From Mycobacterium sp. (lineage in GTDB: Bacteria; Actinomycetota; Actinomycetes; Mycobacteriales; Mycobacteriaceae), in contig DASTKA010000867.1 of the NCBI GenBank assembly GCA_035716165.1, positions 15,198-79,197 on the forward strand: a stretch of 64,000 nt of DNA, given 5' to 3'. This document shows positions 1-64,000 of the stretch, one piece after another (position 1 is the stretch's first letter; every line of letters starts with the position of its first letter). The notes under the pieces are model-generated. The model worked only from the letters and a program-made list of their open reading frames with translations, made no database searches and had not been told where the DNA came from. Both the position numbers and the translations under genes were made by a program.

Positions 1-369
1 TCCGAAGCCGCGAAGTTGATTGTGGATCATGCACCGGCGGGAACGCCGGTGATCTTCGGCACGGCCACCGCGGGCTACGGCGGCACGGCCACCGCGGGCG
101 ACGGCGGCACGGCCACCGCGGGCGAGCGCGGCACGGCCACCGCGGGCTACGGCGGCACGGCCACCGCGGGCTACGGCGGCACGGCCACCGCGGGCTACGG
201 CGGCACGGCCACCGCGGGCTACGGCGGCACGGTCTCGATCGAATGGTACGACGCCAGCCGCGGTAGGTACCGTAAGGCGATCGCCGAAGTCGATGGCGAT
301 CTCATCAAGGCCGACGTCGCCTACGTTGTCGGAGAAGACGGCAAGCTCACACCGAAGGCGGCCCAATGA
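1..369 (+). CDS. 5'-truncated phage protein with ice-nucleation-like GTATAGYG octapeptide repeats
   Basis: Frame open from base 1; 7 tandem octapeptides; stop overlaps next ATG. Confidence 0.75.
   Translation, partial: SEAAKLIVDHAPAGTPVIFGTATAGYGGTATAGDGGTATAGERGTATAGYGGTATAGYGGTATAGYGGTATAGYGGTVSIEWYDASRGRYRKAIAEVDGDLIKADVAYVVGEDGKLTPKAAQ
58..231 (+). repeat. 24-bp tandem repeat (GGCACGGCCACCGCGGGCTACGGC), 7 copies plus a partial
   Basis: Directly visible in the sequence; encodes GTATAG(YG/DG/ER). Confidence 0.95.
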
Positions 370-629
370 CCACCGCCGCCCAGCAGTCCGATCTGCTCCT
401 CGCCACCGTCGAGATCGTCGGCCCTGACCCGCATGCCGTACTCGACGCTCTCGGTGAACTCGCCGAGCGGGTCGCCGCGCAGTGCAAGGATCCTGCGGCA
501 GCGCTGGCCGGCGTCATCGGCAAGCTGCAGCAGCACCGCCAGGGACACATCGCGGCTCGCGAGGCGGTGCCCGAATACGTCGCGGATCGGTATGCGGAGA
601 CGACGCACCCGATGCGGAGGATCCCATGA
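366..629 (+). CDS. Hypothetical protein
   Basis: ATGA overlaps at both ends. Confidence 0.7.
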   Translation: MTTAAQQSDLLLATVEIVGPDPHAVLDALGELAERVAAQCKDPAAALAGVIGKLQQHRQGHIAAREAVPEYVADRYAETTHPMRRIP

Positions 630-1012
630 GCAAGCTGCCACGCCTCGAACCACTAGGACGAATCGACTACTCGTCGTCGATCCCGCCGCTCGGCTACCAC
701 TGCGGAAAGTGCGGTGTCCACGGCGTGAAGCTGTGGCGAGAGTACAACACGTTCCTCGATCGCCAGTCGCTGTTGTGCTGTGACTGCGCCTGTGCTGAGC
801 AGTCGCAGGACGGGAAGCGGCGCTCCGTGCATCAGCTCGACGATGGACGCCCGCGCTGCACGACTATTGGTGATGCCTGGGGGACCGACCAGATCGGATG
901 GCGCATCCCTGCGGTGCCAACTGCCGATGGCGAAACCTACTGGGGCTACAGCTCAGTGCCGGACGATGGCTGTCAGTGGTTATACCGTCTTCCTCTGCGG
1001 AGGCTCCCGTGA
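626..1012 (+). CDS. Cys-rich (zinc-finger-like) hypothetical protein
   Basis: ATG 626 overlaps upstream stop; CGKC...CCDC motifs. Confidence 0.7.
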   Translation: MSKLPRLEPLGRIDYSSSIPPLGYHCGKCGVHGVKLWREYNTFLDRQSLLCCDCACAEQSQDGKRRSVHQLDDGRPRCTTIGDAWGTDQIGWRIPAVPTADGETYWGYSSVPDDGCQWLYRLPLRRLP

Positions 1013-1566
1013 GCGGTGTGTGTCGCATCATGCCGGTCGATCCGAAGGATCCAGGATGCCGTCTGCGTCTGCAGTACGACCCAGAGTTTGACAGCGGCAT
1101 CGCCATTCTGGCCTACGAGACCGTGGCTCCGGATCGGGTGCTCGACGCGGACGCGCCCGTAAGATCCGTGCACGGAAATTTCGATCCGCAGTCCCACGAG
1201 CTGGAGTGGCTCATCGACGCCGCCAGCGACGTGCTCGCTGTGATGTACCCGCACAAGGCGGACGAGGCCGACTTCGATCGCCGTCGCGGACTGGCTACGA
1301 GTCGGCTCAATGCGAGAGAGCACGTGCTTCGCGCCGCGCTGGCGTACGCCGGGAGCTCGAGCGACGAGAACCTGAAGGCGCTGCGATCGAGCGTCGAGGT
1401 GTTTCAGGCTGAGGCTCACGTGGAGACTGCCTACGCGGCGCAAACGAGTCGGCAGCTCTCACCGGAAGAGCGCGCCCAGCTGACTCAACTCCGAAAGGAG
1501 TACATCGCCGACGAGTACCCGCTCGCCTGCATCGCGCTCGACCGCCTGATCGGAGGTGCCCTGTGA
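1009..1566 (+). CDS. Hypothetical protein
   Basis: GTGA coupling at both ends. Confidence 0.7.
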   Translation: MSGVCRIMPVDPKDPGCRLRLQYDPEFDSGIAILAYETVAPDRVLDADAPVRSVHGNFDPQSHELEWLIDAASDVLAVMYPHKADEADFDRRRGLATSRLNAREHVLRAALAYAGSSSDENLKALRSSVEVFQAEAHVETAYAAQTSRQLSPEERAQLTQLRKEYIADEYPLACIALDRLIGGAL

Positions 1567-1886
1567 TCGCTGCCCTCGCGCTCGTCGTCCTGGCCGCACT
1601 CGTCGTGCTCGCGCTGATGCTGCCAGCGGCAGTCATCGTCGGTGCTGTACTGGTGGTGTTCGGCATCGTCAATCTCATCGGTGCCGGCATCTGGTATGCG
1701 GTCCGCCGGCGCCGCAGCTCGTATCTGATTCCGGTAGCGCGGCTCGCTGGGCCGGATCGCAAACTGGTTCTGCCACCCACGGCTCCGCTGCGCGTCGATG
1801 GTCGTAGCGGCGCGCGGATTCGTACGGCCAATGGCGATCAAGGACAGCCTGTCGTGGGTGGTGATTCGAAGGGAGGAGTCCTGTGA
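1563..1886 (+). CDS. Small membrane protein
   Basis: Long hydrophobic N-terminus followed by an Arg cluster; coupled ORF. Confidence 0.65.
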   Translation: MIAALALVVLAALVVLALMLPAAVIVGAVLVVFGIVNLIGAGIWYAVRRRRSSYLIPVARLAGPDRKLVLPPTAPLRVDGRSGARIRTANGDQGQPVVGGDSKGGVL

Positions 1887-2209
1887 GCAAGCAAGAGCAT
1901 CGAGTGTCCGTTGATAGCGGCAAGTACACGTTCGTGATTTCTGCCGACGACTACCGGGTCAACATTTTGCGCCATGGTCAGCCATGGATTTTCAATGCTG
2001 ATGGCGCAAACGCGCTGCATTCGATCATGTGCGAGCTCGACGCGGCGAGGGTGGTGGTCAAGGCGGCGCGTGAATGCATCGCGGCGTTCGGGATGCGTGG
2101 CTATCCGTCGGGTCTGGTCGATGCGCTGGAGCTGCACGATCGACTCGTCGACGACAGCCAGCCGCCGAGTGCGTGGTGTGGCGCCGAACACGCGGACCGC
2201 AAGCCATGA
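1883..2209 (+). CDS. Hypothetical protein
   Basis: GGAGGAG SD, GTGA overlap. Confidence 0.7.
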   Translation: MSKQEHRVSVDSGKYTFVISADDYRVNILRHGQPWIFNADGANALHSIMCELDAARVVVKAARECIAAFGMRGYPSGLVDALELHDRLVDDSQPPSAWCGAEHADRKP

Positions 2210-2661
2210 TCCGCACCCTCGCCACCGCTCTCCTCGTCGGCCTCGCCATCGCCGGGCTCCTCGCCGTTATCCGCGGAGACGCGCACCGCCTCGAGCGCTG
2301 GCCGTCGACGTACCTGGCGCGCGCCGACTCCGAGCCGCACGTCGTCGGTCCGTACCAGCCGTGCCGGCCGTCGGGCGCTGCTGTGCTGCGCGCCGATGCG
2401 CGGCAGATCCGCCGCGTCGAAGTCGTCCACGACACGCTGACGATCGACGCCACGGCGATCCCGGTGTCGTTCCGGACCTCGGCGCCGGCATGGGCGGCTG
2501 GCACCTGGATCGGCGCGCGCGTGTACCGCGACGACGGAGCGCAGTGGACGTACGTCGTGCAGCGGGATGCCGAGGAGTATGAGCTGGTGGTGCTCCGATC
2601 GGTGGCCGGCGCGGCGTGCACCGATGCGGTGGCGGTTGGGATGCGGAGGGTGGAGTCGTGA
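2206..2661 (+). CDS. Hypothetical exported/membrane-anchored protein
   Basis: ATGA overlap; hydrophobic N-terminus MIRTLATALLVGLAIAGLLAVI. Confidence 0.65.
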   Translation: MIRTLATALLVGLAIAGLLAVIRGDAHRLERWPSTYLARADSEPHVVGPYQPCRPSGAAVLRADARQIRRVEVVHDTLTIDATAIPVSFRTSAPAWAAGTWIGARVYRDDGAQWTYVVQRDAEEYELVVLRSVAGAACTDAVAVGMRRVES

Positions 2662-3863
2662 CGCAGCTATGGACGAACAGCCGGCTGCGAGTGCTGCGCA
2701 CCTGCGTGCGGATGCATCACCTCCGCTACGACCTGGGGATTCGTAGCCTGCCGACGGACGACACGTACTTCGGTGACCTCGGCCACCGGGCTCTCGAGGC
2801 GTACTACCGGACGTGGAAGGACGTGTGCGAGACGTGCGACGGATCCGGCGAGCGCCCATTCGCTGACACCGCGGATGGTTCTGCTCCTTCGTGTTCTGCA
2901 TGCGGCGGGATCTGTGAGTCTGCATCTCTCGACGACCGCCTCCCAGCCGCACTCGCCGTTGCCGACGAGCACCCGGACCCGTTCGAGCGCATCAAGCTTC
3001 GCCTGCTCGTCGTCGCGTACCACGAGCGCTGGGGCAGCGAGGACTGGGAGATCCTCGCCGTCGAACAGGAGTTCCGGTACCAGCTCGGAGACCACCTGAT
3101 GGGCGGCAAGATCGACGTGATCATCCGCAACCGCGCCGATGGCCGCGTCTACGTCGTGGAGCACAAGTTCACCGGGACTGCGACCGAACTCGGAGGCGCG
3201 TACTGGGAGCGCTTGACGCTCGACTCGCAGGTGAGTATCTACACCGATGGCGCGACGATGCTCGGCTACGAGATCGCCGGCTGCATCTACGACGTCATCA
3301 AGCGCCCTGGCCACCGGCAGCTGCTCGCGACTCCTACGGAGCGGCGCGAGTACACCAAGGGCAAGGGATGCAAGCGCTGCGGCGGATCCGCCGGCGGCAA
3401 GGCCGGCATCGTCAAGGGACGCGGCTTCTACACGGTGTCGATGGTCACTGTCGAGCAGGTCTCGTGCCCGGAGTGCGACGGTACCGGATGGAAATGCGAT
3501 GCCGACGGCGTACCGCAGGCGCCTCGCCTCCACGCAAACCAGCGCTCCGAGGACGAGACCGAGGAGCAGTTCGAGGAGCGACTGCTCGACATCGTCGCAG
3601 GCGATCCCGACGGCTGGCTGCAGCGATCCATCGTCGTCCGTCTCGAGGACGAACTCCCGGCGATGCGAACCGACGTCGTCGACACCATCGCGGTCGCCGA
3701 GCTGGCGGAGCGGCGTGGCTCCTACCCCAGAAACCCAGACGCTTGCGCGAAGTACGGCCGGATGTGCGAGCTGTTTGAGATCTGCGCTGGTCGCGCCAGC
3801 GCAGACGACACCAACCGTTTCCCGCGCGGCCGAGTTCATCCCGAGCTCGCCGACGCGACCTGA
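2658..3863 (+). CDS. PD-(D/E)XK (RecB/Cas4-like) phage exonuclease with CxxC zinc-finger insertions
   Basis: N-terminal SRL..C, GDLGHRALE, E-x-E, GKID...VVEHK, QVSIY and C-terminal C..YGRMC...C motifs; precedes AAA ATPase and SSB. Confidence 0.85.
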   Translation: MTQLWTNSRLRVLRTCVRMHHLRYDLGIRSLPTDDTYFGDLGHRALEAYYRTWKDVCETCDGSGERPFADTADGSAPSCSACGGICESASLDDRLPAALAVADEHPDPFERIKLRLLVVAYHERWGSEDWEILAVEQEFRYQLGDHLMGGKIDVIIRNRADGRVYVVEHKFTGTATELGGAYWERLTLDSQVSIYTDGATMLGYEIAGCIYDVIKRPGHRQLLATPTERREYTKGKGCKRCGGSAGGKAGIVKGRGFYTVSMVTVEQVSCPECDGTGWKCDADGVPQAPRLHANQRSEDETEEQFEERLLDIVAGDPDGWLQRSIVVRLEDELPAMRTDVVDTIAVAELAERRGSYPRNPDACAKYGRMCELFEICAGRASADDTNRFPRGRVHPELADAT

Positions 3864-3886
3864 TGCCCGAGAGAGGGGCAAGCAAC

Positions 3887-4984
3887 ATGGCGAATCCAGC
3901 ACCCACACCAAGACCTGCGCCGCCCGCGGCGCCCGCACCGCGCCCGGCAGGCGTGAAGCCGCCAGCAGCGAAGCCGTCTCGACTCGGCCTCGCCAAGCGT
4001 GAGCAGCTTCAAGTCCCGCTGTTCTACCTCTGGTACGGACCCGAGGGGATTGGCAAGACCTCGCTGCTGGCCGATATGCCGAGCCCGATTGTTCTCGACA
4101 TCGAGGGCGGATCGGCTCGGCTCGAGATCGCTCGATATCAGTTCCGCGACAGCGAAGGCGGCCATGTCGCGTCGTCCTACGACGAGATCTTGGCTGCGGT
4201 GGACGATCTGGTGGCCAACCCCGGTCATGGGTTTCGCACCGTTGGGATCGACACGGCGGACGCACTCGAGGCGATGCTGCACGCCTATATCTGCAGGCGC
4301 GACGGCGAGAAGAACATCGAGGGCTACGGGTTCGCCAAAGGCTACAAGGTAGCGCTCGCTGAGCTGCGCGTCCTGATCCACCGGCTGAACGTCCTGCGCT
4401 ACCGCGACGGGATGAACGTCGCCTTCCTGGCGCACGCCAAGGCCAAGACGTTCAAGAACCCGGAGGGGCCGGACTACGATCGCTGGAGCATCGTCGGTGA
4501 CGATCTGTTCACCGCGGAACTCCGCGCGCGCTGCGATGTCGTCGGATTTCTCCATGCCGAGAGCGGTGGGGCGAAGCTGCCCGGCGAGGAGAAGTCGAAG
4601 ACGGCTCGCGCGCGCGGCTATGACACCGGCCGGCGGCTTATCGAGCTGTCGCGCACCGCCGCGTGGGACGCGAAGACGCGACTGGCGGTTCCGGCGCAGA
4701 TCGAACTCGCCCGTGAACACCCGTTTTCCCCGTTCTCTGACGCCAAGGTGGTGTCAGAGGCGGTGTCATCCGACGCGCTCGCCGCTGATATCGCGGCAGA
4801 GATCGCGCGCATCACCGGAGCCGACGGAGACATCGATTTCACCACTGCGGCCGGCAGCAAGACGTCCCGGTCTGCCATCGCCAAGATCGTCGCTACCGGA
4901 GATACGAACGTGATGTCACGCGTGCTCTCCGGACTGCGTGCCACCGAGCCTACCGCAACCACCCAGACCCAGGATCAGGAGTAG
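3887..4984 (+). CDS. Sak4-like AAA ATPase (phage recombination/annealing protein)
   Basis: Walker A YGPEGIGKT, LDIEGG, Walker B-like VGIDTAD, AWDAKTR; exonuclease-ATPase-SSB context. Confidence 0.85.
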   Translation: MANPAPTPRPAPPAAPAPRPAGVKPPAAKPSRLGLAKREQLQVPLFYLWYGPEGIGKTSLLADMPSPIVLDIEGGSARLEIARYQFRDSEGGHVASSYDEILAAVDDLVANPGHGFRTVGIDTADALEAMLHAYICRRDGEKNIEGYGFAKGYKVALAELRVLIHRLNVLRYRDGMNVAFLAHAKAKTFKNPEGPDYDRWSIVGDDLFTAELRARCDVVGFLHAESGGAKLPGEEKSKTARARGYDTGRRLIELSRTAAWDAKTRLAVPAQIELAREHPFSPFSDAKVVSEAVSSDALAADIAAEIARITGADGDIDFTTAAGSKTSRSAIAKIVATGDTNVMSRVLSGLRATEPTATTQTQDQE

Positions 4985-4987
4985 ACG

Positions 4988-5638
4988 ATGCTTCCTCTCG
5001 TCAAGGCAAACTATCGCGCACGCGCAACCGACACGCCGATTTCATTCGGCACGGCAAAGACCGGAAACATGCAGGTGTCAGTCGAGTTTGCAATCGAGGA
5101 TCACCCAGAGTTCAGCGGATACACGCTCAACTGGATCGGGACGTTTTCCGACCATTCGTCGGAGCGGACGGTTGAGTCTCTGCAGATCGCTGGATGGCAG
5201 GGTGACGATGTGGCCGAGCTCGCCGGTGTTCCGGCGAGCAGCGTGCTCGCCGATCAGGTGTCGCTGGATTGTGATGTCGACTCGTACACCGACGGAGAGG
5301 GCAACACCAGGGAGAATCTACGCGTCCAGTGGGTGAATCGTCTCGGAGGTCGCTTTCAGTTCAAGCAGGAGGCTGATCCGGCAGCGTTGCGTGCTCTGGG
5401 GGCTCGGCTGCGAAGCACGGCGCAGTCACTTCGCGCCGGTGGCGGTCAGCGGGGGGCGAGGCAGGCGGGCGCTCCATCACGTCAGACTACACAGCGCAGC
5501 GGCGGATCGTCCGGCGGGGGCTACGGCGGATCACGCCACCCGAATGCGCCGGGCGGTCCAGACGACGACATCCCGTTTGCGTCGTCGCTGATCGAGCACG
5601 AGCCTAACCCGATCGCGGCGGTGCTGCGCCGCAGCTAA
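4988..5638 (+). CDS. Single-stranded DNA-binding protein-like (DUF669-type)
   Basis: AKTGN motif, Gly-rich linker, DDDIPF acidic tail; follows Sak4-like gene. Confidence 0.75.
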   Translation: MLPLVKANYRARATDTPISFGTAKTGNMQVSVEFAIEDHPEFSGYTLNWIGTFSDHSSERTVESLQIAGWQGDDVAELAGVPASSVLADQVSLDCDVDSYTDGEGNTRENLRVQWVNRLGGRFQFKQEADPAALRALGARLRSTAQSLRAGGGQRGARQAGAPSRQTTQRSGGSSGGGYGGSRHPNAPGGPDDDIPFASSLIEHEPNPIAAVLRRS

Positions 5639-5726
5639 GCCTTGGATGCCGCGCCTCCGGGCGCGGCGCAGGCCGCGTGGCGGCAACGCGCCAAGAAAAA
5701 CCGCCCGCCGCAATTCCGCGGCGTCT

Positions 5727-5800
5727 GTCTCGCTAGCTCAGCAGCAGAGCACCGCGATCCCTGTGCGCGGAGACCCGAGGTGCGAATCCCGGGCGAGACG
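5727..5800 (+). tRNA. Degenerate tRNA-like element (9-nt anticodon loop, bulged T-stem)
   Basis: Acceptor GTCTCGC/GCGAGAC, T8-A9, D-stem GCTC/GAGC, stem CCGCG/CGCGG, T-loop TGCGAAT; no D-loop GG and no encoded CCA. Confidence 0.55.
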
Positions 5801-5844
5801 CGAAGCCTGCCCCAGACTGCAGGCGAGGAAAGTAGGAGGACAGA

Positions 5845-6390
5845 GTGAATAATATTGCCAACATGCTGGTTACTGTAGCGGTCATACTCTTCGGTGGACA
5901 TGCGAAAGCGCAGTCGTCGAGCAATGCCTCTCATGCCGACGAGGCCTATCTCGCATCTCTGATGCAGTCGAACCCGCCGCCCCAGCCTGCTGCGATGTCA
6001 TTCCCGCCTGTGACTACTGAATCGTCTGTCTGTTTTCAGCAGACGTGCTTCCGTCAGCAGATTGGGGCTTTGACCGACGGGGGAGGCACTTGGTACTATT
6101 TTACTGACAACGACTACCAAGCAGCACAAGTTTGTCTAACTGAGTGCGGCGATGCAGGATTTTGTCCGCAGATGTCCGACTCTGACTGGACTACGAATTG
6201 GCATGCAACAGTTGCGTATTGTCTTGGCTGTGGACCCGGCCAATTGTGTCTACCCGACGATGACGGCGACAGGGGTGTCACAAGCTACTGTGAGGCAACT
6301 ACCATGGTGGCGCTGTCTGAGATTCAGTGCTTTACCAACGACGCGGGCGGTGGACCGCACGGCGACCCCACCAACGGCGGAGACAAGTAG
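5845..6390 (+). CDS. Secreted Cys-rich protein (moron-like)
   Basis: AGGAGG SD, signal peptide ending AHA-like (GHAKA), many Cys, visibly more AT-rich than neighbours. Confidence 0.7.
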   Translation: MNNIANMLVTVAVILFGGHAKAQSSSNASHADEAYLASLMQSNPPPQPAAMSFPPVTTESSVCFQQTCFRQQIGALTDGGGTWYYFTDNDYQAAQVCLTECGDAGFCPQMSDSDWTTNWHATVAYCLGCGPGQLCLPDDDGDRGVTSYCEATTMVALSEIQCFTNDAGGGPHGDPTNGGDK

Positions 6391-6454
6391 CTGACTCCTG
6401 GTCCCCGTCGATCGTCGGCGGGTGCCGTGGGTAGAGCTACGACTAGAGAGGAGA

Positions 6455-6643
6455 ATGAAGATGCCAGATTCAGAGATGTCGCAACGCGCCCAACAGCTGC
6501 AGCGCTCGATCGCGATCACGATGCAGCTCCTGGTCGAGCACGACAAGGTGTCGCCGGCCGAGGTCGATGCGATTGTCGCGCGGCTGATTCAGCACGTGCG
6601 TAGCTGGCGTCCGCAGTTGCTGTTGATGGGAGGTGTGCTGTGA
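6455..6643 (+). CDS. Hypothetical protein
   Basis: GAGGAG SD; stop overlaps next start. Confidence 0.55.
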   Translation: MKMPDSEMSQRAQQLQRSIAITMQLLVEHDKVSPAEVDAIVARLIQHVRSWRPQLLLMGGVL

Positions 6644-6930
6644 AGGTGGTGGTGCAGCTAGTGCGAGAGGACACCGATCCTATGCGCGCTGGTCTCCGAC
6701 TCATCATCGATGGCGCAGTCGTCGACACCGGAGAGTTCGGTGGCGAGCCTGAGGACAACGGCGAATGCCGTGACTACAAGTGGGTCAAGGAGATGCTCAT
6801 GCTGCTCGCGAAGCGTCTCGGTGCCGAGGCCACACTTGAGGTCGTCGAAGTAAAAAGTGACGACCGTGGGTATCGCAGCATTGCCTACTATGAGGCCATG
6901 GCCGCCCCGTACACGGGTGGCGCCCCGTGA
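6640..6930 (+). CDS. Hypothetical protein
   Basis: GGAGG SD, GTGA overlaps. Confidence 0.7.
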   Translation: MKVVVQLVREDTDPMRAGLRLIIDGAVVDTGEFGGEPEDNGECRDYKWVKEMLMLLAKRLGAEATLEVVEVKSDDRGYRSIAYYEAMAAPYTGGAP

Positions 6931-7343
6931 CCGGCTGGTGGACGTTCTGGCTCCTCGCTGCTGGATTCCTCGCCTGCGTGACGTGCGTGTGGCTGCTCTG
7001 GCGCTCCGAGCGCGAGATCCGGACTACACGTGGCCAACTCGCGAATGCGCACACTACGATCGAGCAACAGCGTCACTGCCTAGACGACAACCGCAGGACG
7101 ATCAACCAGCAGGCGACGCGCAACGCTGGGCTCCGCCGCGAGCTCGACGCCTCGCGGGTCGCGCTGGACAACGCGCTCGATGAGAACGCGCGGCTCGCCA
7201 CGCCGCGGCCGGCAGAGCCTCCGGTGACCACGAACCTGAAAGACGCGACACGCAAGCGCCGCCGCGAGTTGCGTAGCTACCGCGACGCACTCGAGGAGCT
7301 GTACGCGACTGGACGGCTGAACGTCCGAGGAGGACAGGCATGA
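6927..7343 (+). CDS. Membrane-anchored coiled-coil protein
   Basis: N-terminal TM, helical charged body, coupled ORF. Confidence 0.65.
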   Translation: MTGWWTFWLLAAGFLACVTCVWLLWRSEREIRTTRGQLANAHTTIEQQRHCLDDNRRTINQQATRNAGLRRELDASRVALDNALDENARLATPRPAEPPVTTNLKDATRKRRRELRSYRDALEELYATGRLNVRGGQA

Positions 7344-7816
7344 GCGAGACAGAGACCTCAGCGGAGATCATGGCGCAGCTGAGCGCCGACTTGGACCGGG
7401 CGCACGAGACCGCGGCGGCGGTGATCGCTGAGCGGGATCGGCTGCGGGTAAGGGTGGCCGATTTGGAGCGCCGGAACGCTCTGGCCACTACGTCAATGCG
7501 CGCATTGAAGAAGCTCATCGGTGCGCCGCACACGCAACCGCTGACCGAGGATCAGCGTGCCCCACTCGCCGGCCGAAGACTCCACTGGTGTCACTGGTCG
7601 CAGCAGCCCGATATCGGGCTGTCTTGTGGTCGCATGACCGTCCCCGCATGGGGGCAACTCGAACCTTCGGCGCCCGGCGTGTACGTCGAGGACGAAGGCG
7701 ACCTCTACACGTTCGAGCACGCTGACCTCGTCAACTGCGACGGGTGCCGAGAGTACCTGGCTCGGCGCGCCGAGTGCTGCGCCACCGGCAAGGCGGCGAA
7801 CGGAGCCACCCCATGA
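7340..7816 (+). CDS. Hypothetical protein
   Basis: GGAGG SD, ATGA overlaps. Confidence 0.7.
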   Translation: MSETETSAEIMAQLSADLDRAHETAAAVIAERDRLRVRVADLERRNALATTSMRALKKLIGAPHTQPLTEDQRAPLAGRRLHWCHWSQQPDIGLSCGRMTVPAWGQLEPSAPGVYVEDEGDLYTFEHADLVNCDGCREYLARRAECCATGKAANGATP

Positions 7817-8196
7817 GCAAGTCCGCATCCGCCGCCGCTCGCCGCGTGGCCTGCCCGGCGTGCGGCGTTCCAGAGCTCGCGCTATGCGTCGAGCCGTGGG
7901 GCGCCGAGCGCACGCGATCGCACCCTGAGCGTATCGCATCCGCCCGTGCCGTGCCCGATCTGACGCCACCGCAGCTCCTCGCGCTACGCAAGCTCCACGC
8001 TGATCCGACGCGTCACATCGAACCCGGTACACGCCTGTCGCTGCTTCGCAAGCAGCTCATCGCGCCGTGCGAGGCGCCGGGTCCGATGCCGCAGCACAGA
8101 CGTGGACCGCGGCCGAAGCGGAACCACCCGCTGACCGAGGCCGGACGGAAGGCGATCGGACTGCCAGCGGACGAGCAGATCGCGAGGACAGCATGA
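7813..8196 (+). CDS. Zinc-finger-like hypothetical protein
   Basis: VACPACG...C...SHPER motif; ATGA overlap. Confidence 0.65.
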   Translation: MSKSASAAARRVACPACGVPELALCVEPWGAERTRSHPERIASARAVPDLTPPQLLALRKLHADPTRHIEPGTRLSLLRKQLIAPCEAPGPMPQHRRGPRPKRNHPLTEAGRKAIGLPADEQIARTA

Positions 8197-8288
8197 CCGC
8201 ACCTCTGTCCTCATCGCCAGGCAGCGCAACGCGCGCCTAGGCTGGGCAATCCTCTGCTTGGCACTCCTCTCCAAACCAAGGTATTGTC

Positions 8289-8450
8289 ATGATGCAGACA
8301 AATGACTTTCACACTACCCTGTTGTGGATCCGGTCTCTCGAGATCGCTCAGGCGCCGCGCGCCGACCGCGCAGAGCTCGGATTCGTCGCTGCTTCGGCCG
8401 GCGAGATCGACCAACTGTTCACCCGTTACCGCAGCCCGTGGAGGGCATGA
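8289..8450 (+). CDS. Small hypothetical protein (53 aa, not in ORF track)
   Basis: Follows TTGGCA-N18-TATTGT; stop overlaps ATG 8447. Confidence 0.45.
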   Translation: MMQTNDFHTTLLWIRSLEIAQAPRADRAELGFVAASAGEIDQLFTRYRSPWRA

Positions 8451-8641
8451 AGATGATCACGACGACCGAGATCTATGGTCTCGACAAGACGAGCGAGGAG
8501 CGTGCGGCTGCCGTCGAGCAGGCCGCGAACAGGTTTTTCTGTGTCCTGGAGCTCGTCGCGACCGTCCGGCGGTGGCGCGATCAACAGGCCACAGACGGAG
8601 AAGTGATCACCGCGCTTGAGCGAGTGGAGCAGGCGCCATGA
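8447..8641 (+). CDS. Hypothetical protein
   Basis: GGAGG SD, ATGA overlap. Confidence 0.6.
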   Translation: MKMITTTEIYGLDKTSEERAAAVEQAANRFFCVLELVATVRRWRDQQATDGEVITALERVEQAP

Positions 8642-8673
8642 CCGACGAACTGGCCGCTCTAGGATGATTGCCA

Positions 8674-8702
8674 TTGACCACTACATCGCGACTGTTTACC
8701 GT
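8674..8702 (+). promoter_or_regulatory. Sigma70-like promoter TTGACC-N17-TACCGT
   Basis: Near-consensus -35/-10 with 17-nt spacer in an intergenic gap, 5 nt before GTG 8708. Confidence 0.65.
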
Positions 8703-8707
8703 TCTCA

Positions 8708-8962
8708 GTGGAAAGCGTGAGTATGGCGAAGAAGAAGCAACCAAAGCCGCAGTACGTGATCAAATGGCCACTCGATCCGGTCAGCTACTTCAAGCAGATG
8801 ACCAAGATCGGCCCCGCGTTCGGCGCGACGCTGGACGATGCCAGGAAGTTCGACAGCGAACGGGAGGCTGGCGAGGCCTATGCTCGGTTCCGGGCCGGAG
8901 CCGTCGTTGCTGAGATCTGCCTGGAGTCCGACGAGCGCACGGCGCAGGAGCGTGGGCTGTGA
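8708..8962 (+). CDS. Hypothetical protein
   Basis: Immediately after promoter; stop overlaps next GTG; alternative ATG at 8723. Confidence 0.65.
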   Translation: MESVSMAKKKQPKPQYVIKWPLDPVSYFKQMTKIGPAFGATLDDARKFDSEREAGEAYARFRAGAVVAEICLESDERTAQERGL

Positions 8963-9897
8963 GGAGCATCAGTGTCCGTCTTTCCGTCACTATCGCCTTC
9001 GTCGTCATCGGCGCGCTCGGCGTCGCCGGCGTGTTCGTCGCCCATCGCGAGGTCCAAGTGGTCCAGGAGCTGGTCCTGCGCGACGCCTCGTCGCTGGCCG
9101 TGGCGGGTGCCGCGGGATACTCGCGGATCCTCGACGATGCGGTCGACTCTGGGAAGCTCGCCATCGACGACATCACGCAGCCGAAGCTCGAGGAGATCAA
9201 GTACGCGTTCGACGTCAGCGACAAGCGGTACCGCTCGAAGCTGAGCGACTACACCGACTCGCACGGCGTCCAGGCGTTCGAGGACGCGCTTCTCGAGTCC
9301 TGCGACGGGTGCTTGTTCGCGTCGGGCATGCGGCGTGGCGGGTATGTGCCGACGACAAACGCGAAGCAAGATCTGGCGCCGACGGGCGACGTCGATCGCG
9401 ATCGGCGCGTCGCGCGCGGCAAGCGCGTCTACGACGGCGCCGAGCAACTCGCCGCGGCTGGATTTACCGGCGGCCAGAAGGCGCCGGTGCTGATCCAAAC
9501 CTACCCGCGCGACACTGGCGAGCTGGCGTGGGATGTCGCCGCGCCGATCTTCGTCCACGGCCAGCACTTCGGCGCGTTTCGGATCGGTGTGTCGCAGGAC
9601 CGCATCAACGCGCAGTGGGTCGACCTCTTGTGGCGGCTGTCGGTGTCGTTCGGGTTCGTCGCCGGCGTGACCGTGCTCGCGATCTTCCTGGCCACCCGGG
9701 CTCGGCTGCGGCGGCTCGTGACGCTGACCGCGGCGGCGAACCACATGAGCCAGAGCTACGAGGCCCTGGCAGAGGCGATCCCGGTCGACGACGGAACGGA
9801 GCTCGGGCTCCTCGCACGCGCGCTGAACCGACTGCGCGTGTCGCTCAAAGCGGCGATGGACTACGCGGACCGGCCGCGCACCAACAGGGAGGGATGA
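8959..9897 (+). CDS. TM-sensor-TM-HAMP protein (chemoreceptor-type sensor domain, no output domain)
   Basis: Two TM helices flank GYVPT.N...TGD...R.KR...QTYPRDTGE..WDVAAPIFVHGQHFGAFRIG; HAMP signature ELGLLARALNRL; stop follows shortly. Confidence 0.8.
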   Translation: MRSISVRLSVTIAFVVIGALGVAGVFVAHREVQVVQELVLRDASSLAVAGAAGYSRILDDAVDSGKLAIDDITQPKLEEIKYAFDVSDKRYRSKLSDYTDSHGVQAFEDALLESCDGCLFASGMRRGGYVPTTNAKQDLAPTGDVDRDRRVARGKRVYDGAEQLAAAGFTGGQKAPVLIQTYPRDTGELAWDVAAPIFVHGQHFGAFRIGVSQDRINAQWVDLLWRLSVSFGFVAGVTVLAIFLATRARLRRLVTLTAAANHMSQSYEALAEAIPVDDGTELGLLARALNRLRVSLKAAMDYADRPRTNREG

Positions 9898-10442
9898 CAA
9901 TGGCGAAGAGGAAGTGCAGGCACGGCCGAGTCGAGTACATCACGCGCGACGGCGCAAAATGGCTCACAGCCCACGAAGCGTTCGTGCACTACGGCATGGC
10001 GAGCGAGGCTGTCTCGGTTCGGTGTGCCTCGTGCGGCGCACAGTTATCGCTCGGATGGACGTCTGATCCAGTTGGCGACGATCTGACCCTATCCAACGCG
10101 ATTGCCGAGCATAATGGCCTACTGAACGATGAACAGGCGTGGAAGGGCGAAGGCTTCATCGAGTTCAGCACGTCGCACGACGACTCGTGGCCATGGGACC
10201 CGACGCGGCCGATCGCGGGCCAGTACGAGGAGTCGCTCATCGAGCGCGCTCGTGAGCGTCTCGGCGGCGGAATTCGCGGTATCGATGTCGAGATCGACGT
10301 AATCAGCGGTGACGAGCTCGAGCATGGCGTCAAGCTCGAGGTCACGACCGAGCCAGAACCCGAAGAAGGCGTCGCATTCGACGTCACGGCCGTCGCCGAA
10401 CCACCGTCGCTCGACGACCGCTTCGATGGCGGTGACTTGTGA
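9894..10442 (+). CDS. Hypothetical protein
   Basis: GGAGG SD, ATGA overlap. Confidence 0.65.
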   Translation: MTMAKRKCRHGRVEYITRDGAKWLTAHEAFVHYGMASEAVSVRCASCGAQLSLGWTSDPVGDDLTLSNAIAEHNGLLNDEQAWKGEGFIEFSTSHDDSWPWDPTRPIAGQYEESLIERARERLGGGIRGIDVEIDVISGDELEHGVKLEVTTEPEPEEGVAFDVTAVAEPPSLDDRFDGGDL

Positions 10443-10654
10443 CCACCACGCCGACAACCGTTCCCGTCGAGTGCTGCGCCGAATGCCCTTTCGGCCATGG
10501 GCCTGACGACGACGGCGATTCCTGGCTTTGCACCGAGGAGAGCGTCAACCACTCCGGCGTTCGGCCGCTTGAGCGCGACGCGTGGCGCGATCGGCCGCCG
10601 ACCTGGTGCCCGCTGCGCAAGGCGGATCGGCTTGTGACGCTGAGGGTGCCGTGA
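10439..10654 (+). CDS. Small Cys-rich protein (CxxCPF...PxWCPL)
   Basis: Common phage motif; GTGA overlaps. Confidence 0.7.
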   Translation: MTTTPTTVPVECCAECPFGHGPDDDGDSWLCTEESVNHSGVRPLERDAWRDRPPTWCPLRKADRLVTLRVP

Positions 10655-10884
10655 GCGGGCGCAGGCTGGACACTTCGGCCCCGCTGCCGAACCCAGTCGG
10701 CGAAACCAGGCGCGATCGCCACATCCGCATGCTCACGGACGCACGCGATCGGCTCGCTGCGGCGATGGTCCGGCGGGATGTCCGCCGCCGCGCTGCGCGT
10801 CCAGCCGAGCCCAGCGAGGTCTACTGCCGCCTCCACGGCCTTCCGTGGCGTAGCTGCGGATCGTGCTCGAAGGTGCGGCGGTGA
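10651..10884 (+). CDS. Hypothetical protein
   Basis: GTGA overlaps; C-terminal CxxH...CxxC. Confidence 0.6.
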   Translation: MSGRRLDTSAPLPNPVGETRRDRHIRMLTDARDRLAAAMVRRDVRRRAARPAEPSEVYCRLHGLPWRSCGSCSKVRR

Positions 10885-11381
10885 CGCTGACTGTCGTCAC
10901 CGCGGAGTGGCGCCGCGCCGTCGTTGAGCGGCTCGACGATCTCGGCATGTCGCGAAGCGCGCTGGCTCGGACGATCGAAACCAGCGTGACACAGGTGTGC
11001 GGACTGCTCTCCGGCAAAAGCGATCGCAGCGCCTTTGTCGAACGCATCAACGAGGTGCTCCGCATCACCACGGTGGATCTGGACACCGCCGAGTCGCGTT
11101 CTCCGCTCGCGCTCGTGCCCGATCCGGACATCGAGCGGATCGCCGAGCTTCGCGCCGCCAGCGACGAGATCGCGGCGGATATCCAGCGGCTCGAGGCGGC
11201 ACAAGCTGCGGTCGCCGATCGGCTGTCGGAAGCGCGGCAGGCCCACGCCGAGATGCAGGCTGAGATCCGACAGCGCCGCGCTCGTATCCATCCGACAGCC
11301 CTCGACGATGCGCGCCAGCTGCGCGAGCGCACCGATGCGTTGCGCGCGGACGCGGCACGGGCAATGGAAGAACGCGGATGA
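10881..11381 (+). CDS. XRE/Cro-like HTH protein with coiled-coil C-terminus
   Basis: LGMSRSALARTIETSVTQVCGLLSGK HTH pattern. Confidence 0.7.
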   Translation: MTLTVVTAEWRRAVVERLDDLGMSRSALARTIETSVTQVCGLLSGKSDRSAFVERINEVLRITTVDLDTAESRSPLALVPDPDIERIAELRAASDEIAADIQRLEAAQAAVADRLSEARQAHAEMQAEIRQRRARIHPTALDDARQLRERTDALRADAARAMEERG

Positions 11382-11812
11382 GCGACAAGCTGTACATCGA
11401 CGGACGCCTGGTAACCGAACGCAACGCGTCGCGGTTCGTGAAGGCGCGGCGACCGAACGCCACCGTGAGCCGACAGAGGACCAGTGGATGGCGCAGTCGC
11501 ACGTATCACATCGTACGCGACCGCTCTGCCGATACACCGAGGTGGTGCAATGCCGACGCGCCTACCGCCGGCGCCGCGTGGCTCAAGGTGGCCCGCCAGA
11601 TGATCGAGCACGACGCGCGCGTCACGGCGGAACGAAAGGCGATGGCACTCGCCGAACAGTCGCTTCTGACTGCTGACAATGATGCGGACCTGCGCGCTCT
11701 CGCTCTCCGCTACGCCGCCGTTCGCCTAGAGCAGGATCGGAACCTCGCCCCGTTCGCGAACCGGATGGACTGCATCGAGGCATTGCGGACGATGGCGGAG
11801 GCCAAGTCGTGA
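11378..11812 (+). CDS. Hypothetical protein
   Basis: Coupled ORF. Confidence 0.65.
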   Translation: MSDKLYIDGRLVTERNASRFVKARRPNATVSRQRTSGWRSRTYHIVRDRSADTPRWCNADAPTAGAAWLKVARQMIEHDARVTAERKAMALAEQSLLTADNDADLRALALRYAAVRLEQDRNLAPFANRMDCIEALRTMAEAKS

Positions 11813-12159
11813 ACCTCGTCACCTGCATCGAGTACGATCTGCCGCTCGACGATCAGAGCGTCTGGCATCGCTGCGAGATCGAGCGCCAGCCGGTGCGGCG
11901 CGTTCGATACGAGACCGACTACGACCTGACCGCGATCCTTGGCAACCTGTCCGTTGTCGGCGCGCTTGCGGCCGCGCGGCAACTCGTTCCGGTCCCGGCG
12001 CTCCCCGATGATGCCCATCCGCTGCTGCACTGGTACGCGCGGCGCGCCGAGGAGATGGAGGCTGCGATTCTGCGCGCAATCGAGAGCCGCGCCGCGCTGA
12101 TCTCCGATCTGAAGGCGAAGATTGTCGAATGGGGACAGCGGCCGAGAGGTGATGCGTGA
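11809..12159 (+). CDS. Hypothetical protein
   Basis: GGAGG SD, coupled ORF. Confidence 0.6.
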   Translation: MNLVTCIEYDLPLDDQSVWHRCEIERQPVRRVRYETDYDLTAILGNLSVVGALAAARQLVPVPALPDDAHPLLHWYARRAEEMEAAILRAIESRAALISDLKAKIVEWGQRPRGDA

Positions 12160-12671
12160 CGCCGCGCTTCACCATCGCCGACGTCGATCGACTCGGCCTG
12201 AACTGCGGCCCGACGGCATTTGCCGCGATCCTCGGCCTCACGCTTGACGAGGCGCGTCCGCACTTCGGAGATGACTGGCCTGGCTACACGAACCCGACGT
12301 GCATGTTTGTGGCGTTGGCCAGTGCCATTGGTCCACGTGGCAAGCGTTGGCGCATCGCCGCCGGACCGAAGCAACTCGGCGCTGGCGTCTCATGGCCGAG
12401 TTGGGGCCTCTGTCGTATCCAGTGGCACGGCCGGTGGATGGCGCCCGGCGTGCCAATCGCGGCGCGCTACCGCCAGACGCACTGGGTCGGCTGCTGCACG
12501 GATCCGGCGCGCGGCGTCGGGATCTGGGACGTCAACGCGCTCAACAACAGCACCGGCTGGTGCGCGCTCGCCGACTGGGAGCGTGTGCTCGTGCCGCACC
12601 TGACTGCGGAGATCAAGGGCGCCGACGACGGCTGGAGCATCACGCACGCTGTCGAGGTCCAACGGCCATGA
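12156..12671 (+). CDS. Conserved phage hypothetical protein (NCGP...HWV; possibly papain-like fold)
   Basis: NCGPTAFAA and THWVG...IWDVN motifs; coupled ORF. Confidence 0.65.
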   Translation: MTPRFTIADVDRLGLNCGPTAFAAILGLTLDEARPHFGDDWPGYTNPTCMFVALASAIGPRGKRWRIAAGPKQLGAGVSWPSWGLCRIQWHGRWMAPGVPIAARYRQTHWVGCCTDPARGVGIWDVNALNNSTGWCALADWERVLVPHLTAEIKGADDGWSITHAVEVQRP

Positions 12672-12808
12672 AGTTCGACCCCTGGTCCTGGCTCTCGCTG
12701 CTGGTCGCCGCGCACGGCTGGACCGTAGGCACGGAAGCGCGGCTCGACGAGCTCACAGCGCAGCTGGCGACGGCGCTGGCAACGCGCCTCGCCGGAGAAC
12801 AGCCATGA
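12668..12808 (+). CDS. Small hypothetical protein
   Basis: ATGA overlaps at both ends. Confidence 0.5.
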   Translation: MKFDPWSWLSLLVAAHGWTVGTEARLDELTAQLATALATRLAGEQP

Positions 12809-12984
12809 AGTGCGCCAAAGGGTGGCGCTGCTGGCAGTCGACCTGTGCGACGTGCAACCGCCTGCGCCGGCTCGCGATGGATCCAGTCGGCGTCGAGCGC
12901 GGCCGGCAGGCGGTCGAGCGCGTCGAGTCGGAGCGCCGCGTGATCGAGGTCGAGCGCGAAGTCGACGAGGAAGGGTGGAACTGA
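12805..12984 (+). CDS. Small Cys-containing hypothetical protein (59 aa, not in ORF track)
   Basis: MKCAKGWRCWQSTCATCNR...; GGAG SD; overlaps both neighbours. Confidence 0.55.
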   Translation: MKCAKGWRCWQSTCATCNRLRRLAMDPVGVERGRQAVERVESERRVIEVEREVDEEGWN

Positions 12985-13151
12985 TGTTCGCAGAGCACTC
13001 CAGCGATCAGCTACTCGAACTCGTGCTGCAGCTCGTCTCGAGGCTGGATCGTCTCGGTCTGGATGGCGAGGTGCGCGTCGTCGTGCATTTGAGTGGCGGC
13101 ACGGTGGAGTTGTCCGGCAAGAGCAAGCGAGCCGCGGAGCGTGGATCATGA
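12984..13151 (+). CDS. Small hypothetical protein
   Basis: TGATG coupling. Confidence 0.5.
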   Translation: MFAEHSSDQLLELVLQLVSRLDRLGLDGEVRVVVHLSGGTVELSGKSKRAAERGS

Positions 13152-13321
13152 CCGCCATCATCGCATCGCTCCTGTGCTCGGCTGGCTATGCAGCCATGAT
13201 CCGCCGAAGCATGCGCAACGGCCGATGCTTCGACGGCGACGCTGCGCCGTATCCGCGCGTCACGTGGCAGGATCGGATGTGGGATGCGGCGAGGGAGTTG
13301 GAGAGGGAGACGGGGAGGTGA
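13148..13321 (+). CDS. Small hypothetical protein (57 aa, not in ORF track)
   Basis: ATGA and GTGA overlaps fill the gap exactly. Confidence 0.45.
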   Translation: MTAIIASLLCSAGYAAMIRRSMRNGRCFDGDAAPYPRVTWQDRMWDAARELERETGR

Positions 13322-13509
13322 GCGAGACGAGATGCGAGAGCTGCGGCAGCCCGGTTGAGATCCTCCAGATCGACGATACCGAAGAAACGGTCATGGTCAG
13401 CGGCAAGGCGATCTATGTGGCGATCCGCGTCCCCGACTGCCAAGGCGTGACCACGACGTTCGCACGCAAGGTGCATCGCTGCCGGAACTACACGAGGAGG
13501 CCGAGATGA
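13318..13509 (+). CDS. Small zinc-ribbon-like protein
   Basis: GGAGG SD; CESCG...HRC. Confidence 0.55.
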   Translation: MSETRCESCGSPVEILQIDDTEETVMVSGKAIYVAIRVPDCQGVTTTFARKVHRCRNYTRRPR

Positions 13510-14102
13510 CCTCCGATCAACGCTTCCTCTCCTACCGCGAGGCGTCGCGCTACCTGTCGATCCCGATCGGCACGCTGCGATCGATGGTCAGCCGGAAACA
13601 GGTGCCGCATGTCCGGATGGGCTCCAAGCTGGTCAAGTTCGAGCTCGCCGACCTAGATCGCTGGCTAGATGTGCGTACGCGGTCTGCCGAGTTGGTTCAT
13701 GGTCCGGTTCATAGCGATGCGCATCCATCCTCACTGGCGCACGAGGCAGCGATCGGCAGGATAGTTCCCAATTGGGAACGCATCGGATTCTGGGGCGCCA
13801 TGGCCGAACGCGTCGGAATCTACGACCAATCGATCATTCCAGACGCGTTCGAGTTCGACGCCGAAGCGCGTTGCCTGTCGCTCTTTGAGCTCGTCCATAC
13901 CAACGACATCAAGCCGTGCAAGTTGATTGCGATCCGCGAACTGCATGAGAAGCTAGTAGCGGTCGGGTGGTCGCTGCGGTTGCTAGCTGCCAGCTCCAGG
14001 AGTTGCGAAGCGAGCGAGCTTGACGTTGATACCGGAGGCTTGGCGGAATCAGAGCTTGAGCTTGAAATCAAGCGCAACCACGTGAGGTTCGCGCTCCCGT
14101 GA
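13506..14102 (+). CDS. Excisionase-like HTH protein with C-terminal extra domain
   Basis: LSYREASRYLSIPIGTLRSMVSRKQVPHVRMGSKLVKF is a MerR/Xis-type HTH; lies upstream of integrase. Confidence 0.75.
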   Translation: MTSDQRFLSYREASRYLSIPIGTLRSMVSRKQVPHVRMGSKLVKFELADLDRWLDVRTRSAELVHGPVHSDAHPSSLAHEAAIGRIVPNWERIGFWGAMAERVGIYDQSIIPDAFEFDAEARCLSLFELVHTNDIKPCKLIAIRELHEKLVAVGWSLRLLAASSRSCEASELDVDTGGLAESELELEIKRNHVRFALP

Positions 14103-14383
14103 GCATCCGCCTGCATCCCGATGACATCGCAGCAATCGCTGATGCGGTTGCGGAACGGTTGCGATCCGAGGGAGCCTCCGTGCCTGGCAGCAGGTCTGGT
14201 GGCGAGGAGCCACCATGCGACGGAGATACAATGGACCGTACAGACACGGAAAACAGTGGCGAGTCGCTGTCATTACAACGAGCGAAGGAGAGAGGTCGAC
14301 GGAGTATGAGACGTTTCCTACGCGAACAGAAGCAGAGGGGTTCATCGACGGCGCACGAGACGAGGGCCAGGGGTTCACGGTGA
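14099..14383 (+). CDS. Small protein overlapping the integrase 5' end
   Basis: GTGA-coupled start; DDIAAIADAVAERL helix; different frame from int. Confidence 0.5.
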   Translation: MSIRLHPDDIAAIADAVAERLRSEGASVPGSRSGGEEPPCDGDTMDRTDTENSGESLSLQRAKERGRRSMRRFLREQKQRGSSTAHETRARGSR

Positions 14384-15276
14384 AAGACGCCGTGGATGCG
14401 TTCCTCGACAGCTGTCGGCAGCAAGAGCTGTCCCCGCGGTCGCTGCTTGCGTACGAAGATCGCGCCCAGTTGATCGTCGGCCCAGCGATGAAGCGACCGA
14501 TCCGCCACCTCCTGGGACGCGGCGCCGAGTTGTACGCAGCGGCGCAGGTCTATCCGGCTGGGCACCGACTTGCAGGCAAGAGACGCAGCGCAGACACCCA
14601 TCGCAACGCACTGACCGTTGGCAGAATGATCGGCGATCTATGCGTCAAACGCGGATGGCTCAAGATCAACCCGTTTGTCGATGTCGAGCCCGTTGGCGCG
14701 CGGCGTCATGGAGCCGACAAGATCCACCTGACCCTCGACGAGGTGCGCAAGCTCGAGGCGTGGTGCCTTGAACATGCCAGCGAGCTGCGCTCGACGTTAA
14801 CGATGGCGTACATGTTCCTCGGATGCCGCACGAGCGAAATCACGAGCCGAAACGTGCGAGACGTTGACGACGGCGGTCGACTGCTGTGGATCCGGGACAC
14901 GAAAAGTGCAGCGGGAACGCGACGACTGGTCGTTCCGGACGTGTTGGCCCCGATGCTTGTCGCAGTGTGCGCCGGCCGGCCGGCGGATGCACCGCTGTTT
15001 CTTGGCGTCGAGGGCGCCCGGCTCTCCCTGGGGATCGCGACGCGCCTCGTGCGCAGCGTGTGCGTCGCGGCCGAGGTCCCAGAGGTGACGCCCCAGGCGC
15101 TGCGCCGGACCCTGGCCACGTTGGCCACAGATGCCGGAGTCGCCGGCCTGGCGCTCGCCGCGAGCCTCGGTCATGCGTCACCGGACATCACGAACGAGGC
15201 GTACATCGCGCGCGGCGGCGCTGCAGCGGCTGCCGCGGCACGCGGCATTCGCGTGATCCAGGGCGGACGTAAGTAG
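14215..15276 (+). CDS. int: Tyrosine recombinase / phage integrase
   Basis: GCRTSE (R), TKS (K), QALRR, LGH, EAY (Y) catalytic motifs; GAGGAG SD; N-terminal arm-binding-like region. Confidence 0.9.
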   Translation: MRRRYNGPYRHGKQWRVAVITTSEGERSTEYETFPTRTEAEGFIDGARDEGQGFTVKDAVDAFLDSCRQQELSPRSLLAYEDRAQLIVGPAMKRPIRHLLGRGAELYAAAQVYPAGHRLAGKRRSADTHRNALTVGRMIGDLCVKRGWLKINPFVDVEPVGARRHGADKIHLTLDEVRKLEAWCLEHASELRSTLTMAYMFLGCRTSEITSRNVRDVDDGGRLLWIRDTKSAAGTRRLVVPDVLAPMLVAVCAGRPADAPLFLGVEGARLSLGIATRLVRSVCVAAEVPEVTPQALRRTLATLATDAGVAGLALAASLGHASPDITNEAYIARGGAAAAAAARGIRVIQGGRK

Positions 15277-15560
15277 CTGAAGTTGGAAACCACGCTGGGA
15301 ACCATTGGGATCGAACGTGAGACAGCGATGTTTTTCTCGACGACGAACCCGTGCGTGCCCACGTTGCTGAAGAACCTGCAGTTCTCGAACTCGCGACGAC
15401 GCACCATGCCAAACAGTTTCCATCAGACCTCTGACAGCGTCGAGCGCGAATCTGGGAACCCGAAGATCCGCCAAGAACATCATCGAGTACTTACCCGACC
15501 GACCGTCGAAGATCCGCGGTCGGAGCGAGGCGTCTACCCGATATCTACCCAAGGAGAACG
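15277..15560. other. Candidate attP / regulatory intergenic region
   Basis: Directly downstream of int; imperfect repeats TTGGAAACCA, CTGGGAACCA, CTGGGAACCC, an inverted GTTTCCA, and three YTACCC boxes. Confidence 0.4.
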
Positions 15561-15597
15561 ATGAGCACGAATGGAGACATGAGCGTGGAGGGCAACG

Positions 15598-17682
15598 ATG
15601 ACCACCAGTGAGTTCCCTATCTTCGCGAGGACCGTTGCCGAGTCCTTCCAGTCCATCACCAAGGCCCCGCAGGTCTTCGTCACCGGCGTGGATGGCGACG
15701 CGCTGTACCAGCTCTACCTGGCCGCGTTTCCCGAGGGCACGAATCCGATCTTCAGAAAGGCGACCGAGCACGAATGCTCGTGCTGCCGGAACTTCATCCG
15801 TCGCGCCGGCAACGTCGTCTCTGTCGGCGATCAGAGCGTCGTTCGCACGATCTGGGACGAGGCCGCGGATCGCACGCCCGGGCCGTACAACGTCGTCGCC
15901 GCGGCACTACGCGATGCCGTGCTCGCCTATGACATCTCCGACCTCTATCGGGTCAGCGAAAAGGAGAGCAGCTTCGGCGCAGCCGCCACGCGGTCGCTCG
16001 ACTCCGACGGCAAGGCGCTGACCTGGAACCACCTCTACACGGGCGCGATCACCAGGACGCTGCAGGCCGCGTCACCAGACCAGGCGCGCGGCGACTACCG
16101 CACCACGGTTCAGGTCTTCACGCGGGGGCTTGTCGAGCTGGTGCCGTCTGCGCTGGACACGGTGCTCGCGCTCATCGAGGCCAACAACCTGTATCGGGGC
16201 GCCGAGCATAAGGCGGCGGTCGTGCAGTTCATGGCGGCGCAGGGGGCGTTCCGTACGCTTGGCCAGCGCGAGCAGAGTGTCTTCGCGTGGACCCACGCCA
16301 CCGGCCCGGCGTCGCGCTTTCGCAACACGGTGATCGGCACGCTCGTGCAGGATCTCAGCGAGGGCATGGACGTCGAGCGCGCGGTGGCAAGCTTCGAACA
16401 GAAGATCGCGCCGACCAACTACAAGCGCACCACCGCCGTGATCACGCCGGCCATGGTGAAGGGCGCGATGAAGACCATCGAGGAGCTCGGGCTCGAGCCA
16501 GCGCTGGAGCGTCGCTTCGCCACCATCACGGACATTTCGGTCAACGACGTGTTGTGGGTCGACGGCAGAGTCCGGCCCGCAATGAAGGGCGCGATCGCGG
16601 ACACCCTCATGCAGGTGGCAACGACGGCGAATCCGCAGAACACGAAGAAGGATGAAGAGCGCGCCGAGGACATTGGGCTCGATGCCTTCGTCGAGCGTGT
16701 ACTGCCCGAGGCGACGAGCGTGGAAGTCCTGCTCAAGGGCGAGCATCTCGGAAACCTGATGTCGCTGACCGCGCCGGTGCACCCGGAGCCGCGGCAGCTG
16801 TTTCGATGGGCCAACGACTTCGCGTGGTCGTACGCGGGGAACGTCGCCGACAGCATCGCCGATCGCGTAAAGAAGGCCGGCGGCAAGGTCGACGGCGCGA
16901 CACTGCGGGTCTCGCTGTCGTGGTTCAACTACGACGATCTCGACCTGCACATCTACGAGCCTACCGGGCGCGGCGTCGGCGGCGTGCTGGGCCACATCTA
17001 CTACGGCAACAAGCAGGGCTGGACCGGCGGCCGGTTGGATGTCGACATGAACGCTGGCGGCAACCGCCAGTCGCGCGATCCCGTCGAGAACGTCGTGTGG
17101 ACGGACAAGATGCCGAGCGGCGCCTACAAGGTCGTCGTCAACAACTACGTCAAGGTCGAGTCCAGCGACGTCGGGTTCGTCGTCGAGATCGAGTGCGGCG
17201 GCAAGCTGTCGCACTTCTCATACAACAAGTCGGTCCGAGACAAGCAGGATATCCACGTCGTCACCATGCACATGAAGGATGGCGCGATCGATCGCATCGA
17301 GGCCGGAGATCCGGCCATCACCGCGTCGAACATCTCGCAGACCAAGTGGGGGCTGTCGACCGAGCAGTACGTCAAGGTTGACGCCGTGATGCTCTCCCCG
17401 AACTACTGGGGCGACAACGCCGTGGGCAACAAGCACACGTTCTTCGTCCTGCACGGTGCCAGGAACGACGAGCCCACGCGCGGCATATACAACGAGTTCC
17501 TGCACCCGCGTCTCGAGCAACACCGCAAGGTGTTCGAAGTCATCGGCGACAAGACCAAGTGCCAGCCCACGGACGGCCAGCTCTCCGGCCTCGGCTTCTC
17601 ATCGACCAAGCGCACGAAGTTTCTCGCCCGCGTCCAACAGGGCAAGCGTCGGCGCCTGTTCAACATTCACGTCGGCTCCTGA
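15598..17682 (+). CDS. Large conserved phage protein with DUF2135/YfaP-like C-terminal region
   Basis: HECSCCRNFI; LRVSLSW...DLDLH...GGRLDVD...PVENVVW; strong codon bias. Confidence 0.85.
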   Translation: MTTSEFPIFARTVAESFQSITKAPQVFVTGVDGDALYQLYLAAFPEGTNPIFRKATEHECSCCRNFIRRAGNVVSVGDQSVVRTIWDEAADRTPGPYNVVAAALRDAVLAYDISDLYRVSEKESSFGAAATRSLDSDGKALTWNHLYTGAITRTLQAASPDQARGDYRTTVQVFTRGLVELVPSALDTVLALIEANNLYRGAEHKAAVVQFMAAQGAFRTLGQREQSVFAWTHATGPASRFRNTVIGTLVQDLSEGMDVERAVASFEQKIAPTNYKRTTAVITPAMVKGAMKTIEELGLEPALERRFATITDISVNDVLWVDGRVRPAMKGAIADTLMQVATTANPQNTKKDEERAEDIGLDAFVERVLPEATSVEVLLKGEHLGNLMSLTAPVHPEPRQLFRWANDFAWSYAGNVADSIADRVKKAGGKVDGATLRVSLSWFNYDDLDLHIYEPTGRGVGGVLGHIYYGNKQGWTGGRLDVDMNAGGNRQSRDPVENVVWTDKMPSGAYKVVVNNYVKVESSDVGFVVEIECGGKLSHFSYNKSVRDKQDIHVVTMHMKDGAIDRIEAGDPAITASNISQTKWGLSTEQYVKVDAVMLSPNYWGDNAVGNKHTFFVLHGARNDEPTRGIYNEFLHPRLEQHRKVFEVIGDKTKCQPTDGQLSGLGFSSTKRTKFLARVQQGKRRRLFNIHVGS

Positions 17683-17711
17683 TCAACGACCGTCACAAGA
17701 AAGACACGACC

Positions 17712-18116
17712 ATGCAGAACATCTTCGAGTACGCGACCCGCAACAAGCTCCGTTTCGCATCTCACCGCGGTGAGCTGTCCGTCGAGCAACTCTGGGACGT
17801 CCCGCTCCGCTCACGAGACGACTTCAACCTCAACACCATCGCCAGACTGGCGAACATCGCACTCAAGGCGATCTCCGAAGAGAATTTCGTGGAGACGGCC
17901 AAGACGCCAGAGCATGCTCGCCGCGAGGCGGCGCTCGACGTCGTCAAGTACATCATCGATGCCAAGATCGCCGAGGAGAAGGCCGCCGCTGCCCGCGCAG
18001 AAAAGAAGCTGGAGAAGGAGAAGCTCCTGAAGATCCTTGCCGAGAAGCAGGACGGCAAGCTGAGCGAGCTGTCCGAGAAGGAGCTGCAGAAGCGGATCGC
18101 GGCGCTGGAGGAGTAG
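17712..18116 (+). CDS. Conserved coiled-coil phage protein, partner of the upstream large gene
   Basis: FEYATRNKLRF...LSVEQLWDVPL...K/E-rich helix. Confidence 0.8.
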   Translation: MQNIFEYATRNKLRFASHRGELSVEQLWDVPLRSRDDFNLNTIARLANIALKAISEENFVETAKTPEHARREAALDVVKYIIDAKIAEEKAAAARAEKKLEKEKLLKILAEKQDGKLSELSEKELQKRIAALEE

Positions 18117-18119
18117 CGC

Positions 18120-18998
18120 ATGATCCACAACAGCAACACGACCACCTCCGACCTCACCGTCGAGATCGTCCGCTGCGCCAACGGCCACGACTTCACGGCG
18201 ATCATCATCAACGGCACGCGCATCACGAACTCCAAGTGCTGCGGCCGATGGACGACCGTGCGCAAGTTCAAGGTCCAGCGCGAGGTCATGGCGGAGGCGA
18301 TCGCAGAGGCGCCGGCGGAGAGGGCGGTGGGGGGCGTGATCCGATCTTTCACCAGCCGCCTCGTCCGCCACGGCGACTTCCCGTTCCCGGAATTCACCGG
18401 GCTCCGGGTCATGATGATGCCGGTCATCATCGGCAGACCTGACAGCCTGCCCGACCACTCGGAGGCCTGGCGCGCGGCGTTCGGCGTGATCTCCGTGCTG
18501 GCGCACGAGCACTACGGCTCGGTCGGCTACCTGACCGTTGACGAGGCTGAGGTTCCCGCCGGCGAGACGCATCGCCGTCCCGGAATGCACGTCGACGGCT
18601 ACGGAACCGACGCTCCAGCGCCATACGGCGGCGGTGGGCGCGGCTACGGCGGTGGCGATGACCTCGGCGGCGGAACCGGGATGCTCTGCGCGGCCACCTG
18701 CGCGCCGATGCGGGTGTGGACCGGAACGATCGCCGGATCGCCCGGCATCGACGGTAGCTGCGAGCACATGCGCGGCAAGCTCGGCGCCGGCGCTGTCCTG
18801 GAGCCGAACGTTGCCTACTGGTGCTCGCCGATGCTGGTGCACGAGGCGATGCCGATGTCCGAAACGGGCCGGCGGCAGTTCGTGCGCCTCTCGTTGCCGT
18901 CGAGCGCGCCATGGCACGAGGGCTACACGCCGAACCCGATGGCGCAGCCGACCGGGCCGATCTTGCCGGCGCGAGCCGAGATGGGGTACCGGCCATGA
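18120..18998 (+). CDS. 2OG-Fe(II) oxygenase-like protein, possibly two fused genes (internal GTG 18336)
   Basis: HRRPGMHVDG (HxD), LVHEAMP (distal H), RQFVRL (R). Confidence 0.65.
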   Translation: MIHNSNTTTSDLTVEIVRCANGHDFTAIIINGTRITNSKCCGRWTTVRKFKVQREVMAEAIAEAPAERAVGGVIRSFTSRLVRHGDFPFPEFTGLRVMMMPVIIGRPDSLPDHSEAWRAAFGVISVLAHEHYGSVGYLTVDEAEVPAGETHRRPGMHVDGYGTDAPAPYGGGGRGYGGGDDLGGGTGMLCAATCAPMRVWTGTIAGSPGIDGSCEHMRGKLGAGAVLEPNVAYWCSPMLVHEAMPMSETGRRQFVRLSLPSSAPWHEGYTPNPMAQPTGPILPARAEMGYRP

Positions 18999-19384
18999 CC
19001 ACCGACCCACGCCTGCTGAGCGCCGAGGATCTCAGCTACATCCGCAATGAGGTCGCCGCCAGCCGAACCACCACGAGCGGCGAGCTCGAGATCGAGCGCT
19101 GTCGACATCTGCTCTGTCATATCGACGCACTGGAGACCGAGCGTGCGCAGTCGCGCGCCGCGATCGCCAAAGTGTTCGCAGCCGTCGAGCGCGGCGACAT
19201 CGACCTCGTGCACGAGGACGGCTGCCCAGAGGACGACACGTGCGAGTGCCCGATCACGCGTGTGATGTTGGAGTTGCGGCTGTCCGGCGGGGACTCGAAG
19301 GCCGCGGCGCTGCTGGCGGAGTTCGATCGTGCCGCCAACCCGCTCTTCGAGATCGGCGGCACCAAGGAGCCGTGGCAGCCATGA
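18995..19384 (+). CDS. Hypothetical protein
   Basis: ATGA overlaps. Confidence 0.65.
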   Translation: MTTDPRLLSAEDLSYIRNEVAASRTTTSGELEIERCRHLLCHIDALETERAQSRAAIAKVFAAVERGDIDLVHEDGCPEDDTCECPITRVMLELRLSGGDSKAAALLAEFDRAANPLFEIGGTKEPWQP

Positions 19385-19779
19385 AGGTCTGCATCTTCAT
19401 CGTCGGCTCTCGTGTCCGCGATCGCAACTGGTCATCGCAATTCGGCGCAATCCGCACGATCGCGAAGAAGACCGCGCTGGTCGACTGGGATGGCCGCGAC
19501 AAGCCAGAGCGCGTGTACCTCGACAACCTGGTGCTCGAGACCGCCGAGGACGTGGCCAAACGCGAGGTCAAGGGGGCGTTCCAGTCCTGGAACAACGCCA
19601 GACCGCGGACCCAGTTCGTCGATGCGTTCTACTCCGGGCCAACGGTCTGGTACCGAGATCGTGAGTGCAACGCGGTCAAGACGCACGAACTCACATCTGC
19701 CGAGCAGATGTATCAGGCCGCGCGCGAGCTCGAGGAACTGGCCGCGTGGTGGGAGACGCGGCCGAAGGAAGACAAATGA
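19381..19779 (+). CDS. Hypothetical protein (SH3-like N-terminus possible)
   Basis: AAGGAG SD, ATGA overlaps. Confidence 0.65.
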   Translation: MKVCIFIVGSRVRDRNWSSQFGAIRTIAKKTALVDWDGRDKPERVYLDNLVLETAEDVAKREVKGAFQSWNNARPRTQFVDAFYSGPTVWYRDRECNAVKTHELTSAEQMYQAARELEELAAWWETRPKEDK

Positions 19780-19988
19780 GCAGAGACCCTGCCCGCATCG
19801 ACCGCATGTGCGATCTGTTGCGCCAGCTCTGGCACAAGCACCCGGACCAGCGTATGGGGCAGCTGGTCGCGAACGTGACCGACTTCAACGACTTCGCTCA
19901 GCTGTTCAACATCGAGGACGACATCACCGAGCGCAAGCTAACCGCCGCCATTGAAGGCGGGTTCGGGGCGGCATGGAGGACGAAGTGA
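19776..19988 (+). CDS. Small conserved phage protein (RDPxRI...WxxxPDxRxGQL)
   Basis: Widespread phage motif; coupled ORF. Confidence 0.75.
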   Translation: MSRDPARIDRMCDLLRQLWHKHPDQRMGQLVANVTDFNDFAQLFNIEDDITERKLTAAIEGGFGAAWRTK

Positions 19989-20188
19989 CAACCAAAGAGT
20001 ACATCGTCAAGCACACCGAGGATCCAGACTGCGAGATGTGGATCGTCGAAATCGCGCCAGGTTATGTCGGATTCTCGAGCGATAAGGCCAAGGCACAGCG
20101 TTTCAGCTGGCACCCGTCCGAGGTCGGTGATCGCCTTGCCATCATTCCCACTAGCTACAGGCTCGTTGCGGTTCCGGTGAAGGCGTGA
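19985..20188 (+). CDS. Hypothetical protein
   Basis: GGAGG SD, GTGA overlaps. Confidence 0.6.
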   Translation: MTTKEYIVKHTEDPDCEMWIVEIAPGYVGFSSDKAKAQRFSWHPSEVGDRLAIIPTSYRLVAVPVKA

Positions 20189-20568
20189 GGTGGCTGGTCG
20201 CGCTCGCGCTGGTCGCTGCCTGCGGCGACAACGTTCAGCCCCAGCCTGACGCCTCATCCGAGACCGTGCTCGCCGACGTGCATGCATGCTCGATCCGCTA
20301 CCTGACCCCGTTCAACTTCGACATGCTCGCCGAGCTTGAGGTGCAGTGCACATACCCAGGATGGGATCTGCACTGGGAATACACCGTCGACGATGCCGAA
20401 CTGCTCCAGATGCGCCAGCCGTGCGCGCCTCCTGGCGCTGACATCCGCATGGAGCTCCTCCGCGGCCGAAGACTTACCCAGCTGAGCGCGTGGCTCGAGA
20501 ACGACTCGCTGCAATTTCCGTTCGTGGACTGCCGCGGCGCAGTGAACGATGGGTGGACCAATGAGTGA
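20185..20568 (+). CDS. Putative lipoprotein
   Basis: MRWLVALALVAA-C-GDN lipobox. Confidence 0.7.
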   Translation: MRWLVALALVAACGDNVQPQPDASSETVLADVHACSIRYLTPFNFDMLAELEVQCTYPGWDLHWEYTVDDAELLQMRQPCAPPGADIRMELLRGRRLTQLSAWLENDSLQFPFVDCRGAVNDGWTNE

Positions 20569-21250
20569 CGCTAAGTACGACCCGGAGATCTGCGCGCGGC
20601 TTGCGAGGGAGGCGCGCGCGGATGATGCGGCGCTGCGTGCCACCGACCCCGAGTGCACGTGCAACGGCGCCGCTTGGTGCGAAGACCAGTGCCCAGCTTA
20701 CCCACGGATGATGGCGCACAAAGCGGCGAGCGAGCGGTACGAGGCGAATCTCCTGGCCACCGCTGACCACCTCGAGGCGGCGCAGGCGCGGATCGCGGAG
20801 CTGGAGAAGCGACTCGAGGATGAGGAGCGCGACTGTGGCGACCTCATCGACGAGCGCGAGTTTCGCGAGTCGCAGATCAACGCGATCGCCGACGTGCTCG
20901 GCGACGAAGGCGAGTGGAGCAACCTGCATGACCGCGGCGATGCGGCGCTGGAGTTGGCGGAGCAGATCGTGGCCGAGCGGGATGCCGCCAACGCCCGCAT
21001 CCTCCAGCTCGAGGAATCCGCCCGTGCTGCGGCCGAGAGCTGGATGGCCGCGTGCAGGGAGCGGGATGAGGCGAGGGCAGAGGTGGAGCGGCTGCGGATC
21101 ATCGCCAAGGCATACGCTGCCGCTGAGACCTCGTACCAAGACGATAGCGGTAACGCTGGGCCGCTCCACGAACGCATGGCTGCCTGCGATCGAGCGCTCG
21201 ACGCGTGGAGGGATGCGGCGCTGGATCTAGCCGCAGAGAGGAGCGAGTAG
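20561..21250 (+). CDS. Coiled-coil hypothetical protein
   Basis: A/E/R-rich helical sequence, overlapping start. Confidence 0.7.
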   Translation: MSDAKYDPEICARLAREARADDAALRATDPECTCNGAAWCEDQCPAYPRMMAHKAASERYEANLLATADHLEAAQARIAELEKRLEDEERDCGDLIDEREFRESQINAIADVLGDEGEWSNLHDRGDAALELAEQIVAERDAANARILQLEESARAAAESWMAACRERDEARAEVERLRIIAKAYAAAETSYQDDSGNAGPLHERMAACDRALDAWRDAALDLAAERSE

Positions 21251-21252
21251 CG

Positions 21253-21606
21253 ATGCCGTGGGATGACGACGGAGGTCGGCCCATCAACCCGGATGTCGGC
21301 ACTGCGGCTGCGATGACCGACCGCTGCCCCATATGCGACCGGCCGATCGCCACCGACGAGCAGTGGCGCGCTACGATGCCACCTAGGTCTGCAGCGCGAT
21401 CTGATCTTTGCTGGGACGGCTACGAGTGCCGCACCCACGCCGTGGACTGGCGAGCGCGGGCGATGAAGGCGGAGGCGGAGCTAGCCGCTGCCAGACTACA
21501 GCGCCGCGACATCACCAAGGCATGCTCCGAATGCGGGTCTCCGGCCGATGCGTTATGCATGGGCGTCACTGAATGCATGGTTACCGCAGGAGGCAATCGT
21601 GGCTGA
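21253..21606 (+). CDS. Cys-rich hypothetical protein
   Basis: GAGGAG SD; CPIC, CSEC; HAVDWRARA. Confidence 0.6.
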   Translation: MPWDDDGGRPINPDVGTAAAMTDRCPICDRPIATDEQWRATMPPRSAARSDLCWDGYECRTHAVDWRARAMKAEAELAAARLQRRDITKACSECGSPADALCMGVTECMVTAGGNRG

Positions 21607-22048
21607 GCCGATGACACCGGAGCGACTCGCGGAAATTGCGGCGAGGCACGAGCGCGCATGCGAAGTTGTCGAGGATCCAAGATCTCAGCGTGCTGCGATC
21701 ATCGTCGGTGGATCTGGTGTCTGCGAGACACTGATCGCTGTGCCGGAGCTGCTCGCCGAGGTCCGCCGCCTGCAGTCGGAATGCGAGCGTCACGAGAACG
21801 TCAGCGCAGCGCTTGCCGGATCGCATGCGGAATTGCGGGCTGAGCTTGAGCGCACTCAGCCCGTTCTCGATGCCGCCATCCACGCCCACGACACCGCGCA
21901 CGAGGAGTCGGTGCACGAGCTGCGACGCGAAGGCCCGTGCCGATGCCGGCTGTGCGTGGCCGTCAACGCCTACCGCAAGGCCGCGTTCGTGCTCGCGAAA
22001 CGCGGGCTCAGGGTGACGACCTGCCTGGGCGGAAGTTCTGGGCGGTGA
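21599..22048 (+). CDS. Hypothetical protein
   Basis: AGGAGG SD; MTPERLAEI...VPELLAEVRRL phage motif. Confidence 0.65.
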   Translation: MAEPMTPERLAEIAARHERACEVVEDPRSQRAAIIVGGSGVCETLIAVPELLAEVRRLQSECERHENVSAALAGSHAELRAELERTQPVLDAAIHAHDTAHEESVHELRREGPCRCRLCVAVNAYRKAAFVLAKRGLRVTTCLGGSSGR

Positions 22049-22373
22049 CGATTCTCGTACGCCGCCCGTAGCTCGCGTCGCCTCGACAGCATGGACAACT
22101 GGCAGCGCCGCGTGTGGCGACGGATCGATCGTGATCGCTCGTGGTGGCGCCGGCTGTGGCGATGGCTGACCCGCACCCGATCCCGCCGCCGCTGACCTGC
22201 ACCCGCTCTGCGCGCCGTACCGATACCGCCGTCACACATCGTTCCACATCCGCACTCCCGGTATTCGCCATGACGCAGTTCATCACCGCTATCAGCTACC
22301 CAGCCGTTACCCGGTGATCTTCGCGTCTACCCTTCCATGTATCGCCCTCACTCAGGTGTAGCGTAGCGAGACG

Positions 22374-25300
22374 GTGGTGGCGGATCTCGATTCTCTGGCA
22401 GGTCGTACCCTGGGCGCGTTCGTCCTCGGCGCTCGTCTCGACGAAGGCGGTTTCGGCGCGGTGTACGCCGCGCGGCAGCCGCTCCTCGATCGGGATGTCG
22501 TCGTCAAGGTGATCGAGCCGCGCGACGCCGACGACGTGAGCGCGCTCGAGCGGTTTCGTCGGGAGGCGCTGCTCGCTGCCCGGCTCGAGCACCACTACGC
22601 CGCCCGCGTCTACGACGCCGGCATCGACGGGCAGCTCCTCTGGATCGCGATGGAGCGGATCCGCGGCGTCACCCTCGCCGATCACCTCGCCAAGCATGGT
22701 CGGATGCTGCTCGATCAGTTCGTGCCGCTTTTCGAGCGAATCGCCGAGGCCGTCCATGCCGCGCACGCGCTGGGGATCGTCCATCGCGATCTAAAGCCGG
22801 CCAACATCATGGTCATCGATACCCCGCGGGGCCTCGTGCCGAAGCTCCTCGATCTGGGGATTGCCAAGCTGGCAGGCGATGCCGCCCCGGACTGGCCGGC
22901 AGGATCTGGCACCGGCCACAGCAACTCCCGGCTCACGCCGGCCGGATTCACAATCGGCTCACCGCCATACATGGCGCCTGAGCAGTGGAGCGATCCATCG
23001 GCTGTCGGGCCTGAGGCCGATCTGTACGCGCTCGGCGTCATCGCCTACGAGGCGCTGACCGGGCATCCGCCGTACGACGTCGACACGCCCGAGGCGCTGG
23101 CGACGTTGCATCTCCACGCTCCGATCCCGCGGGTTGGGGATCCAGGCGTCGATCGCGTCATCGCGCGGGCGCTGGCGAAGCGTGCCGCGGACCGCTGGCG
23201 ATCGGCGCTTGACATGGCCGCCGCGCTTCGCGGGGAAATCGATGCCCATCTCGCCGGCCGGCTCCGCACCGCGGCTCAGCAGTGGAACGGCCGCGGGCGC
23301 ACGCGGGCGATGCTGTGGCGTGACGAGGTTCTCGCCGAGGCCGAGCTGTGGGCCGAGCGCAGCGGACGCGCGGTGCTGTCGGTCGTCGAGATCGAGTTCC
23401 TGGACGCGAGCCGCGGGGCGGCAGACGACGCCGCCGAGAGTGCCGCCAGCCGCCGGCGCTGGTTCCGCCGACTGGCGATCGCGGTCGGGGTGACGGTCGT
23501 AGTTGGCGCCGCGGCGATCCAGCATTCCCGTACTCAGCTGCGCGCCGACGCGCTCGAGGAAGAGGCTCAGCTGGCCCAGCAGTACGCCGCGCAGGTCGCG
23601 CGGGCGGCTGAACTCGAGCAGGGGCGGCAGGCGCTGCTGCATGGCGAACTCGCCGACGCCCGCCAGCACCTCGGGGCGGCGTGGCGGGCCGGCGATCGAT
23701 CGCCGGGGACTGCGTTCATGCTTGGGCGCGCGCGCCAACCGCTGGCGGCGGAGCGAGCGCGGCTCGCGGCCACGAGCGGCCGGGCATGGTTGGCGGCGTA
23801 CTCGCCGGACGGGCGGCGGCTGGCCACCACCGACGACGCTGGCGCCGAGATCTGGGACGCGGCGACACACGGGCTGCAGGTCAGGATCCGTAGCGATCAT
23901 CCGGTGTTCGCCGCGGCGTGGCTGGGGGGCGAGCGACTCGCGACCGTCTCGAGCGACGCGGTGCGGGTCTGGGACGCGACCACCGGCGCGTCCGTGCGCC
24001 AGATGGCCGCGCCTCGCCTCGACGGTCGCGCGCTCGCCTACTACCGGCTTGCGGTGTCCGGTGACCGAATTGCGGCACTCGACGGCGACGGCGACGAGGT
24101 CCACATCTGGTCGGTGGCGACCGGGACAGTGCTTGCGCGGCTGCCCCTTGGCCCCGGCCAGAGCTACCCGGCGATCGCATTCAGCGCCGACGGCCGCTGG
24201 CTCGCTGCGACAGGCGGCACCGACGCGCAGATCTGGTCGACGTCGAGCTGGCGGCTCGCGCAGATACTGCGCGCGGACCGCATCCGCGGCTTCGCCTGGT
24301 CGCCGGGGGTTCCGCGGCTGGCGCTGGGGACCGCCGACGGGATGCTCGAGGTCGTCGAGCCGGCCGGGCCGGCGCGAGTGCTGCGCTACGCCGGCGACGG
24401 TGTCAGCGCGCTTGCGTGGTCACCCGACGGCACCCGGATCGCCATCGGCTTCGACGACGGCGCCGAGCATGTCCTCGACGCCGCGACAGGTCGGGTCACC
24501 GCGCGCGCCCGGTATCTCGCAGGCGCCGTGGCGCCGATCGTCTGGCGTCCCGACGGCGAGGCGATCGCCGCATCGACGCCTATCGGGGCGATCGCGGTCG
24601 CCACCGCTGATCTCGGTCTACCGATAGCGGTGATCGATGGCGCCGCGGCGCCGCGCCGCATCACGTGGCGGCCGGACGGCGGCGAGCTTGCCGTTGCGAC
24701 GACCGATGGGCAGACCCGGCTCTGGGATCCTGGCGCGCCCTACCTGCGCTGGCGCACCGCGGCTGCAGCGCCCGACGGTTGCGGGATCCTTGGCGGCGCC
24801 GCGCCTGATGGTCGCATCGTCGCCGTACCGTGCCGCGGTGCGCCGACGCGGGTCTACGACACGACCACAGGCGCGCTGCTCGCCGAACTTCCCGCGGCTG
24901 AGCCTCTGACCGGCGACGTCGCGCTCGCGCTGCCGGTGGTTTCCGCCACAGGCGACCGGGCGGCGATCGCGCGCGGCGCTGCGGCCGAGGTCTACGATCT
25001 GCCCGGCGGCCGACGGCTGGCGGCGCAGACGCACGCCGCGCCGGTGACTGCACTGGCCTTCGCCGGCGGAGATCTCGCGAGCGGCGACGCCGCGGGCGGG
25101 CTCATGCTCGGCGATCGCCCGCTGCCGCCGAGCCGCGCTGCCGTGGACGCGATCGGCGTCACCGCCGACGGCCGGATCGTGGTCGTCGACGCGGAGCGGC
25201 GCCTGCGTATCCTCGCCGCCGATGGCGCGCCGATCGCCGACCTCGAGATGCCGGTGCGCGCCCGCGCTTTGCGGTTCTCGGCCGACGGCCGGCGTATCGT

Positions 25301-25772
25301 GTCCGTGGCCGCGCGCGCCGCGGCGCCGGCGCCGCCGACACTCTGGGCACTGGATCCACCGCGGATCATGGCCACGCTCGGCGCGCAGCCCGGCGAGGTA
25401 ATCGGCGTGCGCTTCACCGCGCGCGGCGTTCTTACCTCCGGCGCCAACGGCGCGATCCAGCTCTGGGACGCAGAGCACGGCCGGCCGTTGCAGGCGTACC
25501 CCGGTGCGCGCCGCCTGCTCGACGCCGACGCCGCTGGCGATCTGGTGATCGGTGCGTCGGACGACGGCTCGGTGCGATTCTGGGACGCGAGCTCCGCGCG
25601 CCTACTCTGGACGCTACCGACGCACACGGCCGCCGTTGTCGGAGTGCGTCTAGACGGTAACTCGCTGATCACGCGAGGTTTCTCCGGTGACGTCGCACGC
25701 TGGACGTGGCCGCGAGCGTGCGGTGAGACGGGTGTCCCGGGACAGGTCAGCTGCGATACGGTGCAACCATGA
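22374..25772 (+). CDS. Hanks-type Ser/Thr protein kinase - TM - WD40 beta-propeller receptor
   Basis: GGFGAVY, VVVK, HRDLKPAN, DLG, GSPPYMAPE, DLYALG; TM LAIAVGVTVVVGAAAI; many (W/F/Y)SPDG...WD repeats. Confidence 0.93.
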   Translation: MVADLDSLAGRTLGAFVLGARLDEGGFGAVYAARQPLLDRDVVVKVIEPRDADDVSALERFRREALLAARLEHHYAARVYDAGIDGQLLWIAMERIRGVTLADHLAKHGRMLLDQFVPLFERIAEAVHAAHALGIVHRDLKPANIMVIDTPRGLVPKLLDLGIAKLAGDAAPDWPAGSGTGHSNSRLTPAGFTIGSPPYMAPEQWSDPSAVGPEADLYALGVIAYEALTGHPPYDVDTPEALATLHLHAPIPRVGDPGVDRVIARALAKRAADRWRSALDMAAALRGEIDAHLAGRLRTAAQQWNGRGRTRAMLWRDEVLAEAELWAERSGRAVLSVVEIEFLDASRGAADDAAESAASRRRWFRRLAIAVGVTVVVGAAAIQHSRTQLRADALEEEAQLAQQYAAQVARAAELEQGRQALLHGELADARQHLGAAWRAGDRSPGTAFMLGRARQPLAAERARLAATSGRAWLAAYSPDGRRLATTDDAGAEIWDAATHGLQVRIRSDHPVFAAAWLGGERLATVSSDAVRVWDATTGASVRQMAAPRLDGRALAYYRLAVSGDRIAALDGDGDEVHIWSVATGTVLARLPLGPGQSYPAIAFSADGRWLAATGGTDAQIWSTSSWRLAQILRADRIRGFAWSPGVPRLALGTADGMLEVVEPAGPARVLRYAGDGVSALAWSPDGTRIAIGFDDGAEHVLDAATGRVTARARYLAGAVAPIVWRPDGEAIAASTPIGAIAVATADLGLPIAVIDGAAAPRRITWRPDGGELAVATTDGQTRLWDPGAPYLRWRTAAAAPDGCGILGGAAPDGRIVAVPCRGAPTRVYDTTTGALLAELPAAEPLTGDVALALPVVSATGDRAAIARGAAAEVYDLPGGRRLAAQTHAAPVTALAFAGGDLASGDAAGGLMLGDRPLPPSRAAVDAIGVTADGRIVVVDAERRLRILAADGAPIADLEMPVRARALRFSADGRRIVSVAARAAAPAPPTLWALDPPRIMATLGAQPGEVIGVRFTARGVLTSGANGAIQLWDAEHGRPLQAYPGARRLLDADAAGDLVIGASDDGSVRFWDASSARLLWTLPTHTAAVVGVRLDGNSLITRGFSGDVARWTWPRACGETGVPGQVSCDTVQP

Positions 25773-25933
25773 GGAAATCCACGAAGCTGAAATTGCGTCC
25801 CGATACGCTGCGTTTGCTCGCCGGGGTGGAACTCCGCGGCGTGGCCGGCGGCGATGGCCCCGAGAGCGGCACCCAGCAGTGCAACTGCCCGGCTCCGCTG
25901 GCGGTCGCGGTGACTCAGACCTGCGGCGGGTGA
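25769..25933 (+). CDS. 54-aa double-glycine-leader peptide precursor (not in ORF track)
   Basis: MRKSTKLKLRPDTLRLLAGVELRGVAGG|DGPESGTQQCNCPAPLAVAVTQTCGG; ATG overlaps kinase TGA. Confidence 0.8.
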   Translation: MRKSTKLKLRPDTLRLLAGVELRGVAGGDGPESGTQQCNCPAPLAVAVTQTCGG

Positions 25934-26245
25934 TCGATCGGCGTCGGGATCCGATAGTACGCCGGACGTCGCTGCCACCAGGCCGCCGCGCCGGCGGTGC
26001 AGGCGATCGCCAGCTCCTCGAGTAGCCGCGGATCGCGGGTGAGTTGCCGAACCTTATCGCGCGAGCTCTGCCGCCTTGCCGGTGTGATCGGGCCACGCCT
26101 CGCGGGCGCGCAGTGCGCCGCGGCAGATCCGCTCGGCCCAGCACTGCCCGATCACGTCGGCCTGGCCGCGCTTGATCAGCCGATCTCGGCCGTAGCAGCT
26201 ATCGCACAGGTTGTCTTCGGGGCAGCAGACGAACGGGCCGAGCAC
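25915..26245 (-). pseudogene. Frameshifted hypothetical gene
   Basis: TAATCT-N6-GTG start; ...KAAELAR stops at TAA 26054-26056, and the +1 frame continues KVRQLTRDPRLLEELAIAC...WWQRR to TGA 25915. Confidence 0.5.
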
Positions 26246-26391
26246 ACCGAGAGATTACTGGAGGAGTTCAGGAGCGCCGAGCAGTGGTAATTTTTCGGCG
26301 TGTCAGCGCAGCCACAACCGCGCAGCCGTCGACGATATCTGCGCTCCGGTACTGCGCTTTCTGCGTCAGCGCCACCGGGAATCTTTCGCCG

Positions 26392-27213
26392 CTATGCCGC
26401 GGCGGGCACGTCGCGCCAGCGCGCGAACCCGCACCGCCGCGCCGCCGCGAGTGACGCTGGACCCACGAGGCCGTCGACGGTCAGCGCTTCGCCGCGCGCG
26501 ACCAGGGTTATCTGCCGAGCGTGGCCGATCTCGAGGTCCTCGCCGCCGGCGTAGTCCACGCCCTCGAAGCCGAGCGCGGCGAGCGCTGTCCAGATCGCGT
26601 CTCCCGGATCGCCGCGGCCACGCTGGCTCGTATTGTCGCGATGCCCCAGGACTCCGACGACGTCCGGACCGCCGGTGTTGATGCGCCGGCCGTTCTGGAC
26701 GACTTCCATTCGCGCGAGCGGCGCGCCGCGGTACGGCCCGCGCGGCATCTGCTCGGGGATACCGATGGCGTCACAGATGGCCGCGACGAGGCGCGCGCAC
26801 GCGTCGATCGTCGCTTGGTAAACGACGCCGTCGCGCTGCTGCACCATCTCGATCCCAACGCTCCACGGGTTCGAACCCTCAGCGTGGTACGCGGTCGTCG
26901 TAGCCAGGTCGGCGAGGCACGCGACGGTTCCTGCGCTGTCGACGACGAGGTGCGCCGCGCTGTGCGCTGGATCCGTCTGCCAGATATCCGCGTAGCGCGG
27001 ACACTCGCCGCCCGGTCCGGCGCCGGGCGTGATCGGCATCGGCCAGTCTCCGCCGGTGGAGTGGACGATCACCTGCCGCACCCAGGCGTGCCGCGAGGTG
27101 CAGTCGCCGCGATCGAGCCGTGCCCACGCCGGGCCGCCGGCGGAGGCGGCCGGGATCACAGCGAGGCCGGGGACTGGGACGAGTCGGCCGGCGACGAGGA
27201 TGCCGCCGCTCAC
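26392..27213 (-). CDS. Endolysin, N-acetylmuramoyl-L-alanine amidase with PG-binding C-terminus
   Basis: VIVHST, SAAHLVVD, AYHA...N..SVGIE, GHRD...DPG; LTVDGLVGPAS. Confidence 0.9.
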   Translation of the reverse strand: MSGGILVAGRLVPVPGLAVIPAASAGGPAWARLDRGDCTSRHAWVRQVIVHSTGGDWPMPITPGAGPGGECPRYADIWQTDPAHSAAHLVVDSAGTVACLADLATTTAYHAEGSNPWSVGIEMVQQRDGVVYQATIDACARLVAAICDAIGIPEQMPRGPYRGAPLARMEVVQNGRRINTGGPDVVGVLGHRDNTSQRGRGDPGDAIWTALAALGFEGVDYAGGEDLEIGHARQITLVARGEALTVDGLVGPASLAAARRCGFARWRDVPAAA

Positions 27214-27437
27214 TCGAGCGCCTCTGCCGCGATCGATCGAATCAGCGCTTCCTCGTCGGTATTCGCGACGCGCTCCAGGTCAGCACGCGCCCCGGCTTTC
27301 GCCATGCTGTACACGACGCCCTCGCGCACGATCGGGCTCGCGTGCCGCGCCAGCGTGCGCAGGTAGCCGAGCTGCGCCGGTTGGCGCGCGCCGAGGCGCT
27401 CCGCGACGAACGTCAGGTCATGCGGCGGGATCCTCAC
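27210..27437 (-). CDS. Small HEAT-repeat-like protein
   Basis: HASPIVREGVVYSM...DEEALIRSIAAEAL; coupled ORF. Confidence 0.6.
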   Translation of the reverse strand: MRIPPHDLTFVAERLGARQPAQLGYLRTLARHASPIVREGVVYSMAKAGARADLERVANTDEEALIRSIAAEALE

Positions 27438-27622
27438 GACTCGCCTCGCATGTACAGTCGCGCCTCGCGATCCTCATCGAACAAGCGTTCGAGCGGCCGC
27501 CGCGCGTCGTAGAACACGCAACCGTGCTCGGTCTCGTGCCTATCTGCTGGCGTGTGACCAACAGGGAGCGCGCACGGCGAACCATGATCGCAAGGCTTGC
27601 CGCAGACCGAAGTGTCGCTCAC
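27434..27622 (-). CDS. Small Cys/His-rich protein
   Basis: GGAGGAG SD, GTGA overlaps. Confidence 0.6.
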   Translation of the reverse strand: MSDTSVCGKPCDHGSPCALPVGHTPADRHETEHGCVFYDARRPLERLFDEDREARLYMRGES

Positions 27623-27939
27623 GCCGCGGCTCCTCCGCCGTGCCGCAGCCGCAGCAACTCGGCCAGCTCGCGCTCGACCAGCATCGCAACGCCACCCGGC
27701 TCGACATCGACGGCGTCGAGCAGCTTCGCGGAGATCTCGGTCCAGCACGTGACGCCGAACCGATCCCAGTCGTGCATCGAGACGATGCCGGGCTGGCTCG
27801 AGACCTCGATGCGCACCGCGCGGCCATTGATCAGGAACGCACGGGCGCTCTTGCCGTGCGCCGCGGCGATCGGATTGAGCGCCGCCTGCACTGCGGCCAG
27901 CGTCCATTCGGTGGTCACGGGGCTCGTACCGACCATCAT
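27619..27939 (-). CDS. Hypothetical protein
   Basis: ATGA overlap with upstream gene. Confidence 0.6.
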   Translation of the reverse strand: MMVGTSPVTTEWTLAAVQAALNPIAAAHGKSARAFLINGRAVRIEVSSQPGIVSMHDWDRFGVTCWTEISAKLLDAVDVEPGGVAMLVERELAELLRLRHGGGAAA

Positions 27940-28184
27940 TTCGCCACCAGCGCGCGGACCGCGGCGTCCTTGGCCTCGAGAAGCTTGCGCAAGGTCACGG
28001 TGCGCTCCGGGTTGCGCGGCAGAGGAAACTGGATCGCCGTACCGGACGGCATCTCGCCGTTGGCGACGATGATGCGCGCGAGCTCGCAGAACGGCTTGCT
28101 GACAGCCTGCAGGTGCGGCGGCAAATGCTCGTAGGCGAAGAACTGCAGGATGTGCTCCTGCGGCGTCGGCGCGTCCGCCATCAC
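27936..28184 (-). CDS. Conserved small phage protein, Acb2/Tad1-like helical hairpin candidate
   Basis: FFAYEHLPPHLQAVSKPF...LP.NPERTV.LRKLLEAKDAAVRA. Confidence 0.7.
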   Translation of the reverse strand: MMADAPTPQEHILQFFAYEHLPPHLQAVSKPFCELARIIVANGEMPSGTAIQFPLPRNPERTVTLRKLLEAKDAAVRALVAK

Positions 28185-28474
28185 GCACCCCCCGCGGGAA
28201 ACTTCGCCGCCAGCGCCGCATCCTCCGCGCTCTGGTCCTGCCGCAGGTTCGCGTGGAACTGCGCGATCTGCGCCATCATTTGGTCGTGCGTCAGAGACCC
28301 CGCGGCGCCGGCGGCCAGCGTCTGCAGCGCCGCATCGAGCACCTTGAGCGCGGTCGCCGCGCCTGGGCCGCCGATGCCGGTGACGGATTGCGCGACCTCG
28401 ACGACGGCAACGAGTGGCTCGACCTCGGGGGCCAGGGCGCGGATCTTGTCGAAATACTCGGTGAGGGTGCTCAC
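28181..28474 (-). CDS. Hypothetical protein (lysis cassette)
   Basis: GGAGG SD, GTGA overlaps. Confidence 0.7.
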   Translation of the reverse strand: MSTLTEYFDKIRALAPEVEPLVAVVEVAQSVTGIGGPGAATALKVLDAALQTLAAGAAGSLTHDQMMAQIAQFHANLRQDQSAEDAALAAKFPAGGA

Positions 28475-28833
28475 AGCTTACCTCCGGTCAGGTTGGCGAC
28501 TGCCTCGATCGCCGCGTCGATCGCCGCCTTGGCGCCGGCGAGCGACGGGTCGTCGTTCAGGGTGTTCGCGGCATCGAGGGCGCTGATCGCCGCGTCGAGC
28601 GCCTTCCACGCTGGCGCGGTCCGCGCGCGCAGCGCGGTCAACTCGGCCTTGCCGTCGTCGAGCGACGCCGCGGCGGCAATAGCCTCGTCGGCCTTCTGCC
28701 GCTCGTAGGTGCGCAGCGCGGCCTCGGCCGAGCGCACGCCGGTGTCGAGCGAGACGATCGTCGTCGAGCGAGACGTCTGAGTACCGCCGCAGGCGGCGAC
28801 GAACAGCGCAACGGCAAAGAGGATGCGCTTCAC
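28471..28833 (-). CDS. Lipoprotein, possible spanin component
   Basis: MKRILFAVALFVAA-C lipobox, helical body, next to holin. Confidence 0.7.
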   Translation of the reverse strand: MKRILFAVALFVAACGGTQTSRSTTIVSLDTGVRSAEAALRTYERQKADEAIAAAASLDDGKAELTALRARTAPAWKALDAAISALDAANTLNDDPSLAGAKAAIDAAIEAVANLTGGKL

Positions 28834-29075
28834 GATGCACCTCCGGTCGTGTTCTGAGCAGCGACGGCGGCGCTCGCTGCCGCAATCTGCGCGGCCGGCT
28901 TGCCGATGTCCGCGACGCCCTGCGCGCCGACGTAGACGAGCAGAGCGGTCGTGATCTTGTCGACTAGATCGGGATCGAGATGTAGCCCGAGCTTCCCGAC
29001 TCCGTAGACGACGATCGAGGCCATGGCCACGATGAACTTCTTGCTCTCGAGGAGCTCGAGTAGTGCCTGTTTCAC
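28830..29075 (-). CDS. Putative holin (2 TM)
   Basis: SKKFIVAMASIVV...LLVYVGAQGVAD holin-type motif; AAAGGA SD. Confidence 0.7.
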   Translation of the reverse strand: MKQALLELLESKKFIVAMASIVVYGVGKLGLHLDPDLVDKITTALLVYVGAQGVADIGKPAAQIAAASAAVAAQNTTGGAS

Positions 29076-29203
29076 GATGCGGTCCTTTCGATAACAGCGG
29101 ACTCGGCGCGCCGAGTTCCGAGATAGTGACAGGCGTCGAAGAACAGCGTCATGCCGTAGATCACCGCCAGCCAAACGATTCCAATCTTGACTAGTCGCTT
29201 CAT
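29072..29203 (-). CDS. 43-aa single-TM peptide (not in ORF track)
   Basis: MKRLVKIGIVWLAVIYGMTLFF...; overlaps both neighbours by 4 nt. Confidence 0.5.
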   Translation of the reverse strand: MKRLVKIGIVWLAVIYGMTLFFDACHYLGTRRAESAVIERTAS

Positions 29204-29814
29204 GGGGTCCTCGATCGTTCGCGATCCTCGACGCGCGTCAGTCGCTCCACGGCTTTCTCGAGCGCATCGAGCCGCATCTGCACCGCGCGCTCATCGCCGC
29301 CGCGGCTGTAGAGCCAACATCCGACCGCGGCTAGCGTGGTGATCGCGCCGACGCCGAGCCAGGCCAGGAATCGCTTCTTGATCGCGCCCACCGTCTGCAC
29401 ATCGGGCCGCATCCCGGCCACCTCGGCGCGCAGCTGGGCAACCTCAGTGACCAACGCATCGGCGATTTCTCGCGGCGGTCGGCGCAGTACCTGCTCGAGC
29501 TGCGCGAGCTGCCGGCGCTGGCCGCTCTCCTCGGCCTTGGTGGCTTGGCGGCGGATGTAGCGCAGGAGCTTGGCGCCGTCTTCGACGGTCAGCGGCGCAT
29601 CGCTCCGTCTCCGACTGCGACGCACGATCTCGGCCTCTTCGTCTGAGGGGTCGCGATCAAGTAGATCGAACACGCCGGTGTCGATCGGATCCTCGTAGTC
29701 GGTCGGAACCCCCGCCGGATGCGTCGGGCGTCGCACCACTGCCGCCATGCGCAGCGGTGGGCGCGATCGAAACGCCGGGGTGTCTTCGTCCGGTGGCTCG
29801 TCGTCGCGGCTCAC
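29200..29814 (-). CDS. Membrane protein with C-terminal TM and coiled coil
   Basis: FLAWLGVGAITTLAAVGCWLY; lysis-region position. Confidence 0.7.
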   Translation of the reverse strand: MSRDDEPPDEDTPAFRSRPPLRMAAVVRRPTHPAGVPTDYEDPIDTGVFDLLDRDPSDEEAEIVRRSRRRSDAPLTVEDGAKLLRYIRRQATKAEESGQRRQLAQLEQVLRRPPREIADALVTEVAQLRAEVAGMRPDVQTVGAIKKRFLAWLGVGAITTLAAVGCWLYSRGGDERAVQMRLDALEKAVERLTRVEDRERSRTP

Positions 29815-29818
29815 GTCG

Positions 29819-31234
29819 TCACGGCCCCCTGGTCATCAGGGTTCCTGCCGGCCCCGCAGGCGTCAGCACGGCGCTGGTCGGCCACCTGCTCACCGCGAAG
29901 TCCCCCAGATACGACTGCAGCGCGCCTTGGCCGCCGTCGTCCAGATTCGTCGCCGCGGTGCCGAACCAGTTGCTGCCGCCGATGACCTCGCTCACCGTGG
30001 CGGTGCCGCCGATCCCCGACACGGACAGCGCCCGCGTACAGCCGCTGACGGTGTTGCCGCGTAGCTCGAGACGCCCGAATGGATACGTCGGCAGTGTGGC
30101 GCGGCCGACGACTGCCGTGCTGCTGCCTGCGGTGCACACCAGCTGATTGCCGGTCGTCGCTCCGGTGCCGAGTGTCACCTCGGCGGAGCCGGTCGCATAG
30201 ACCAGTCCGGCGGCGCCGTTGGCGGTGAGCGTGTTGCCCAGGAGCGTGGCGCTCGGCTGACCGCCGGCGCCAGTGATTCCGGACACGAGCAGTACGCCGC
30301 GCGCCGCAGTGGCGGCCAGCTGGTTGTCGACCAGCACGGTGTCGGTGCCCCAGTAGAGGAGGCTCGCGTTCGGCGTGGCATTCGTCCCAGTGTTGTCGAG
30401 GAGCACCACGTCGTGGCTGGCCACCACATCGATTGGCCCGTTCAGGACGTTGCCGATGCCGCGGAAGTGATCGCCGCGCGCGACCGCGAGCACGTAGTCA
30501 TTGCTAACGCCGGCGCCGTCGAGCACCGAGTCACGTAGTGAGAAGTGGCTGCACTGTACTGGCTCCAGATCGACTTGCTGCGCGCTGTTGCCGACGAAGT
30601 GCGACGACTCGACAAGCACATTGTCGACGGTGCGCACGCAGCTGATGCCGTCGCGGTGGTTGCCGATCGCGGTCACACTGCGCAGCACGTAGCCGGCGCC
30701 GCCGGCGAGCGACAGACCGTCGCCGGAGAAGTTCTGGAACGTCGTGTCCTCGATGGTGATGCCGGCCGTCGCGAAGAGGCCGGCCCGGTGCTCGTCGGCG
30801 CTTGTCTGCGCGGCGTAGTTGCCGTCAAGCGTGAGATCGATGATGTGCGCGCCGGCGCCGTCGGCCTCGAGCAAGCGCACGCTCGCGATCGGCAGGGCGC
30901 CGGCCTGAAGCAGTGCGCCGGGTCCGCGCAGCGTTACGCCGGCCGGCAGTGAAAGACACCACGCGGCAGATCCAGCACGACCCGCGAGGCAGGTGCCAGT
31001 GATGTCGACCTCGGCGACGCCTGAGCTGAGCGCGGCCTGGATCTCGGCGCGGTCGTCGCGCTCGCCATCGCATGCGGCGCCGAACGCCTGGGGCGTGGTG
31101 ACACCGCTGAGCGCCTCGGAGCGACTCGCGGTGGGCGGCGCTGGCTCGCACGCGGCCAGAAGCAGGACTGCAGCGATCGCGATGCGTGGCACGTAAGCAG
31201 GGTCAGCCGGCACACCGCGGCGGGTCGAAACCAT
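29819..31234 (-). CDS. Right-handed beta-helix (pectin-lyase-like) protein with lipoprotein-like signal; alternative start GTG 31192
   Basis: FGAACDGERDDRAEIQAAL, LTLDGN, GDGL, NHRDGI repeats; LLLAA-C lipobox. Confidence 0.8.
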   Translation of the reverse strand: MVSTRRGVPADPAYVPRIAIAAVLLLAACEPAPPTASRSEALSGVTTPQAFGAACDGERDDRAEIQAALSSGVAEVDITGTCLAGRAGSAAWCLSLPAGVTLRGPGALLQAGALPIASVRLLEADGAGAHIIDLTLDGNYAAQTSADEHRAGLFATAGITIEDTTFQNFSGDGLSLAGGAGYVLRSVTAIGNHRDGISCVRTVDNVLVESSHFVGNSAQQVDLEPVQCSHFSLRDSVLDGAGVSNDYVLAVARGDHFRGIGNVLNGPIDVVASHDVVLLDNTGTNATPNASLLYWGTDTVLVDNQLAATAARGVLLVSGITGAGGQPSATLLGNTLTANGAAGLVYATGSAEVTLGTGATTGNQLVCTAGSSTAVVGRATLPTYPFGRLELRGNTVSGCTRALSVSGIGGTATVSEVIGGSNWFGTAATNLDDGGQGALQSYLGDFAVSRWPTSAVLTPAGPAGTLMTRGP

Positions 31235-31271
31235 GCGCCCAGGCTCGCCGCGGCGCGTGAGTCGGTCGAAA

Positions 31272-31592
31272 TCAGATCGCCGGCACGATGACCACGGTCA
31301 GATTGCGATCGGTCGGGAATGTCTGCGGCCGACCACCGCCGTCAACGCCGTGGAACGTCGCGGCGTACGTGCCGGCGATCGCGGTGTCGCCGCTCTGCCA
31401 CTGGTAGGTCAGGTTGCCGAGCGCGTCGCCGGTGGCAGTGCCCGTGATTACCGTCGAGCCCTTGACCATCCTGAACGTGATCCCGCCGGTGTACGCCGTG
31501 AAGTCGACGGCGCCGCTGAGCTTGAACGCAACCGCGGTCAGCGCGGGCAGCAGATCGCCCTGCCGGATCGGGAACGTCAGCGAATCAGCCAC
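31272..31592 (-). CDS. BppU-N-like virion protein
   Basis: IRQGDLLPAL...YQWQSGDT.IAGTY...TFP motif. Confidence 0.7.
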   Translation of the reverse strand: MADSLTFPIRQGDLLPALTAVAFKLSGAVDFTAYTGGITFRMVKGSTVITGTATGDALGNLTYQWQSGDTAIAGTYAATFHGVDGGGRPQTFPTDRNLTVVIVPAI

Positions 31593-31797
31593 ACGGACCT
31601 CGCTGGATGACCACGCTCACCGCGCTGCCGTCGGGGACGCGCATGGACAGCGCGGGCGTGCAGGCGATCGAGACGACCGAGCTCGTCAGGTGCAGGCAGT
31701 TCGGTTGCGGGTCCGCGAGCACGATCGGACCGCCGGCGTCGCCGAACCAGGCGCCGAACCAGCGGCCGAACCACGTGGTGCCAAACCATGCGCTCAT
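31585..31797 (-). CDS. Small virion-associated hypothetical protein
   Basis: WFG repeats; overlaps both neighbours. Confidence 0.55.
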   Translation of the reverse strand: MSAWFGTTWFGRWFGAWFGDAGGPIVLADPQPNCLHLTSSVVSIACTPALSMRVPDGSAVSVVIQRGPCG

Positions 31798-33032
31798 GAA
31801 TTGTCGTAGGTGACGGTCGGCCGGCCGTCTGCGGAGGTGGTGCCCGTGATCCGGTTCTTGAGGCCGTTGAGGCTCTTGAACACCGGGTTGCTGGTGCTCA
31901 GGCCGGTCAGCACACCGCCGGCGGCGGCGCCGACGATCTGAAGCACGGACTGGACGGTGAACCCCGTCTCGACGACGCCCGCCAGCACACCCGTAGCGAT
32001 GCTCGTGATCGCGCCAGAGACCAGCGACTGCACCGACGCCTTGATGAACCCGGAACCGTCAAGGGAAGCCGGGAGGCGCGTCTGAATGTCGTCGGTATCG
32101 GCCTGCACGCCGGCGACCTGGGTGCTCACGCTGGAGAGCGAACTCGACGTGGCCAACCCGGTCTGAATCTCGGCAACCGCCGAGGCGGCGAGTGCGTTGC
32201 TGTCGATCGCATCGGTCGCAAACTTCGCGCTCGTGATCGCGGACGCAGCGATCGACGAGGCGGTCACCGCGCCGGTGACGATGGACTGGACCGCGGCCTT
32301 CATGTTGCCGGAGCCGTCGAGAGCGGTCGGCAGTCTGGCCTGGATGTCGTCTGTGTCCGCCTGGATGCTCGCGATCGAGCTCGAGGTCGCGAGACCCGAC
32401 TGAATCTCTGCGACAGCACTCGCCGCGAGCGCGTTCGCGTCCACTGCATCCGTGGCGAACTTGGCCGCCGTGATTGCGGAGCTCGCGATCGATGCGGCCG
32501 TGATCGCACCGGCCACGATGCTCTGCACGCCAGCCTTCATGAACCCAGAACCGTCCAACGCTGCGGGCAGGCGCGTCTGGATATCGTCGGTGTCGGCCTG
32601 GATCGAGGACACCGCGGTGGACGTCGCGAGACCGCTCTGGATCGACGTCACCGCACCTGATCCCGCCGTCAACGCGTTGACATCTCCGACGTGCTGCTTG
32701 ACCGACCACCCGATGGTGCGCGCCGAGCCGGTGATCAACTGCATGTTCACCGACCAGCCTTCGTTCACGTCGATGCGCGGGATCCGGAAGATCCCGGTCT
32801 GCACGCCGGTCATATACCCGGTCCACAGCGGGCGCGCGGTACCGCCGTTGACCTTCTCGGTCAGTTCGACGAGGTATTGATCACCGGCGACCATGTTCGT
32901 CTTGTCGTCGATCAGCACTTCGACGGCTCCGGCCGTCGTCTGCGCGGTGAGCGTCGTAGAGCTCGTCATCAGCGAAAACTTCGTCCCGGTGATGCTCGCG
33001 GAGCCCGTCGTCGTGTTGAACGGCGTGCTCAT
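31794..33032 (-). CDS. Tail fibre-like virion protein with about 80-aa internal repeats
   Basis: Three QADTDDIQ.RLP..LDGSG..KA.VQS repeats; A/S/T-rich. Confidence 0.7.
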   Translation of the reverse strand: MSTPFNTTTGSASITGTKFSLMTSSTTLTAQTTAGAVEVLIDDKTNMVAGDQYLVELTEKVNGGTARPLWTGYMTGVQTGIFRIPRIDVNEGWSVNMQLITGSARTIGWSVKQHVGDVNALTAGSGAVTSIQSGLATSTAVSSIQADTDDIQTRLPAALDGSGFMKAGVQSIVAGAITAASIASSAITAAKFATDAVDANALAASAVAEIQSGLATSSSIASIQADTDDIQARLPTALDGSGNMKAAVQSIVTGAVTASSIAASAITSAKFATDAIDSNALAASAVAEIQTGLATSSSLSSVSTQVAGVQADTDDIQTRLPASLDGSGFIKASVQSLVSGAITSIATGVLAGVVETGFTVQSVLQIVGAAAGGVLTGLSTSNPVFKSLNGLKNRITGTTSADGRPTVTYDNS

Positions 33033-33895
33033 CAGCCAACTCCGTAGATCGCCACGCTGTTGTTCGTGTCAGCCGCCGTGGAGCTCTGTGAGCGCGCCCA
33101 GAGTCCGTCACCGGGCGCCACCGTCGAGAACCACAGCTTGCTCGCCTTGCTGAGCGTTTCGACGCTCGAGACGAGAATCGGGCAGTTCGGCACTGCGATC
33201 TTCTTGTTCGATGAGTCGCCCACGCCGATGTCCGCGTCGATCGTGGCCGTGGTCATCGTCGCCGAGTTGATCCCGTAGCCGAACTCGATCTGATAGTACG
33301 GCCTCGTCGCGTTGCTGCCGATCTGTGTCCACGTGCCGTCGCTCGCACCGCCCGGCGTAATCGTCGTCCCTGCGCTCGTGGCGAGCGATACCCCGAACTG
33401 ATCGAGGTACGTGCCCACGAACACATCCTGCGGCCGCGACGGCGCGCCGCGCACACGGCAGAACGCACGCACTGCGGTCACCGTGGCCGAGTTCACGGCA
33501 GCCGCCATCGCCACCGAGGTGCCGGCGCGCAGCCAGTAGCGGAACGTGTACTCGACGCCACCACCGCCGACGTTGGCCACGACGTAGCCCGCCGCCGGAC
33601 CAGCGACCAGATCGGCGACCGAGGTGTACGAGGTGCCGCCAGCCGGATCGACGAGGAACTGGAACACGCTGTCACGCGCCGACCCCGAGATTCCGACGCT
33701 GTTCAGCACGAACGTGATCTCGCAGCAGTCGACCGTCATGCTCGCGCCGCTGATCAGCTGCACCGGCGTGCCGTACGTGTTCTGCGCCGGCGTGATCGAC
33801 GAGCCGAATGCCGCGGCCGGACGCGTGCCGTCCGCGGTGGAGTAGATCGTGACTCCCCACTCGTTCTCCTGGTGACGTGAGCCCGGGTAGCTCAT
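33032..33895 (-). CDS. Beta-rich virion/tail protein
   Basis: ATG 33895 overlaps upstream stop; G/S/T-rich. Confidence 0.7.
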   Translation of the reverse strand: MSYPGSRHQENEWGVTIYSTADGTRPAAAFGSSITPAQNTYGTPVQLISGASMTVDCCEITFVLNSVGISGSARDSVFQFLVDPAGGTSYTSVADLVAGPAAGYVVANVGGGGVEYTFRYWLRAGTSVAMAAAVNSATVTAVRAFCRVRGAPSRPQDVFVGTYLDQFGVSLATSAGTTITPGGASDGTWTQIGSNATRPYYQIEFGYGINSATMTTATIDADIGVGDSSNKKIAVPNCPILVSSVETLSKASKLWFSTVAPGDGLWARSQSSTAADTNNSVAIYGVG

Positions 33896-34128
33896 GCGGT
33901 GCGCAGCAGGCCGAAATTCGCTTCGGGGTTGACCATCTCCGGAATCGGGTCCTGCGTGACGACCGTCAGCGTCCCATCCGGGTTCTTGCTGATCGACGTG
34001 ATGATCACGAGGATCTGAAGCTGCGGATTGAGCAGGGCGAGCGACGAGAACATGTCGGCGTATGCCTGGTACGCCGGCGACGGATCCGCCGGGGAGATCG
34101 CACTCGTCGTGACGTAGGTTGCGGCCAT
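33892..34128 (-). CDS. Small tail-region protein
   Basis: Late promoter motif 38 nt upstream. Confidence 0.7.
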   Translation of the reverse strand: MAATYVTTSAISPADPSPAYQAYADMFSSLALLNPQLQILVIITSISKNPDGTLTVVTQDPIPEMVNPEANFGLLRTA

Positions 34129-34187
34129 GGGGGCAGCGTGCAGCTACGCCGCCCATGGGGTCGAAACCCGCCGCTGTCCCGCCGCTG

Positions 34188-35828
34188 TCAGTACGCGCCG
34201 ACCTTCACGTCGAAGAAGTCCCGCATCAGCTGCACCGTGATCCCGGCCTCGTTGAGCTGTCCCAGGTCTACGCCTGCCACCCGCATAATCATCTTGTTGA
34301 TGTTCAGCTCGGGCCACGTGAGCGTCACGACGCTGCCAGGGCGCAGCTGGTAACCCCCGCGGTTGACAACCAGTGTGGCCTTCACCATCGGTTTACTGAC
34401 GGCCGCGAACTCGCGCGAGCAGATGACTCTTGCGATCGTGTCGGTGCAGGCTCCCGGAAACTGCACGCTCGTGGTCTTCACTCGCTGACCACTGGCTGCG
34501 AGCGCGGCCGCGTCCTGGGCCGGGATAATCGAGTCCCGATACTCGAGATTGCGGTTGGTGTACGTCAGCAGCATCTGGTTCGGGATCTCCGACCAGCCCT
34601 GCACGCTGTACCAGGATGAGCCACTCGGCATGGCGTTGTCCGGGTTGAGATCCATGAGCTGCGTGACGTCGTAGTCGAACCTGACCAGCTTCAGCGTCAG
34701 GAGCCCATTGGTGGGCTCCTGGTAGAGCACCGCATCCATGAACCTGAGCAGCTCGTTGATGATCGTCCCAGCGTCGCTTACTTGATCGAAGAATCGCGAA
34801 TAGCCGAGGCGCTCGCTCTTGAGCGTCGCACTTGCTGCACGGAAGCTCGCCATGTCGAGTTGAGACGAGCTGAATCCAACCTTTCCCCATGGCGAGGTCA
34901 AGATGTCGACCAGGACGGCCGCCGGGTCGCACTCGAACGCCAGTGGATCGGCTCCGGTGTTGCTCGGCCATCCCGTGCCAAGATCGGCGGCAGTCGATGC
35001 GGTCTGCGCCAAGATCTCGAACGAGAAGCCGCTGACGCTGGAGGACTGTCCAAGTCCCGCATGGAGATACGTCGCAACCTGGTTGCGCATCCCAGGCGTC
35101 GACAGCAGGTCTCCAGACTGAACAATCGCAGTCAAAGGCGACACGTTTCCGTGCGAGCCGTTGTATGAGTAGTAAACTCGGTCCGGGTATTCTCCGCCCT
35201 GAGGGAGTGGAAGCACGATTCCGTCCTTGAACTGGACGTTGATCGGCTGCATATCGGTGCCGTCGAGCGGGAACACTCCGTCACTGGCCGCCGGATAAAA
35301 CTTCCCTGCGACACTGAAGAAATCGCGCCTAAGGCTGATCATCAGATCGCCCAGGAATGGATGGCCAGCACCGGACATATCCGGGTGCGACCACTCGCCG
35401 CCGTAGTACGTGCCGACAGCGGGACCGAAGGTCAGCGATACCCTGGCATCCCCGTACCACACAGATATGAGCGAAACATTTGGAGAGCCCGCTCCGTAGG
35501 CAGCAGGCGGTATACCAAGAGTGAATATCGCGTCGAAGCTGTAATGATCGGTGATCGGGTTGGTGTTGTCATTGCCCATGTCGGTTTCCCCGCCGGGGCC
35601 GGGGTCAAACGGGTTGATGAAATCACCAGGCTCCAGATGGTTTCCGGACCACACCATCACTGGGTTCTGTACTCGGCACGTTCCGTAGAGCAGTGGAAGC
35701 GGTGTTCCCTCACTCGCTCGAGGGAGGGTCATCTTCTGCCAGCGAAGCGCGGGCGGTTGGTCCTCGAGCCACCTATGGTAGATGTAGCTCCCGAGAACAA
35801 TCCCCAGCTGTACGATCTCGAGCCACAT
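34188..35828 (-). CDS. Tail tip / central tail protein (GTA-like phage tail domain)
   Basis: P.ASEGTPLPLLYGT; DPAAVLVDILT..WG; LTLKLVRFDYD; LRPGSVVTLTWP. Confidence 0.8.
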   Translation of the reverse strand: MWLEIVQLGIVLGSYIYHRWLEDQPPALRWQKMTLPRASEGTPLPLLYGTCRVQNPVMVWSGNHLEPGDFINPFDPGPGGETDMGNDNTNPITDHYSFDAIFTLGIPPAAYGAGSPNVSLISVWYGDARVSLTFGPAVGTYYGGEWSHPDMSGAGHPFLGDLMISLRRDFFSVAGKFYPAASDGVFPLDGTDMQPINVQFKDGIVLPLPQGGEYPDRVYYSYNGSHGNVSPLTAIVQSGDLLSTPGMRNQVATYLHAGLGQSSSVSGFSFEILAQTASTAADLGTGWPSNTGADPLAFECDPAAVLVDILTSPWGKVGFSSSQLDMASFRAASATLKSERLGYSRFFDQVSDAGTIINELLRFMDAVLYQEPTNGLLTLKLVRFDYDVTQLMDLNPDNAMPSGSSWYSVQGWSEIPNQMLLTYTNRNLEYRDSIIPAQDAAALAASGQRVKTTSVQFPGACTDTIARVICSREFAAVSKPMVKATLVVNRGGYQLRPGSVVTLTWPELNINKMIMRVAGVDLGQLNEAGITVQLMRDFFDVKVGAY

Positions 35829-36721
35829 TAGGTCTGCACCACGATGCCGAGACCGTTTGGCGCCCACGGGTTTGGCGCGGCATTCATCTTGGGATATCCG
35901 CCAAAGTTGTACTGATTGTTAAATTTGGCGACGCAGGTCGCGAATGTGTGATCGCACCCAACCTCCAGCTTGACCGTGCTGGGAATCGCCAATGACGAGA
36001 ACGGGGATTTGATCCCGAAGGTGGTTCCTACTTGGGACAAGATCATGCGTGATTCGCCTGTCGAGAATATGATGATTCGTCCGAAGTTGAACCACCCGTC
36101 AGGAAAGCTTCCGATGCTGTCCATCGTGTACGTGCGACCATCGCTGGACACGCCGATGGCCACGGTGGCGACCGTGAACGCCGTACGCAGTGGTCCGCCG
36201 GATCCGGTTGGCCCTCCGCTGGCCGGCCATGCTCCGCCGGGATTTGGCGCGCACTGCCGGTCGAACAACATGTGGGCACATGTTCGAGTCGCCTGTACCG
36301 TCGGTAACTGCGTCTTGAACGCATCGTTGGTCAGGCTCGGAACGCGCAGCAGTGCCGTGTGCCCGTCGATGGAAAGCGACTGAGCGAACCCGGTCGCTTG
36401 CTGAACCGTTTGTCCACTGACTGACTGCAAGCGAACAACGGTTACTTGTACGCTCTGCTCGGGAATCCCTGCAGAGCAGTAACTCTGAACGAGCGGGTGC
36501 GAGATCGGTAGATACACGATGATTTCGTCTTGGGACGAGTCGGTCTCCATGGAGAGCTTGCCGCGAGACATCGTGGTAGCCGTGTATGTGAAACCGCCCA
36601 GCGACACATCCATCACGTTCGAAGTGATTCGATAGGTCGCCGTGTTCGTGACGATCGTGAACAGATCGATCGGACGGTTCTGGTTCGTCGATCGCTCGTC
36701 TGCGTCGAACGTCGACGCCAT
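35828..36721 (-). CDS. Baseplate hub protein (DUF2163/BR0599 type)
   Basis: C.H.LFD.QC and GCDHTFATCVAKFNN..NFGGYP motifs. Confidence 0.85.
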   Translation of the reverse strand: MASTFDADERSTNQNRPIDLFTIVTNTATYRITSNVMDVSLGGFTYTATTMSRGKLSMETDSSQDEIIVYLPISHPLVQSYCSAGIPEQSVQVTVVRLQSVSGQTVQQATGFAQSLSIDGHTALLRVPSLTNDAFKTQLPTVQATRTCAHMLFDRQCAPNPGGAWPASGGPTGSGGPLRTAFTVATVAIGVSSDGRTYTMDSIGSFPDGWFNFGRIIIFSTGESRMILSQVGTTFGIKSPFSSLAIPSTVKLEVGCDHTFATCVAKFNNQYNFGGYPKMNAAPNPWAPNGLGIVVQT

Positions 36722-36722
36722 A

Positions 36723-37073
36723 TCAGAACGCCCCCGCGATGTGATGCCACCGAGCCGTGGTGGCGTTGTAGCGATACCAAACCGAAGCGAGCGGTCCCGT
36801 CAGCTTGTTGCTGTGCGAGAAGTTCAAGAAGCGATTGGCCACGGTCGCCTCCAGTGAACTGTCTTGAAGGAACACGATGTTGTTCGATCCCTCGTTGACG
36901 AGGCACACCACCGCGCCGTCCACGTTGCCGCCGTTGCTCAGTAATCCGATCACGTTGACGTCGAGGGTCGACGTCATGTGCACGAAGGTCACCGCGCCGA
37001 GGGCCAGTTGGATCTCAGTGTTCGTCGCTGTAATGGTTAGGCTGAGCACCGTGCCGAACAGAGGCAGTCCCAT
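36723..37073 (-). CDS. Small tail protein paralogous to the C-terminus of the upstream tail protein
   Basis: DGAVVCLVNEG...WYRYN..TARW; has its own late promoter motif. Confidence 0.7.
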   Translation of the reverse strand: MGLPLFGTVLSLTITATNTEIQLALGAVTFVHMTSTLDVNVIGLLSNGGNVDGAVVCLVNEGSNNIVFLQDSSLEATVANRFLNFSHSNKLTGPLASVWYRYNATTARWHHIAGAF

Positions 37074-37124
37074 GTGTTCATGCTCGGCGCCGTCGCTCGG
37101 CGGGTCGAAACCCAGCCGAGGCCA

Positions 37125-39092
37125 TCAGCCCGTGCACATAAACTGCACCCAACGCAGGATCGATCCATCGTATCGGTACCAGATCGCGTTCCCGATATCG
37201 GTATGCACGGTGCCGTGCAGCCGAACTTGCGCAGGAAAGCCGGTGTTCTCCGGCAAAGAGACGAAGGCTTGCGTGTTCGCCGTGCCCCCGACATTGACCA
37301 CGCAGACCACCATCCCGTCCCGCGGATCACCCTTGGTGTCGATGAGCGCGCACATGTTGCAACCGCGATCGCCGCTCCAGTTGATGATCGTGTTCTGGCC
37401 GAAGTCGCCCGTGAACGCCTGGTTTGTCGGCGGCAGCGGCGGCGTGTTTGGGTTGAATATGGTCACGATCTTGTCGAACAGAAACCCTTGCTGCAGCGTG
37501 AGCGTCTCGCGGCTAACGCGAACCACAGGCTCGATGGAGACCGTGCCTCCGTCCCATGTCGTCTCGATGGAAGTCTCCTCGATCCGGACCTGCTCCAGGA
37601 ACCCGACCTGCGTCACAGTGCCGTCGAGTGACTGATCAAGCGTCAGCGTGAGCGTTCCAGAGCCGTCGTCCGAGAACCCACGAACCGTCACGTACTGCAC
37701 GCGGCCATCCGACAGCGTGAGGGCGAGCCGCGAGTAGAGCCCCGAGTTGAACCACGCCACGTAGTCGTTGGCGCCGGGCACCAAGCCGCTGGCGACCTTG
37801 ATCCCGCCGGGCGTGATGTTCGCCGGAGCGTTGCCTAGGAACACGAGATCGGCGCGGCCGGTCGGTAGGCCGAATGCGATCTGGTTGCCGCGGCAGTGGC
37901 GTAGGAGCGCCTTGATCGCCTGCCAGTCCGCGTAGGAGCTCGAGGCGTACCGCAGCGTGCGCGTCCAGTCCGGGCTCACCGCAGCGCCGGCCGAGAACAC
38001 GAGCGCGCCCAGATCGACCAGCTCGGTGAGCGACAGCATCGACTCGCTCGCGGTGTTCTGGACGTCGTTGCCGCGATCCCAGATGATCAGATCGTTCTCG
38101 GTGACGTTCGCGATTGCCGTGCCAGTGCCCCCGAAGTACGTCGTGACCGTCGCGCCGAGCCCCATCGCATCCACGCCGGCCCAGCCGTAGATCGCGTTGG
38201 TGGCGACGATCGACCACAGATCGACGTCGAGCGGGTACCGCGCGAACCCCTGTTGCGGATCGAGGTAGACCTGCAGGAGCGGCATGAACCGCGCGCCGGC
38301 GAGCCCGGTGTTTCCCAGCGTGCCGAACGTCGGCGTACCCTGCGCGCTGAACGTCGCGATCGTGACCGTTGTAGCGCCGACCGACTGGATCACCACACTG
38401 ACGGTGCTGCCATCGCCGCCAATCACGAGCGCTCGCTGGCCGACCTGCAACCAGTCGACGTTCGCGGTCGTCGTGAGGTTGATCGTCGTGTTCGTCGAGT
38501 CGACGGCGATGGTCACCTCCTCGAACGACAGCGCGAGCAGGAACACGCTGCCTCGGGCGGCGTACCTCATCATGGCGGATCGGACATCGCGGCTCTGGGT
38601 GTCGAGCAGGAATGCGACTCCCTCGATCTTCAGGCGCGGGACCGCGCTCGGAGAGATCCGCTGCTCGTTCCCGGAGTAGCTCTTGAACACCGCGTTGGGC
38701 CACGAATATGTGACCTTGGTGCCCGGCTCGAGCGAGAGCACAAACGTCGCGACGCCTTGGGGTCCGAAGCCGCTGATCGGCGGCGTCACCGGCGTAACAA
38801 AACGCCCCGGCCACGCGTGGGCTTGGTATTCGTGCGCGCGAGGCGCCCGACCCCACAGGCGATGCGGGACGATCGGCTGGATGACCTGCGGTGTCGGCGC
38901 GGTGACCGCTAAGAGCGGACCCGCGAACGCTTGCTGCTCTGCCGCCACCGCCGCGCGGCCGAACAGCCGGTCAGGCGCGATCGGCTGGATCACCTGAGGC
39001 GGCGTGACAACCGGCGGCGGCGCCGCAAACGCCTGGTACTCGGCCGCTCGCGCCGGCCGACCTTGTGTCGTGTCAGGCGCGAGTCCGGACAC
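37125..39092 (-). CDS. Tail (distal-tail-like) protein with N-terminal Pro-rich repeats
   Basis: SYSGNEQR..., RG....F..PT...DL motifs; lies between tape measure and hub genes. Confidence 0.75.
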   Translation of the reverse strand: MSGLAPDTTQGRPARAAEYQAFAAPPPVVTPPQVIQPIAPDRLFGRAAVAAEQQAFAGPLLAVTAPTPQVIQPIVPHRLWGRAPRAHEYQAHAWPGRFVTPVTPPISGFGPQGVATFVLSLEPGTKVTYSWPNAVFKSYSGNEQRISPSAVPRLKIEGVAFLLDTQSRDVRSAMMRYAARGSVFLLALSFEEVTIAVDSTNTTINLTTTANVDWLQVGQRALVIGGDGSTVSVVIQSVGATTVTIATFSAQGTPTFGTLGNTGLAGARFMPLLQVYLDPQQGFARYPLDVDLWSIVATNAIYGWAGVDAMGLGATVTTYFGGTGTAIANVTENDLIIWDRGNDVQNTASESMLSLTELVDLGALVFSAGAAVSPDWTRTLRYASSSYADWQAIKALLRHCRGNQIAFGLPTGRADLVFLGNAPANITPGGIKVASGLVPGANDYVAWFNSGLYSRLALTLSDGRVQYVTVRGFSDDGSGTLTLTLDQSLDGTVTQVGFLEQVRIEETSIETTWDGGTVSIEPVVRVSRETLTLQQGFLFDKIVTIFNPNTPPLPPTNQAFTGDFGQNTIINWSGDRGCNMCALIDTKGDPRDGMVVCVVNVGGTANTQAFVSLPENTGFPAQVRLHGTVHTDIGNAIWYRYDGSILRWVQFMCTG

Positions 39093-39095
39093 GGG

Positions 39096-39365
39096 TCACA
39101 GCCCCATGCTGGCCAGCAGCTCCGCGCGCGCCTCGGCTTTCTCGAGCTCGCGCTCGAACGGCGTGCAGGCGCCGTCGGCGCACGTGGTGCAGGTCGGGGC
39201 CATGCAGAGCCGGCAGAACCCGCCGCAGTCCTCGGCGCGGGCACGCTCGGGGACGATGGTCACGGCGTTGCAGTGGCAGCACGTGAACGTCGGCCGCGTC
39301 AGCGGCTGCTGTCCGGGCATCGTCCACTCGGCGGTGCCGCCGTCGGCGCGCGCGCGGAGGATCAC
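39096..39365 (-). CDS. Small zinc-finger protein
   Basis: TFTCCHCN...GGFCRLC...CTTC...CTPFE; GAGGA SD, GTGA overlap. Confidence 0.7.
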   Translation of the reverse strand: MILRARADGGTAEWTMPGQQPLTRPTFTCCHCNAVTIVPERARAEDCGGFCRLCMAPTCTTCADGACTPFERELEKAEARAELLASMGL

Positions 39366-39820
39366 TGTTCCTCGATGACGATGGTCGCCGCAGCGCTCGG
39401 CGTGTTTCCGCTTACCGGGGTGTTGAGGTGCAGTCCGTTGTTCGCGGCCGCCGGGCAGACGATCTCGCGGCCGGGGTTCGCGACCCAGCGGAACGTCGCC
39501 TGCTGGCTCAGCGGCACGCACAGCACGATCTTGCCGGCGGTATTGGTGCCCTGGACGCTCAGCGCGCTCTTGAGCAGAGTCACCGCGGCGGCGTCGGCCG
39601 GATCGTTGGTCTCAAACGTGACCGCGGTGCCAGTCGCCGCCGTCGTGCTGCGCTGAAACTCGAACCGAAATGCCGACGTGCCGAGCGTCGTGGCATCACT
39701 GCCCAGGATCGCCTCCAGCAGCTTGAATCGCCGCATGCCCGATCCGGGGGCCTCGATCGAGGCAACCCCGACCGTCGTGGATGTCGGCGACTTGCCGACC
39801 GAATTGGTGTAGGTGGCCAT
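39362..39820 (-). CDS. Virion structural protein
   Basis: Late promoter motif 38 nt upstream; beta-rich, T/S/A-rich. Confidence 0.75.
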   Translation of the reverse strand: MATYTNSVGKSPTSTTVGVASIEAPGSGMRRFKLLEAILGSDATTLGTSAFRFEFQRSTTAATGTAVTFETNDPADAAAVTLLKSALSVQGTNTAGKIVLCVPLSQQATFRWVANPGREIVCPAAANNGLHLNTPVSGNTPSAAATIVIEEQ

Positions 39821-39907
39821 GCGATTACGCTCGCTTGCGACAACCCATCGGGTCGAAACACCCGCCGCACTGGCGCGCGGCACTGAACGTGGTTACGCTC
39901 CGGGCAC

Positions 39908-40351
39908 ATGAAGCTCCTGGTGATGGTGGCGACGTTGTGCGCCGCGTGTTCCTCGTCCTCTGATGGCCAGTCGGCGCAGCAGCTCGCGCCGGACGGCGGC
40001 ATGCCGGATGCCCCGACCGTCTACCCGGTGCATCAACAGTTCTCGTCGGGCTGCGACGAAGCATGGAACACTGCAGGTTCGCAAGTGTCATGCGCCGCGG
40101 CGTGTATGCAGGTCCCCAGCTGCACCGGGTCCGGTGCCAAGCATGGCGCTCCGTGCGACGACAAGCCCGCGTGCACGGGCGCAAGGAACCGCGATCCGAT
40201 CACAGGTGACGTGGTCGGCGCGGCGGTAGACTGCCCATCCACGTTCGTGGCCGTCGACGGAGCCGGTGGCTACCTTGGATGCTGTATCGCGTCCACGACG
40301 CCCACGGCGTCCGGCCCCAAGGTTGACGTGGCATTTTACGAGTGCCAATGA
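39908..40351 (+). CDS. Cys-rich lipoprotein (moron, antisense to late genes)
   Basis: LCAA-C lipobox, DGGMPDAP linker, many Cys; TACGCT-N8-ATG. Confidence 0.75.
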   Translation: MKLLVMVATLCAACSSSSDGQSAQQLAPDGGMPDAPTVYPVHQQFSSGCDEAWNTAGSQVSCAAACMQVPSCTGSGAKHGAPCDDKPACTGARNRDPITGDVVGAAVDCPSTFVAVDGAGGYLGCCIASTTPTASGPKVDVAFYECQ

Positions 40352-40791
40352 GGGCGCTGGTGATCGCCGCGGCTGCAGTGGCTGGCTGCGCAACCGCGCC
40401 GGTTGCGCATGACGTGCAGCGCACGGCGCGGATGTCCGCCACCGTGGATGCGACCTGGCAGGCGCTAGTCGACGTGATCGCCGAGCGAAACTGGCCGGTC
40501 AAACAGCTCGATCGCTCGAGCGGCTTGGCAATGATCGACTGGATGGCGGCTCCGGAATACACAGCCGACTGCGGCAGCGTGCCGCTCGCGAGTGAGGGTC
40601 CGATCCGCGCTCGGTTCAGCGCGCGGATCCGAGCCGCCGGATCCGGCAGCGAGATCGAGATCAACGCCACGTTTCAGCGCACGCGCGAGATCGCCGGCTC
40701 GGTTGCGGTCATCGAGTGCACATCGAAGGGTGCGCTCGAGGTTGCGATCCAGGAGATGACCGCCAACCACGTCAGGCCGCCGGACCCGTGA
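40348..40791 (+). CDS. Lipoprotein with BamC/helix-grip-like domain (moron)
   Basis: VAG-C lipobox; DATWQALVDVIAE.NWPVKQLDRSSG...DW; ATGA overlap. Confidence 0.65.
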   Translation: MRALVIAAAAVAGCATAPVAHDVQRTARMSATVDATWQALVDVIAERNWPVKQLDRSSGLAMIDWMAAPEYTADCGSVPLASEGPIRARFSARIRAAGSGSEIEINATFQRTREIAGSVAVIECTSKGALEVAIQEMTANHVRPPDP

Positions 40792-43700
40792 TCAGCGTCG
40801 GATCCCCAGGAAGCTCCGCGTCGCCGCCTGGTTCGCTCGAAGCTGATTGAGCACGACCTGCCGACCAGCGCGGCTGTCGATCGCCGCAGTCATCGTCGCC
40901 TGATCGTAGTGGTTGTGGATGTGAATCACGGGGGGCGTCCCGCTCGCCTGCATCGGCGCACGGCCGACAGGCGTCACGGTAACGGTCTCGCCTGGGGTCG
41001 CACGGAACATCTGCAGCTGCGTATCGCCGCTCCCCGATCCGCCCACCGTCCATTGGCCGCCGTTGGCGTGGCCGGCGAGGCCGGCGATTGTGCTGCCGAT
41101 TCCCAGGAGATCGCCGAGCGCGGATGCGTCCCCGCCGGTGGCACCACTGCTGCCTCCACCCCCTCCGGACGGCAGCAGCGCGGCGATCGCCCTGACCTCG
41201 AGCGCGCGCGCTGCGATCTTCTCGAGATCGGCCAGCATCGACTCGGCCATGTCGCTGAACGACACCTTGCCGCCGTTGGCCGCGTCGACGAACGCATCGC
41301 TCAGCTTGCCGATGTCGTCGACGGCCAGCTTCGCCACCGACGCGCCGAAGTCCTTGGTCTGTTGCTCGAGCTGCAGCATCTGCAGCTGAAACGCGCCCGC
41401 AAACGTCTTGCCCTCGTCGGCGGCCTGCAGGTAAGCGATGCGCGCCTTGATCATCTCGTCGCTCGCCTTGCGCTGGGAGATCGCGTGCTCGGCGAGCTGG
41501 TCATTGATCTTGCGCAGTGCCGCCTCGTACTGCTCCAGCGGTCCCTTCTGCGCCTCGAGCGCCTCGGTCTGCTTGTCGAGCTCCTCGCGCGCGCGGCGCC
41601 GCTCGCCAGTCGCCTCCTGCTCGGTGAGGCCGGCGATCTGCGTCGCGCGAGTGATGACCTCGAGCTGGCGCTGATACTGCTCCAGCGGCGTGACGTACTT
41701 GGTGCCCAGATCTCTGGCCTCGGCGTCCAGCTTCTCCTGCGCCTGCTGAGCGAAGTCGAGCGGCTGCTGCAGTTCGCCGTACGCCTGCAAGATCGCCGCG
41801 CTGCTCTTGGCCGCGGCAGTGGCGTACGCGGCGGATCCCTTCTCGAAGTAGCCCTGACTCTCGAAGAACTTGGCCGTGTCCTCTGGATTCTCGACGCTGA
41901 TGGACAGGCCGACGCCACCCTTGGTCTTCGGGCCGAGGTTGCCGGCCAGCTGAGCCAGCTGGACAGCGCGCGCGTAGACGCTGCTGAGGTGCGGCACGGT
42001 ATCCTCGGCCGCCTTCGAGATCCGCTCGAACTCGACCGCGTAGCGCTCGGCGTCGACGGCGCCGCGCTGAAACAGCGCATCGAGCCCGCCGATCTGCAGC
42101 TTCATCTCCTTGAACGGGTTCGTGAACTGCTCCCACAGCTTGATCGCGTCGGGCAGACGGCCATCGTTGATGGTCGTGACCAGCGAGTCGTATTCCTTGC
42201 GGAACTCCTCGGCGGAGATCCGGCCTTCCTTGTTCTTCTCGATCAGCTCGGAGAGCTCGATCTTCGCCTGCGCGATGGGAGCGGTGAGTTTCAGATCTTC
42301 CGGCGTGCGTCCGCCATTCTCCTGCGTCTTGAGCTTCTCGTACTCCTTGTTGTAGGCCTCGACGCTCGGCAGCATTCCGGCCGCCCACTGCACCGTAAGT
42401 TGTGCAAGCTGAGCCTTGGCATCCGCGATCGGCTTGTTCAGCGAGTGGGCGATATCGGGAAGCCCACGCTGCAGCACTTCGACGAGCTTCGCGTGCTCGG
42501 CCTCGTAGTCCTGCACGGCGATCTTGCCGGTCTGGTACGCCTTCTCGAGATTTGCGAGTTCGATTCGCGCGCGCTCGATCGGTGCATTGATTTTGTCGAT
42601 CTCCTGCTGCACCGCCTGCGTCGGGATACCGAGGTACTCGCGAATCGCGTCGCCGACCGGACGGAACGCTCCTGTCAGGTGCGTCAGATCCTCGATGAAC
42701 TCGTTGGCCTGCTCGCGGTGCTTGTCCTTGAGTTGCTCGAGCGCGGCAACGGCCGGACCAAACCCGAACGACGCCATCTTGGTCAGCTGTTCTTCATTCA
42801 TCGTGCCGGCGCCCTGAATAAGGGGCGTCGCCAACATCGCCTCTCCCATGCTCAGGCCGTAGCGCTTGGCGTAGATCTCAGCCTTGGTAGTGAACTCCTC
42901 GAGTCGCTGCGCGTTCGACTTCTGGATCTCCTCGAACTTTACGCCGATCTGATCGGCCCCGTTCAGAATCGCATTGTTCAACGTCTCGACGCTGACTCGA
43001 CCGTCCTTGACCATCTTGAGTAGCTCGCCCTGCGTGACGCCGAGCGACTTCGTCCAGAGGTCGGTGATCGCCGGCATCTGGTTCATGATCTGTCGCATCG
43101 AGCGTGTCTCGACGGTTCCCGTCGCCATCGCGATCGACCACCGGCGAATCAGTCCTTCGGCCGACTCTGCCGACTGGCCTCCGAGCTGCGCAGCCTGAGC
43201 GAACGCCGTGGTCTCCTTGGCCACTTCGCTGCTCGACAGCCCGAGCGAGTCAGCGGCCTCGTGCATGCGGCCATAGATCTGGATGGTCGCTTCGAGCGGA
43301 GCGTGAATCCGCTCGGCGAACTCGAGCTGCTGATCGAGTACGCCGTTAAGCGTGTGGCTCGTGTCCACGAAACGCCGGACCGAGTTCTCGGCCTTGATCG
43401 CGGCGTCCTCGTAGCGATGCATCTCTTCGACGAGATCATCGAGCTGGTGACCGAGCGCGACGATTCCACCACCGGCGGCGTAAGCGGTCAGCGCGGATGT
43501 GACCGTTGCGGTCTGATCTGTCGGATTCGCGCCCGGCTTCTGCTGCACCGGCCCCTGCACGGGACCCAGTCCGGATCCGGCCAGTTTCTGCGCGCGCTCG
43601 AGTTCGCGGTTGTAGTCGGCGAGGTCGATCTGCTCCTTGGCGAGCAACATGTCGAGCGCAGCGAGCGTCGCCTCGTACTCGCGCATCGGTCCCTGGATGC

Positions 43701-44115
43701 GCTCGAGGATATCAGCCTGGCGCTTGAGCTCCGGGGACATGCCGTAGCGCAGCAGCGCCTCTTGTCGATCGCCGAGCCGGCCGAGCTCAGCCTCGTACTC
43801 CTTGCTCGTGATGCGACCCTGCTGCATCAGCGAGACCGTCGCCTTCAGGTCGGCGCTGTAGTCCTTCCACGGCTGCTTGATCTTCGCCAGGATCGCCTCC
43901 TGGCGGTTCATCTGATCGACGAGTCCGCCGAATTCACTCTTGGCCTTCGTCGCCGCAGTTCCGGCCTCGCCCATGCCCGCTGCCGCGTCGTCGCCGGCTT
44001 TCTTCGCCGACGTGCCGAATTTCGTGACGGCGCTGTCGGCGTCTTTGACCTCTTCCTTGAGTTTGGTGGCCTCGGTAACGTCAGCCTTGACGCGGAGTTC
44101 GAAGTCGATGCTCAT
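40792..44115 (-). CDS. Tail tape measure protein
   Basis: 1107-aa helical A/E/Q/K-rich protein with tape-measure domain; C-terminal HANGG...GSGDTQ...RATPGETVTV; follows chaperones. Confidence 0.93.
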   Translation of the reverse strand: MSIDFELRVKADVTEATKLKEEVKDADSAVTKFGTSAKKAGDDAAAGMGEAGTAATKAKSEFGGLVDQMNRQEAILAKIKQPWKDYSADLKATVSLMQQGRITSKEYEAELGRLGDRQEALLRYGMSPELKRQADILERIQGPMREYEATLAALDMLLAKEQIDLADYNRELERAQKLAGSGLGPVQGPVQQKPGANPTDQTATVTSALTAYAAGGGIVALGHQLDDLVEEMHRYEDAAIKAENSVRRFVDTSHTLNGVLDQQLEFAERIHAPLEATIQIYGRMHEAADSLGLSSSEVAKETTAFAQAAQLGGQSAESAEGLIRRWSIAMATGTVETRSMRQIMNQMPAITDLWTKSLGVTQGELLKMVKDGRVSVETLNNAILNGADQIGVKFEEIQKSNAQRLEEFTTKAEIYAKRYGLSMGEAMLATPLIQGAGTMNEEQLTKMASFGFGPAVAALEQLKDKHREQANEFIEDLTHLTGAFRPVGDAIREYLGIPTQAVQQEIDKINAPIERARIELANLEKAYQTGKIAVQDYEAEHAKLVEVLQRGLPDIAHSLNKPIADAKAQLAQLTVQWAAGMLPSVEAYNKEYEKLKTQENGGRTPEDLKLTAPIAQAKIELSELIEKNKEGRISAEEFRKEYDSLVTTINDGRLPDAIKLWEQFTNPFKEMKLQIGGLDALFQRGAVDAERYAVEFERISKAAEDTVPHLSSVYARAVQLAQLAGNLGPKTKGGVGLSISVENPEDTAKFFESQGYFEKGSAAYATAAAKSSAAILQAYGELQQPLDFAQQAQEKLDAEARDLGTKYVTPLEQYQRQLEVITRATQIAGLTEQEATGERRRAREELDKQTEALEAQKGPLEQYEAALRKINDQLAEHAISQRKASDEMIKARIAYLQAADEGKTFAGAFQLQMLQLEQQTKDFGASVAKLAVDDIGKLSDAFVDAANGGKVSFSDMAESMLADLEKIAARALEVRAIAALLPSGGGGGSSGATGGDASALGDLLGIGSTIAGLAGHANGGQWTVGGSGSGDTQLQMFRATPGETVTVTPVGRAPMQASGTPPVIHIHNHYDQATMTAAIDSRAGRQVVLNQLRANQAATRSFLGIRR

Positions 44116-44519
44116 GTCCTGCCTCGTGCTCGGTTCGCGCCGAGCGCTTCTCGTTTGTTTCGCTCCGACGCCGCAGCCTTCATGTGGTCGATGTCGAGCT
44201 GGCGAATCACATGGAGGACGGCGCCGGCCACGTCGCGCTCGAGTTCGTGAAACCGCGTCCAGTCAGCGATCGCCGTCCACGGGATCGGCCCTGCGGCCAT
44301 GCCGATGGAGCGGCACGTGTTGAGGTCGCCCCAGGCTTGCAGGCAGAGCGTCACCGCGTAGTCGCGCTGCGGCTCGCCGGCGGCGATCGCTGCGAGCTTG
44401 CCCTCGATCTGGACGCGGCGACCCGGCGACGCCCGGCCGGCGCGAAGCTCCAGATCTAGGCCTTCACGCTCAGCGGCGGTGCTCTGATCCCATGCGAGCC
44501 ACGCCGCTACCCTTTTCCC
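44112..44519 (-). CDS. Tail assembly chaperone, -1 frameshift extension (gpT-like)
   Basis: AWGDLNTCRSIGMAAGPIPWTAI..W motif; frame entered via GGGAAAA. Confidence 0.75.
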   Translation of the reverse strand, partial: GKRVAAWLAWDQSTAAEREGLDLELRAGRASPGRRVQIEGKLAAIAAGEPQRDYAVTLCLQAWGDLNTCRSIGMAAGPIPWTAIADWTRFHELERDVAGAVLHVIRQLDIDHMKAAASERNKREALGANRARGRT

Positions 44520-44977
44520 AGTTCGACCGGATCTGCGGTGGTGCGCCAGAGCGCCGGACCCTGGTAGATCACCGAGGCGATCTGCGAGTCCCACAGATCG
44601 GGCACGTGCGTGCGCAGCTGAATGATCAGATCGCGCGCGGCCTCGGGCGTGAACGGGACGGGCGCGCCCGCCGCGGTGACGTTTTCCCAGCCGACCAGCA
44701 CCGTGCCGGCTAGGAGCGCGGCGTCATCGGCGATCGCCTCGGCCTCGGTCTTCGCCGGCGGGGCAGCGGCGAGTGCCTGCGCGTCGGGCGGTGGTGGCGT
44801 CTCGGCGGCCTTCTTGGCCGCGTCGCGCCGGATCACCTCGTTGCGCAGCGCCACGTTGCCGAGGTTCGCCGCGCGCACGATCAGCGTGACCGGCCTGTCC
44901 GGATCCGCCGAGATGTCGGGCAGCTGGATCTTGCGGGTCAGCTTGCTCAGGTCGAAGCGCTCGAGGCCGAAGTCCAT
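44507..44977 (-). CDS. Tail assembly chaperone (gpG-like)
   Basis: VLVGWENVT..G.PVPFTPEAA motif; late promoter motif upstream. Confidence 0.8.
   Translation of the reverse strand: MDFGLERFDLSKLTRKIQLPDISADPDRPVTLIVRAANLGNVALRNEVIRRDAAKKAAETPPPPDAQALAAAPPAKTEAEAIADDAALLAGTVLVGWENVTAAGAPVPFTPEAARDLIIQLRTHVPDLWDSQIASVIYQGPALWRTTADPVELGKG
44513..44519 (-). promoter_or_regulatory. -1 ribosomal slippery site G GGA AAA
   Basis: CTG GGA AAA GGG TAG at chaperone end; -1 frame reads GKRVAAWLAWDQ. Confidence 0.8.
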
Positions 44978-45027
44978 GCGTCGAGCGTCGCGCCGCGGCG
45001 TCGGCGGGGCGAAATGTGCGGCCGGCG

Positions 45028-45339
45028 CTACATCGCCAGCGGCACGAGCAGAATCCCGAGGTCCATGCCCTCGCTGAGATTCGCTGTCGCGAACGCCTCG
45101 ACTCCAGCGATCCGCGAAAGCGCACCATCTCGCGAGCGCACGACCGCGCCGATGAGCGCCTTGCGCATCGCCTCGCCGGGAAGCATCGGCGGGCTCGCCT
45201 CTACCTGGGCGATCCGCGCCGGCCACAGTTGGCCTTCACGACCAGCGACTACAACCGGATCGCCGTACATCCACGCGATGCGCACGACGCCGACCGTGAA
45301 TCCGTAGCAGACTATCTCGGGCTCGGGGCGCTGGAACAT
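45028..45339 (-). CDS. Hypothetical protein
   Basis: Fills the gap between tube and chaperone genes. Confidence 0.5.
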   Translation of the reverse strand: MFQRPEPEIVCYGFTVGVVRIAWMYGDPVVVAGREGQLWPARIAQVEASPPMLPGEAMRKALIGAVVRSRDGALSRIAGVEAFATANLSEGMDLGILLVPLAM

Positions 45340-45357
45340 CGTCCAGAGCTACCACGC

Positions 45358-46893
45358 TCACACCGTCGGCAGGTACGGGAACTGCGTCACGCGCAACGTC
45401 GTATTGCCGGTCGCGTCGCGGAAACCGGCGAGCGTCAGATCGAGCGTGATCCAGCTGTTCTGCGGGAACTTCGGGGGCGCGTTCGTGCACACCACCGAAG
45501 GGACGTCGAAGAACAGGCCGCCATCCGGGTTGTTGATGCCGGCGCCGAAGGTCAGCGAGGTGTTGTTCGCGCACGCCGTCATGGCCGCGTCACTGGTCAG
45601 CGCGACCGTGGCAGTCAGCGCCGCCGAGCGCCGACCGACCACGATTCGCTTCGTGCCGAAGAAGCCCTGCTGCTTCTGCGCCGAGATGTGGTTCATGTAC
45701 GACAGCTTCCACGTCTGGATGTCGTCACTGATCACCGTCTCGTCGGCCTTGTTCTTGAGCACGACGTACGGAATCTGCGTGACCGTATTGAAGCGGTTCG
45801 TGCACAGCGGCCCGGCGGCGCTGCCGCCGTACGTCGCGCGGCTCGTCGTCGGGTTCGCGATCGTCTGACCGAGGAACGTCAGGGTCAGACCGATCAGGCC
45901 CTGCGCCGTGCCGTCGATGTCGACCTGATCGACAAGGTTCCCGTTCGAGTACACGTACTCGTCGGTCGTGCCGCTCTGCAGCTTGAGGTAGGTGAGCTCG
46001 AGGTTGTAGCTCGGCTCCTGGTAGTCAGCGTCGGTGAACGCCACCGTGCGCAGCAGGCGGCCGAAGTAGATGTCGATCGTCTTGCCGGTCCCGGTGTCGG
46101 CGCTGCCGACGGTCCACTGCCGGCGCTCGAGGGTGAGCAGGTTGGCGGAGATCGCCACGACGAGCGCGAATCCGCGGTACGCCGCGGTGGCGAAGTCGTG
46201 CCCGCTACCGATCGTGCCGCCGACCCAGATCGCCTGACCAACCACGAGCCCCATCGTCGTGAAGTCGGCCACGGTCGAGGTCAGGTTGCCGCTCGCGTTG
46301 AGCTGGATGTCGCCCGACGCGCCGCGGAATCCGGCCGCCTCGAGCGTGACCGTGTAGCCGCTGGGCGTCTCAGCGACGCCGCCGGCCACCGGGATGCTCG
46401 TGCCGGTGCTCGACGCACCGACGACCTGCAGCGTGCCGTTCGCCGTAGCGTTCGCGCCGGTTGCCCAGCCGCGAGGGACGACGAGTGTGCCGGCCTGGAG
46501 CGCGCCATTGGCGTTGACCGTGTACGCGCTGGTCGTGCGCGCCGTGACGGTCGGCGTCGGAAGGTTGTTCGTGAAGTAAGCGACCCCGGTCCCGCCGTTG
46601 TGCTTCGCCTTGACGAGCAGGATCCCCTCGCCGAATGCGTCGGTGGCGTCCTTGGTCAGATCCATCGTCAGCGTCGGCTTGGCGTCCTCGTCGACGATGA
46701 TCGCTTTCTCGTCCTGGCCGAGCTTGCTGAGCGGCTGCGGCGTGACCGTCTTCAGCTGCGGGTAGTAGTTGCCGATCCCGTCGGCGTTGGGCTGCAGCGT
46801 CTGGCCTCCGGCCGTCGCCGGGGTGCCCAGCGCGGTCTCCTTGACAGCGACTACATTGGCTTTTTCTGCGCCGGCGACCGGGTTGCTGGACAT
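45358..46893 (-). CDS. Major tail tube protein
   Basis: N-terminal KETALGTP, SYNLELTY; position between terminator and chaperones. Confidence 0.85.
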   Translation of the reverse strand: MSSNPVAGAEKANVVAVKETALGTPATAGGQTLQPNADGIGNYYPQLKTVTPQPLSKLGQDEKAIIVDEDAKPTLTMDLTKDATDAFGEGILLVKAKHNGGTGVAYFTNNLPTPTVTARTTSAYTVNANGALQAGTLVVPRGWATGANATANGTLQVVGASSTGTSIPVAGGVAETPSGYTVTLEAAGFRGASGDIQLNASGNLTSTVADFTTMGLVVGQAIWVGGTIGSGHDFATAAYRGFALVVAISANLLTLERRQWTVGSADTGTGKTIDIYFGRLLRTVAFTDADYQEPSYNLELTYLKLQSGTTDEYVYSNGNLVDQVDIDGTAQGLIGLTLTFLGQTIANPTTSRATYGGSAAGPLCTNRFNTVTQIPYVVLKNKADETVISDDIQTWKLSYMNHISAQKQQGFFGTKRIVVGRRSAALTATVALTSDAAMTACANNTSLTFGAGINNPDGGLFFDVPSVVCTNAPPKFPQNSWITLDLTLAGFRDATGNTTLRVTQFPYLPTV

Positions 46894-46970
46894 GAGGCCA
46901 GCGTCGGAGATGGCGCGCCGGGGGTCGAAAGCCGGGCGGAGCGTGGGAGGCGGGTGGTAGGGTGGCGGCG

Positions 46971-47129
46971 ATGAAGATGGGCAGCCTACCGGACGCGATC
47001 TGCTGCAGTGCTCTAACCGAGGCGAAGCGAACCGGACGCTACCCGCAATGGTTTCTCGATCTACTCAACGACAAAGCGATCGGCGGACCACTACCTGCCT
47101 GTAACCACGCTCGACACCGGCACCGCTGA
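46971..47129 (+). CDS. Possible 52-aa antisense moron peptide
   Basis: TAGGGT-N7-ATG; ORF fills an otherwise empty gap. Confidence 0.3.
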   Translation: MKMGSLPDAICCSALTEAKRTGRYPQWFLDLLNDKAIGGPLPACNHARHRHR

Positions 47130-47141
47130 TCGCGACCCGGA

Positions 47142-47567
47142 CTACTTCGTCTCGCTGTACCACGCCGGGATCCGCATGATCGCGATCGACCACCGATGCT
47201 CGGTTGCCTTGCCGAGCACCGCCTGAGCCAGCTGCGTGATCACTGGCTCGTCGCTGGCCGAGCCGCCGAAGGACTTCATCTCGAGGATCCCCTGGGCGAC
47301 GTCGCCGAGCGCTGCGAGCGGCACGCTGCCGGCGTCCTTAGCTGACCAGATCTTCACCTGCAGGTAGACCTGGCGCTGCACCCGGCGCGTGCCGGCGCGG
47401 CCGAGCGTCATCTGCCGGCTGGTCGTCGGCGTGATCGTCAGCGACACGTAGGCGTCGGCCGTTGGCTGCGCCTCGTTCTCGAGCCACACCGGGACGTCCG
47501 GCCGCTGCGCGCGCCAGCCGGTGACGAACGCTGCGCTGACGACCTCGCGCATTTGCGACTCGGTCAT
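47142..47567 (-). CDS. Tail terminator-like protein
   Basis: VWLENE...YLQVKIW...G pattern; precedes tube gene. Confidence 0.7.
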   Translation of the reverse strand: MTESQMREVVSAAFVTGWRAQRPDVPVWLENEAQPTADAYVSLTITPTTSRQMTLGRAGTRRVQRQVYLQVKIWSAKDAGSVPLAALGDVAQGILEMKSFGGSASDEPVITQLAQAVLGKATEHRWSIAIMRIPAWYSETK

Positions 47568-47821
47568 CGCTGGCACCACACAGACGCGCCGTCCTGCCTG
47601 GGGGTCGCGCCGCCGGTGCAGTAGATGCGGCCGGGCAGTGACCGATCGTCGGCCGGTGACCTGCGCGCCGCGGCATCGTGAAGGTCGTCCACTGGCCGGC
47701 CGAGCACCGGCCGCGGATCGAACAGCCCATCCGGTCGAACGCCGTTGACGTACCAGCCGGCTGGCGCGCGACACGCCGCGGGCCGCACGAGGAGGCACCA
47801 TGCGAGCAGCGCGCGGCTCAC
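47564..47821 (-). CDS. Small exported hypothetical protein
   Basis: Hydrophobic N-terminus with Cys; overlaps both neighbours. Confidence 0.55.
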   Translation of the reverse strand: MSRALLAWCLLVRPAACRAPAGWYVNGVRPDGLFDPRPVLGRPVDDLHDAAARRSPADDRSLPGRIYCTGGATPRQDGASVWCQR

Positions 47822-48285
47822 CCATCACCACCCAGCGGCGAATACGCCGCCGCGATGCCCTGCGCGGCGAGCGCGCCGAAGTCGGTCACGCGCAGCGGCG
47901 ACGTGGCGTCGATGGTCACGCCGTAGGCCTGGCGGATCGCCTCAACCGCGGCGTCCATGGCGATCAGATCCCAGCCCGGCGCGGCCTGCGGCGAGCTGCC
48001 GAGGAGCAGGTACTGCAGGTAGGGCACGTTGTTGGTGACGTAGAGGTCGCCATCTCCGATGTGCCACGCCAGCACAGCCGCAATTCCGGCCGCCTGGGCG
48101 GTGCCGTCGTCCTCGCCGGCGAACGGCTCACCGACGCTCGGCACGAAGTTCCGCCGGTTGTGGCCGGTGTCGACCGGGGACGCCTCGGTGAGGTTCGCGG
48201 CGAGCTCGAGCGTCAGGGCGCGCGCCGCGGATTCGATCACGCTCAGCGCGTTGCCGATGGCGCGATCGATCTGCGGGTTACCCAC
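47818..48285 (-). CDS. HK97 gp10-like neck/tail-completion protein
   Basis: SPVDTG..R.N, YVTNNVPY..L..GSSPQAAPGW. Confidence 0.85.
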   Translation of the reverse strand: MGNPQIDRAIGNALSVIESAARALTLELAANLTEASPVDTGHNRRNFVPSVGEPFAGEDDGTAQAAGIAAVLAWHIGDGDLYVTNNVPYLQYLLLGSSPQAAPGWDLIAMDAAVEAIRQAYGVTIDATSPLRVTDFGALAAQGIAAAYSPLGGDG

Positions 48286-48289
48286 GGCG

Positions 48290-48541
48290 TCACCGCCGGT
48301 TGGCAGCGCGAGCCGGCGGTGCGGCTCGCGGCGCGGTCAGGCGCTCGAGATCGGCGTCGTCGACGGATGCCGGTCGGACGTGCGTCTCGATCAGATGGGC
48401 CATCCACAGCCCGCGCAGCGACATCCAGTGGACGCCGAGCGCGTGGTGCGGGAACTCGGCGCCGGCGGCGTACTGCTTGCCGTCGTACGTGAAGTCCTGC
48501 TTCGCGAACGCCGGAAGATGCGGATCGAACGTGCGCACCAT
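48290..48541 (-). CDS. Small head-associated protein
   Basis: FTYDGKQY.AG.EF; directly after capsid gene. Confidence 0.6.
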   Translation of the reverse strand: MVRTFDPHLPAFAKQDFTYDGKQYAAGAEFPHHALGVHWMSLRGLWMAHLIETHVRPASVDDADLERLTAPRAAPPARAANRR

Positions 48542-48545
48542 GGGT

Positions 48546-49583
48546 TCACACGTTGAAGTTGCGCATAAGCAGGCCGAGGTCGGCGGACACGACCTTCATG
48601 TCGGTGGCCATCTCGATCTCGTACCGCGTCGCCTTGCGGTCCTGGTTGTACCAGCGCGCGACGGTCTGGCCGAAGGTGCCGACGAGGCCATCGGCGATCC
48701 AGTCGAAGCTGTACAGCGCGCTCGGCGTGAACAGGCTCGGGGCCGGCGCGACGTAGAGCAGCAGGAGCTGGCCGTTGGTCGCCATGAAGTTCATGACATC
48801 GGCCTGGCCCTCGGCGCTGGTCGCCTCGACGCCGCGCGCGATAACGACCTTCTCGATGCCGAGCCATCCGGCCACCATCTGCAGCGAGATCTCCGCCGGA
48901 CCGCCCGGGGTCTGGCCGGCGTTCACGCGGCTGATCACGTTCGGGTGCTCACAGAAGATGTCCCACAGGTCGCGCGAGAAGATCGCGACGTTCGGGATGT
49001 ACCCGCTGTTCTGCTCGAACGCCTTGATCTGCGACTTGATCGCCTTGATCGGCAGCGCCGAGGCGTCGAGCCAGCCGAGCGTGTTGGCCGCGGTCGTGCC
49101 GCCGCCGCCGCTGTTCGCGCCGACGAGTTCGGTCGTCCACACGCCGGTCTTGAAGTACTTGCCGAGGAACAGCTTCTCGCGCCGGATGAGCGCCTTGTTC
49201 GTGCACAGCATCGTTGCCGCGCGATCGAGGTCCACCGGGTTGAGCGCGTTGGCCGAGACCTGCGGACCCATATCGGTGTGCCAGGCCCAGACGTCGGAGA
49301 AGTACTGCGGCGTGTTGTCGACCGAAAAACCGCCGCCGGCGGACTCCGATCCATCGGCGCGGAGTGCCATGTCGTCGCGGAAGAAGTAGCCGCGCGGATA
49401 CGCGATGTACTTTCCGCTCTGCGTCGCGACCTTGACACTCGGCGCGACGACGTTGGCGATCAGACTACCGGGGTTCTGCATGAACCCGACGCTGAGCTGA
49501 GTCAACTCGGGGACGACGTAAACATCGCTCGGGCCGGGTTGACCTCCCTTGCGAATCGCATTGAGACGGTGCGAGAAATCCAT
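48546..49583 (-). CDS. Major capsid protein (lambda gpE-like)
   Basis: LTQLSVGF.Q...IA..V.P.V.V..QSGKY, C-terminal DMKVVSADLG; CAGGAG SD. Confidence 0.9.
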   Translation of the reverse strand: MDFSHRLNAIRKGGQPGPSDVYVVPELTQLSVGFMQNPGSLIANVVAPSVKVATQSGKYIAYPRGYFFRDDMALRADGSESAGGGFSVDNTPQYFSDVWAWHTDMGPQVSANALNPVDLDRAATMLCTNKALIRREKLFLGKYFKTGVWTTELVGANSGGGGTTAANTLGWLDASALPIKAIKSQIKAFEQNSGYIPNVAIFSRDLWDIFCEHPNVISRVNAGQTPGGPAEISLQMVAGWLGIEKVVIARGVEATSAEGQADVMNFMATNGQLLLLYVAPAPSLFTPSALYSFDWIADGLVGTFGQTVARWYNQDRKATRYEIEMATDMKVVSADLGLLMRNFNV

Positions 49584-49630
49584 GACTAGTTACTCCTGGA
49601 GGCTTGAAAGCGGCACCCCGCCGCCAGGGG

Positions 49631-50341
49631 TCACGAGAGGCTGGAGCCCGTTCCGCCGATTGCGCTGGTCGCGCGCCATGCGGCGCCGTCCCACATCAAA
49701 TCGACGATGAAGCCGGTGGCCGTACCGAGCGCGAGCGTGGTCGCCGCCGATCCGGTGAGGGTCTTGAACGTGCCAGTGATGGTTCCGACCGGAGTGCCGG
49801 TCGCGACCGACTGCGCGATACGCTTCTGCTGGCCCGAGTAGATGCCCGCCGCGAGCGCGCCGGTCTTGGTGCCGGTCACCTGCGCGAACGTGGTGGGCGT
49901 CGTGTTGCTCGGCGGGGTCGTGCCGAGCACGATGTCGTCGAAGCCGGTGAGTGCCGCCGCGCCGGTGCCGCCGGTCAGCACGATCTCGCCGATGTCGTTG
50001 TTCGAGCCGCTCTTGACCGCGATCGCGACTTGCATACCGGCCGCGACGTCACTGCCCGATGCGGTGATGAACTTGCCGGCGCTGGTGACCTTGAGCGGAT
50101 CGGCTGCGGTGACCGTGCCGCCGTAGCGGGCCTTGATCTTGCCGTCCCCCATCGTCCAGATACCGCTCGCGAAGTTCGCGGACGGAGACGGGGTGATCGT
50201 GGTCAGTACGCCGAGGATCGTGCCATTGGCATTCGGCAGCACGACCTGGCCCGAGGTGTTGAGCGTGACGCCGCAGTACAGCGAGCCAGTCAGATCCGAG
50301 GCCGCCGGCAGCGTGATTGGATTTCGTTGATCGGTGCTCAT
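49631..50341 (-). CDS. Capsid decoration/cement protein with C-terminal extension
   Basis: DUF2190-like ITLPAASDL...GGTVTAADPLKVTSAGK; between scaffold and capsid genes. Confidence 0.7.
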   Translation of the reverse strand: MSTDQRNPITLPAASDLTGSLYCGVTLNTSGQVVLPNANGTILGVLTTITPSPSANFASGIWTMGDGKIKARYGGTVTAADPLKVTSAGKFITASGSDVAAGMQVAIAVKSGSNNDIGEIVLTGGTGAAALTGFDDIVLGTTPPSNTTPTTFAQVTGTKTGALAAGIYSGQQKRIAQSVATGTPVGTITGTFKTLTGSAATTLALGTATGFIVDLMWDGAAWRATSAIGGTGSSLS

Positions 50342-50363
50342 GGGATTCTCCTGTGGTCACCGC

Positions 50364-51035
50364 TCACGCGGCCCGGGTGGCCTCGGTCCAGAGCTTCTGG
50401 ATGTGGGAGTCTTCGGCGGTTGCCTTGACCAGCGCCGCCTCGTAGTTGGGCAGCCGGTGGTCCTGCTGGTACTTCATGACCGCGGCCCTGAGCGCGACCG
50501 ACGGAGTGTTCTCCTCGGCCGAGGCATCGACGCCGCGCGACTTGCTGAGCTCGGCGAGCGCGACGTCCGCCTGCTTGAGCGCCGCGACCGCCTCTTCGTA
50601 CTCGGCGCGATCCGAGAACTCTGCGTTGAGCGCCTTCATGATCCTGGCGCGCAGGTTTTTCTTCGCGCCCTTGGCGAAGTGGGCCATGTTCTCGCTGCCC
50701 GACTTATCGAACTCCATGTCGCGCTTGGCGATGTCGTTGTCGCGCGCGAGCTTGGTGGCCGCATCGGACTGCATCGCGAGCTGGACCAGTCGCGTGTCGT
50801 CGTTCTTGCGGAACTTCTCGCCGGTGTACGGCGACTCGTAGACGACGACGTTGGACTTCTCGATGTCGTCGAGTCGGCCGTCGCGGAGCGACGGGGTCAG
50901 GTTGAGGAACTCGACCTGATCGCTCTTGGCGAGCGACTCGAAATGGCGCCGCTGCCGATCGGTCAGCGTGGCCATCTTTGCGAGTCGGGAGTTCTCATCC
51001 CGCAGCTCGCGAATCTCATTGGTAGCGTCGGCCAT
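50364..51035 (-). CDS. Nested in-frame scaffold protein
   Basis: Internal late promoter motif at 51088, AAGGAG SD, ATG 51035. Confidence 0.65.
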   Translation of the reverse strand: MADATNEIRELRDENSRLAKMATLTDRQRRHFESLAKSDQVEFLNLTPSLRDGRLDDIEKSNVVVYESPYTGEKFRKNDDTRLVQLAMQSDAATKLARDNDIAKRDMEFDKSGSENMAHFAKGAKKNLRARIMKALNAEFSDRAEYEEAVAALKQADVALAELSKSRGVDASAEENTPSVALRAAVMKYQQDHRLPNYEAALVKATAEDSHIQKLWTEATRAA

Positions 51036-52250
51036 TTCGTTCTCCTTGGTGACACCCACGCTAGGAGTCGCTGCCGAGGGGGTCGAAATCCCCTTTGCGG
51101 CGCTGGCCGGGGGCTTGCTGCCGTCGGTGTCATCGGCGTCCGGATCGTCAGGTCCGGTCTCGCAGTCCGCACCGTTCATGGCGCTCGGCTTCGGCGTTGG
51201 CGCCGCAGGCTTCTGACCAACCGCCGCGCGCTTGTTCGCCGCATGCTGCTGGCCGAGTAGCTTCTCGGCCCGCACCTGCAGCCGATCGCGAACGTCTGCC
51301 GGCAGCGAGGACTGCGGGATCCGCCCGATGGCATCGCGCAGGTGCGGGATGTCGATCTTCCCGCTCGAGTCGCGGTACGGGAAGTGCCGCAGGCTCCGCG
51401 GCGTAGTCTTGCCGTCGGCGTCTTTCTTTCCGCCGCTCTCGATGTAGAGGAACGCCGAGTCGGGCAGCGTGTCCTTGTCGGCGGCGCTGAGCACTCCCTT
51501 GGCGGTACGCGTCGGCGCCCCAAGCGCGCCGATCGGCACCGACTGTTCGTAGCGGTTGCGGATGTGGACCGCCGGCGCCCGCTTCATCGCCTTGCCGCAG
51601 CCCTTGCAGGTCTCGTCGTCGGCCTTGCCGTACTGACCGCAGCCGGCACACTTCGCCTTGGTGGCGTCGTCCGGATCCGCGTCGGGCTCGGCGTCCGCGC
51701 CGTCGTCATTCGCGGCATCCGGCTTCGCCTTCACCACCTCGCGCTCGCCCACACCGCCGATCGAGAACGCGTTGAGTTCTTTCGAGAGAAACCGCTTGAA
51801 CGTCTCCGGCGACGGCTTCATCGCGATCGCCAAGCCGTGGGTGTCCGACTGGATGCCGAGCGCTGCGCACACCGCCTTGGTGAGCGGCATGGCAAACACG
51901 ATCTTGCCGTCGGGGTTCTCGTCGTGGAGCACGTCGTTCGCAGCCGACGCCTCCATGAACTCCGCGGCGATCTTGATCAGCTCGTCGTCTCCGACGATGG
52001 CGTCTTTCTGCAGGTCGACGTGCGGCGTCGCGCCACCATCGAGCGACGTGGCCAGCGCCCAACCGAAGACGAGACCGAGCTTCTCGTCGAGCTTGTACAC
52101 GTGGCAGGTCGCGTCGATGTCATCGCCAGCGGCGCCGGCCGGTGCGCGCTTGATCAGCGCGACGTTGGCGATCGGACCCTGCGCACCGGCATCCACCGCC
52201 GAGATGAACTTCAGGCTCTTGATTCGCAGTCGGAAATACGGCTCGGCCAT
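50364..52250 (-). CDS. XkdF-like prohead protease-scaffold fusion
   Basis: ISAVDAGAQ; KLDEKLGLVFGWA...VDLQKD...H...AFSIGG; helical C-terminus. Confidence 0.85.
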   Translation of the reverse strand: MAEPYFRLRIKSLKFISAVDAGAQGPIANVALIKRAPAGAAGDDIDATCHVYKLDEKLGLVFGWALATSLDGGATPHVDLQKDAIVGDDELIKIAAEFMEASAANDVLHDENPDGKIVFAMPLTKAVCAALGIQSDTHGLAIAMKPSPETFKRFLSKELNAFSIGGVGEREVVKAKPDAANDDGADAEPDADPDDATKAKCAGCGQYGKADDETCKGCGKAMKRAPAVHIRNRYEQSVPIGALGAPTRTAKGVLSAADKDTLPDSAFLYIESGGKKDADGKTTPRSLRHFPYRDSSGKIDIPHLRDAIGRIPQSSLPADVRDRLQVRAEKLLGQQHAANKRAAVGQKPAAPTPKPSAMNGADCETGPDDPDADDTDGSKPPASAAKGISTPSAATPSVGVTKENEMADATNEIRELRDENSRLAKMATLTDRQRRHFESLAKSDQVEFLNLTPSLRDGRLDDIEKSNVVVYESPYTGEKFRKNDDTRLVQLAMQSDAATKLARDNDIAKRDMEFDKSGSENMAHFAKGAKKNLRARIMKALNAEFSDRAEYEEAVAALKQADVALAELSKSRGVDASAEENTPSVALRAAVMKYQQDHRLPNYEAALVKATAEDSHIQKLWTEATRAA

Positions 52251-52286
52251 GAGGCAAGCCTCGTGCCGAGTAGCCGACGGGGGCGA

Positions 52287-53693
52287 TTACGCCAGGTGCG
52301 CCCGCAGCGCGGCTAGCATGCTCACGGCCTGCGCTTCCCAGTACCAGTCGGCGAGAGACTTCTTGGTCTTCCCCGCTGGCTTCGCCGGCAGCACAGTGGA
52401 CGCGCGCCCGCTGTACTTTGAGACTTCCTTGATCGCCTTGGCGGTCGCCTTCTGTTCCTCCTTAAGGGAGGCGATCTGGTCTTTGTAGTCTGGAGTATCG
52501 CGTTCCTCGATCTGTGCGCGCGCCTTGTCCTGTGCTCGCTCGCTGGCGGAATACGCGCGGCGATAGTCCTCCTGAGCTTGCTTGTCGGCCAAAAACTCAG
52601 GGTCGTACTTGTCCTCGTCTTCAACGTCAGCTCCGGTGATCTTGCTGCCGTCGTCGTTCTCTCCGTAATCGCGTTCGTGATGAGCAAACGCCTCGTGATT
52701 CACGGAGTGATCCGGTTCCATGTCGTCAAACTTGGACAGCGCCGCTTCCTGCGCTCCATTGCTCGTCTTCGACATCTCATTGAGCGCGGCGATGTGGGCT
52801 GTCTGGTGCTCGTGGAGCCGCTCGAGCGCGGACTGTGCAGTGTCGGCGCGCGATTTCAGCTCGGCTGCGTGCGAGCTCTTGGCTGCGTCGTAATCTGACT
52901 GCGCCTTGGCCTGCCATGCGTCGTGCTCCTGGAGCTGTCGCTCGTATTCTGGCGAGCCTTCCTCGTGGTCGCCTTCATCGGGATGCGCAACGCGATCTTC
53001 GCGGTCTTCGATGTTCCCAGGAAATTCCGGCGCCTCACGAGGCACGTGATCGCTATCTCCATACCCGCCATGACTCGAGTCCAGAGTCTGCTGCGTTTCG
53101 CCGAACTCGTCATGGAGATGAGTATGCTGGAACTCGAGCTCTTTCTCGGACTCGTTTCCCTCGTGCTGCATCGCGTGCAGATCGTCGAGCGCGTTCAGTG
53201 CCTCGTGGTGCGCATGGTCGAGTGCCTCGGCATGCGCAGTATGCTGCGCGTTGCGGGCATCAGCAGCCGCCGTGTACTCGTCTGCGATCTTGGTAGCTTC
53301 GGGGGATACGTGACCAGCCGCGATTGCAGCATGCATTTCGCGATCGGCGGCGGCCTCGCGCTCGGCCCGTAGGGCGGCGAAGTGCGCATGCTCTGCCGCG
53401 GCGTTTTCAAAGCCACGGGATTTTGCGTCTGCGTCAGCGTGGATGGACTCAACGTGACTGCGGACAGCCGCGGTCGCCGCCTGATCGACAAACTGCGGCG
53501 AGGCGTGTGGCCCGAAATTGGCGCGGGATTCGGCGTCGATTTGGTGCAGTCGCGCGCCGTGCTCCGCCATGAACTTCGGATCGCGCAGCGATTCATCGAT
53601 TCGTGCGTCGCCAGCGTAGCCACCGCCGCCGCTTGTCCACTTGCCACCCTCGTCCCGCGGCTCATCCGGATCGTACTTGCTGATCTTCGCCAC
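52287..53693 (-). CDS. Acidic helical head-associated protein with KYDPDEPRDEGGKWT N-terminal motif
   Basis: Late promoter motif upstream; lies between MuF and protease genes. Confidence 0.75.
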   Translation of the reverse strand: MAKISKYDPDEPRDEGGKWTSGGGGYAGDARIDESLRDPKFMAEHGARLHQIDAESRANFGPHASPQFVDQAATAAVRSHVESIHADADAKSRGFENAAAEHAHFAALRAEREAAADREMHAAIAAGHVSPEATKIADEYTAAADARNAQHTAHAEALDHAHHEALNALDDLHAMQHEGNESEKELEFQHTHLHDEFGETQQTLDSSHGGYGDSDHVPREAPEFPGNIEDREDRVAHPDEGDHEEGSPEYERQLQEHDAWQAKAQSDYDAAKSSHAAELKSRADTAQSALERLHEHQTAHIAALNEMSKTSNGAQEAALSKFDDMEPDHSVNHEAFAHHERDYGENDDGSKITGADVEDEDKYDPEFLADKQAQEDYRRAYSASERAQDKARAQIEERDTPDYKDQIASLKEEQKATAKAIKEVSKYSGRASTVLPAKPAGKTKKSLADWYWEAQAVSMLAALRAHLA

Positions 53694-53729
53694 GACGCCC
53701 AGGGTCGCGCGCGGCTGATACCGGGGCGA

Positions 53730-54731
53730 TTACGCGGCCATACGAGAGCGTGGCCGCACACGCACAGTTCGCGCGCAGCCGCAGTTCGCGGTCTCATCGA
53801 CCGGCGCGTCCGGATCTCCCGGGTAGAGGAGCTCGCGGCCCTTGCCGCTGAGAAACGGCTCGCCCCAGCCACGCGTCTGGCCGTTCATCGAGACGTGGAA
53901 CTCGCGATCTTGGCGCTTACCGCGAGGCCGGCCGTGAACCCACGTGCAGATCAGCTGGTCGGCCTGCAGGTCACCGCTGGCGATCGCCTGCTCGTAGGCA
54001 TCCGTGGTGCCGGCGCCGACGATCCGCGCCGCCTCGGTCCGGGCGATCGTCTCAGCGCGGTAGGCGACCATCGCGTCGCGGTATCTCGAGACAGCGGCGT
54101 CGATCTGCTCTGAGCTGAGCGTCCCGTCACGCGCTGCGGCCGCGCGCAGGGTCCGTGCCGTGCGGCCGTCGACCAGCTGGCGATCCGCCGCGGCGGCGTA
54201 TTGGCCTGCGCGCAGCGACCGTTCGAAGTTCGCGACCCACTGGAGCTGCGTCTCGGACAGGCCGATCGACTCCTGGATCGTGCGCGCCGTGACGAGCGGG
54301 TTCTCGCCGGTCTCCTGCGCCACCGACAGTGCATAGCGGATCATGATCCGCTGCTCGGCCGTGATGTCGCGGATCAGGTCGAGCCGGTTCTGCTCGGCCC
54401 AGTTCAGCACGCCGGGCGCGATCGGATCGAAGTGCACCACATCGGCATCGGACTGGTCCTTGCGGATTGGCACCGGCTGCGGGCCGCCGAGCTGGTGCGT
54501 GATGTCCTCGGCGACCGCGGCGCCGGTGGCGACGAACTGCTGCGCGTACCCGACGGCGAGCGCTCTGACCGCGTTGTCGACGCCGGCGAGCGGATCGAAG
54601 CGGTGCAGTCTCCCGGCGAGCTCCGCCGGCGGGTTCGCGCCGCGCATGCGCTGCACAGACGCGAGCCAGGCGCGGCGCAGGTGGGCCGCGGCGGTGTCGG
54701 TCAGGTCGAGCGCGGCGGTCGCGGTCCGCAT
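53730..54731 (-). CDS. MuF-like minor head protein
   Basis: RAETIARTE, R..H..MNGQ...F...LLYPGDP.AP..ET.NCGC. Confidence 0.88.
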   Translation of the reverse strand: MRTATAALDLTDTAAAHLRRAWLASVQRMRGANPPAELAGRLHRFDPLAGVDNAVRALAVGYAQQFVATGAAVAEDITHQLGGPQPVPIRKDQSDADVVHFDPIAPGVLNWAEQNRLDLIRDITAEQRIMIRYALSVAQETGENPLVTARTIQESIGLSETQLQWVANFERSLRAGQYAAAADRQLVDGRTARTLRAAAARDGTLSSEQIDAAVSRYRDAMVAYRAETIARTEAARIVGAGTTDAYEQAIASGDLQADQLICTWVHGRPRGKRQDREFHVSMNGQTRGWGEPFLSGKGRELLYPGDPDAPVDETANCGCARTVRVRPRSRMAA

Positions 54732-54732
54732 G

Positions 54733-55131
54733 TCACGCTGTGGTTCGGCAGATCCACGCTGCCTGGACCGGATCCGCCGTCACGCTGCCCTCTTCCTGGT
54801 CGACGGTGAGCGTCTCGGTCACGCCGGCCGCGTTCGCGATCGCGATCCGATCGCCCGGCCGCGGCGTTACTCCCGACGGCAGCGTCGCGCCGAAGATCAG
54901 CACGGTCCGCGTCTGCACCTGAATCTGTGTGTCGGGCAGCGTCGCGGTGCCGAACGCCGTGACGAGCCCGGTTGCCGAGTACGAGGCGACGGTCGGGTTC
55001 GTGCCCTGGGCGACGGCGCCGGGGTTGCGGGTCCCGGGCGTGGACTGCGTCAACGTCAGGGAGCGCACGCCGAGCGGCTTGCCGGCCTTGCCGAAGGCGG
55101 AGGCGAGCGTCTTGGCGATGTTGATCGGCAT
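54733..55131 (-). CDS. Head-tail joining (head closure) protein
   Basis: PRPGDRI, DPVQAAW motifs; follows adaptor gene. Confidence 0.7.
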   Translation of the reverse strand: MPINIAKTLASAFGKAGKPLGVRSLTLTQSTPGTRNPGAVAQGTNPTVASYSATGLVTAFGTATLPDTQIQVQTRTVLIFGATLPSGVTPRPGDRIAIANAAGVTETLTVDQEEGSVTADPVQAAWICRTTA

Positions 55132-55382
55132 CAGCGCGCCGCCGCACGCGCCCGGATCGCGTCACCCCGCGCAACCCACGCCGCCGCAGCCGACTGGAGC
55201 TCCGCCTCCTTGGCGATCGCGACCTGGCCGAGGTGTGCACCGCTCGCGTGGATCGACGCGCGGACGTCGTAGATCCGTTGGTACAGGTCGCTCGTGCCGT
55301 CACAGGTGTGCAGGTCCCGACAGAGCTCGGTGACGAGCTTGCACGTGGCGTCCCAGTCGTGCTCGACGTTCTCGGAGTGCAT
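55131..55382 (-). CDS. Hypothetical protein
   Basis: Late promoter variant 38 nt upstream; TGATG coupling. Confidence 0.6.
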   Translation of the reverse strand: MHSENVEHDWDATCKLVTELCRDLHTCDGTSDLYQRIYDVRASIHASGAHLGQVAIAKEAELQSAAAAWVARGDAIRARAAAR

Positions 55383-55403
55383 GCGACGAGCGTCGCCGAG
55401 GGG

Positions 55404-55898
55404 TCAGCGACGGGGCGAGATCGACGCGCGCGCCGGCCGAAGGTCAAGGATTTGAAGCGGAACACGAAGCACGCCATCGGGTGCTGCTTCGTTGACCAGG
55501 AACACATCACCCTCGGTCGCCATCACATGAACCGGGCGCCAGCGGCCATCCATCCGCGCCTCACAGAACGTGCCGACCATCGGACGCCAAGAATCCGACG
55601 ACCTCACCGCATCTATGGCATCAGCCGCGTCGTTGAGCCACTGCAGCATCTCATCACGATCGGCCGAATTCGCCCACGCACGGATCGCCCAGCGAATCCG
55701 TTGAGCTGGACTCGGCGACCGAGGTGCGCTCTGCTCGCGTCGGCGGTCCCGCTGGCACTGTTCCGCCGGGCAGTACCAATTGCCGAGAGACTTGATCGCG
55801 AATTGATCGCGGTTTGTCTGCCGCGATCCGCACGTGCCGCAGAATAGGCCGCAACAGCAGGTGCACTCGAAACCGGAGGTACAGCGGTGTTTGTCCAT
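55404..55898 (-). CDS. Cys-rich hypothetical protein
   Basis: TATGGT-N7-ATG; CTCCCGLFCGTCG. Confidence 0.55.
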   Translation of the reverse strand: MDKHRCTSGFECTCCCGLFCGTCGSRQTNRDQFAIKSLGNWYCPAEQCQRDRRREQSAPRSPSPAQRIRWAIRAWANSADRDEMLQWLNDAADAIDAVRSSDSWRPMVGTFCEARMDGRWRPVHVMATEGDVFLVNEAAPDGVLRVPLQILDLRPARASISPRR

Positions 55899-55927
55899 GC
55901 CGCTCACCATACCACCCGCCGCGTCAG

Positions 55928-56566
55928 CTACAGCGGCCACCGCAACGTCGGCGTGCCGCGGAAGCACGAGCACCCAGTCAGCGACCCGCACGCCGAGCAT
56001 CCCGTGTCGCTGAAATCGCTCCGGCCGTCCACCCCAGTCGCGAACCCGCCCACGGTGCCCGCGTTGCGCGCCAGCCAGCGGCCGATCAGTCGATCGATCA
56101 CGGTCGGCAACACCGTCGCGTTGCCGTCGGCTACCGACTGCGGCCGGAAGAACGACAAGTTCGCCGGGCCGGCGCCGAGGCTCTGCACGTTGGAGCCCTG
56201 GTCGGCGTTCTGGGCCGCCGAGTTATCCCCTGACAGGATCGCGGCCATCTCGAACGCCGCTTCGACGACCACCGCCGGCACGGTCGTGCTGTCGACCGCC
56301 GCCCCGGTGCTGTCGGTGAGCCCGGAGCGTGGGAACTGGAGCGTGGTCGGCGTGGCGCCGACAAGCCCGGTGCGCGCGCCAGCCCACGATTGCTGATCGA
56401 GGTAGCGCGTCGCGTTGGCCAGTCGCTTCTTCTGGCTGTCCGAGTCGAGTCCCAGGAACGCAACCGCGCCGTCGTCGACGTTCCAGGTCAGGTAGTCGAT
56501 CGCCGCGGCGAGGCCGCCGTAGACCTCCACGGACGATGAGCCGACGGTCTCGGTGAAGATGCTCAC
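55928..56566 (-). CDS. Head-tail adaptor (DnaT-like/gp15-type)
   Basis: L..ATRYLD...W.G...LQFPR...VP..V..AAFEMA. Confidence 0.8.
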   Translation of the reverse strand: MSIFTETVGSSSVEVYGGLAAAIDYLTWNVDDGAVAFLGLDSDSQKKRLANATRYLDQQSWAGARTGLVGATPTTLQFPRSGLTDSTGAAVDSTTVPAVVVEAAFEMAAILSGDNSAAQNADQGSNVQSLGAGPANLSFFRPQSVADGNATVLPTVIDRLIGRWLARNAGTVGGFATGVDGRSDFSDTGCSACGSLTGCSCFRGTPTLRWPL

Positions 56567-59031
56567 GTGGTTGGCTCCTCGTGTTCGGCGAGCAGCGCCT
56601 CGAGCTCCTGAGCGGTGATCGCACCGCTGGCCGAAGCCTGCTTGCGACTGAGCAGACCGCGCAACCGATCGCCCAGACTGGGGCGCCCAGCGCTGGCGCG
56701 CGGAAGGTCGGCCGCCCCATGCTCGCGCGTCTGCTCCTCATCGGCCGCACGTGCGGCCTGCCTCGCGGCGGTCTCGCGCTGCAAGCGCTGGTGGTCCTGT
56801 GCGGCTTGCCACTCGGCATACTGCTGGCGACCGCGCTCCGCCCACTGCTCCGAGGTCATTTCGCGCGTCGGTGAAGTAGACGGCGGTGCGATGACCTCTG
56901 GCTCGCCGGCGATGCGACCGCCTGTGCCGATGCCCATGTAGTGCTCTGGGGTCTCCGCGTAGTGCGGCACCGGCGAACTTCCGGTGCCCTCGGATCCGTC
57001 GTGCGCTTCATGGTCGCCCTCTCCGCCGATCCGCATGCCTCCGACGCGGCCGATCGCATCGCGCTCGTTCTGCGCGTGGGCTGCTGCGGCGTCGCGGCGG
57101 GCGTCCGACTGGTCGCGCAGCCCCTGGGCATGTGCGGCGCGGCGTCCGGCGAGATCAGCCTGAGCAGCCCGTCTCGCTGCTGCCGAATCGTGCGCGGCGC
57201 CGATGTGCGCGTCGTGCTGCGCCTGAAGCCGCGAGACCCTGCTCTCGATCTGCGCCGCGCGACCGGGCGAGGCAGCTCGCGCCTTGCTCTTGAGGTCCTT
57301 GATCTTGCCCTTGAGGTCGGCGGCCGCGTCGCGATGGTGCTGTTCGTCGGCGCGGTGGCCTTCGATTTGCCGCATGTGATCGCGGCTGTCGAAGGCGCGG
57401 GTCCAGGAATGACCCGCGGCGGCGCCAGAGCCGCCGCCTGACGTCCACTTGCCGTCCGCTGCGCGTGGCTGATCTGGTGCGTACTTCCCGACCGGCTCGC
57501 CAGGCGCCGCCTGCCCCGGATCCGACGCCGCCGTCGCCGGCGCTGCGGCCGGATCGAGCGCCTCGAGCCGCCCGTCCGGCCCGACGCGCTCGATCTCGGT
57601 GCCGCGCGGCAGCAGCAGATCTGTGTCATCGATCTCGGGTGCCGGCGGCAGCTTGAGCCGGCCGCGCAGCACGTTGATCGCCGGATCGGTCGGGTTGAGT
57701 CCGGCCTGAAACAGCGACGCGAGCGCCTGACACGCGGCCTGGACCGAGCCGGTCGCCACAGGCTCGACGATGATGTTCGGGAGGAACAGCTCCGGATCGA
57801 TCCCGTTCATCACGAGTAGGCGCGCCGCGATATCCCGCTTCGCGTCGGCGGCGAGGTCCTCGTTCACGCTGTTCACGCACAGCGCGAACATGGCCGTCTT
57901 GTCCTCATGCATCGAGTACGCGCCGCCTGAGTCTTGGCCGCCGAGCAGCAGCCACTCGGCGCACATCACGCGCGCGATATCGGCGGTTTCGCGACCGATG
58001 GCTTCGCCGATCGCGGCAAGCGATGTCGAGCCGCTGCCCTTGATCAGGTCGAACGCGTACTCGTAGATCGAACTCGGCGACTGCGACGCGCTCTTGTCCG
58101 TGTACGTCGCGCTGTCGAGCAGAATCCCCTGCTCGGCGTTCTTGTTGTGGTTCTTGAGGAGGTCGTACATCCAGCCGACCTCCTGGAGGACCTTCGCCTT
58201 GATCTCGGCCGGCGAGAGACCCTGCGGCATCTCGTTCTGCAGCTTCGCCAGCGGCGCGCGAGCAACGGGCACGCCCGATAGATCGGTCTGGAACCCGATG
58301 CCCTCGAACTTCTTGAACAGCGCGAGCCGACGCACATGATCGGCGAGCTGGCGCAAAACGCCGACGCCCTCCGGCGAGGGCGATAGCGTGTTCTCCACCG
58401 AGTAGAACAGCCGCTCGCGCGGGATGTACCAGGTGTTCTGACCCGCCGCTGGCGTCATCTGCTCCACGCCGGTCCACTCGGCCTGTGGGTCCGGCCGGTT
58501 CCAGCGCCAGATCGTCCACTGCGGCCGATCTTGGATGTCGCCGACGACGATCATGTCGTCGGCCGCGCGGCGCTTGAGCAGGACCTCGTGCACCGCGAAG
58601 CCCTTGAAGCGCTTCATCGACTGGCGACGAAAGATCTGGTTGACTGGCGTCGTCAGCTGGGCATTGAGAAACCCCTGATCGACGATATCAGCGGCGCGCT
58701 GCGCGTCCTGGCCGCCGATCTTGTTCGGCTCCACGGTGAGCTTCGCGGAGCCCACGAGCTGCGTCCAGATGTTCACCGCTGACGAGACGATCGCGACACC
58801 AAGGATCGCGTTGTCGAACGCGGTCCACTTGTTGATCCCGACGAGCCCTGGATCCCGTTCGCCGGTGACCAAGAACCCGCCGACGTTGACGATGCCATCG
58901 CTGCCGGCCGGCTTGCTTGGCGCCGCTGGCGTTGCAGCCGCGGAGGTGAACCCGCTGACGCTCGACGTGGGCGAGGCCTTGGCGACGTCTACGTCAGGCG
59001 TCGTGGATCGTCGTGACCATGGCCAGCGCAC
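56563..59031 (-). CDS. Portal protein (DUF935-like) with about 300-aa C-terminal extension
   Basis: Follows terminase; SPEGVGVLR, EGIGFQTDLSGVP, EWLLLG...GAYSM..DKT. Confidence 0.88.
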   Translation of the reverse strand: MRWPWSRRSTTPDVDVAKASPTSSVSGFTSAAATPAAPSKPAGSDGIVNVGGFLVTGERDPGLVGINKWTAFDNAILGVAIVSSAVNIWTQLVGSAKLTVEPNKIGGQDAQRAADIVDQGFLNAQLTTPVNQIFRRQSMKRFKGFAVHEVLLKRRAADDMIVVGDIQDRPQWTIWRWNRPDPQAEWTGVEQMTPAAGQNTWYIPRERLFYSVENTLSPSPEGVGVLRQLADHVRRLALFKKFEGIGFQTDLSGVPVARAPLAKLQNEMPQGLSPAEIKAKVLQEVGWMYDLLKNHNKNAEQGILLDSATYTDKSASQSPSSIYEYAFDLIKGSGSTSLAAIGEAIGRETADIARVMCAEWLLLGGQDSGGAYSMHEDKTAMFALCVNSVNEDLAADAKRDIAARLLVMNGIDPELFLPNIIVEPVATGSVQAACQALASLFQAGLNPTDPAINVLRGRLKLPPAPEIDDTDLLLPRGTEIERVGPDGRLEALDPAAAPATAASDPGQAAPGEPVGKYAPDQPRAADGKWTSGGGSGAAAGHSWTRAFDSRDHMRQIEGHRADEQHHRDAAADLKGKIKDLKSKARAASPGRAAQIESRVSRLQAQHDAHIGAAHDSAAARRAAQADLAGRRAAHAQGLRDQSDARRDAAAAHAQNERDAIGRVGGMRIGGEGDHEAHDGSEGTGSSPVPHYAETPEHYMGIGTGGRIAGEPEVIAPPSTSPTREMTSEQWAERGRQQYAEWQAAQDHQRLQRETAARQAARAADEEQTREHGAADLPRASAGRPSLGDRLRGLLSRKQASASGAITAQELEALLAEHEEPTT

Positions 59032-59072
59032 GATCGGAGCGTCGCCGCGCGAGGCATAGGGGGTCGAAACTG

Positions 59073-60716
59073 CTAGCCGATCGGCACGACCATGCCGCCG
59101 AAGGAGGAGCGGCGAGCCTTGGGCGTTGCGACCTCAGCCGCGAATGCCCGGCTGATCGCGTCGGCGATATCGTCATGATCGCCGTACGGAAAATCGATCA
59201 GCTCGCTGCGCGCGATCTCGCAGCCCGGGTGGCGGACCACGACGAAGTTACCGATCTCGGCCTGGCCTGACACCGGCTTGCAGCGCGTGACCTTGTCCTT
59301 CGCCTCGGGTGAGCTCGTCACGTAGCGGCCGACCGCGCACTCGCGCTTGACGTAGTCCGCATAGAGCTTTCCGGTGCCCGGATCCTCCGGAATCGACCAG
59401 TCGACCGATCGCTCATCGGCCGCGTGCTGATCGCGGATAAACTGCTCGTGCTGGCCGGGCGTGCCTCGCTTCGTGGCCGTGTGCCACAAGTAGAACTTCC
59501 CGTCGGTGCCGCGAGCAACGCGAGCACAGGCAGTCGGGTCAGCGTCGGGACTCGCGCCGCCACCGCCGAAATCCCAGCCGCGTTTTCCAACACTGACGCC
59601 TTTCGGCACCTCGTGTGGCTCGATGACCGGCAACCATTCGGCCTTGAACCAGCTGCCGCTGAGCTCCAACGGCCACTGATCGAACTGCGCCGCGACCGCG
59701 CTCGTGCCGCCCTCGAGCGTCATCTGCGCTTCCATCGCAGCGACCACTGACTCCGGGAAGCGCACCGGATCAGCGAGATCGCCTACCGCGGTCCGCGGAT
59801 CGCTCCACCCGATCGACGACGACCGCCACGTCGGCTGCTTGCGTGCCGGGTGCTGGTCGCCCTTGTAGCGCATCTCGATCAACAGCGTTTCGTAGCCGAG
59901 CGCCGGGTTCCGCTGGATCACGCCGAAGATGTCGTGCAGGTGGATGCGCTGGCCGATACCGATCGTCGCGCTCTGCTGCACGGGCCGATCGTCGTCCGGA
60001 TCCTGCTCGAGGCCAAGCCCGTGCACCTCGCGGATCCAGTACGGCACCTTGATGCGCGTGTCGCCGGCCGCGTTCCGCACGCGGGTCGGGAGCGTCTGCG
60101 CAAACCAGCGCGTCGCGACCCTCAGTTCGGCCTCGCTGTCGCCGTCTTTGACCGCATGCGGATCGTCGAAGATCAGGCGATCGGCTCGAAAGCCGGTGCC
60201 CTGGCCGCGCACTGAGCTCGATCGGCGCCAACCGCTCTTGTCGTTCTTGTAGTAGCTCTTGGCGTTGCTGCTGTCGTCGAGATCGAATCGATCACCCCAG
60301 AAGCGCTGGTAGACCTCGCTCTCGATGATTTTGCGACAGTCGGCGTTCTGATCCTCGGCAAGCGCATCGCTGTAGGACCAGCTCATGTACCGCAGATCCG
60401 GACGATTGCGCGGCCCCCATTCCCACGCCGGCCACATCACGTTGACCAGTCTGCTCTTAGTGAATCCCGGCGGGACGTTCACCGCGAGCTTGGAAATGCG
60501 GCCGTCGCTGACCGCCTCTAGGTGATCGCAGATCGCCTCCTGAACCCAGCCGCGCACGAACGGCTGACCCGGATCGAGCACCGGCCACATCAGCTCGACG
60601 AAGTCGATCAGGTGGGCTTCCGCGCGCCCCTGCGCGCGCCGCATCGCCCGACGCCGCAGTTCAGCGCGGGCGGCGCGCGCGATCTCAGTTCGAGTCGCTG
60701 GGTCCGTGTTCCCCAT
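59073..60716 (-). CDS. terL: Terminase large subunit
   Basis: NVPPGFTKS, TGFRADRLIFDDPH, QRIH..D, RGWD, FP.G.HDDIADA. Confidence 0.93.
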   Translation of the reverse strand: MGNTDPATRTEIARAARAELRRRAMRRAQGRAEAHLIDFVELMWPVLDPGQPFVRGWVQEAICDHLEAVSDGRISKLAVNVPPGFTKSRLVNVMWPAWEWGPRNRPDLRYMSWSYSDALAEDQNADCRKIIESEVYQRFWGDRFDLDDSSNAKSYYKNDKSGWRRSSSVRGQGTGFRADRLIFDDPHAVKDGDSEAELRVATRWFAQTLPTRVRNAAGDTRIKVPYWIREVHGLGLEQDPDDDRPVQQSATIGIGQRIHLHDIFGVIQRNPALGYETLLIEMRYKGDQHPARKQPTWRSSSIGWSDPRTAVGDLADPVRFPESVVAAMEAQMTLEGGTSAVAAQFDQWPLELSGSWFKAEWLPVIEPHEVPKGVSVGKRGWDFGGGGASPDADPTACARVARGTDGKFYLWHTATKRGTPGQHEQFIRDQHAADERSVDWSIPEDPGTGKLYADYVKRECAVGRYVTSSPEAKDKVTRCKPVSGQAEIGNFVVVRHPGCEIARSELIDFPYGDHDDIADAISRAFAAEVATPKARRSSFGGMVVPIG

Positions 60717-61158
60717 TGGGCGTGTCCATCTCTGCCTCCGGCGTCGGTGCTGGTGTGTCGAGCTTCGCCAGCACCTCGAGATCCGCGTCGGTCAGGTCAT
60801 CGAACTTCGGCTGTTCGTCGCTCGGCTCCTCGGGCGCTACCACCTGGGGTGCCTTGCCGGCGACGCGCTCGGTGAGCCAATCGTGGGCGTAGCAGCGACT
60901 GCGAGAATCGTCGGGAAGATTCGTGAACGTGTAGCTCTTGCCGCCCTTGAGTTCGACGGTCGCCGTCTGTCGCATCACAGCGAGCGGAAACGCTGTCAGC
61001 TCGGCGCCGTCGTCCGTGTTCTCCGTGATCAGCCGAGCTATCACCGCGGCGGCCTTGCTGCGGCCACCAGGATTCGGCGACGGCATGCCCTTGTACCACT
61101 TGCTCGGGTTCTTCTCGGGCAGGTTGGCGGCGGCAGTCTTCGTGCGTCCGTTTCTCAC
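60685..61158 (-). CDS. terS: Terminase small subunit (DUF5681-type)
   Basis: WYKGMPSPNPGGR; GKAPQ; LTDADL; overlaps terL. Confidence 0.75.
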   Translation of the reverse strand: MRNGRTKTAAANLPEKNPSKWYKGMPSPNPGGRSKAAAVIARLITENTDDGAELTAFPLAVMRQTATVELKGGKSYTFTNLPDDSRSRCYAHDWLTERVAGKAPQVVAPEEPSDEQPKFDDLTDADLEVLAKLDTPAPTPEAEMDTPNGEHGPSDSN

Positions 61159-61218
61159 AGGATCAGAGTAGCGGCGGTGCTGCGGCGGGCCGATCTACGC
61201 CGCGCCGGCCGCGGCGAG

Positions 61219-61401
61219 TCATGCCTGGTTCTTCCGCAGCGCAGCAGCGGCGAGCGCACACCACGGATGCTCGCGGTGCTTGGCGAGTAGCTCCTCTGGG
61301 GAGGCAAACTCGAACGCAGATCCGACGCACTCGGCACCGCAGTGGTCACAGGTAACGCGAGGTGCCGGCGGTAGAAGCGGTGGTCGCTGGTCGCGCCACA
61401 T
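61219..61401 (-). CDS. Small zinc-finger-like protein
   Basis: CDHC...H...HPWC. Confidence 0.45.
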   Translation of the reverse strand: MWRDQRPPLLPPAPRVTCDHCGAECVGSAFEFASPEELLAKHREHPWCALAAAALRKNQA

Positions 61402-61458
61402 GAGCGTCAGGCAGGCGAAGCACGGCCCATGGCCGGCGGCGCTGGAGCACCGGAGGCG

Positions 61459-61869
61459 TCATGGCGCCCTCGTTACGCGCAGCATCGCGCACAGCCACCG
61501 CGCACCGTCGAACCGGCTGGCGTTCATCTCGATCAGGAGCGACTCGAGACGCTGCTGCTCGGTCAGCTGGCGGACGGTCGAGCGGATGCGGCCGCGCTCG
61601 TCGCGGGTGAGTTCGAGGGTATCGCCGGTACCGACTGCCTTGTCGACGGCGGCCAGCGCGTCGAGTTCAGCAAGCACGCGCTCCCGGCTGTCGACTTCAG
61701 GCATCGGCACGTCTTCGCAGACCTCGCGGCTCTTCTGGCCGCATCCATCGCACAGGCATCCGATCGCCGGCTCGGCGCACCACGAGCACTTCCCGGCTCG
61801 CCGCAGCTTCGCCCTGCGACGGCGCTGCAAGATGCGCTCGCGCGTGTGCACCGTGACAGGTCTACTCAT
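61459..61869 (-). CDS. Zinc-finger hypothetical protein
   Basis: GKCSWC...LCDGC; overlaps upstream gene. Confidence 0.6.
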   Translation of the reverse strand: MSRPVTVHTRERILQRRRRAKLRRAGKCSWCAEPAIGCLCDGCGQKSREVCEDVPMPEVDSRERVLAELDALAAVDKAVGTGDTLELTRDERGRIRSTVRQLTEQQRLESLLIEMNASRFDGARWLCAMLRVTRAP

Positions 61870-62494
61870 CGCCACTCCGCGGCCCGTGCCGCTTGCCAAA
61901 GTGCCCATTGCGCTCCAGCACATCGTCGATATGCCGAGTCGCCCGGTCGAGCTCGTGGAGCGCCGCGCTCTTGACGTTCGACCGCTGGATCCGCGGCTGC
62001 GCCTGCACCTCGGGCGTCTCCAGCAGCGCGAGTCCCTCGCGTCCGGACCGGAAGCACTTCTCGGCCATGTCGAGGTCCTGCCGATCGAGCTGCGCGCGCG
62101 GCTGCTGCCCGCGCTTGCCCTGGCCGTGGTACCGAGTTCGGCCGTCGGCGTGGGTGCGGGTCGCGGCGGCGATCTGAGCGGTGCGGTCGTGTACAGCCTC
62201 GCTGACACCTCCGTCGGAGGCACGGATCCGCTGGCGACGGATTCGGCACGGCAGGCACGACGTACTGCCCGGGGTCGCCGCGGCCGGACTGCGGCCCGAA
62301 CACCAGAGACAGAGTCCAGCAGACCGCCGCGACTCTCGCAACCGTTGTTTCGCCTCCCGATTGCGGCGGCGGGCCGCGCGGTGATGCCGCTTGCACATCG
62401 CGGAGTCGTCACTCGCGCGCCGCTTACACCCACCCTCAGTGCAGATGCCGCGCTCTTTGCGCTCCTGATACGACAACTTCGCAGCGGCACTCAT
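61862..62494 (-). CDS. Basic Cys-rich zinc-finger protein
   Basis: GICTEGGC...CKRH; GLCLWC...CLPC. Confidence 0.7.
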   Translation of the reverse strand: MSAAAKLSYQERKERGICTEGGCKRRASDDSAMCKRHHRAARRRNREAKQRLRESRRSAGLCLWCSGRSPAAATPGSTSCLPCRIRRQRIRASDGGVSEAVHDRTAQIAAATRTHADGRTRYHGQGKRGQQPRAQLDRQDLDMAEKCFRSGREGLALLETPEVQAQPRIQRSNVKSAALHELDRATRHIDDVLERNGHFGKRHGPRSGDE

Positions 62495-62564
62495 TCAGTG
62501 GTCGGGTGTCCGCTGTTCAATGAAGCCGTCATGCTTGGGCCGGTCGCAGGATCTCCCTGCGCTC

Positions 62565-62753
62565 CTATGGCGGACTGCACCCACCGTCACCATACACAGC
62601 GCCGGAGCGCAGTGCACGCTCGTCGATGGTGTCCGCGTGGTTGTACACGACAGCGTGCAGCTCTCGCTCCTGCAGCCACCCTCTCGCCGCGACCCTCTGC
62701 GCAGCTGAGCACGGGATGCGCCCGGCGGCGAGGGCGAGCATCAGGCTCAGCAC
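62565..62753 (-). CDS. Small hypothetical protein
   Basis: Overlaps upstream ORF end. Confidence 0.35.
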   Translation of the reverse strand: MLSLMLALAAGRIPCSAAQRVAARGWLQERELHAVVYNHADTIDERALRSGAVYGDGGCSPP

Positions 62754-62965
62754 CGCGGGCCGAGCAGCCAGCCGAGCGCGAACCACTCGGCGGCAGCGAG
62801 CACGGCAAGCGACACTGCGATCCCGGGCCAGCGAACGATGAGCGTCGTACTCGAGCCGTCGCGGCGGAACCAGCCGAGGGCCAGCGGCACCCGATCGCGC
62901 CGGCACGACGCCTTCCACGCGGCAGCGTCGCCGTCTCCGCGCACCACATACCCCAGCGCCCTCAC
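62747..62965 (-). CDS. Small membrane protein
   Basis: GTGA overlap; C-terminal TM. Confidence 0.45.
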   Translation of the reverse strand: MRALGYVVRGDGDAAAWKASCRRDRVPLALGWFRRDGSSTTLIVRWPGIAVSLAVLAAAEWFALGWLLGPRC

Positions 62966-63360
62966 GCCGGCTGTGTCCCGGTCGGCCCGACGCCGTTCCA
63001 GCTCACACCCGAGACGTCGGCCGGCGCCGGCGAAGTCCCGGTGAACGTCACGGTGCCAGTGCGGCCCGCGGCGCTGATCCGGACGCTCCACGGCTGGGCG
63101 GTCTGAACCACGCCGGGCGCGAAGCGCAGGACGCGCGCTCCATCTTGGGTGACAGCGATCTGGGTGATCGTCACCGCGGCAGGCGTCGCGCCATCGGCAC
63201 CGCCCTGCAGGTACGTGAACGTCAGCGGGGTGTCCCGATCGATCGCGCCCGGGTTCGCGCCGGTGACCGGATCCACGGCGTTGGCGGTGACGGTGACCTC
63301 GGCGTACTGGGCAGCACGGGTTGCGGGGTCGAAGTTGATGGCGGGAGGAGTGTTTGACAT
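62962..63360 (-). CDS. Beta-rich hypothetical protein
   Basis: TTGGCC...CACCAT-N7-ATG leaderless-type start; T/A/P/V-rich. Confidence 0.65.
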   Translation of the reverse strand: MSNTPPAINFDPATRAAQYAEVTVTANAVDPVTGANPGAIDRDTPLTFTYLQGGADGATPAAVTITQIAVTQDGARVLRFAPGVVQTAQPWSVRISAAGRTGTVTFTGTSPAPADVSGVSWNGVGPTGTQPA

Positions 63361-63465
63361 GCGACAGATGGTGGCCTGCGGGCGCGGAGCGGGCCAATTG
63401 CAGAGTGGGGACCGGTACTTGTGAATCTCACGTATTGCAAATCTCGCTCGAGGCGCATACGAGCT

Positions 63466-63708
63466 ATGCATCAGACAGCCAAGAAGAAGCTCGTCCTTCG
63501 CAAAATCACCCTCCGCGATCTCGCCAACGTGCGCGGCGCCGCTGACGGAAACACTGTAGGTAACTGCAACACCGCTGCGGTGTGCTTCCCGAGTACCATT
63601 GCCACTGGCAACGGATGCGGCACGGTGACGTGCATGCTCTGCAGCAACTCCACAGGAGGAAGCGTCGCCAGCAACGGGTGCGGCGACAACAGCATCAGTC
63701 CAGTCTGA
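63466..63708 (+). CDS. 80-aa RiPP-like precursor peptide (GA-type leader, Cys/Ser/Thr/Asn/Gly-rich core)
   Basis: MHQTAKKKLVLRKITLRDLANVRGA|ADGNTVGNCNTAAVC...; 6 Cys; followed by terminator. Confidence 0.8.
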   Translation: MHQTAKKKLVLRKITLRDLANVRGAADGNTVGNCNTAAVCFPSTIATGNGCGTVTCMLCSNSTGGSVASNGCGDNSISPV

Positions 63709-63727
63709 GTCGATCGCCGCGTAGTCG

Positions 63728-63761
63728 CGACCCGCTGGGCGAGAAGCTCAGCGGGTCGTTT
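63728..63761 (+). terminator. Intrinsic terminator-like hairpin
   Basis: CGACCCGCTGGGC-GAGAA-GCTCAGCGGGTCG followed by TTTGTCGTT. Confidence 0.7.
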
Positions 63762-63794
63762 GTCGTTGCGGGACCGGTACTTGTGAGTTTGCGG

Positions 63795-63823
63795 TTGCGC
63801 GTCGGCGAATTTGTAGCTAGTTT
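63795..63823 (+). promoter_or_regulatory. Sigma70-like promoter TTGCGC-N17-TAGTTT
   Basis: 17-nt spacer, 7 nt before ATG 63831. Confidence 0.6.
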
Positions 63824-63830
63824 ATTCTCC

Positions 63831-64000
63831 ATGGAGACGACGACGCGCACCGAGATCCGAATCAGCGCCAACGACGTCCAGTACCGCGGCTACACGCTCG
63901 ACCAGATCCAGGCGATCGTCGCCCCTGTCGAGTGCCCGGCTGACGTGACTCCGGATCTGGACTATTCTGCCGGTGGCGGCATCGGGCGACCGTGCATCGT
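63831..64000 (+). CDS. 3'-truncated hypothetical protein
   Basis: METTTRTEIRISANDVQYRGY... open to window end. Confidence 0.6.
   Translation, partial: METTTRTEIRISANDVQYRGYTLDQIQAIVAPVECPADVTPDLDYSAGGGIGRPCI

Follow-up and report, generated by a model that had tools for sequence, protein, structure and literature searches.

The window analysed here, a 64,000-nucleotide stretch of contig DASTKA010000867.1, carries two overlapping genes on the forward strand. The first (22374..25772) has a GTG start and encodes a protein of 1132 residues, in which a Hanks-type Ser/Thr kinase is followed by a single predicted transmembrane (TM) helix, a helical stalk and a double WD40 beta-propeller. The second (25769..25933) starts with ATG and encodes a peptide of 54 residues. 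The initial annotation had described both, and they stand as read: the ORF call, Pfam and the hydrophobicity profile confirm a kinase-TM-WD40 protein of the size given, and the short frame is found, with the same sequence, overlapping the TGA of the kinase gene (ATGA). Both reading frames are real. The peptide frame is not a chance occurrence, because an HMM of 38 homologous peptide rows, from which it was left out, gives it 41.9 bits, and its GC3 is 0.82. It should be noted that the database copy of the kinase (P0001) has 1131 residues and starts one codon later, so the true start may be at 22377.

The kinase domain occupies approximately residues 20-290 (22431..23243, forward strand). Pfam places Pkinase (PF00069) at residues 20-241 with an E-value of 4.8e-34, phrog_2361 covers residues 23-288 in the PHROG search, and the catalytic motifs are all intact: VVVK at 42, HRDLKPAN at 137, DLG at 160 and GSPPYMAPE at 195. 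In the domain-model searches this candidate receptor has no histidine kinase domain, but the Hanks kinase PF00069 instead. Further along the protein, Pfam WD40 and propeller models match past residue 570. An AF2 model of residues 283-1132 (pLDDT 88) consists of helices followed by a long all-beta region, whose closest Foldseek matches are tandem propellers. As modelled, the ectodomain is a double propeller, not a single one; it spans approximately residues 460-1111 (23751..25706, forward strand) and is predicted to be extracytoplasmic.

The topology is predicted from hydrophobicity and charge. The most hydrophobic 19-mer of the protein, residues 364-382 (23463..23519, forward strand), has a Kyte-Doolittle mean of 1.85 and an Arg cluster just before it, on the kinase side. 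A hydrophobic 19-mer is present at the equivalent place in all 40 family proteins that were scored (means of 1.2-2.5, where 1.2-1.5 is marginal), and Lys and Arg are commoner before than after it in 39 of the 40, i.e. a positive-inside bias. The combination is found in these 40 and in 12 further proteins. As a prediction, this supports the earlier proposal that the kinase lies inside and the propeller outside the membrane. In addition, two cysteines beyond the TM helix are conserved in the family, Cys803 in 40/44 and Cys820 in 44/44 proteins.

The peptide divides into a 28-residue leader (25769..25852) and a 26-residue core followed by the stop codon (25853..25933), both on the forward strand. 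Precursors of class I lanthipeptides have an LxLxKx5L leader pattern that ends in Gly-Gly, according to the part of the source used here (bioRxiv 10.1101/2020.03.13.990614). The family consensus in alignment A3 fits this pattern with Arg in place of Lys, i.e. LxLx(K/R)x5L...Gly-Gly, while the window leader has Pro at the Lys position. Among 41 members of the peptide family 12 match the class I model NF038153 at E<=1, the best at 6.5e-5. The window peptide itself matches no Pfam, PHROG or NCBIfam model, and the Pfam search returned no model for the family peptides. For the family, the alignment and the NF038153 matches support the initial assignment of a lanthipeptide-type Gly-Gly leader. By this consensus the cassette peptides share with class I lanthipeptides the leader pattern, its Gly-Gly end and a Ser/Thr N-terminal of Cys. 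However, the cassette contains no LanB, LanC or C39 gene, the cores are short and have 1-3 Cys, NF038153 does not match the window peptide, and any modification is here a prediction.

The core of the window peptide has three Cys and a [DEQ]-[ST]-G-x-Cys register, and Cys40 is the sole invariant column of A3. The register [ST]x3-4C is present in 39/41 cores compared with a mean of 15.7 and a maximum of 25 in shuffled cores, counts that cover related sequences, so that the contrast with shuffles is not a probability. The reverse order, with Cys before Ser/Thr, is seen in 9/41 cores. This register suggests a thioether ring; in distant subfamilies the cores do not obviously show it. A check for disulfides by even cysteine number is uninformative (even in 14/40 peptides). 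Judged by substitution rates, the peptide is under purifying selection, with a dN/dS of 0.25 for the leader (9 homologue pairs) and 0.44 for the core. When all ORFs of the contig are searched with A3, a second, stand-alone leader peptide is found at 63466..63708 on the forward strand (E 0.0012). It has 80 residues and 6 Cys, is rich in Ser/Thr, adjoins no kinase and has no NCBIfam or PHROG match.

Both genes are preceded by promoter-like elements. Nine nucleotides 5' of the kinase start lies a -10-like TAnnnT hexamer (22359..22364, forward strand), which may be the cassette's own promoter; by eye, TAnnnT also occurs 8-11 nucleotides 5' of the start in three of 17 upstream regions (L019, L108, L120). 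A scan for consensus promoters and terminators finds no site, including before the kinase. Within the last kinase codons a TGCG-n-TAnnnT element (25752..25762, forward strand) ends 6 nucleotides before the peptide ATG. TAnnnT is present at -14..-11 in 37/41 peptide genes, against a background of 0.8%, and an SD-like motif in just 1/41. From within the end of the kinase gene, this element likely drives transcription of a leaderless mRNA for the peptide. Translational coupling as the cause of the ATGA overlap was rejected, because in copies with spacers of ~30-45 nucleotides the same -10 element is retained and its distance to the peptide start does not change; the overlap is, by this comparison, better explained by the embedded promoter.

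The coupling of kinase and peptide that was proposed for homologs is borne out. In five genomes (G041-G045) a peptide gene lies 3' of 48 out of 53 family kinases, the other 5 having no peptide match, and in held-out metagenomes it is found 3' of 32/35 kinase copies, compared with 0/115 other WD40 ORFs, most of which come from other taxa. Three further genomes have the peptide at 4/6 kinase loci. Starting from the peptide, a distant kinase-TM-WD40 gene lies directly upstream at 8/36 loci, with other core types, and ~22 of the 36 sampled family peptides stand alone or adjoin unrelated genes. No other gene is consistently part of the cassette. Each genome contains several to ~25 paralogous cassettes with differing cores. 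The idea that the kinase-WD40 protein is of myxobacterial origin is supported by this chromosomal, multi-copy family, and the pair was not invented by the phage but is conserved as a cassette among Kofleriaceae myxobacteria. Proteins with a kinase, a TM helix and periplasmic WD40 domains are known in Planctomycetota and have been noted in myxobacteria; the part of the source used here names no ligand (PMC11032199). They share a cytoplasmic Pkinase, a single TM helix, predicted periplasmic WD40 arrays and lineage-specific expansion with the family described here, but the same part mentions no linked peptide gene (PMC11032199).

Co-variation between peptide and propeller, which was also predicted, does not exceed co-inheritance. 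Mantel tests on 36 pairs, five partial receptors having been dropped, show a weak correlation between core and propeller distances (r 0.18, p 0.02), which disappears when the leader distance is removed (partial Mantel r 0.013, p 0.43). The leader distance itself tracks the propeller distance well (r 0.555). The distance pattern is, at the sequence level, one of co-inheritance and not proof of a ligand-receptor fit.

The carrier is a complete soil phage of 91.5 kb with an integrase, and its contig is probably mis-binned. The binned genome was rejected as an unlikely host. A peptide search in 40 of its relatives gave only weak matches (E of at least 0.009). The cassette sits where the two gene arms meet, ~7 kb away from the integrase. 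Its site is marked by an Amidase_2 endolysin (26392..27213, reverse strand; Pfam, PHROG), which is not part of the cassette but closes the converging late arm as its final gene. The same cassette occupies the same site in a second phage contig (L361), where a homologue 59% identical to the endolysin lies downstream, and L118 is also phage-like. The copies P0010, P0011, P0026, P0027 and P0038 lie on contigs of 82-128 kb. The kinase is found in none of five related phage records. Related phages carry lone peptides of the same type without a kinase, one in G049 and two in G050. There is no match to the family in 50,697 INPHARED records. Viral contigs gave no match when a single protein or alignment A2 was the query, while alignment A4 found one contig; scans with the protein, A2, A4 and a DNA pattern together give one IMG/VR contig with the kinase region. 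A peptide match is seen in none of the 105 viral stretches that fit the promoter-plus-start DNA pattern. A quick tree without bootstrap groups the window kinase with L118, L019 and L016 (SH-aLRT 97), a weak placement that may be affected by long-branch attraction.

That the phage would rely on host machinery, as first suggested, agrees with the gene content. Five host-lineage genomes have 5-8 C39 and 2-7 LanB matches each, while LanB, C39 and FHA genes are not found on the phage. Precursors encoded next to LanB or LanC have the leader in common with the cassette peptides. A search of 466 kb of family loci finds neither LanB (tblastn) nor C39 genes, no family kinase has one of the 25 best C39 matches within 6 kb, and LanC is absent from the 100 neighbour proteins scanned. 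A different gene is linked to the cassettes: a regulator with FHA, AAA-like and HTH domains, whose fold matches are FHA domains and sigma54-activator AAA+ domains. Of its 69 copies, 21 have a family kinase within 6 kb compared with at most 1.6 expected, a ~13-fold excess that does not factor in shared residence in variable islands, and the gene is near only 17/65 kinase loci. The linkage points to a transcriptional output, as far as gene neighbourhoods can tell.

The arbitrium system (AimP/AimR/AimX) combines a cytoplasmic transcription factor of the RRNPP/TPR type, the receptor AimR, with a peptide, AimP, that has a Sec-type signal. The initial annotation proposed a phage communication circuit with the same logic, and a phage-borne pair of a small, putatively exported peptide and a candidate receptor is indeed common to both. 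However, the receptor here is a membrane kinase of host origin, not beside lysogeny genes and absent from related phages. With a chromosomal multi-copy cassette at this distance from the integrase and no FHA gene on the phage, an arbitrium-like control of lysis has no support.

A closer likeness is to the pneumococcal ComC-ComD-ComE and BlpC-BlpH-BlpR, where, in the part of the source used here, the genes of a Gly-Gly peptide and a receptor kinase are in one locus (PMC7595303). Shared features are a Gly-Gly precursor in the receptor locus, a sharable C39 ABC export, which is presumed here, and variable cores (PMC7595303, same part). A linked DNA-binding regulator is found at cassette loci too. 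In contrast to the histidine kinases of those systems, the receptor here would be a Ser/Thr kinase of the Hanks type that has a single predicted TM helix and a double WD40 propeller, and the linked regulator has an FHA and not a receiver domain. Nisin also signals through a histidine kinase, NisK. Further, the setting is a Gram-negative host, a myxobacterium, that has several to ~25 paralogous cassettes, and the cores have a Ser/Thr-Cys register.

We consider the chances about even that the cassette is a ComCDE-like signal channel on a Hanks kinase, with the peptide as exported signal and the adjacent predicted membrane kinase as its receptor. The peptide would be transcribed from its own leaderless promoter, for which the motif is present. 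A C39-peptidase ABC transporter of the kind seen in host-lineage genomes would cut after Gly-Gly and export the core. Class I LanB and LanC, enzymes also present there, may close a Ser/Thr-to-Cys thioether ring. The core would then bind the neighbouring kinase at its double propeller outside the cytoplasm, and this kinase would autophosphorylate and recruit the genomically linked FHA-AAA-like-HTH regulator of the host. Paralogous cassettes with different cores would be separate, pherotype-like channels.

Other readings share parts of this evidence. The peptide could be an antagonistic, bacteriocin-like lanthipeptide finished by host enzymes, with the linked kinase gene serving as a sensor or for protection. 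The leader also occurs in LanB/LanC clusters, the cores are very variable and sometimes tandem (three copies each in L179 and L193), and phages, including this one at 63466, carry lone peptides. We find this rather unlikely: most cores are short and acidic or neutral, with a single Cys in 19/41, no recurring third gene beside the cassette is fit for dedicated immunity, and kinase-linked peptides retain their own promoter motif and core register. It is similarly doubtful that the peptide acts inside the cell, as an inhibitor, a curb on a toxic kinase or a substrate whose core Ser/Thr is phosphorylated, as class III/IV lanthipeptide kinases do. Precursor and kinase domain do share the cytoplasm, and the acidic-[ST]-Gly core site is conserved ([DEQ][ST]x3-4C in 32/41 and [ST]Gx2-3C in 30/41 cores; shuffle maxima 10 and 6). 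The kinase also weakly matches LanL and LanKC (E 2.8e-21 and 2.4e-9), far under the cut-offs (NF038150, 75.6 against 650 bits; NF038151, 36.2 against 575). However, its top model match is of PknB/Stk1 type (E 5e-64); unlike LanKC and LanL it has no fused lyase or LanC/cyclase domain in Pfam, and no recurring enzyme adjoins it. The Gly-Gly leader points to export, and the 650-residue outer domain would be left unexplained.

The two remaining alternatives concern what the cassette came from and whether it works in the phage. A self/non-self or anti-invader sensor derived from kinase-nSTAND1-WD40 conflict proteins, which would let the phage exclude superinfection or weaken host defence, would fit the high and patchy copy number (full-length matches in 7/81 genomes of the order) and the long branch of the phage protein (1.47, median 0.38). 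The relatives P0017 and P0040 contain the nSTAND1 domain PF20703, and a helix C-terminal to the kinase domain weakly aligns with the end of that domain (E 0.06, 8/22 identical). Pfam finds no such NTPase domain in the window protein, however, and the linked FHA-HTH regulator suggests a transcriptional output; we regard this origin as unlikely. A chance pick-up, functionless in the phage, would agree with the rarity of the kinase in related phages, INPHARED and IMG/VR, but appears very improbable, as the two frames, the catalytic motifs, the TM helix, the two conserved Cys and the two promoter-like motifs have all stayed intact on this long branch. In addition, L361 has the cassette at the same site, and L118 is phage-like.

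Returning to the signal channel, the two genes are most likely accessory genes of the phage, which in a lysogen add a channel to host signalling or jam one, and not its lysis-lysogeny switch. A wider view, to which we give somewhat less than an even chance, is that Kofleriaceae have a multi-channel peptide-hormone system resembling the receptor-kinase/peptide pairs of plants, in which polymorphic ring-closed peptides each have their own Hanks kinase with a double WD40 propeller and are read out by FHA-AAA-HTH regulators; their phages would have taken up entire channels, and lone peptides too, with which to take part in this social code or jam it.

Hundreds of myxobacterial and planctomycete Ser/Thr kinases have outer WD40 or TPR domains, and the peptide described here is a candidate ligand for a whole family of them. 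About 45 natural kinase-peptide pairs allow tests of cognate against non-cognate partners. If confirmed, the system would be a case of a Gram-negative social bacterium using a eukaryote-like receptor kinase for peptide quorum sensing and a phospho-threonine reader for its output. The cassette would give the phage an entry into the cell-to-cell signalling of its host and, if confirmed, show how phages can connect to the social signalling of their hosts.

The cassette consists of a kinase gene (window 22374..25772, plus strand) and a 54-aa peptide gene (25769..25933, plus strand) that overlap by ATGA; the window sequence and ORF listing bear out both open reading frames as the initial annotation described them. 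All the catalytic motifs of the Ser/Thr kinase are intact, and a single hydrophobic segment (residues 364-382), at which the protein is predicted to cross the membrane, follows a cluster of arginines. An AlphaFold2 model of residues 283-1132 (38 sequences, pLDDT 88, pTM 0.76) shows helices and then a long all-beta stretch. The best-scoring Foldseek hits of this predicted outer region, all-beta tandem WD40 propellers, share 12-20% identity with it and include no close relative. A Logan contig that may come from the source sample is identical to the window over 21500-27500 (0 differences), and a 240-bp piece from a second study covers the end of the peptide gene with 2 differences.

Kinase residues 280-1132 as query retrieve 43 proteins that score over 320 bits at 35-44% identity, and the next matches reach at most 230 bits; two of the 43 are NCBI-named proteins, both from Kofleriaceae. 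Among the matches listed, 13 of 80 loci on GTDB contigs (11 in Kofleriaceae MAGs and two in MAG DP_38) and 43 of 80 metagenome loci are close to the window kinase. Of 81 genomes sampled from the order, 7 have full-length matches, and 120 other genomes sampled across the phylum yielded no member of the family: it is narrow, patchy in distribution and multi-copy. Some members (P0010, P0011, P0026 with cluster P0121-P0123, P0027 and P0038) lie on phage-sized contigs of 82-128 kb, and may be further phage copies.

The coupling of kinase and peptide, which the initial annotation proposed to test, is conserved. A peptide HMM, for which the window peptide and 11 GTDB peptides served as training sequences, finds a peptide directly downstream of 11 of 12 GTDB genes (the set used for training), of 32 of 35 metagenome family genes kept out of the training and of none of 115 other WD40 ORFs. 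The counts leave out genes truncated at a contig end and those followed by less than 250 nt of sequence; the metagenome set contains one locus twice (L114 and L121), and 3 of its 32 matches are frameshifted peptides. In five whole genomes of the Kofleriaceae lineage, with 150 candidates scored per genome, 53 family matches extend to the C-terminus, and 48 of these are accompanied by a same-strand peptide no more than 350 bp away; in three further genomes it is present at 4 of 6 loci. Three of the five genes without a peptide, L227, L228 and L229, are similar in length and codon use (1121-1127 aa, GC3 near 0.9), one in each of three genomes, and are possibly orphan receptors. Behind some single kinases the peptide gene is tandemly duplicated (L179, L193/L198, L174, L105, L114 on the minus strand, L116); some copies take the last codons of the kinase and the promoter along, and some are frameshifted.

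The reverse test started from 36 peptide loci without a link to a listed family match, and is independent of the close family. Directly upstream of eight of them (L232, L234, L237, L252, L254, L255, L261 and L265) lies a 1080-1180-aa kinase-WD40 gene that scores 0-114 bits on the family profile, against more than 600 for complete members. All eight proteins have a strong transmembrane segment, and these distant subfamilies have their own peptide type, with cores unlike those of the family; in three cases the peptides are in tandem (four in L234, four in L255, two in L252). Of the 36, some 22 are solitary or have unrelated neighbours; leaders of this type are thus general in the genomes studied, with 20-41 matches in each. 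Two WD40 proteins far from the family, with open frames of 1886 aa (L490, genome G221) and 1899 aa (L258), also adjoin a leader peptide, which L490 has downstream and L258 upstream.

The window peptide has no match of its own in Pfam, PHROG or NCBIfam, and scores 41.9 bits against a homologue HMM built without it. In 37 of 41 peptide genes a TAnnnT hexamer, mostly within TGCG-n-TATCGT, begins 11-14 nt upstream of the start codon (background 0.8%), and a Shine-Dalgarno-like motif is found in one. Such spacing of a -10 element is a mark of leaderless transcripts, and the peptide gene may well be transcribed from this hexamer. The hexamer is kept where a spacer separates the two genes, and is therefore not a by-product of the kinase coding sequence. 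Nine non-overlapping homologue pairs give a dN/dS of 0.25 for the leader and of 0.44 for the core, in line with purifying selection on the peptide. Other peptides of the leader family (L238, L240, L242, L244, L264, L129) have, in place of TAnnnT, a TTGC about 14-22 nt upstream of the start that is reminiscent of a sigma54 -12 element.

The Gly-Gly leader recognised in the initial annotation resembles the class I lanthipeptide type LxLxKx5L...Gly-Gly, as given in bioRxiv 10.1101/2020.03.13.990614; the family consensus has Arg for the Lys, and the window peptide has Pro at that position. Model NF038153 matches 12 of 41 peptides at E<=1, the window peptide not among them, and precursors that adjoin LanB or LanC in these genomes have the same leader. 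Cores are highly variable, except that 39 of 41 have Ser/Thr four or five residues N-terminal of Cys (shuffled cores average 15.7 and reach at most 25, and 9 of 41 show the reverse order), a comparison that is descriptive as the sequences are related. Cysteine parity gave no sign of disulfides, with an even number in 14 of 40. It is reasonable to infer a thioether ring in the core, which host enzymes would close in trans. Neither the 466 kb of family loci nor the phage contains a LanB or C39 homologue, in keeping with the earlier remark that modifying enzyme and transporter are missing from the window, and among the neighbour ORFs scanned (100 of the 185 called) none that encodes an enzyme turns up repeatedly beside family kinases. 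All five genomes have matches away from the cassette, 5-8 to C39 and 2-7 to LanB in each.

The contig that contains the window is 91,679 bp long with a 141-bp terminal repeat, and hence a complete circular assembly. It encodes terminase, portal, capsid, tape measure, endolysin and integrase; next to the integrase are two large conserved phage proteins (15598-17682 and 17559-18116, plus strand; phrog_1735, E 7e-231, and phrog_2018, E 1.5e-36). Early-type genes are on the plus strand and late genes on the minus strand, and the cassette sits where these arms converge, immediately beyond the endolysin. Ahead of the window, an ORF of 323 aa (G000:C867:12772-13743) consists mostly of what by eye are pentapeptide-like repeats. 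Among 56 contigs, the phage contig correlates least with the remainder of its bin in tetranucleotide composition (0.937, median 0.989). Neither a further family kinase nor a LanB match was found in the bin, and four of the five Kofleriaceae-lineage genomes have endolysin homologues at 45-53% identity. For these reasons the host is probably a Kofleriaceae myxobacterium, and the contig was probably mis-binned with a genome that is not its host.

In the IMG/VR record L361 a convergent endolysin gene lies downstream of a kinase C-terminus and peptide, and its product is 59% identical to the endolysin of the window phage. L118, whose peptide is 91% identical to that of L361, encodes an integrase and other genes of phage type. 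The kinase is missing from five records in which the terminase is 62-72% identical, which makes the cassette an accessory that at least two phages carry. Two of the five have lone leader-type, Cys-containing precursors (G049:C1:3209-3346, minus; G050:C1:30569-30673, minus, and 49433-49579, plus). The window has a second, stand-alone precursor of this leader type (63466-63708, plus strand), Ser/Thr-rich and 80 aa long with 6 Cys. It is flanked by the beginning of the late arm on one side and by the next plus-strand genes on the other, with no enzymes on the phage.

The commonest neighbour of family kinases, at 9 of 56 loci, is an FHA protein of about 350 aa (L128:4574-5872, minus strand, and relatives in alignment A5; 69 matches in five genomes). 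It has an FHA domain, a middle domain whose fold matches those of sigma54-activator AAA+ domains, and a weakly matched HTH of Fis type; Pfam gives no sigma54 match for the AAA-like domain, which may be degenerate. Copies per genome (5, 5, 7, 31, 21) track kinase loci (4, 12, 8, 25, 16). Within 6 kb of a family kinase lie 21 of the 69 copies, where at most 1.6 are expected, with co-location in variable islands as an uncontrolled confounder; 17 of 65 kinase loci have a copy nearby. FHA domains bind phospho-threonine, as do the top fold matches of this one, which makes the regulator a natural candidate output that the kinase may phosphorylate. Its gene is absent from the phage contig.

The cassette would work like the Gly-Gly peptide pheromone cassettes ComCDE/BlpCHR (as outlined in PMC7595303), but its candidate receptor is a Hanks kinase, which places it outside that family. 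Ser/Thr kinases with a single transmembrane helix and WD40 arrays predicted to be periplasmic are known from Planctomycetota and noted in myxobacteria (PMC11032199). We found no description of the kinase-peptide pairing in literature titles and abstracts, mostly outside subscription journals, and kinase, WD40, lanthipeptide and Kofleri are all absent from the main text of a myxophage survey (bioRxiv 10.64898/2026.09.14.751636). The expected co-variation of peptide and propeller did not appear beyond co-inheritance: receptor distance correlates with leader distance at r 0.555 and with core distance at r 0.18, or 0.013 as a partial correlation once leader distance is removed, and since linked genes share history these values give no sign that core and propeller fit each other. 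Nor does any evidence tie the cassette to lysis-lysogeny control.

An antagonistic peptide with a linked sensor is an unlikely alternative, and a peptide that acts inside the cell as substrate or inhibitor is unlikely to the same degree. A conflict or exclusion system is slightly less probable than either, and that the cassette is a mere passenger is the least credible of these readings. For a peptide signal with its receptor we see about an even chance: the peptide would be exported, its core would form a ring and bind the propeller, and the phage may benefit.

Follow-up and report, generated by a model that had tools for sequence, protein, structure and literature searches.

A temperate soil phage, in all likelihood of a Kofleriaceae host, carries a moron-like gene for what appears to be an orphan precursor peptide of the lanthipeptide type, ended by a terminator-like hairpin and flanked by exact direct repeats. 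The gene lies in a stretch of 64,000 nucleotides, here termed the window. Under the explanation favoured here, which is held tentatively as a whole, the precursor would be matured by host enzymes and exported, probably to act as a mimic of host peptide signals. The parts are of known kinds, and their combination appears to be undescribed. Searches of the open literature, with subscription journals mostly outside its scope, for phage-encoded orphan lanthipeptide precursors and for RiPP precursors from Kofleriaceae or Myxococcota gave no account of such an arrangement, and the accessible part of one related study ties RiPPs to phages by co-expression only (PMC11118758).

The contig that holds the window (C867) is 91,679 bp long with a terminal overlap of 141 bp, indicating a circular molecule of 91.5 kb. 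It is considered a complete temperate phage because terminase, portal, capsid and tail proteins, an endolysin, an integrase, a repressor, a primase and a Sak4-like annealing protein are all encoded. This circular phage is the largest contig of a 4.06-Mb bin of mycobacterial appearance, with 10 PPE genes, and its own genes point to Myxococcota. The closest records to its kinase-WD40 protein are titled Kofleriaceae, with 41% over 1,100 aa in one of them (L020), which is most of the protein's length. Outside the phage, the bin yielded no leader peptide in a profile search, and no LanB, LanC or C39 domain. Since the kinase-WD40 protein is closest to Kofleriaceae and the rest of the bin is devoid of leader peptides and of LanB, LanC and C39, the contig was probably mis-binned in the reference genome, and a Kofleriaceae (Myxococcota) host is strongly indicated. 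A mycobacterial host was set aside as a probable artefact of binning, the evidence of the PPE genes being outweighed by the Kofleriaceae-like kinase and the leader. Two phage features stand at a distance from the peptide gene.

22374..25772, + strand: Ser/Thr kinase, hydrophobic segment and WD40 protein, closest to Kofleriaceae
25769..25933, + strand: first (kinase-linked) peptide, 54 aa, full-length form of the leader that also begins the 80-aa peptide

In the module at 22374-25933 the leader peptide follows immediately 3' of the kinase-WD40 gene, with a -10-like element 6–7 nt before its ATG, and the same kind of module is seen in host genomes and in one other viral record (L146, L116, L117, L131, L135). 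Several phage genes have sigma-70-like promoters 6–7 nt before the ATG (window 63360 and 63831; contig 85621 and 84080), which suggests leaderless transcription for them. The immunity region of contig C867 (L002:11132-11668) holds four TTCAC-N5-GTGAA dyads, at contig positions 11132, 11167, 11612 and 11654, around divergent HTH genes; these are likely repressor operators. Elsewhere in the window, an ORF at 8959-9897 encodes 312 aa. Its N-terminus is hydrophobic, its codon score is the strongest in the early region and it has no PHROG match; it resembles a fragment of a membrane sensor or chemoreceptor acquired from a host.

The peptide gene and its predicted parts are as follows.

63466..63708, + strand: 80-aa orphan precursor peptide gene with a short variant of the LxLxKx5L/double-glycine leader, predicted from ORF, leader profile and codon use
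63466..63540, + strand: predicted 25-aa leader ending in Gly-Ala, placed by its LxLxKx5L fit and C39 register
63541..63705, + strand: predicted 55-aa core with 6 Cys, 14 Ser/Thr and two imperfect internal repeats ending in NGCG

The peptide starts MHQTAKKKLVLRKITLRDLANVRGA. A composition count bears out the sequence-only reading of an 80-aa frame with a 6-Cys, 55-aa core: the latter contains 6 Cys, 7 Ser, 7 Thr, 7 Asn and 9 Gly, together with 2 Asp, one aromatic and no basic residue, and its internal repeat has p = 0.039. Cys and Ser/Thr are thus both at hand for ring formation, as in class I lanthipeptides, and most Cys are preceded at a distance of a few residues by a Ser or Thr, which is also the pattern in cluster-encoded precursors. 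Residues 9–19 of the leader, LVLRKITLRDL, are an exact LxLxKx5L fit, and Ile-12, Asp-8, Leu-7 and Val-4 before Gly-Ala reproduce the recognition pattern of C39 peptidases on double-glycine substrates. The leader is 5–6 residues shorter than the family norm, and the loss falls between these two motifs. GC3 of the frame is 0.75 and its codon score exceeds that of the three other frames tested; the score itself is negative, at -6.5 against -1 to +12 for six other family members. GC content of the cassette is 60% against 67%, among the lowest 8% of windows compared. The claim that the leader is common to the kinase-linked peptide held up: a leader regular expression gave five matches in the bin, and these two peptides were the only ATG-led ORFs among them. 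Leave-one-out leader profiles, from which the window peptides were excluded, ranked the 80-aa ORF second (15.2 bits, E 0.06) and first (16.1 bits, E 0.04) of 85,178 bin frames, scores which are modest in themselves, with a background of at most 10.8 bits.

Motifs of this kind have been described in known precursors. The LxLxKx5L leader belongs to class I lanthipeptide precursors of Bacteroidetes and, in the part of the study consulted, often ends in Gly-Gly, with a C39 protease encoded by the cluster (Walker et al., 2020; PMC7268733), while C39 recognition involves hydrophobic residues at -4, -7 and -12 and a Gly-Gly/Ala/Ser site, according to the accessible part of PMC6363468. On sequence grounds the phage leader is classed as a shortened LxLxKx5L/double-glycine leader of class I lanthipeptide precursors, with the C39 cleavage register retained. 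A first profile, built from six peptides and applied to five host-type genomes, gave 7–40 matches per genome. A second, of 21 sequences, gave 11,338 matches at E <= 0.001 among 1.84 billion representatives at 50% identity, and the strict LxLxKx5L motif is present in 54 of the 150 best profile matches. When 23 peptides were scanned with NF038153 (lant_leader_L1a), 13 reached or exceeded the cut-off, including three of the four cluster-encoded ones; L203, L205 and L206 pass while lying inside LanB/LanC/exporter clusters and matching the same profile. Neither window peptide matched NF038153 (cut-off 22 bits), nor did L220, L144, L145 or L148, and other family members gave weak TIGR04149 matches below cut-off. 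The 80-aa peptide may be regarded as an NF038153-type precursor by leader motif and register, standing outside scored membership.

As a whole the peptide is a singleton. It has no match in NCBIfam, Pfam or PHROG families; searches of 5.8 billion proteins and of IMG/VR for a full-length homologue recovered only the protein itself, and neither 60 relatives of the bin (best E 0.003, which is noise) nor 121 Kofleriaceae-family genomes (best E 0.008, none accepted) supplied one. Comparison with 238 family cores gave no convincing match. The best, a 13-residue core beside a kinase-WD40 gene and LanC with 8 of 14 positions identical, is too short to be trusted, and the core of L133, alike by eye, fell outside the top 12 of the core-to-core comparison. 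AlphaFold2 on the single sequence was uninformative (pLDDT 42).

The sequence-only reading had proposed searching for the leader while recording neighbouring maturase genes. When this was done, 103 distinct host peptides from 93 loci were obtained, of which 25 lie beside a LanB, LanC or exporter gene, 28 beside a kinase, WD40, TPR or sigma-54 activator gene, and 50 have no marker gene, the count covering best-scoring matches with 1.5-kb flanks and with seeds drawn partly from kinase loci, which inflates the kinase association of the family. Complete precursor-LanB-LanC arrangements near exporters were found at L203, L205, L206 and L208. The phage itself encodes no LanB, LanC, LanM or C39 protein, so that LanB and LanC are not found at the same locus as the peptide. 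The proposal of an orphan RiPP precursor reliant on host maturases is therefore supported, because family precursors sit in Kofleriaceae LanB/LanC/exporter clusters, the phage and its bin have no such enzymes, and lone peptides also occur in related phages (see below).

The enzymes are unevenly spread over 51 genomes of the likely host family: a C39 match is present in 50, with 35 strong ones (E <= 4e-26, long frames), LanB in 25 and LanC in 24, so that about half have no detectable LanB. A single LanB and one exporter is a frequent complement. Genome G089, with one LanB, seven LanC and 33 leader matches, also has a 16-kb LanB/LanC/exporter locus in which no precursor was detected, and this layout fits a few enzymes serving many scattered precursors. 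The short leader recurs in six host peptides (five in G089, one in G093; counted by eye from the table of 103), all with 4–6 Cys. Five of the six are without marker neighbours, none lies beside LanB or LanC, and two have the Gly-Ala site. L149/L220 share with the 80-aa peptide the Gly-Ala site and GNT-G, at 45% over the first 42 aligned residues. Recognition of the short leader by LanB is accordingly described as putative.

As to the class of product, the sequence-only reading had left lanthipeptide and ranthipeptide side by side. The former is favoured, because no radical SAM/SPASM enzyme was found among 73 neighbour ORFs (of 104 candidates; NCBIfam, E 1e-12, 1.5-kb flanks); a ranthipeptide or sactipeptide precursor is disfavoured by the same absence of a maturase beside family members. 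Pfam, run on 51 neighbour ORFs, gave one radical SAM match, which also carries UPF0004 and is MiaB-like. In the same NCBIfam scan of 73 neighbours, ATP-grasp-like proteins turned up next to Cys-free members, and flavoproteins of LanD-like type next to kinase-WD40/LanC loci. The leader appears to be common to several chemistries; leader type does not fix the chemistry, because it also serves other enzymes (ATP-grasp-like, LanD-like). Cys-free, Ser/Thr/Ile-rich repeat cores (GTSVI-like) on this leader occur at L323, L328, L316, L318 and L155, of which L323 and L328 adjoin ATP-grasp-like proteins. A further group (L137, L322, L330, L211, L114) combines a kinase-WD40 gene, LanC, in some cases a LanD-like flavoprotein, and short peptides whose last residue is Cys, LanB being absent from the flanks covered, and is possibly an undescribed type of RiPP cluster in Kofleriaceae.

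Around the peptide gene, the following elements were placed.

62962..63360, - strand: left neighbour, conserved 132-aa phage protein of unassigned function, the synteny anchor
63368..63397, - strand: putative leaderless sigma-70-like promoter of the left neighbour, TTGGCC-N18-CACCAT-N7-ATG, with similar -10/ATG spacing upstream of homologues
63408..63424, + strand: left copy of the 17-bp repeat, 10 nt from the left neighbour's -35-like hexamer and 10 nt from the TTGCAA upstream of the peptide
63435..63463, + strand: TTGCAA-N17-TACGAG, a possible, weak promoter for the peptide, agreeing with the consensus at 7 of 12 positions and lying only 2 nt short of the ATG
63727..63759, + strand: intrinsic-terminator-like hairpin with T-rich tail, 14 pairs, z = -5.2
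63770..63786, + strand: right copy of the 17-bp repeat, exact match
63795..63823, + strand: putative leaderless sigma-70-like promoter of the next early gene (ATG 63831), TTGCGC-N17-TAGTTT-N7-ATG, by pattern match only, 8 nt after the right repeat

The sequence-only reading had called the cassette self-contained. The gene does have its own terminator, as morons do, although shuffled sequence contains terminator-like sites fairly often (0.8 per region). A convincing promoter, on the other hand, could not be identified: the promoter scan made no call at the peptide gene, the best sigma-70-like pair matching at 7 of 12 positions, and no fitting sigma-54 site lies near the ATG. The gene is nevertheless envisaged as a short transcription unit that stops at the hairpin, and its expression is likely.

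The repeat, GGGACCGGTACTTGTGA, is present in two exact copies 362 bp apart, as had been reported. No repeat of at least 17 bp arose within 1 kb in any of ten Markov simulations of the contig, which gave 1–6 such repeats at any distance, and a chance origin of the pair is highly improbable. With as many as three mismatches allowed, the window contains no further copy of the 17-mer (chance mean 0.05), and the same holds for the 4.06-Mb bin with two allowed, which excludes a genome-wide motif, only two copies being present in the phage genome. It is likewise missing from IMG/VR, from 138 host-family genomes at one mismatch, by which a host element was rejected, and from four related phages at three mismatches. 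No comparable exact repeat flanks five other family peptides or the kinase module, among the largest repeat families listed.

That the repeats mark the ends of an insertion is somewhat favoured. The insertion would have duplicated a site between two back-to-back promoters, each neighbour retaining a copy; indeed the cassette stands between two divergent phage genes whose promoter patterns begin 10 and 8 nt from the nearer repeat, and the scar interpretation fits since removal of one repeat with the cassette leaves back-to-back promoters with the 17-mer between them. The Sak4-like protein could delete the cassette through the repeats. The alternative for the repeats, more doubtful although it deserves weight, is a protein-binding site, for an activator or as part of an alternative-sigma promoter, in which an older duplication was held identical by selection. 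It is kept in play because similarity of the two copies continues to the left (11 of 20 further bases, p about 0.02) and because each copy stands at a fixed 8–10 nt from a -35-like hexamer; moreover, GGAC-C...N17...[C/G]GT[A/T] is found at both copies, which we take to resemble ECF-sigma promoters. Against this, the right boundary is sharp (6 of 20 bases alike), neither copy has a counterpart at other promoters of the genome, and the 17-mer is absent from the host-family genomes and related phages cited above. The suggestion of tandem operators found no support as regards the phage repressor, whose dyad in the immunity region (four copies) is a different motif with no match at the repeats at two mismatches.

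Evidence for gain and loss of the gene comes from related loci. Homologues of the left neighbour led to 11 metagenome loci. This protein has seven homologues at 58–71% identity, no PHROG match and a very conserved C-terminal motif, and was seen in phage-like contigs every time. Arrays of about 10–15 imperfect palindromic 18-mers with variable short spacers lie about 500 bp upstream of the homologue at L305, L306, L307, L310, L311 and L312, and may represent iterons, hairpins of the REP type or an array of binding sites. One locus, L302, is syntenic: the left neighbour, two genes beyond it and the terminase region are all present, and a 111-bp gap with neither peptide nor 17-mer separates the left-neighbour homologue from a divergent gene. 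The cassette is thus absent at the same position, as expected of a moron, in this one relative. For the earlier idea of cassette gain and loss, L302 upholds the change at the level of the gene but, being without the 17-mer, not the part in which the repeats are scars or handles. Related phages with a single repeat and no peptide had been suggested as a check; L302 supplies the missing peptide, but no single-copy empty site occurs in the four related phages, the 11 loci, IMG/VR or the 138 host genomes, collections which hold no close relative. A form joined across the repeats was also not found in the contigs of one DNA run of possible source, such contigs dropping rare variants, and no weight is placed on this absence.

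Lone leader peptides recur in other phages. A clade was set by terminase relatives (62–75% identity) and five of its records were searched whole: a lone leader peptide was found once in G210 and twice in G211, where one of them has the short leader and lies some 8.5 kb upstream of the terminase, and none was found in G209 (73% complete) or G212 (32% complete); a weak match in G208, inside a 644-aa frame, was left out of the counts. Two of three near-complete related phages therefore carry them, one in short form. Scanning IMG/VR with DNA patterns brought in L145 and L345, each with 5 Cys, and also L146, whose peptide directly follows a WD40 protein like the window's first peptide. The short-leader pattern had no match in IMG/VR, and L344, one of three matches to a variable-gap pattern, was a false positive. 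Four other viral records have similar lone peptides, at different positions. As these lone members bear cores unrelated to each other, phage carriage appears to be recurrent and the cores exchangeable.

Phage morons and prophage RiPP clusters, such as sublancin in SPbeta, are known systems for comparison. The cassette resembles them as an extra unit with its own terminator, lower GC and absence from a syntenic relative; unlike sublancin-type clusters it carries the precursor alone, with no modification, export or immunity gene, and is flanked by exact 17-bp repeats. Class I LxLxKx5L precursors (PMC7268733; NF038153; pinensin-type), as far as the source was accessible, have in common with the phage peptide the motif, a double-glycine-type site and a Ser/Thr/Cys-rich core, whereas the phage peptide has a leader 5–6 residues shorter, no NF038153 score, no LanB, LanC or C39 gene nearby, and is phage-borne. 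It is also myxobacterial, while those of PMC7268733 are from Bacteroidetes, 'Myxococc' being absent from that paper's main text. The prochlorosins of Prochlorococcus and Synechococcus (ProcA/ProcM), in the consulted part of PMC10783134, similarly show many hypervariable lone precursors with one conserved leader and one enzyme set, but rely on a class II LanM and a Nif11 leader, in contrast to the class I-type leader, Kofleriaceae hosts, phage-encoded member and presumed action in trans found here. Double-glycine pheromones and bacteriocins exported by AMS/PCAT transporters (ComA, LahT; accessible part of PMC6363468) have the hydrophobic -12, -7 and -4 positions, acidic -8 and Gly-Ala in common with the phage peptide. 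They differ in that the latter has a Gram-negative host and a locus without exporter or two-component system, and host family members often lie beside eukaryote-like kinase-WD40 proteins and sigma-54 activators.

In the mechanism proposed, host LanB would bind the leader and dehydrate Ser/Thr, LanC would close up to six rings, and a host C39 peptidase-exporter would cut at Gly-Ala and secrete the neutral-to-acidic core. Leader cleavage and export are likely; thioether rings in the product are somewhat more probable than their absence. Instead of a lanthipeptide, the host peptidase-exporter may release a peptide with three disulfides formed in the periplasm, an unmodified pheromone or bacteriocin-like mini-protein. 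An even number of Cys, a short leader that keeps the C39 register while the residues between its two motifs are gone, and the greater frequency of exporters than of LanB in the host family all suit this, but the intact LxLxKx5L motif and the Ser/Thr upstream of most Cys do not, and it is considered unlikely. Ranked below it, and quite unlikely, is a decoy role in which the peptide ties up host LanB/LanC or the exporter, cutting the output of host defence or signal peptides. Anti-phage class I lanthipeptide clusters are described for Actinobacteria in the accessible part of a preprint (bioRxiv 10.1101/2024.06.26.600839), a single LanB, common in hosts, is a bottleneck that one peptide could jam, and mutually unrelated phage-borne cores are expected if the leader alone matters. 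A decoy would, however, hardly need the long, structured 6-Cys core with internal repeat that has been retained, and the short leader is also found in host genes, so that it is no crippled form peculiar to phages.

Next in rank, and improbable, is a matured bacteriocin giving lysogens an edge over competitors. Prophage-borne bacteriocins exist, sublancin among them, and the phage is temperate (integrase, repressor), with a terminator and moron-like layout. Antifungal pinensins are among the class I LxLxKx5L relatives in the consulted part of PMC7268733 (family I 17), but the 345-bp cassette has no immunity gene and the core is, in its charge and single aromatic residue, unlike cationic membrane-active peptides. 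Least probable is passive cargo acquired from a host or a different phage, with little or no expression and no advantage, for which the singleton sequence, atypical codon use, want of a clear promoter and absence from the syntenic relative speak, but which sits poorly with the intact frame, leader and cleavage register, the strong terminator and the recurrence of lone members at different positions in at least four other viral records.

The favoured lanthipeptide-type product, once secreted, would act on kinase-WD40 receptors of the host or the phage, mimicking host peptide signals. Signalling, rather than killing or jamming, is put at somewhat under half of the cases in which the peptide has a function. 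It is preferred because TGGCAC-N5-TGCT, which we take as the sigma-54 consensus, lies upstream of two host peptides adjoining sigma-54 activators and would fit an autoinduction loop.

If host enzymes mature the peptide, the phage obtains a modified, secreted natural product at a cost of 360 bases, and phage genomes would then be a hidden source of RiPP cores missed by cluster-based mining and by NF038153. More speculatively, and on balance unlikely, myxobacterial phages may routinely plug lone precursors into a host-wide lanthipeptide network of Kofleriaceae, with one enzyme and many substrates, which doubles as a receptor-kinase signalling code, the present phage sending or jamming host signals through a complete receptor-plus-peptide module and a second, swappable, repeat-bounded cassette. 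The findings point to a large and apparently undescribed peptide system in the Kofleriaceae, in which precursors lie scattered by the dozen, maturases are few and kinase-WD40 receptors and sigma-54 activators are often linked; it can be tested in E. coli with no need for host culture.
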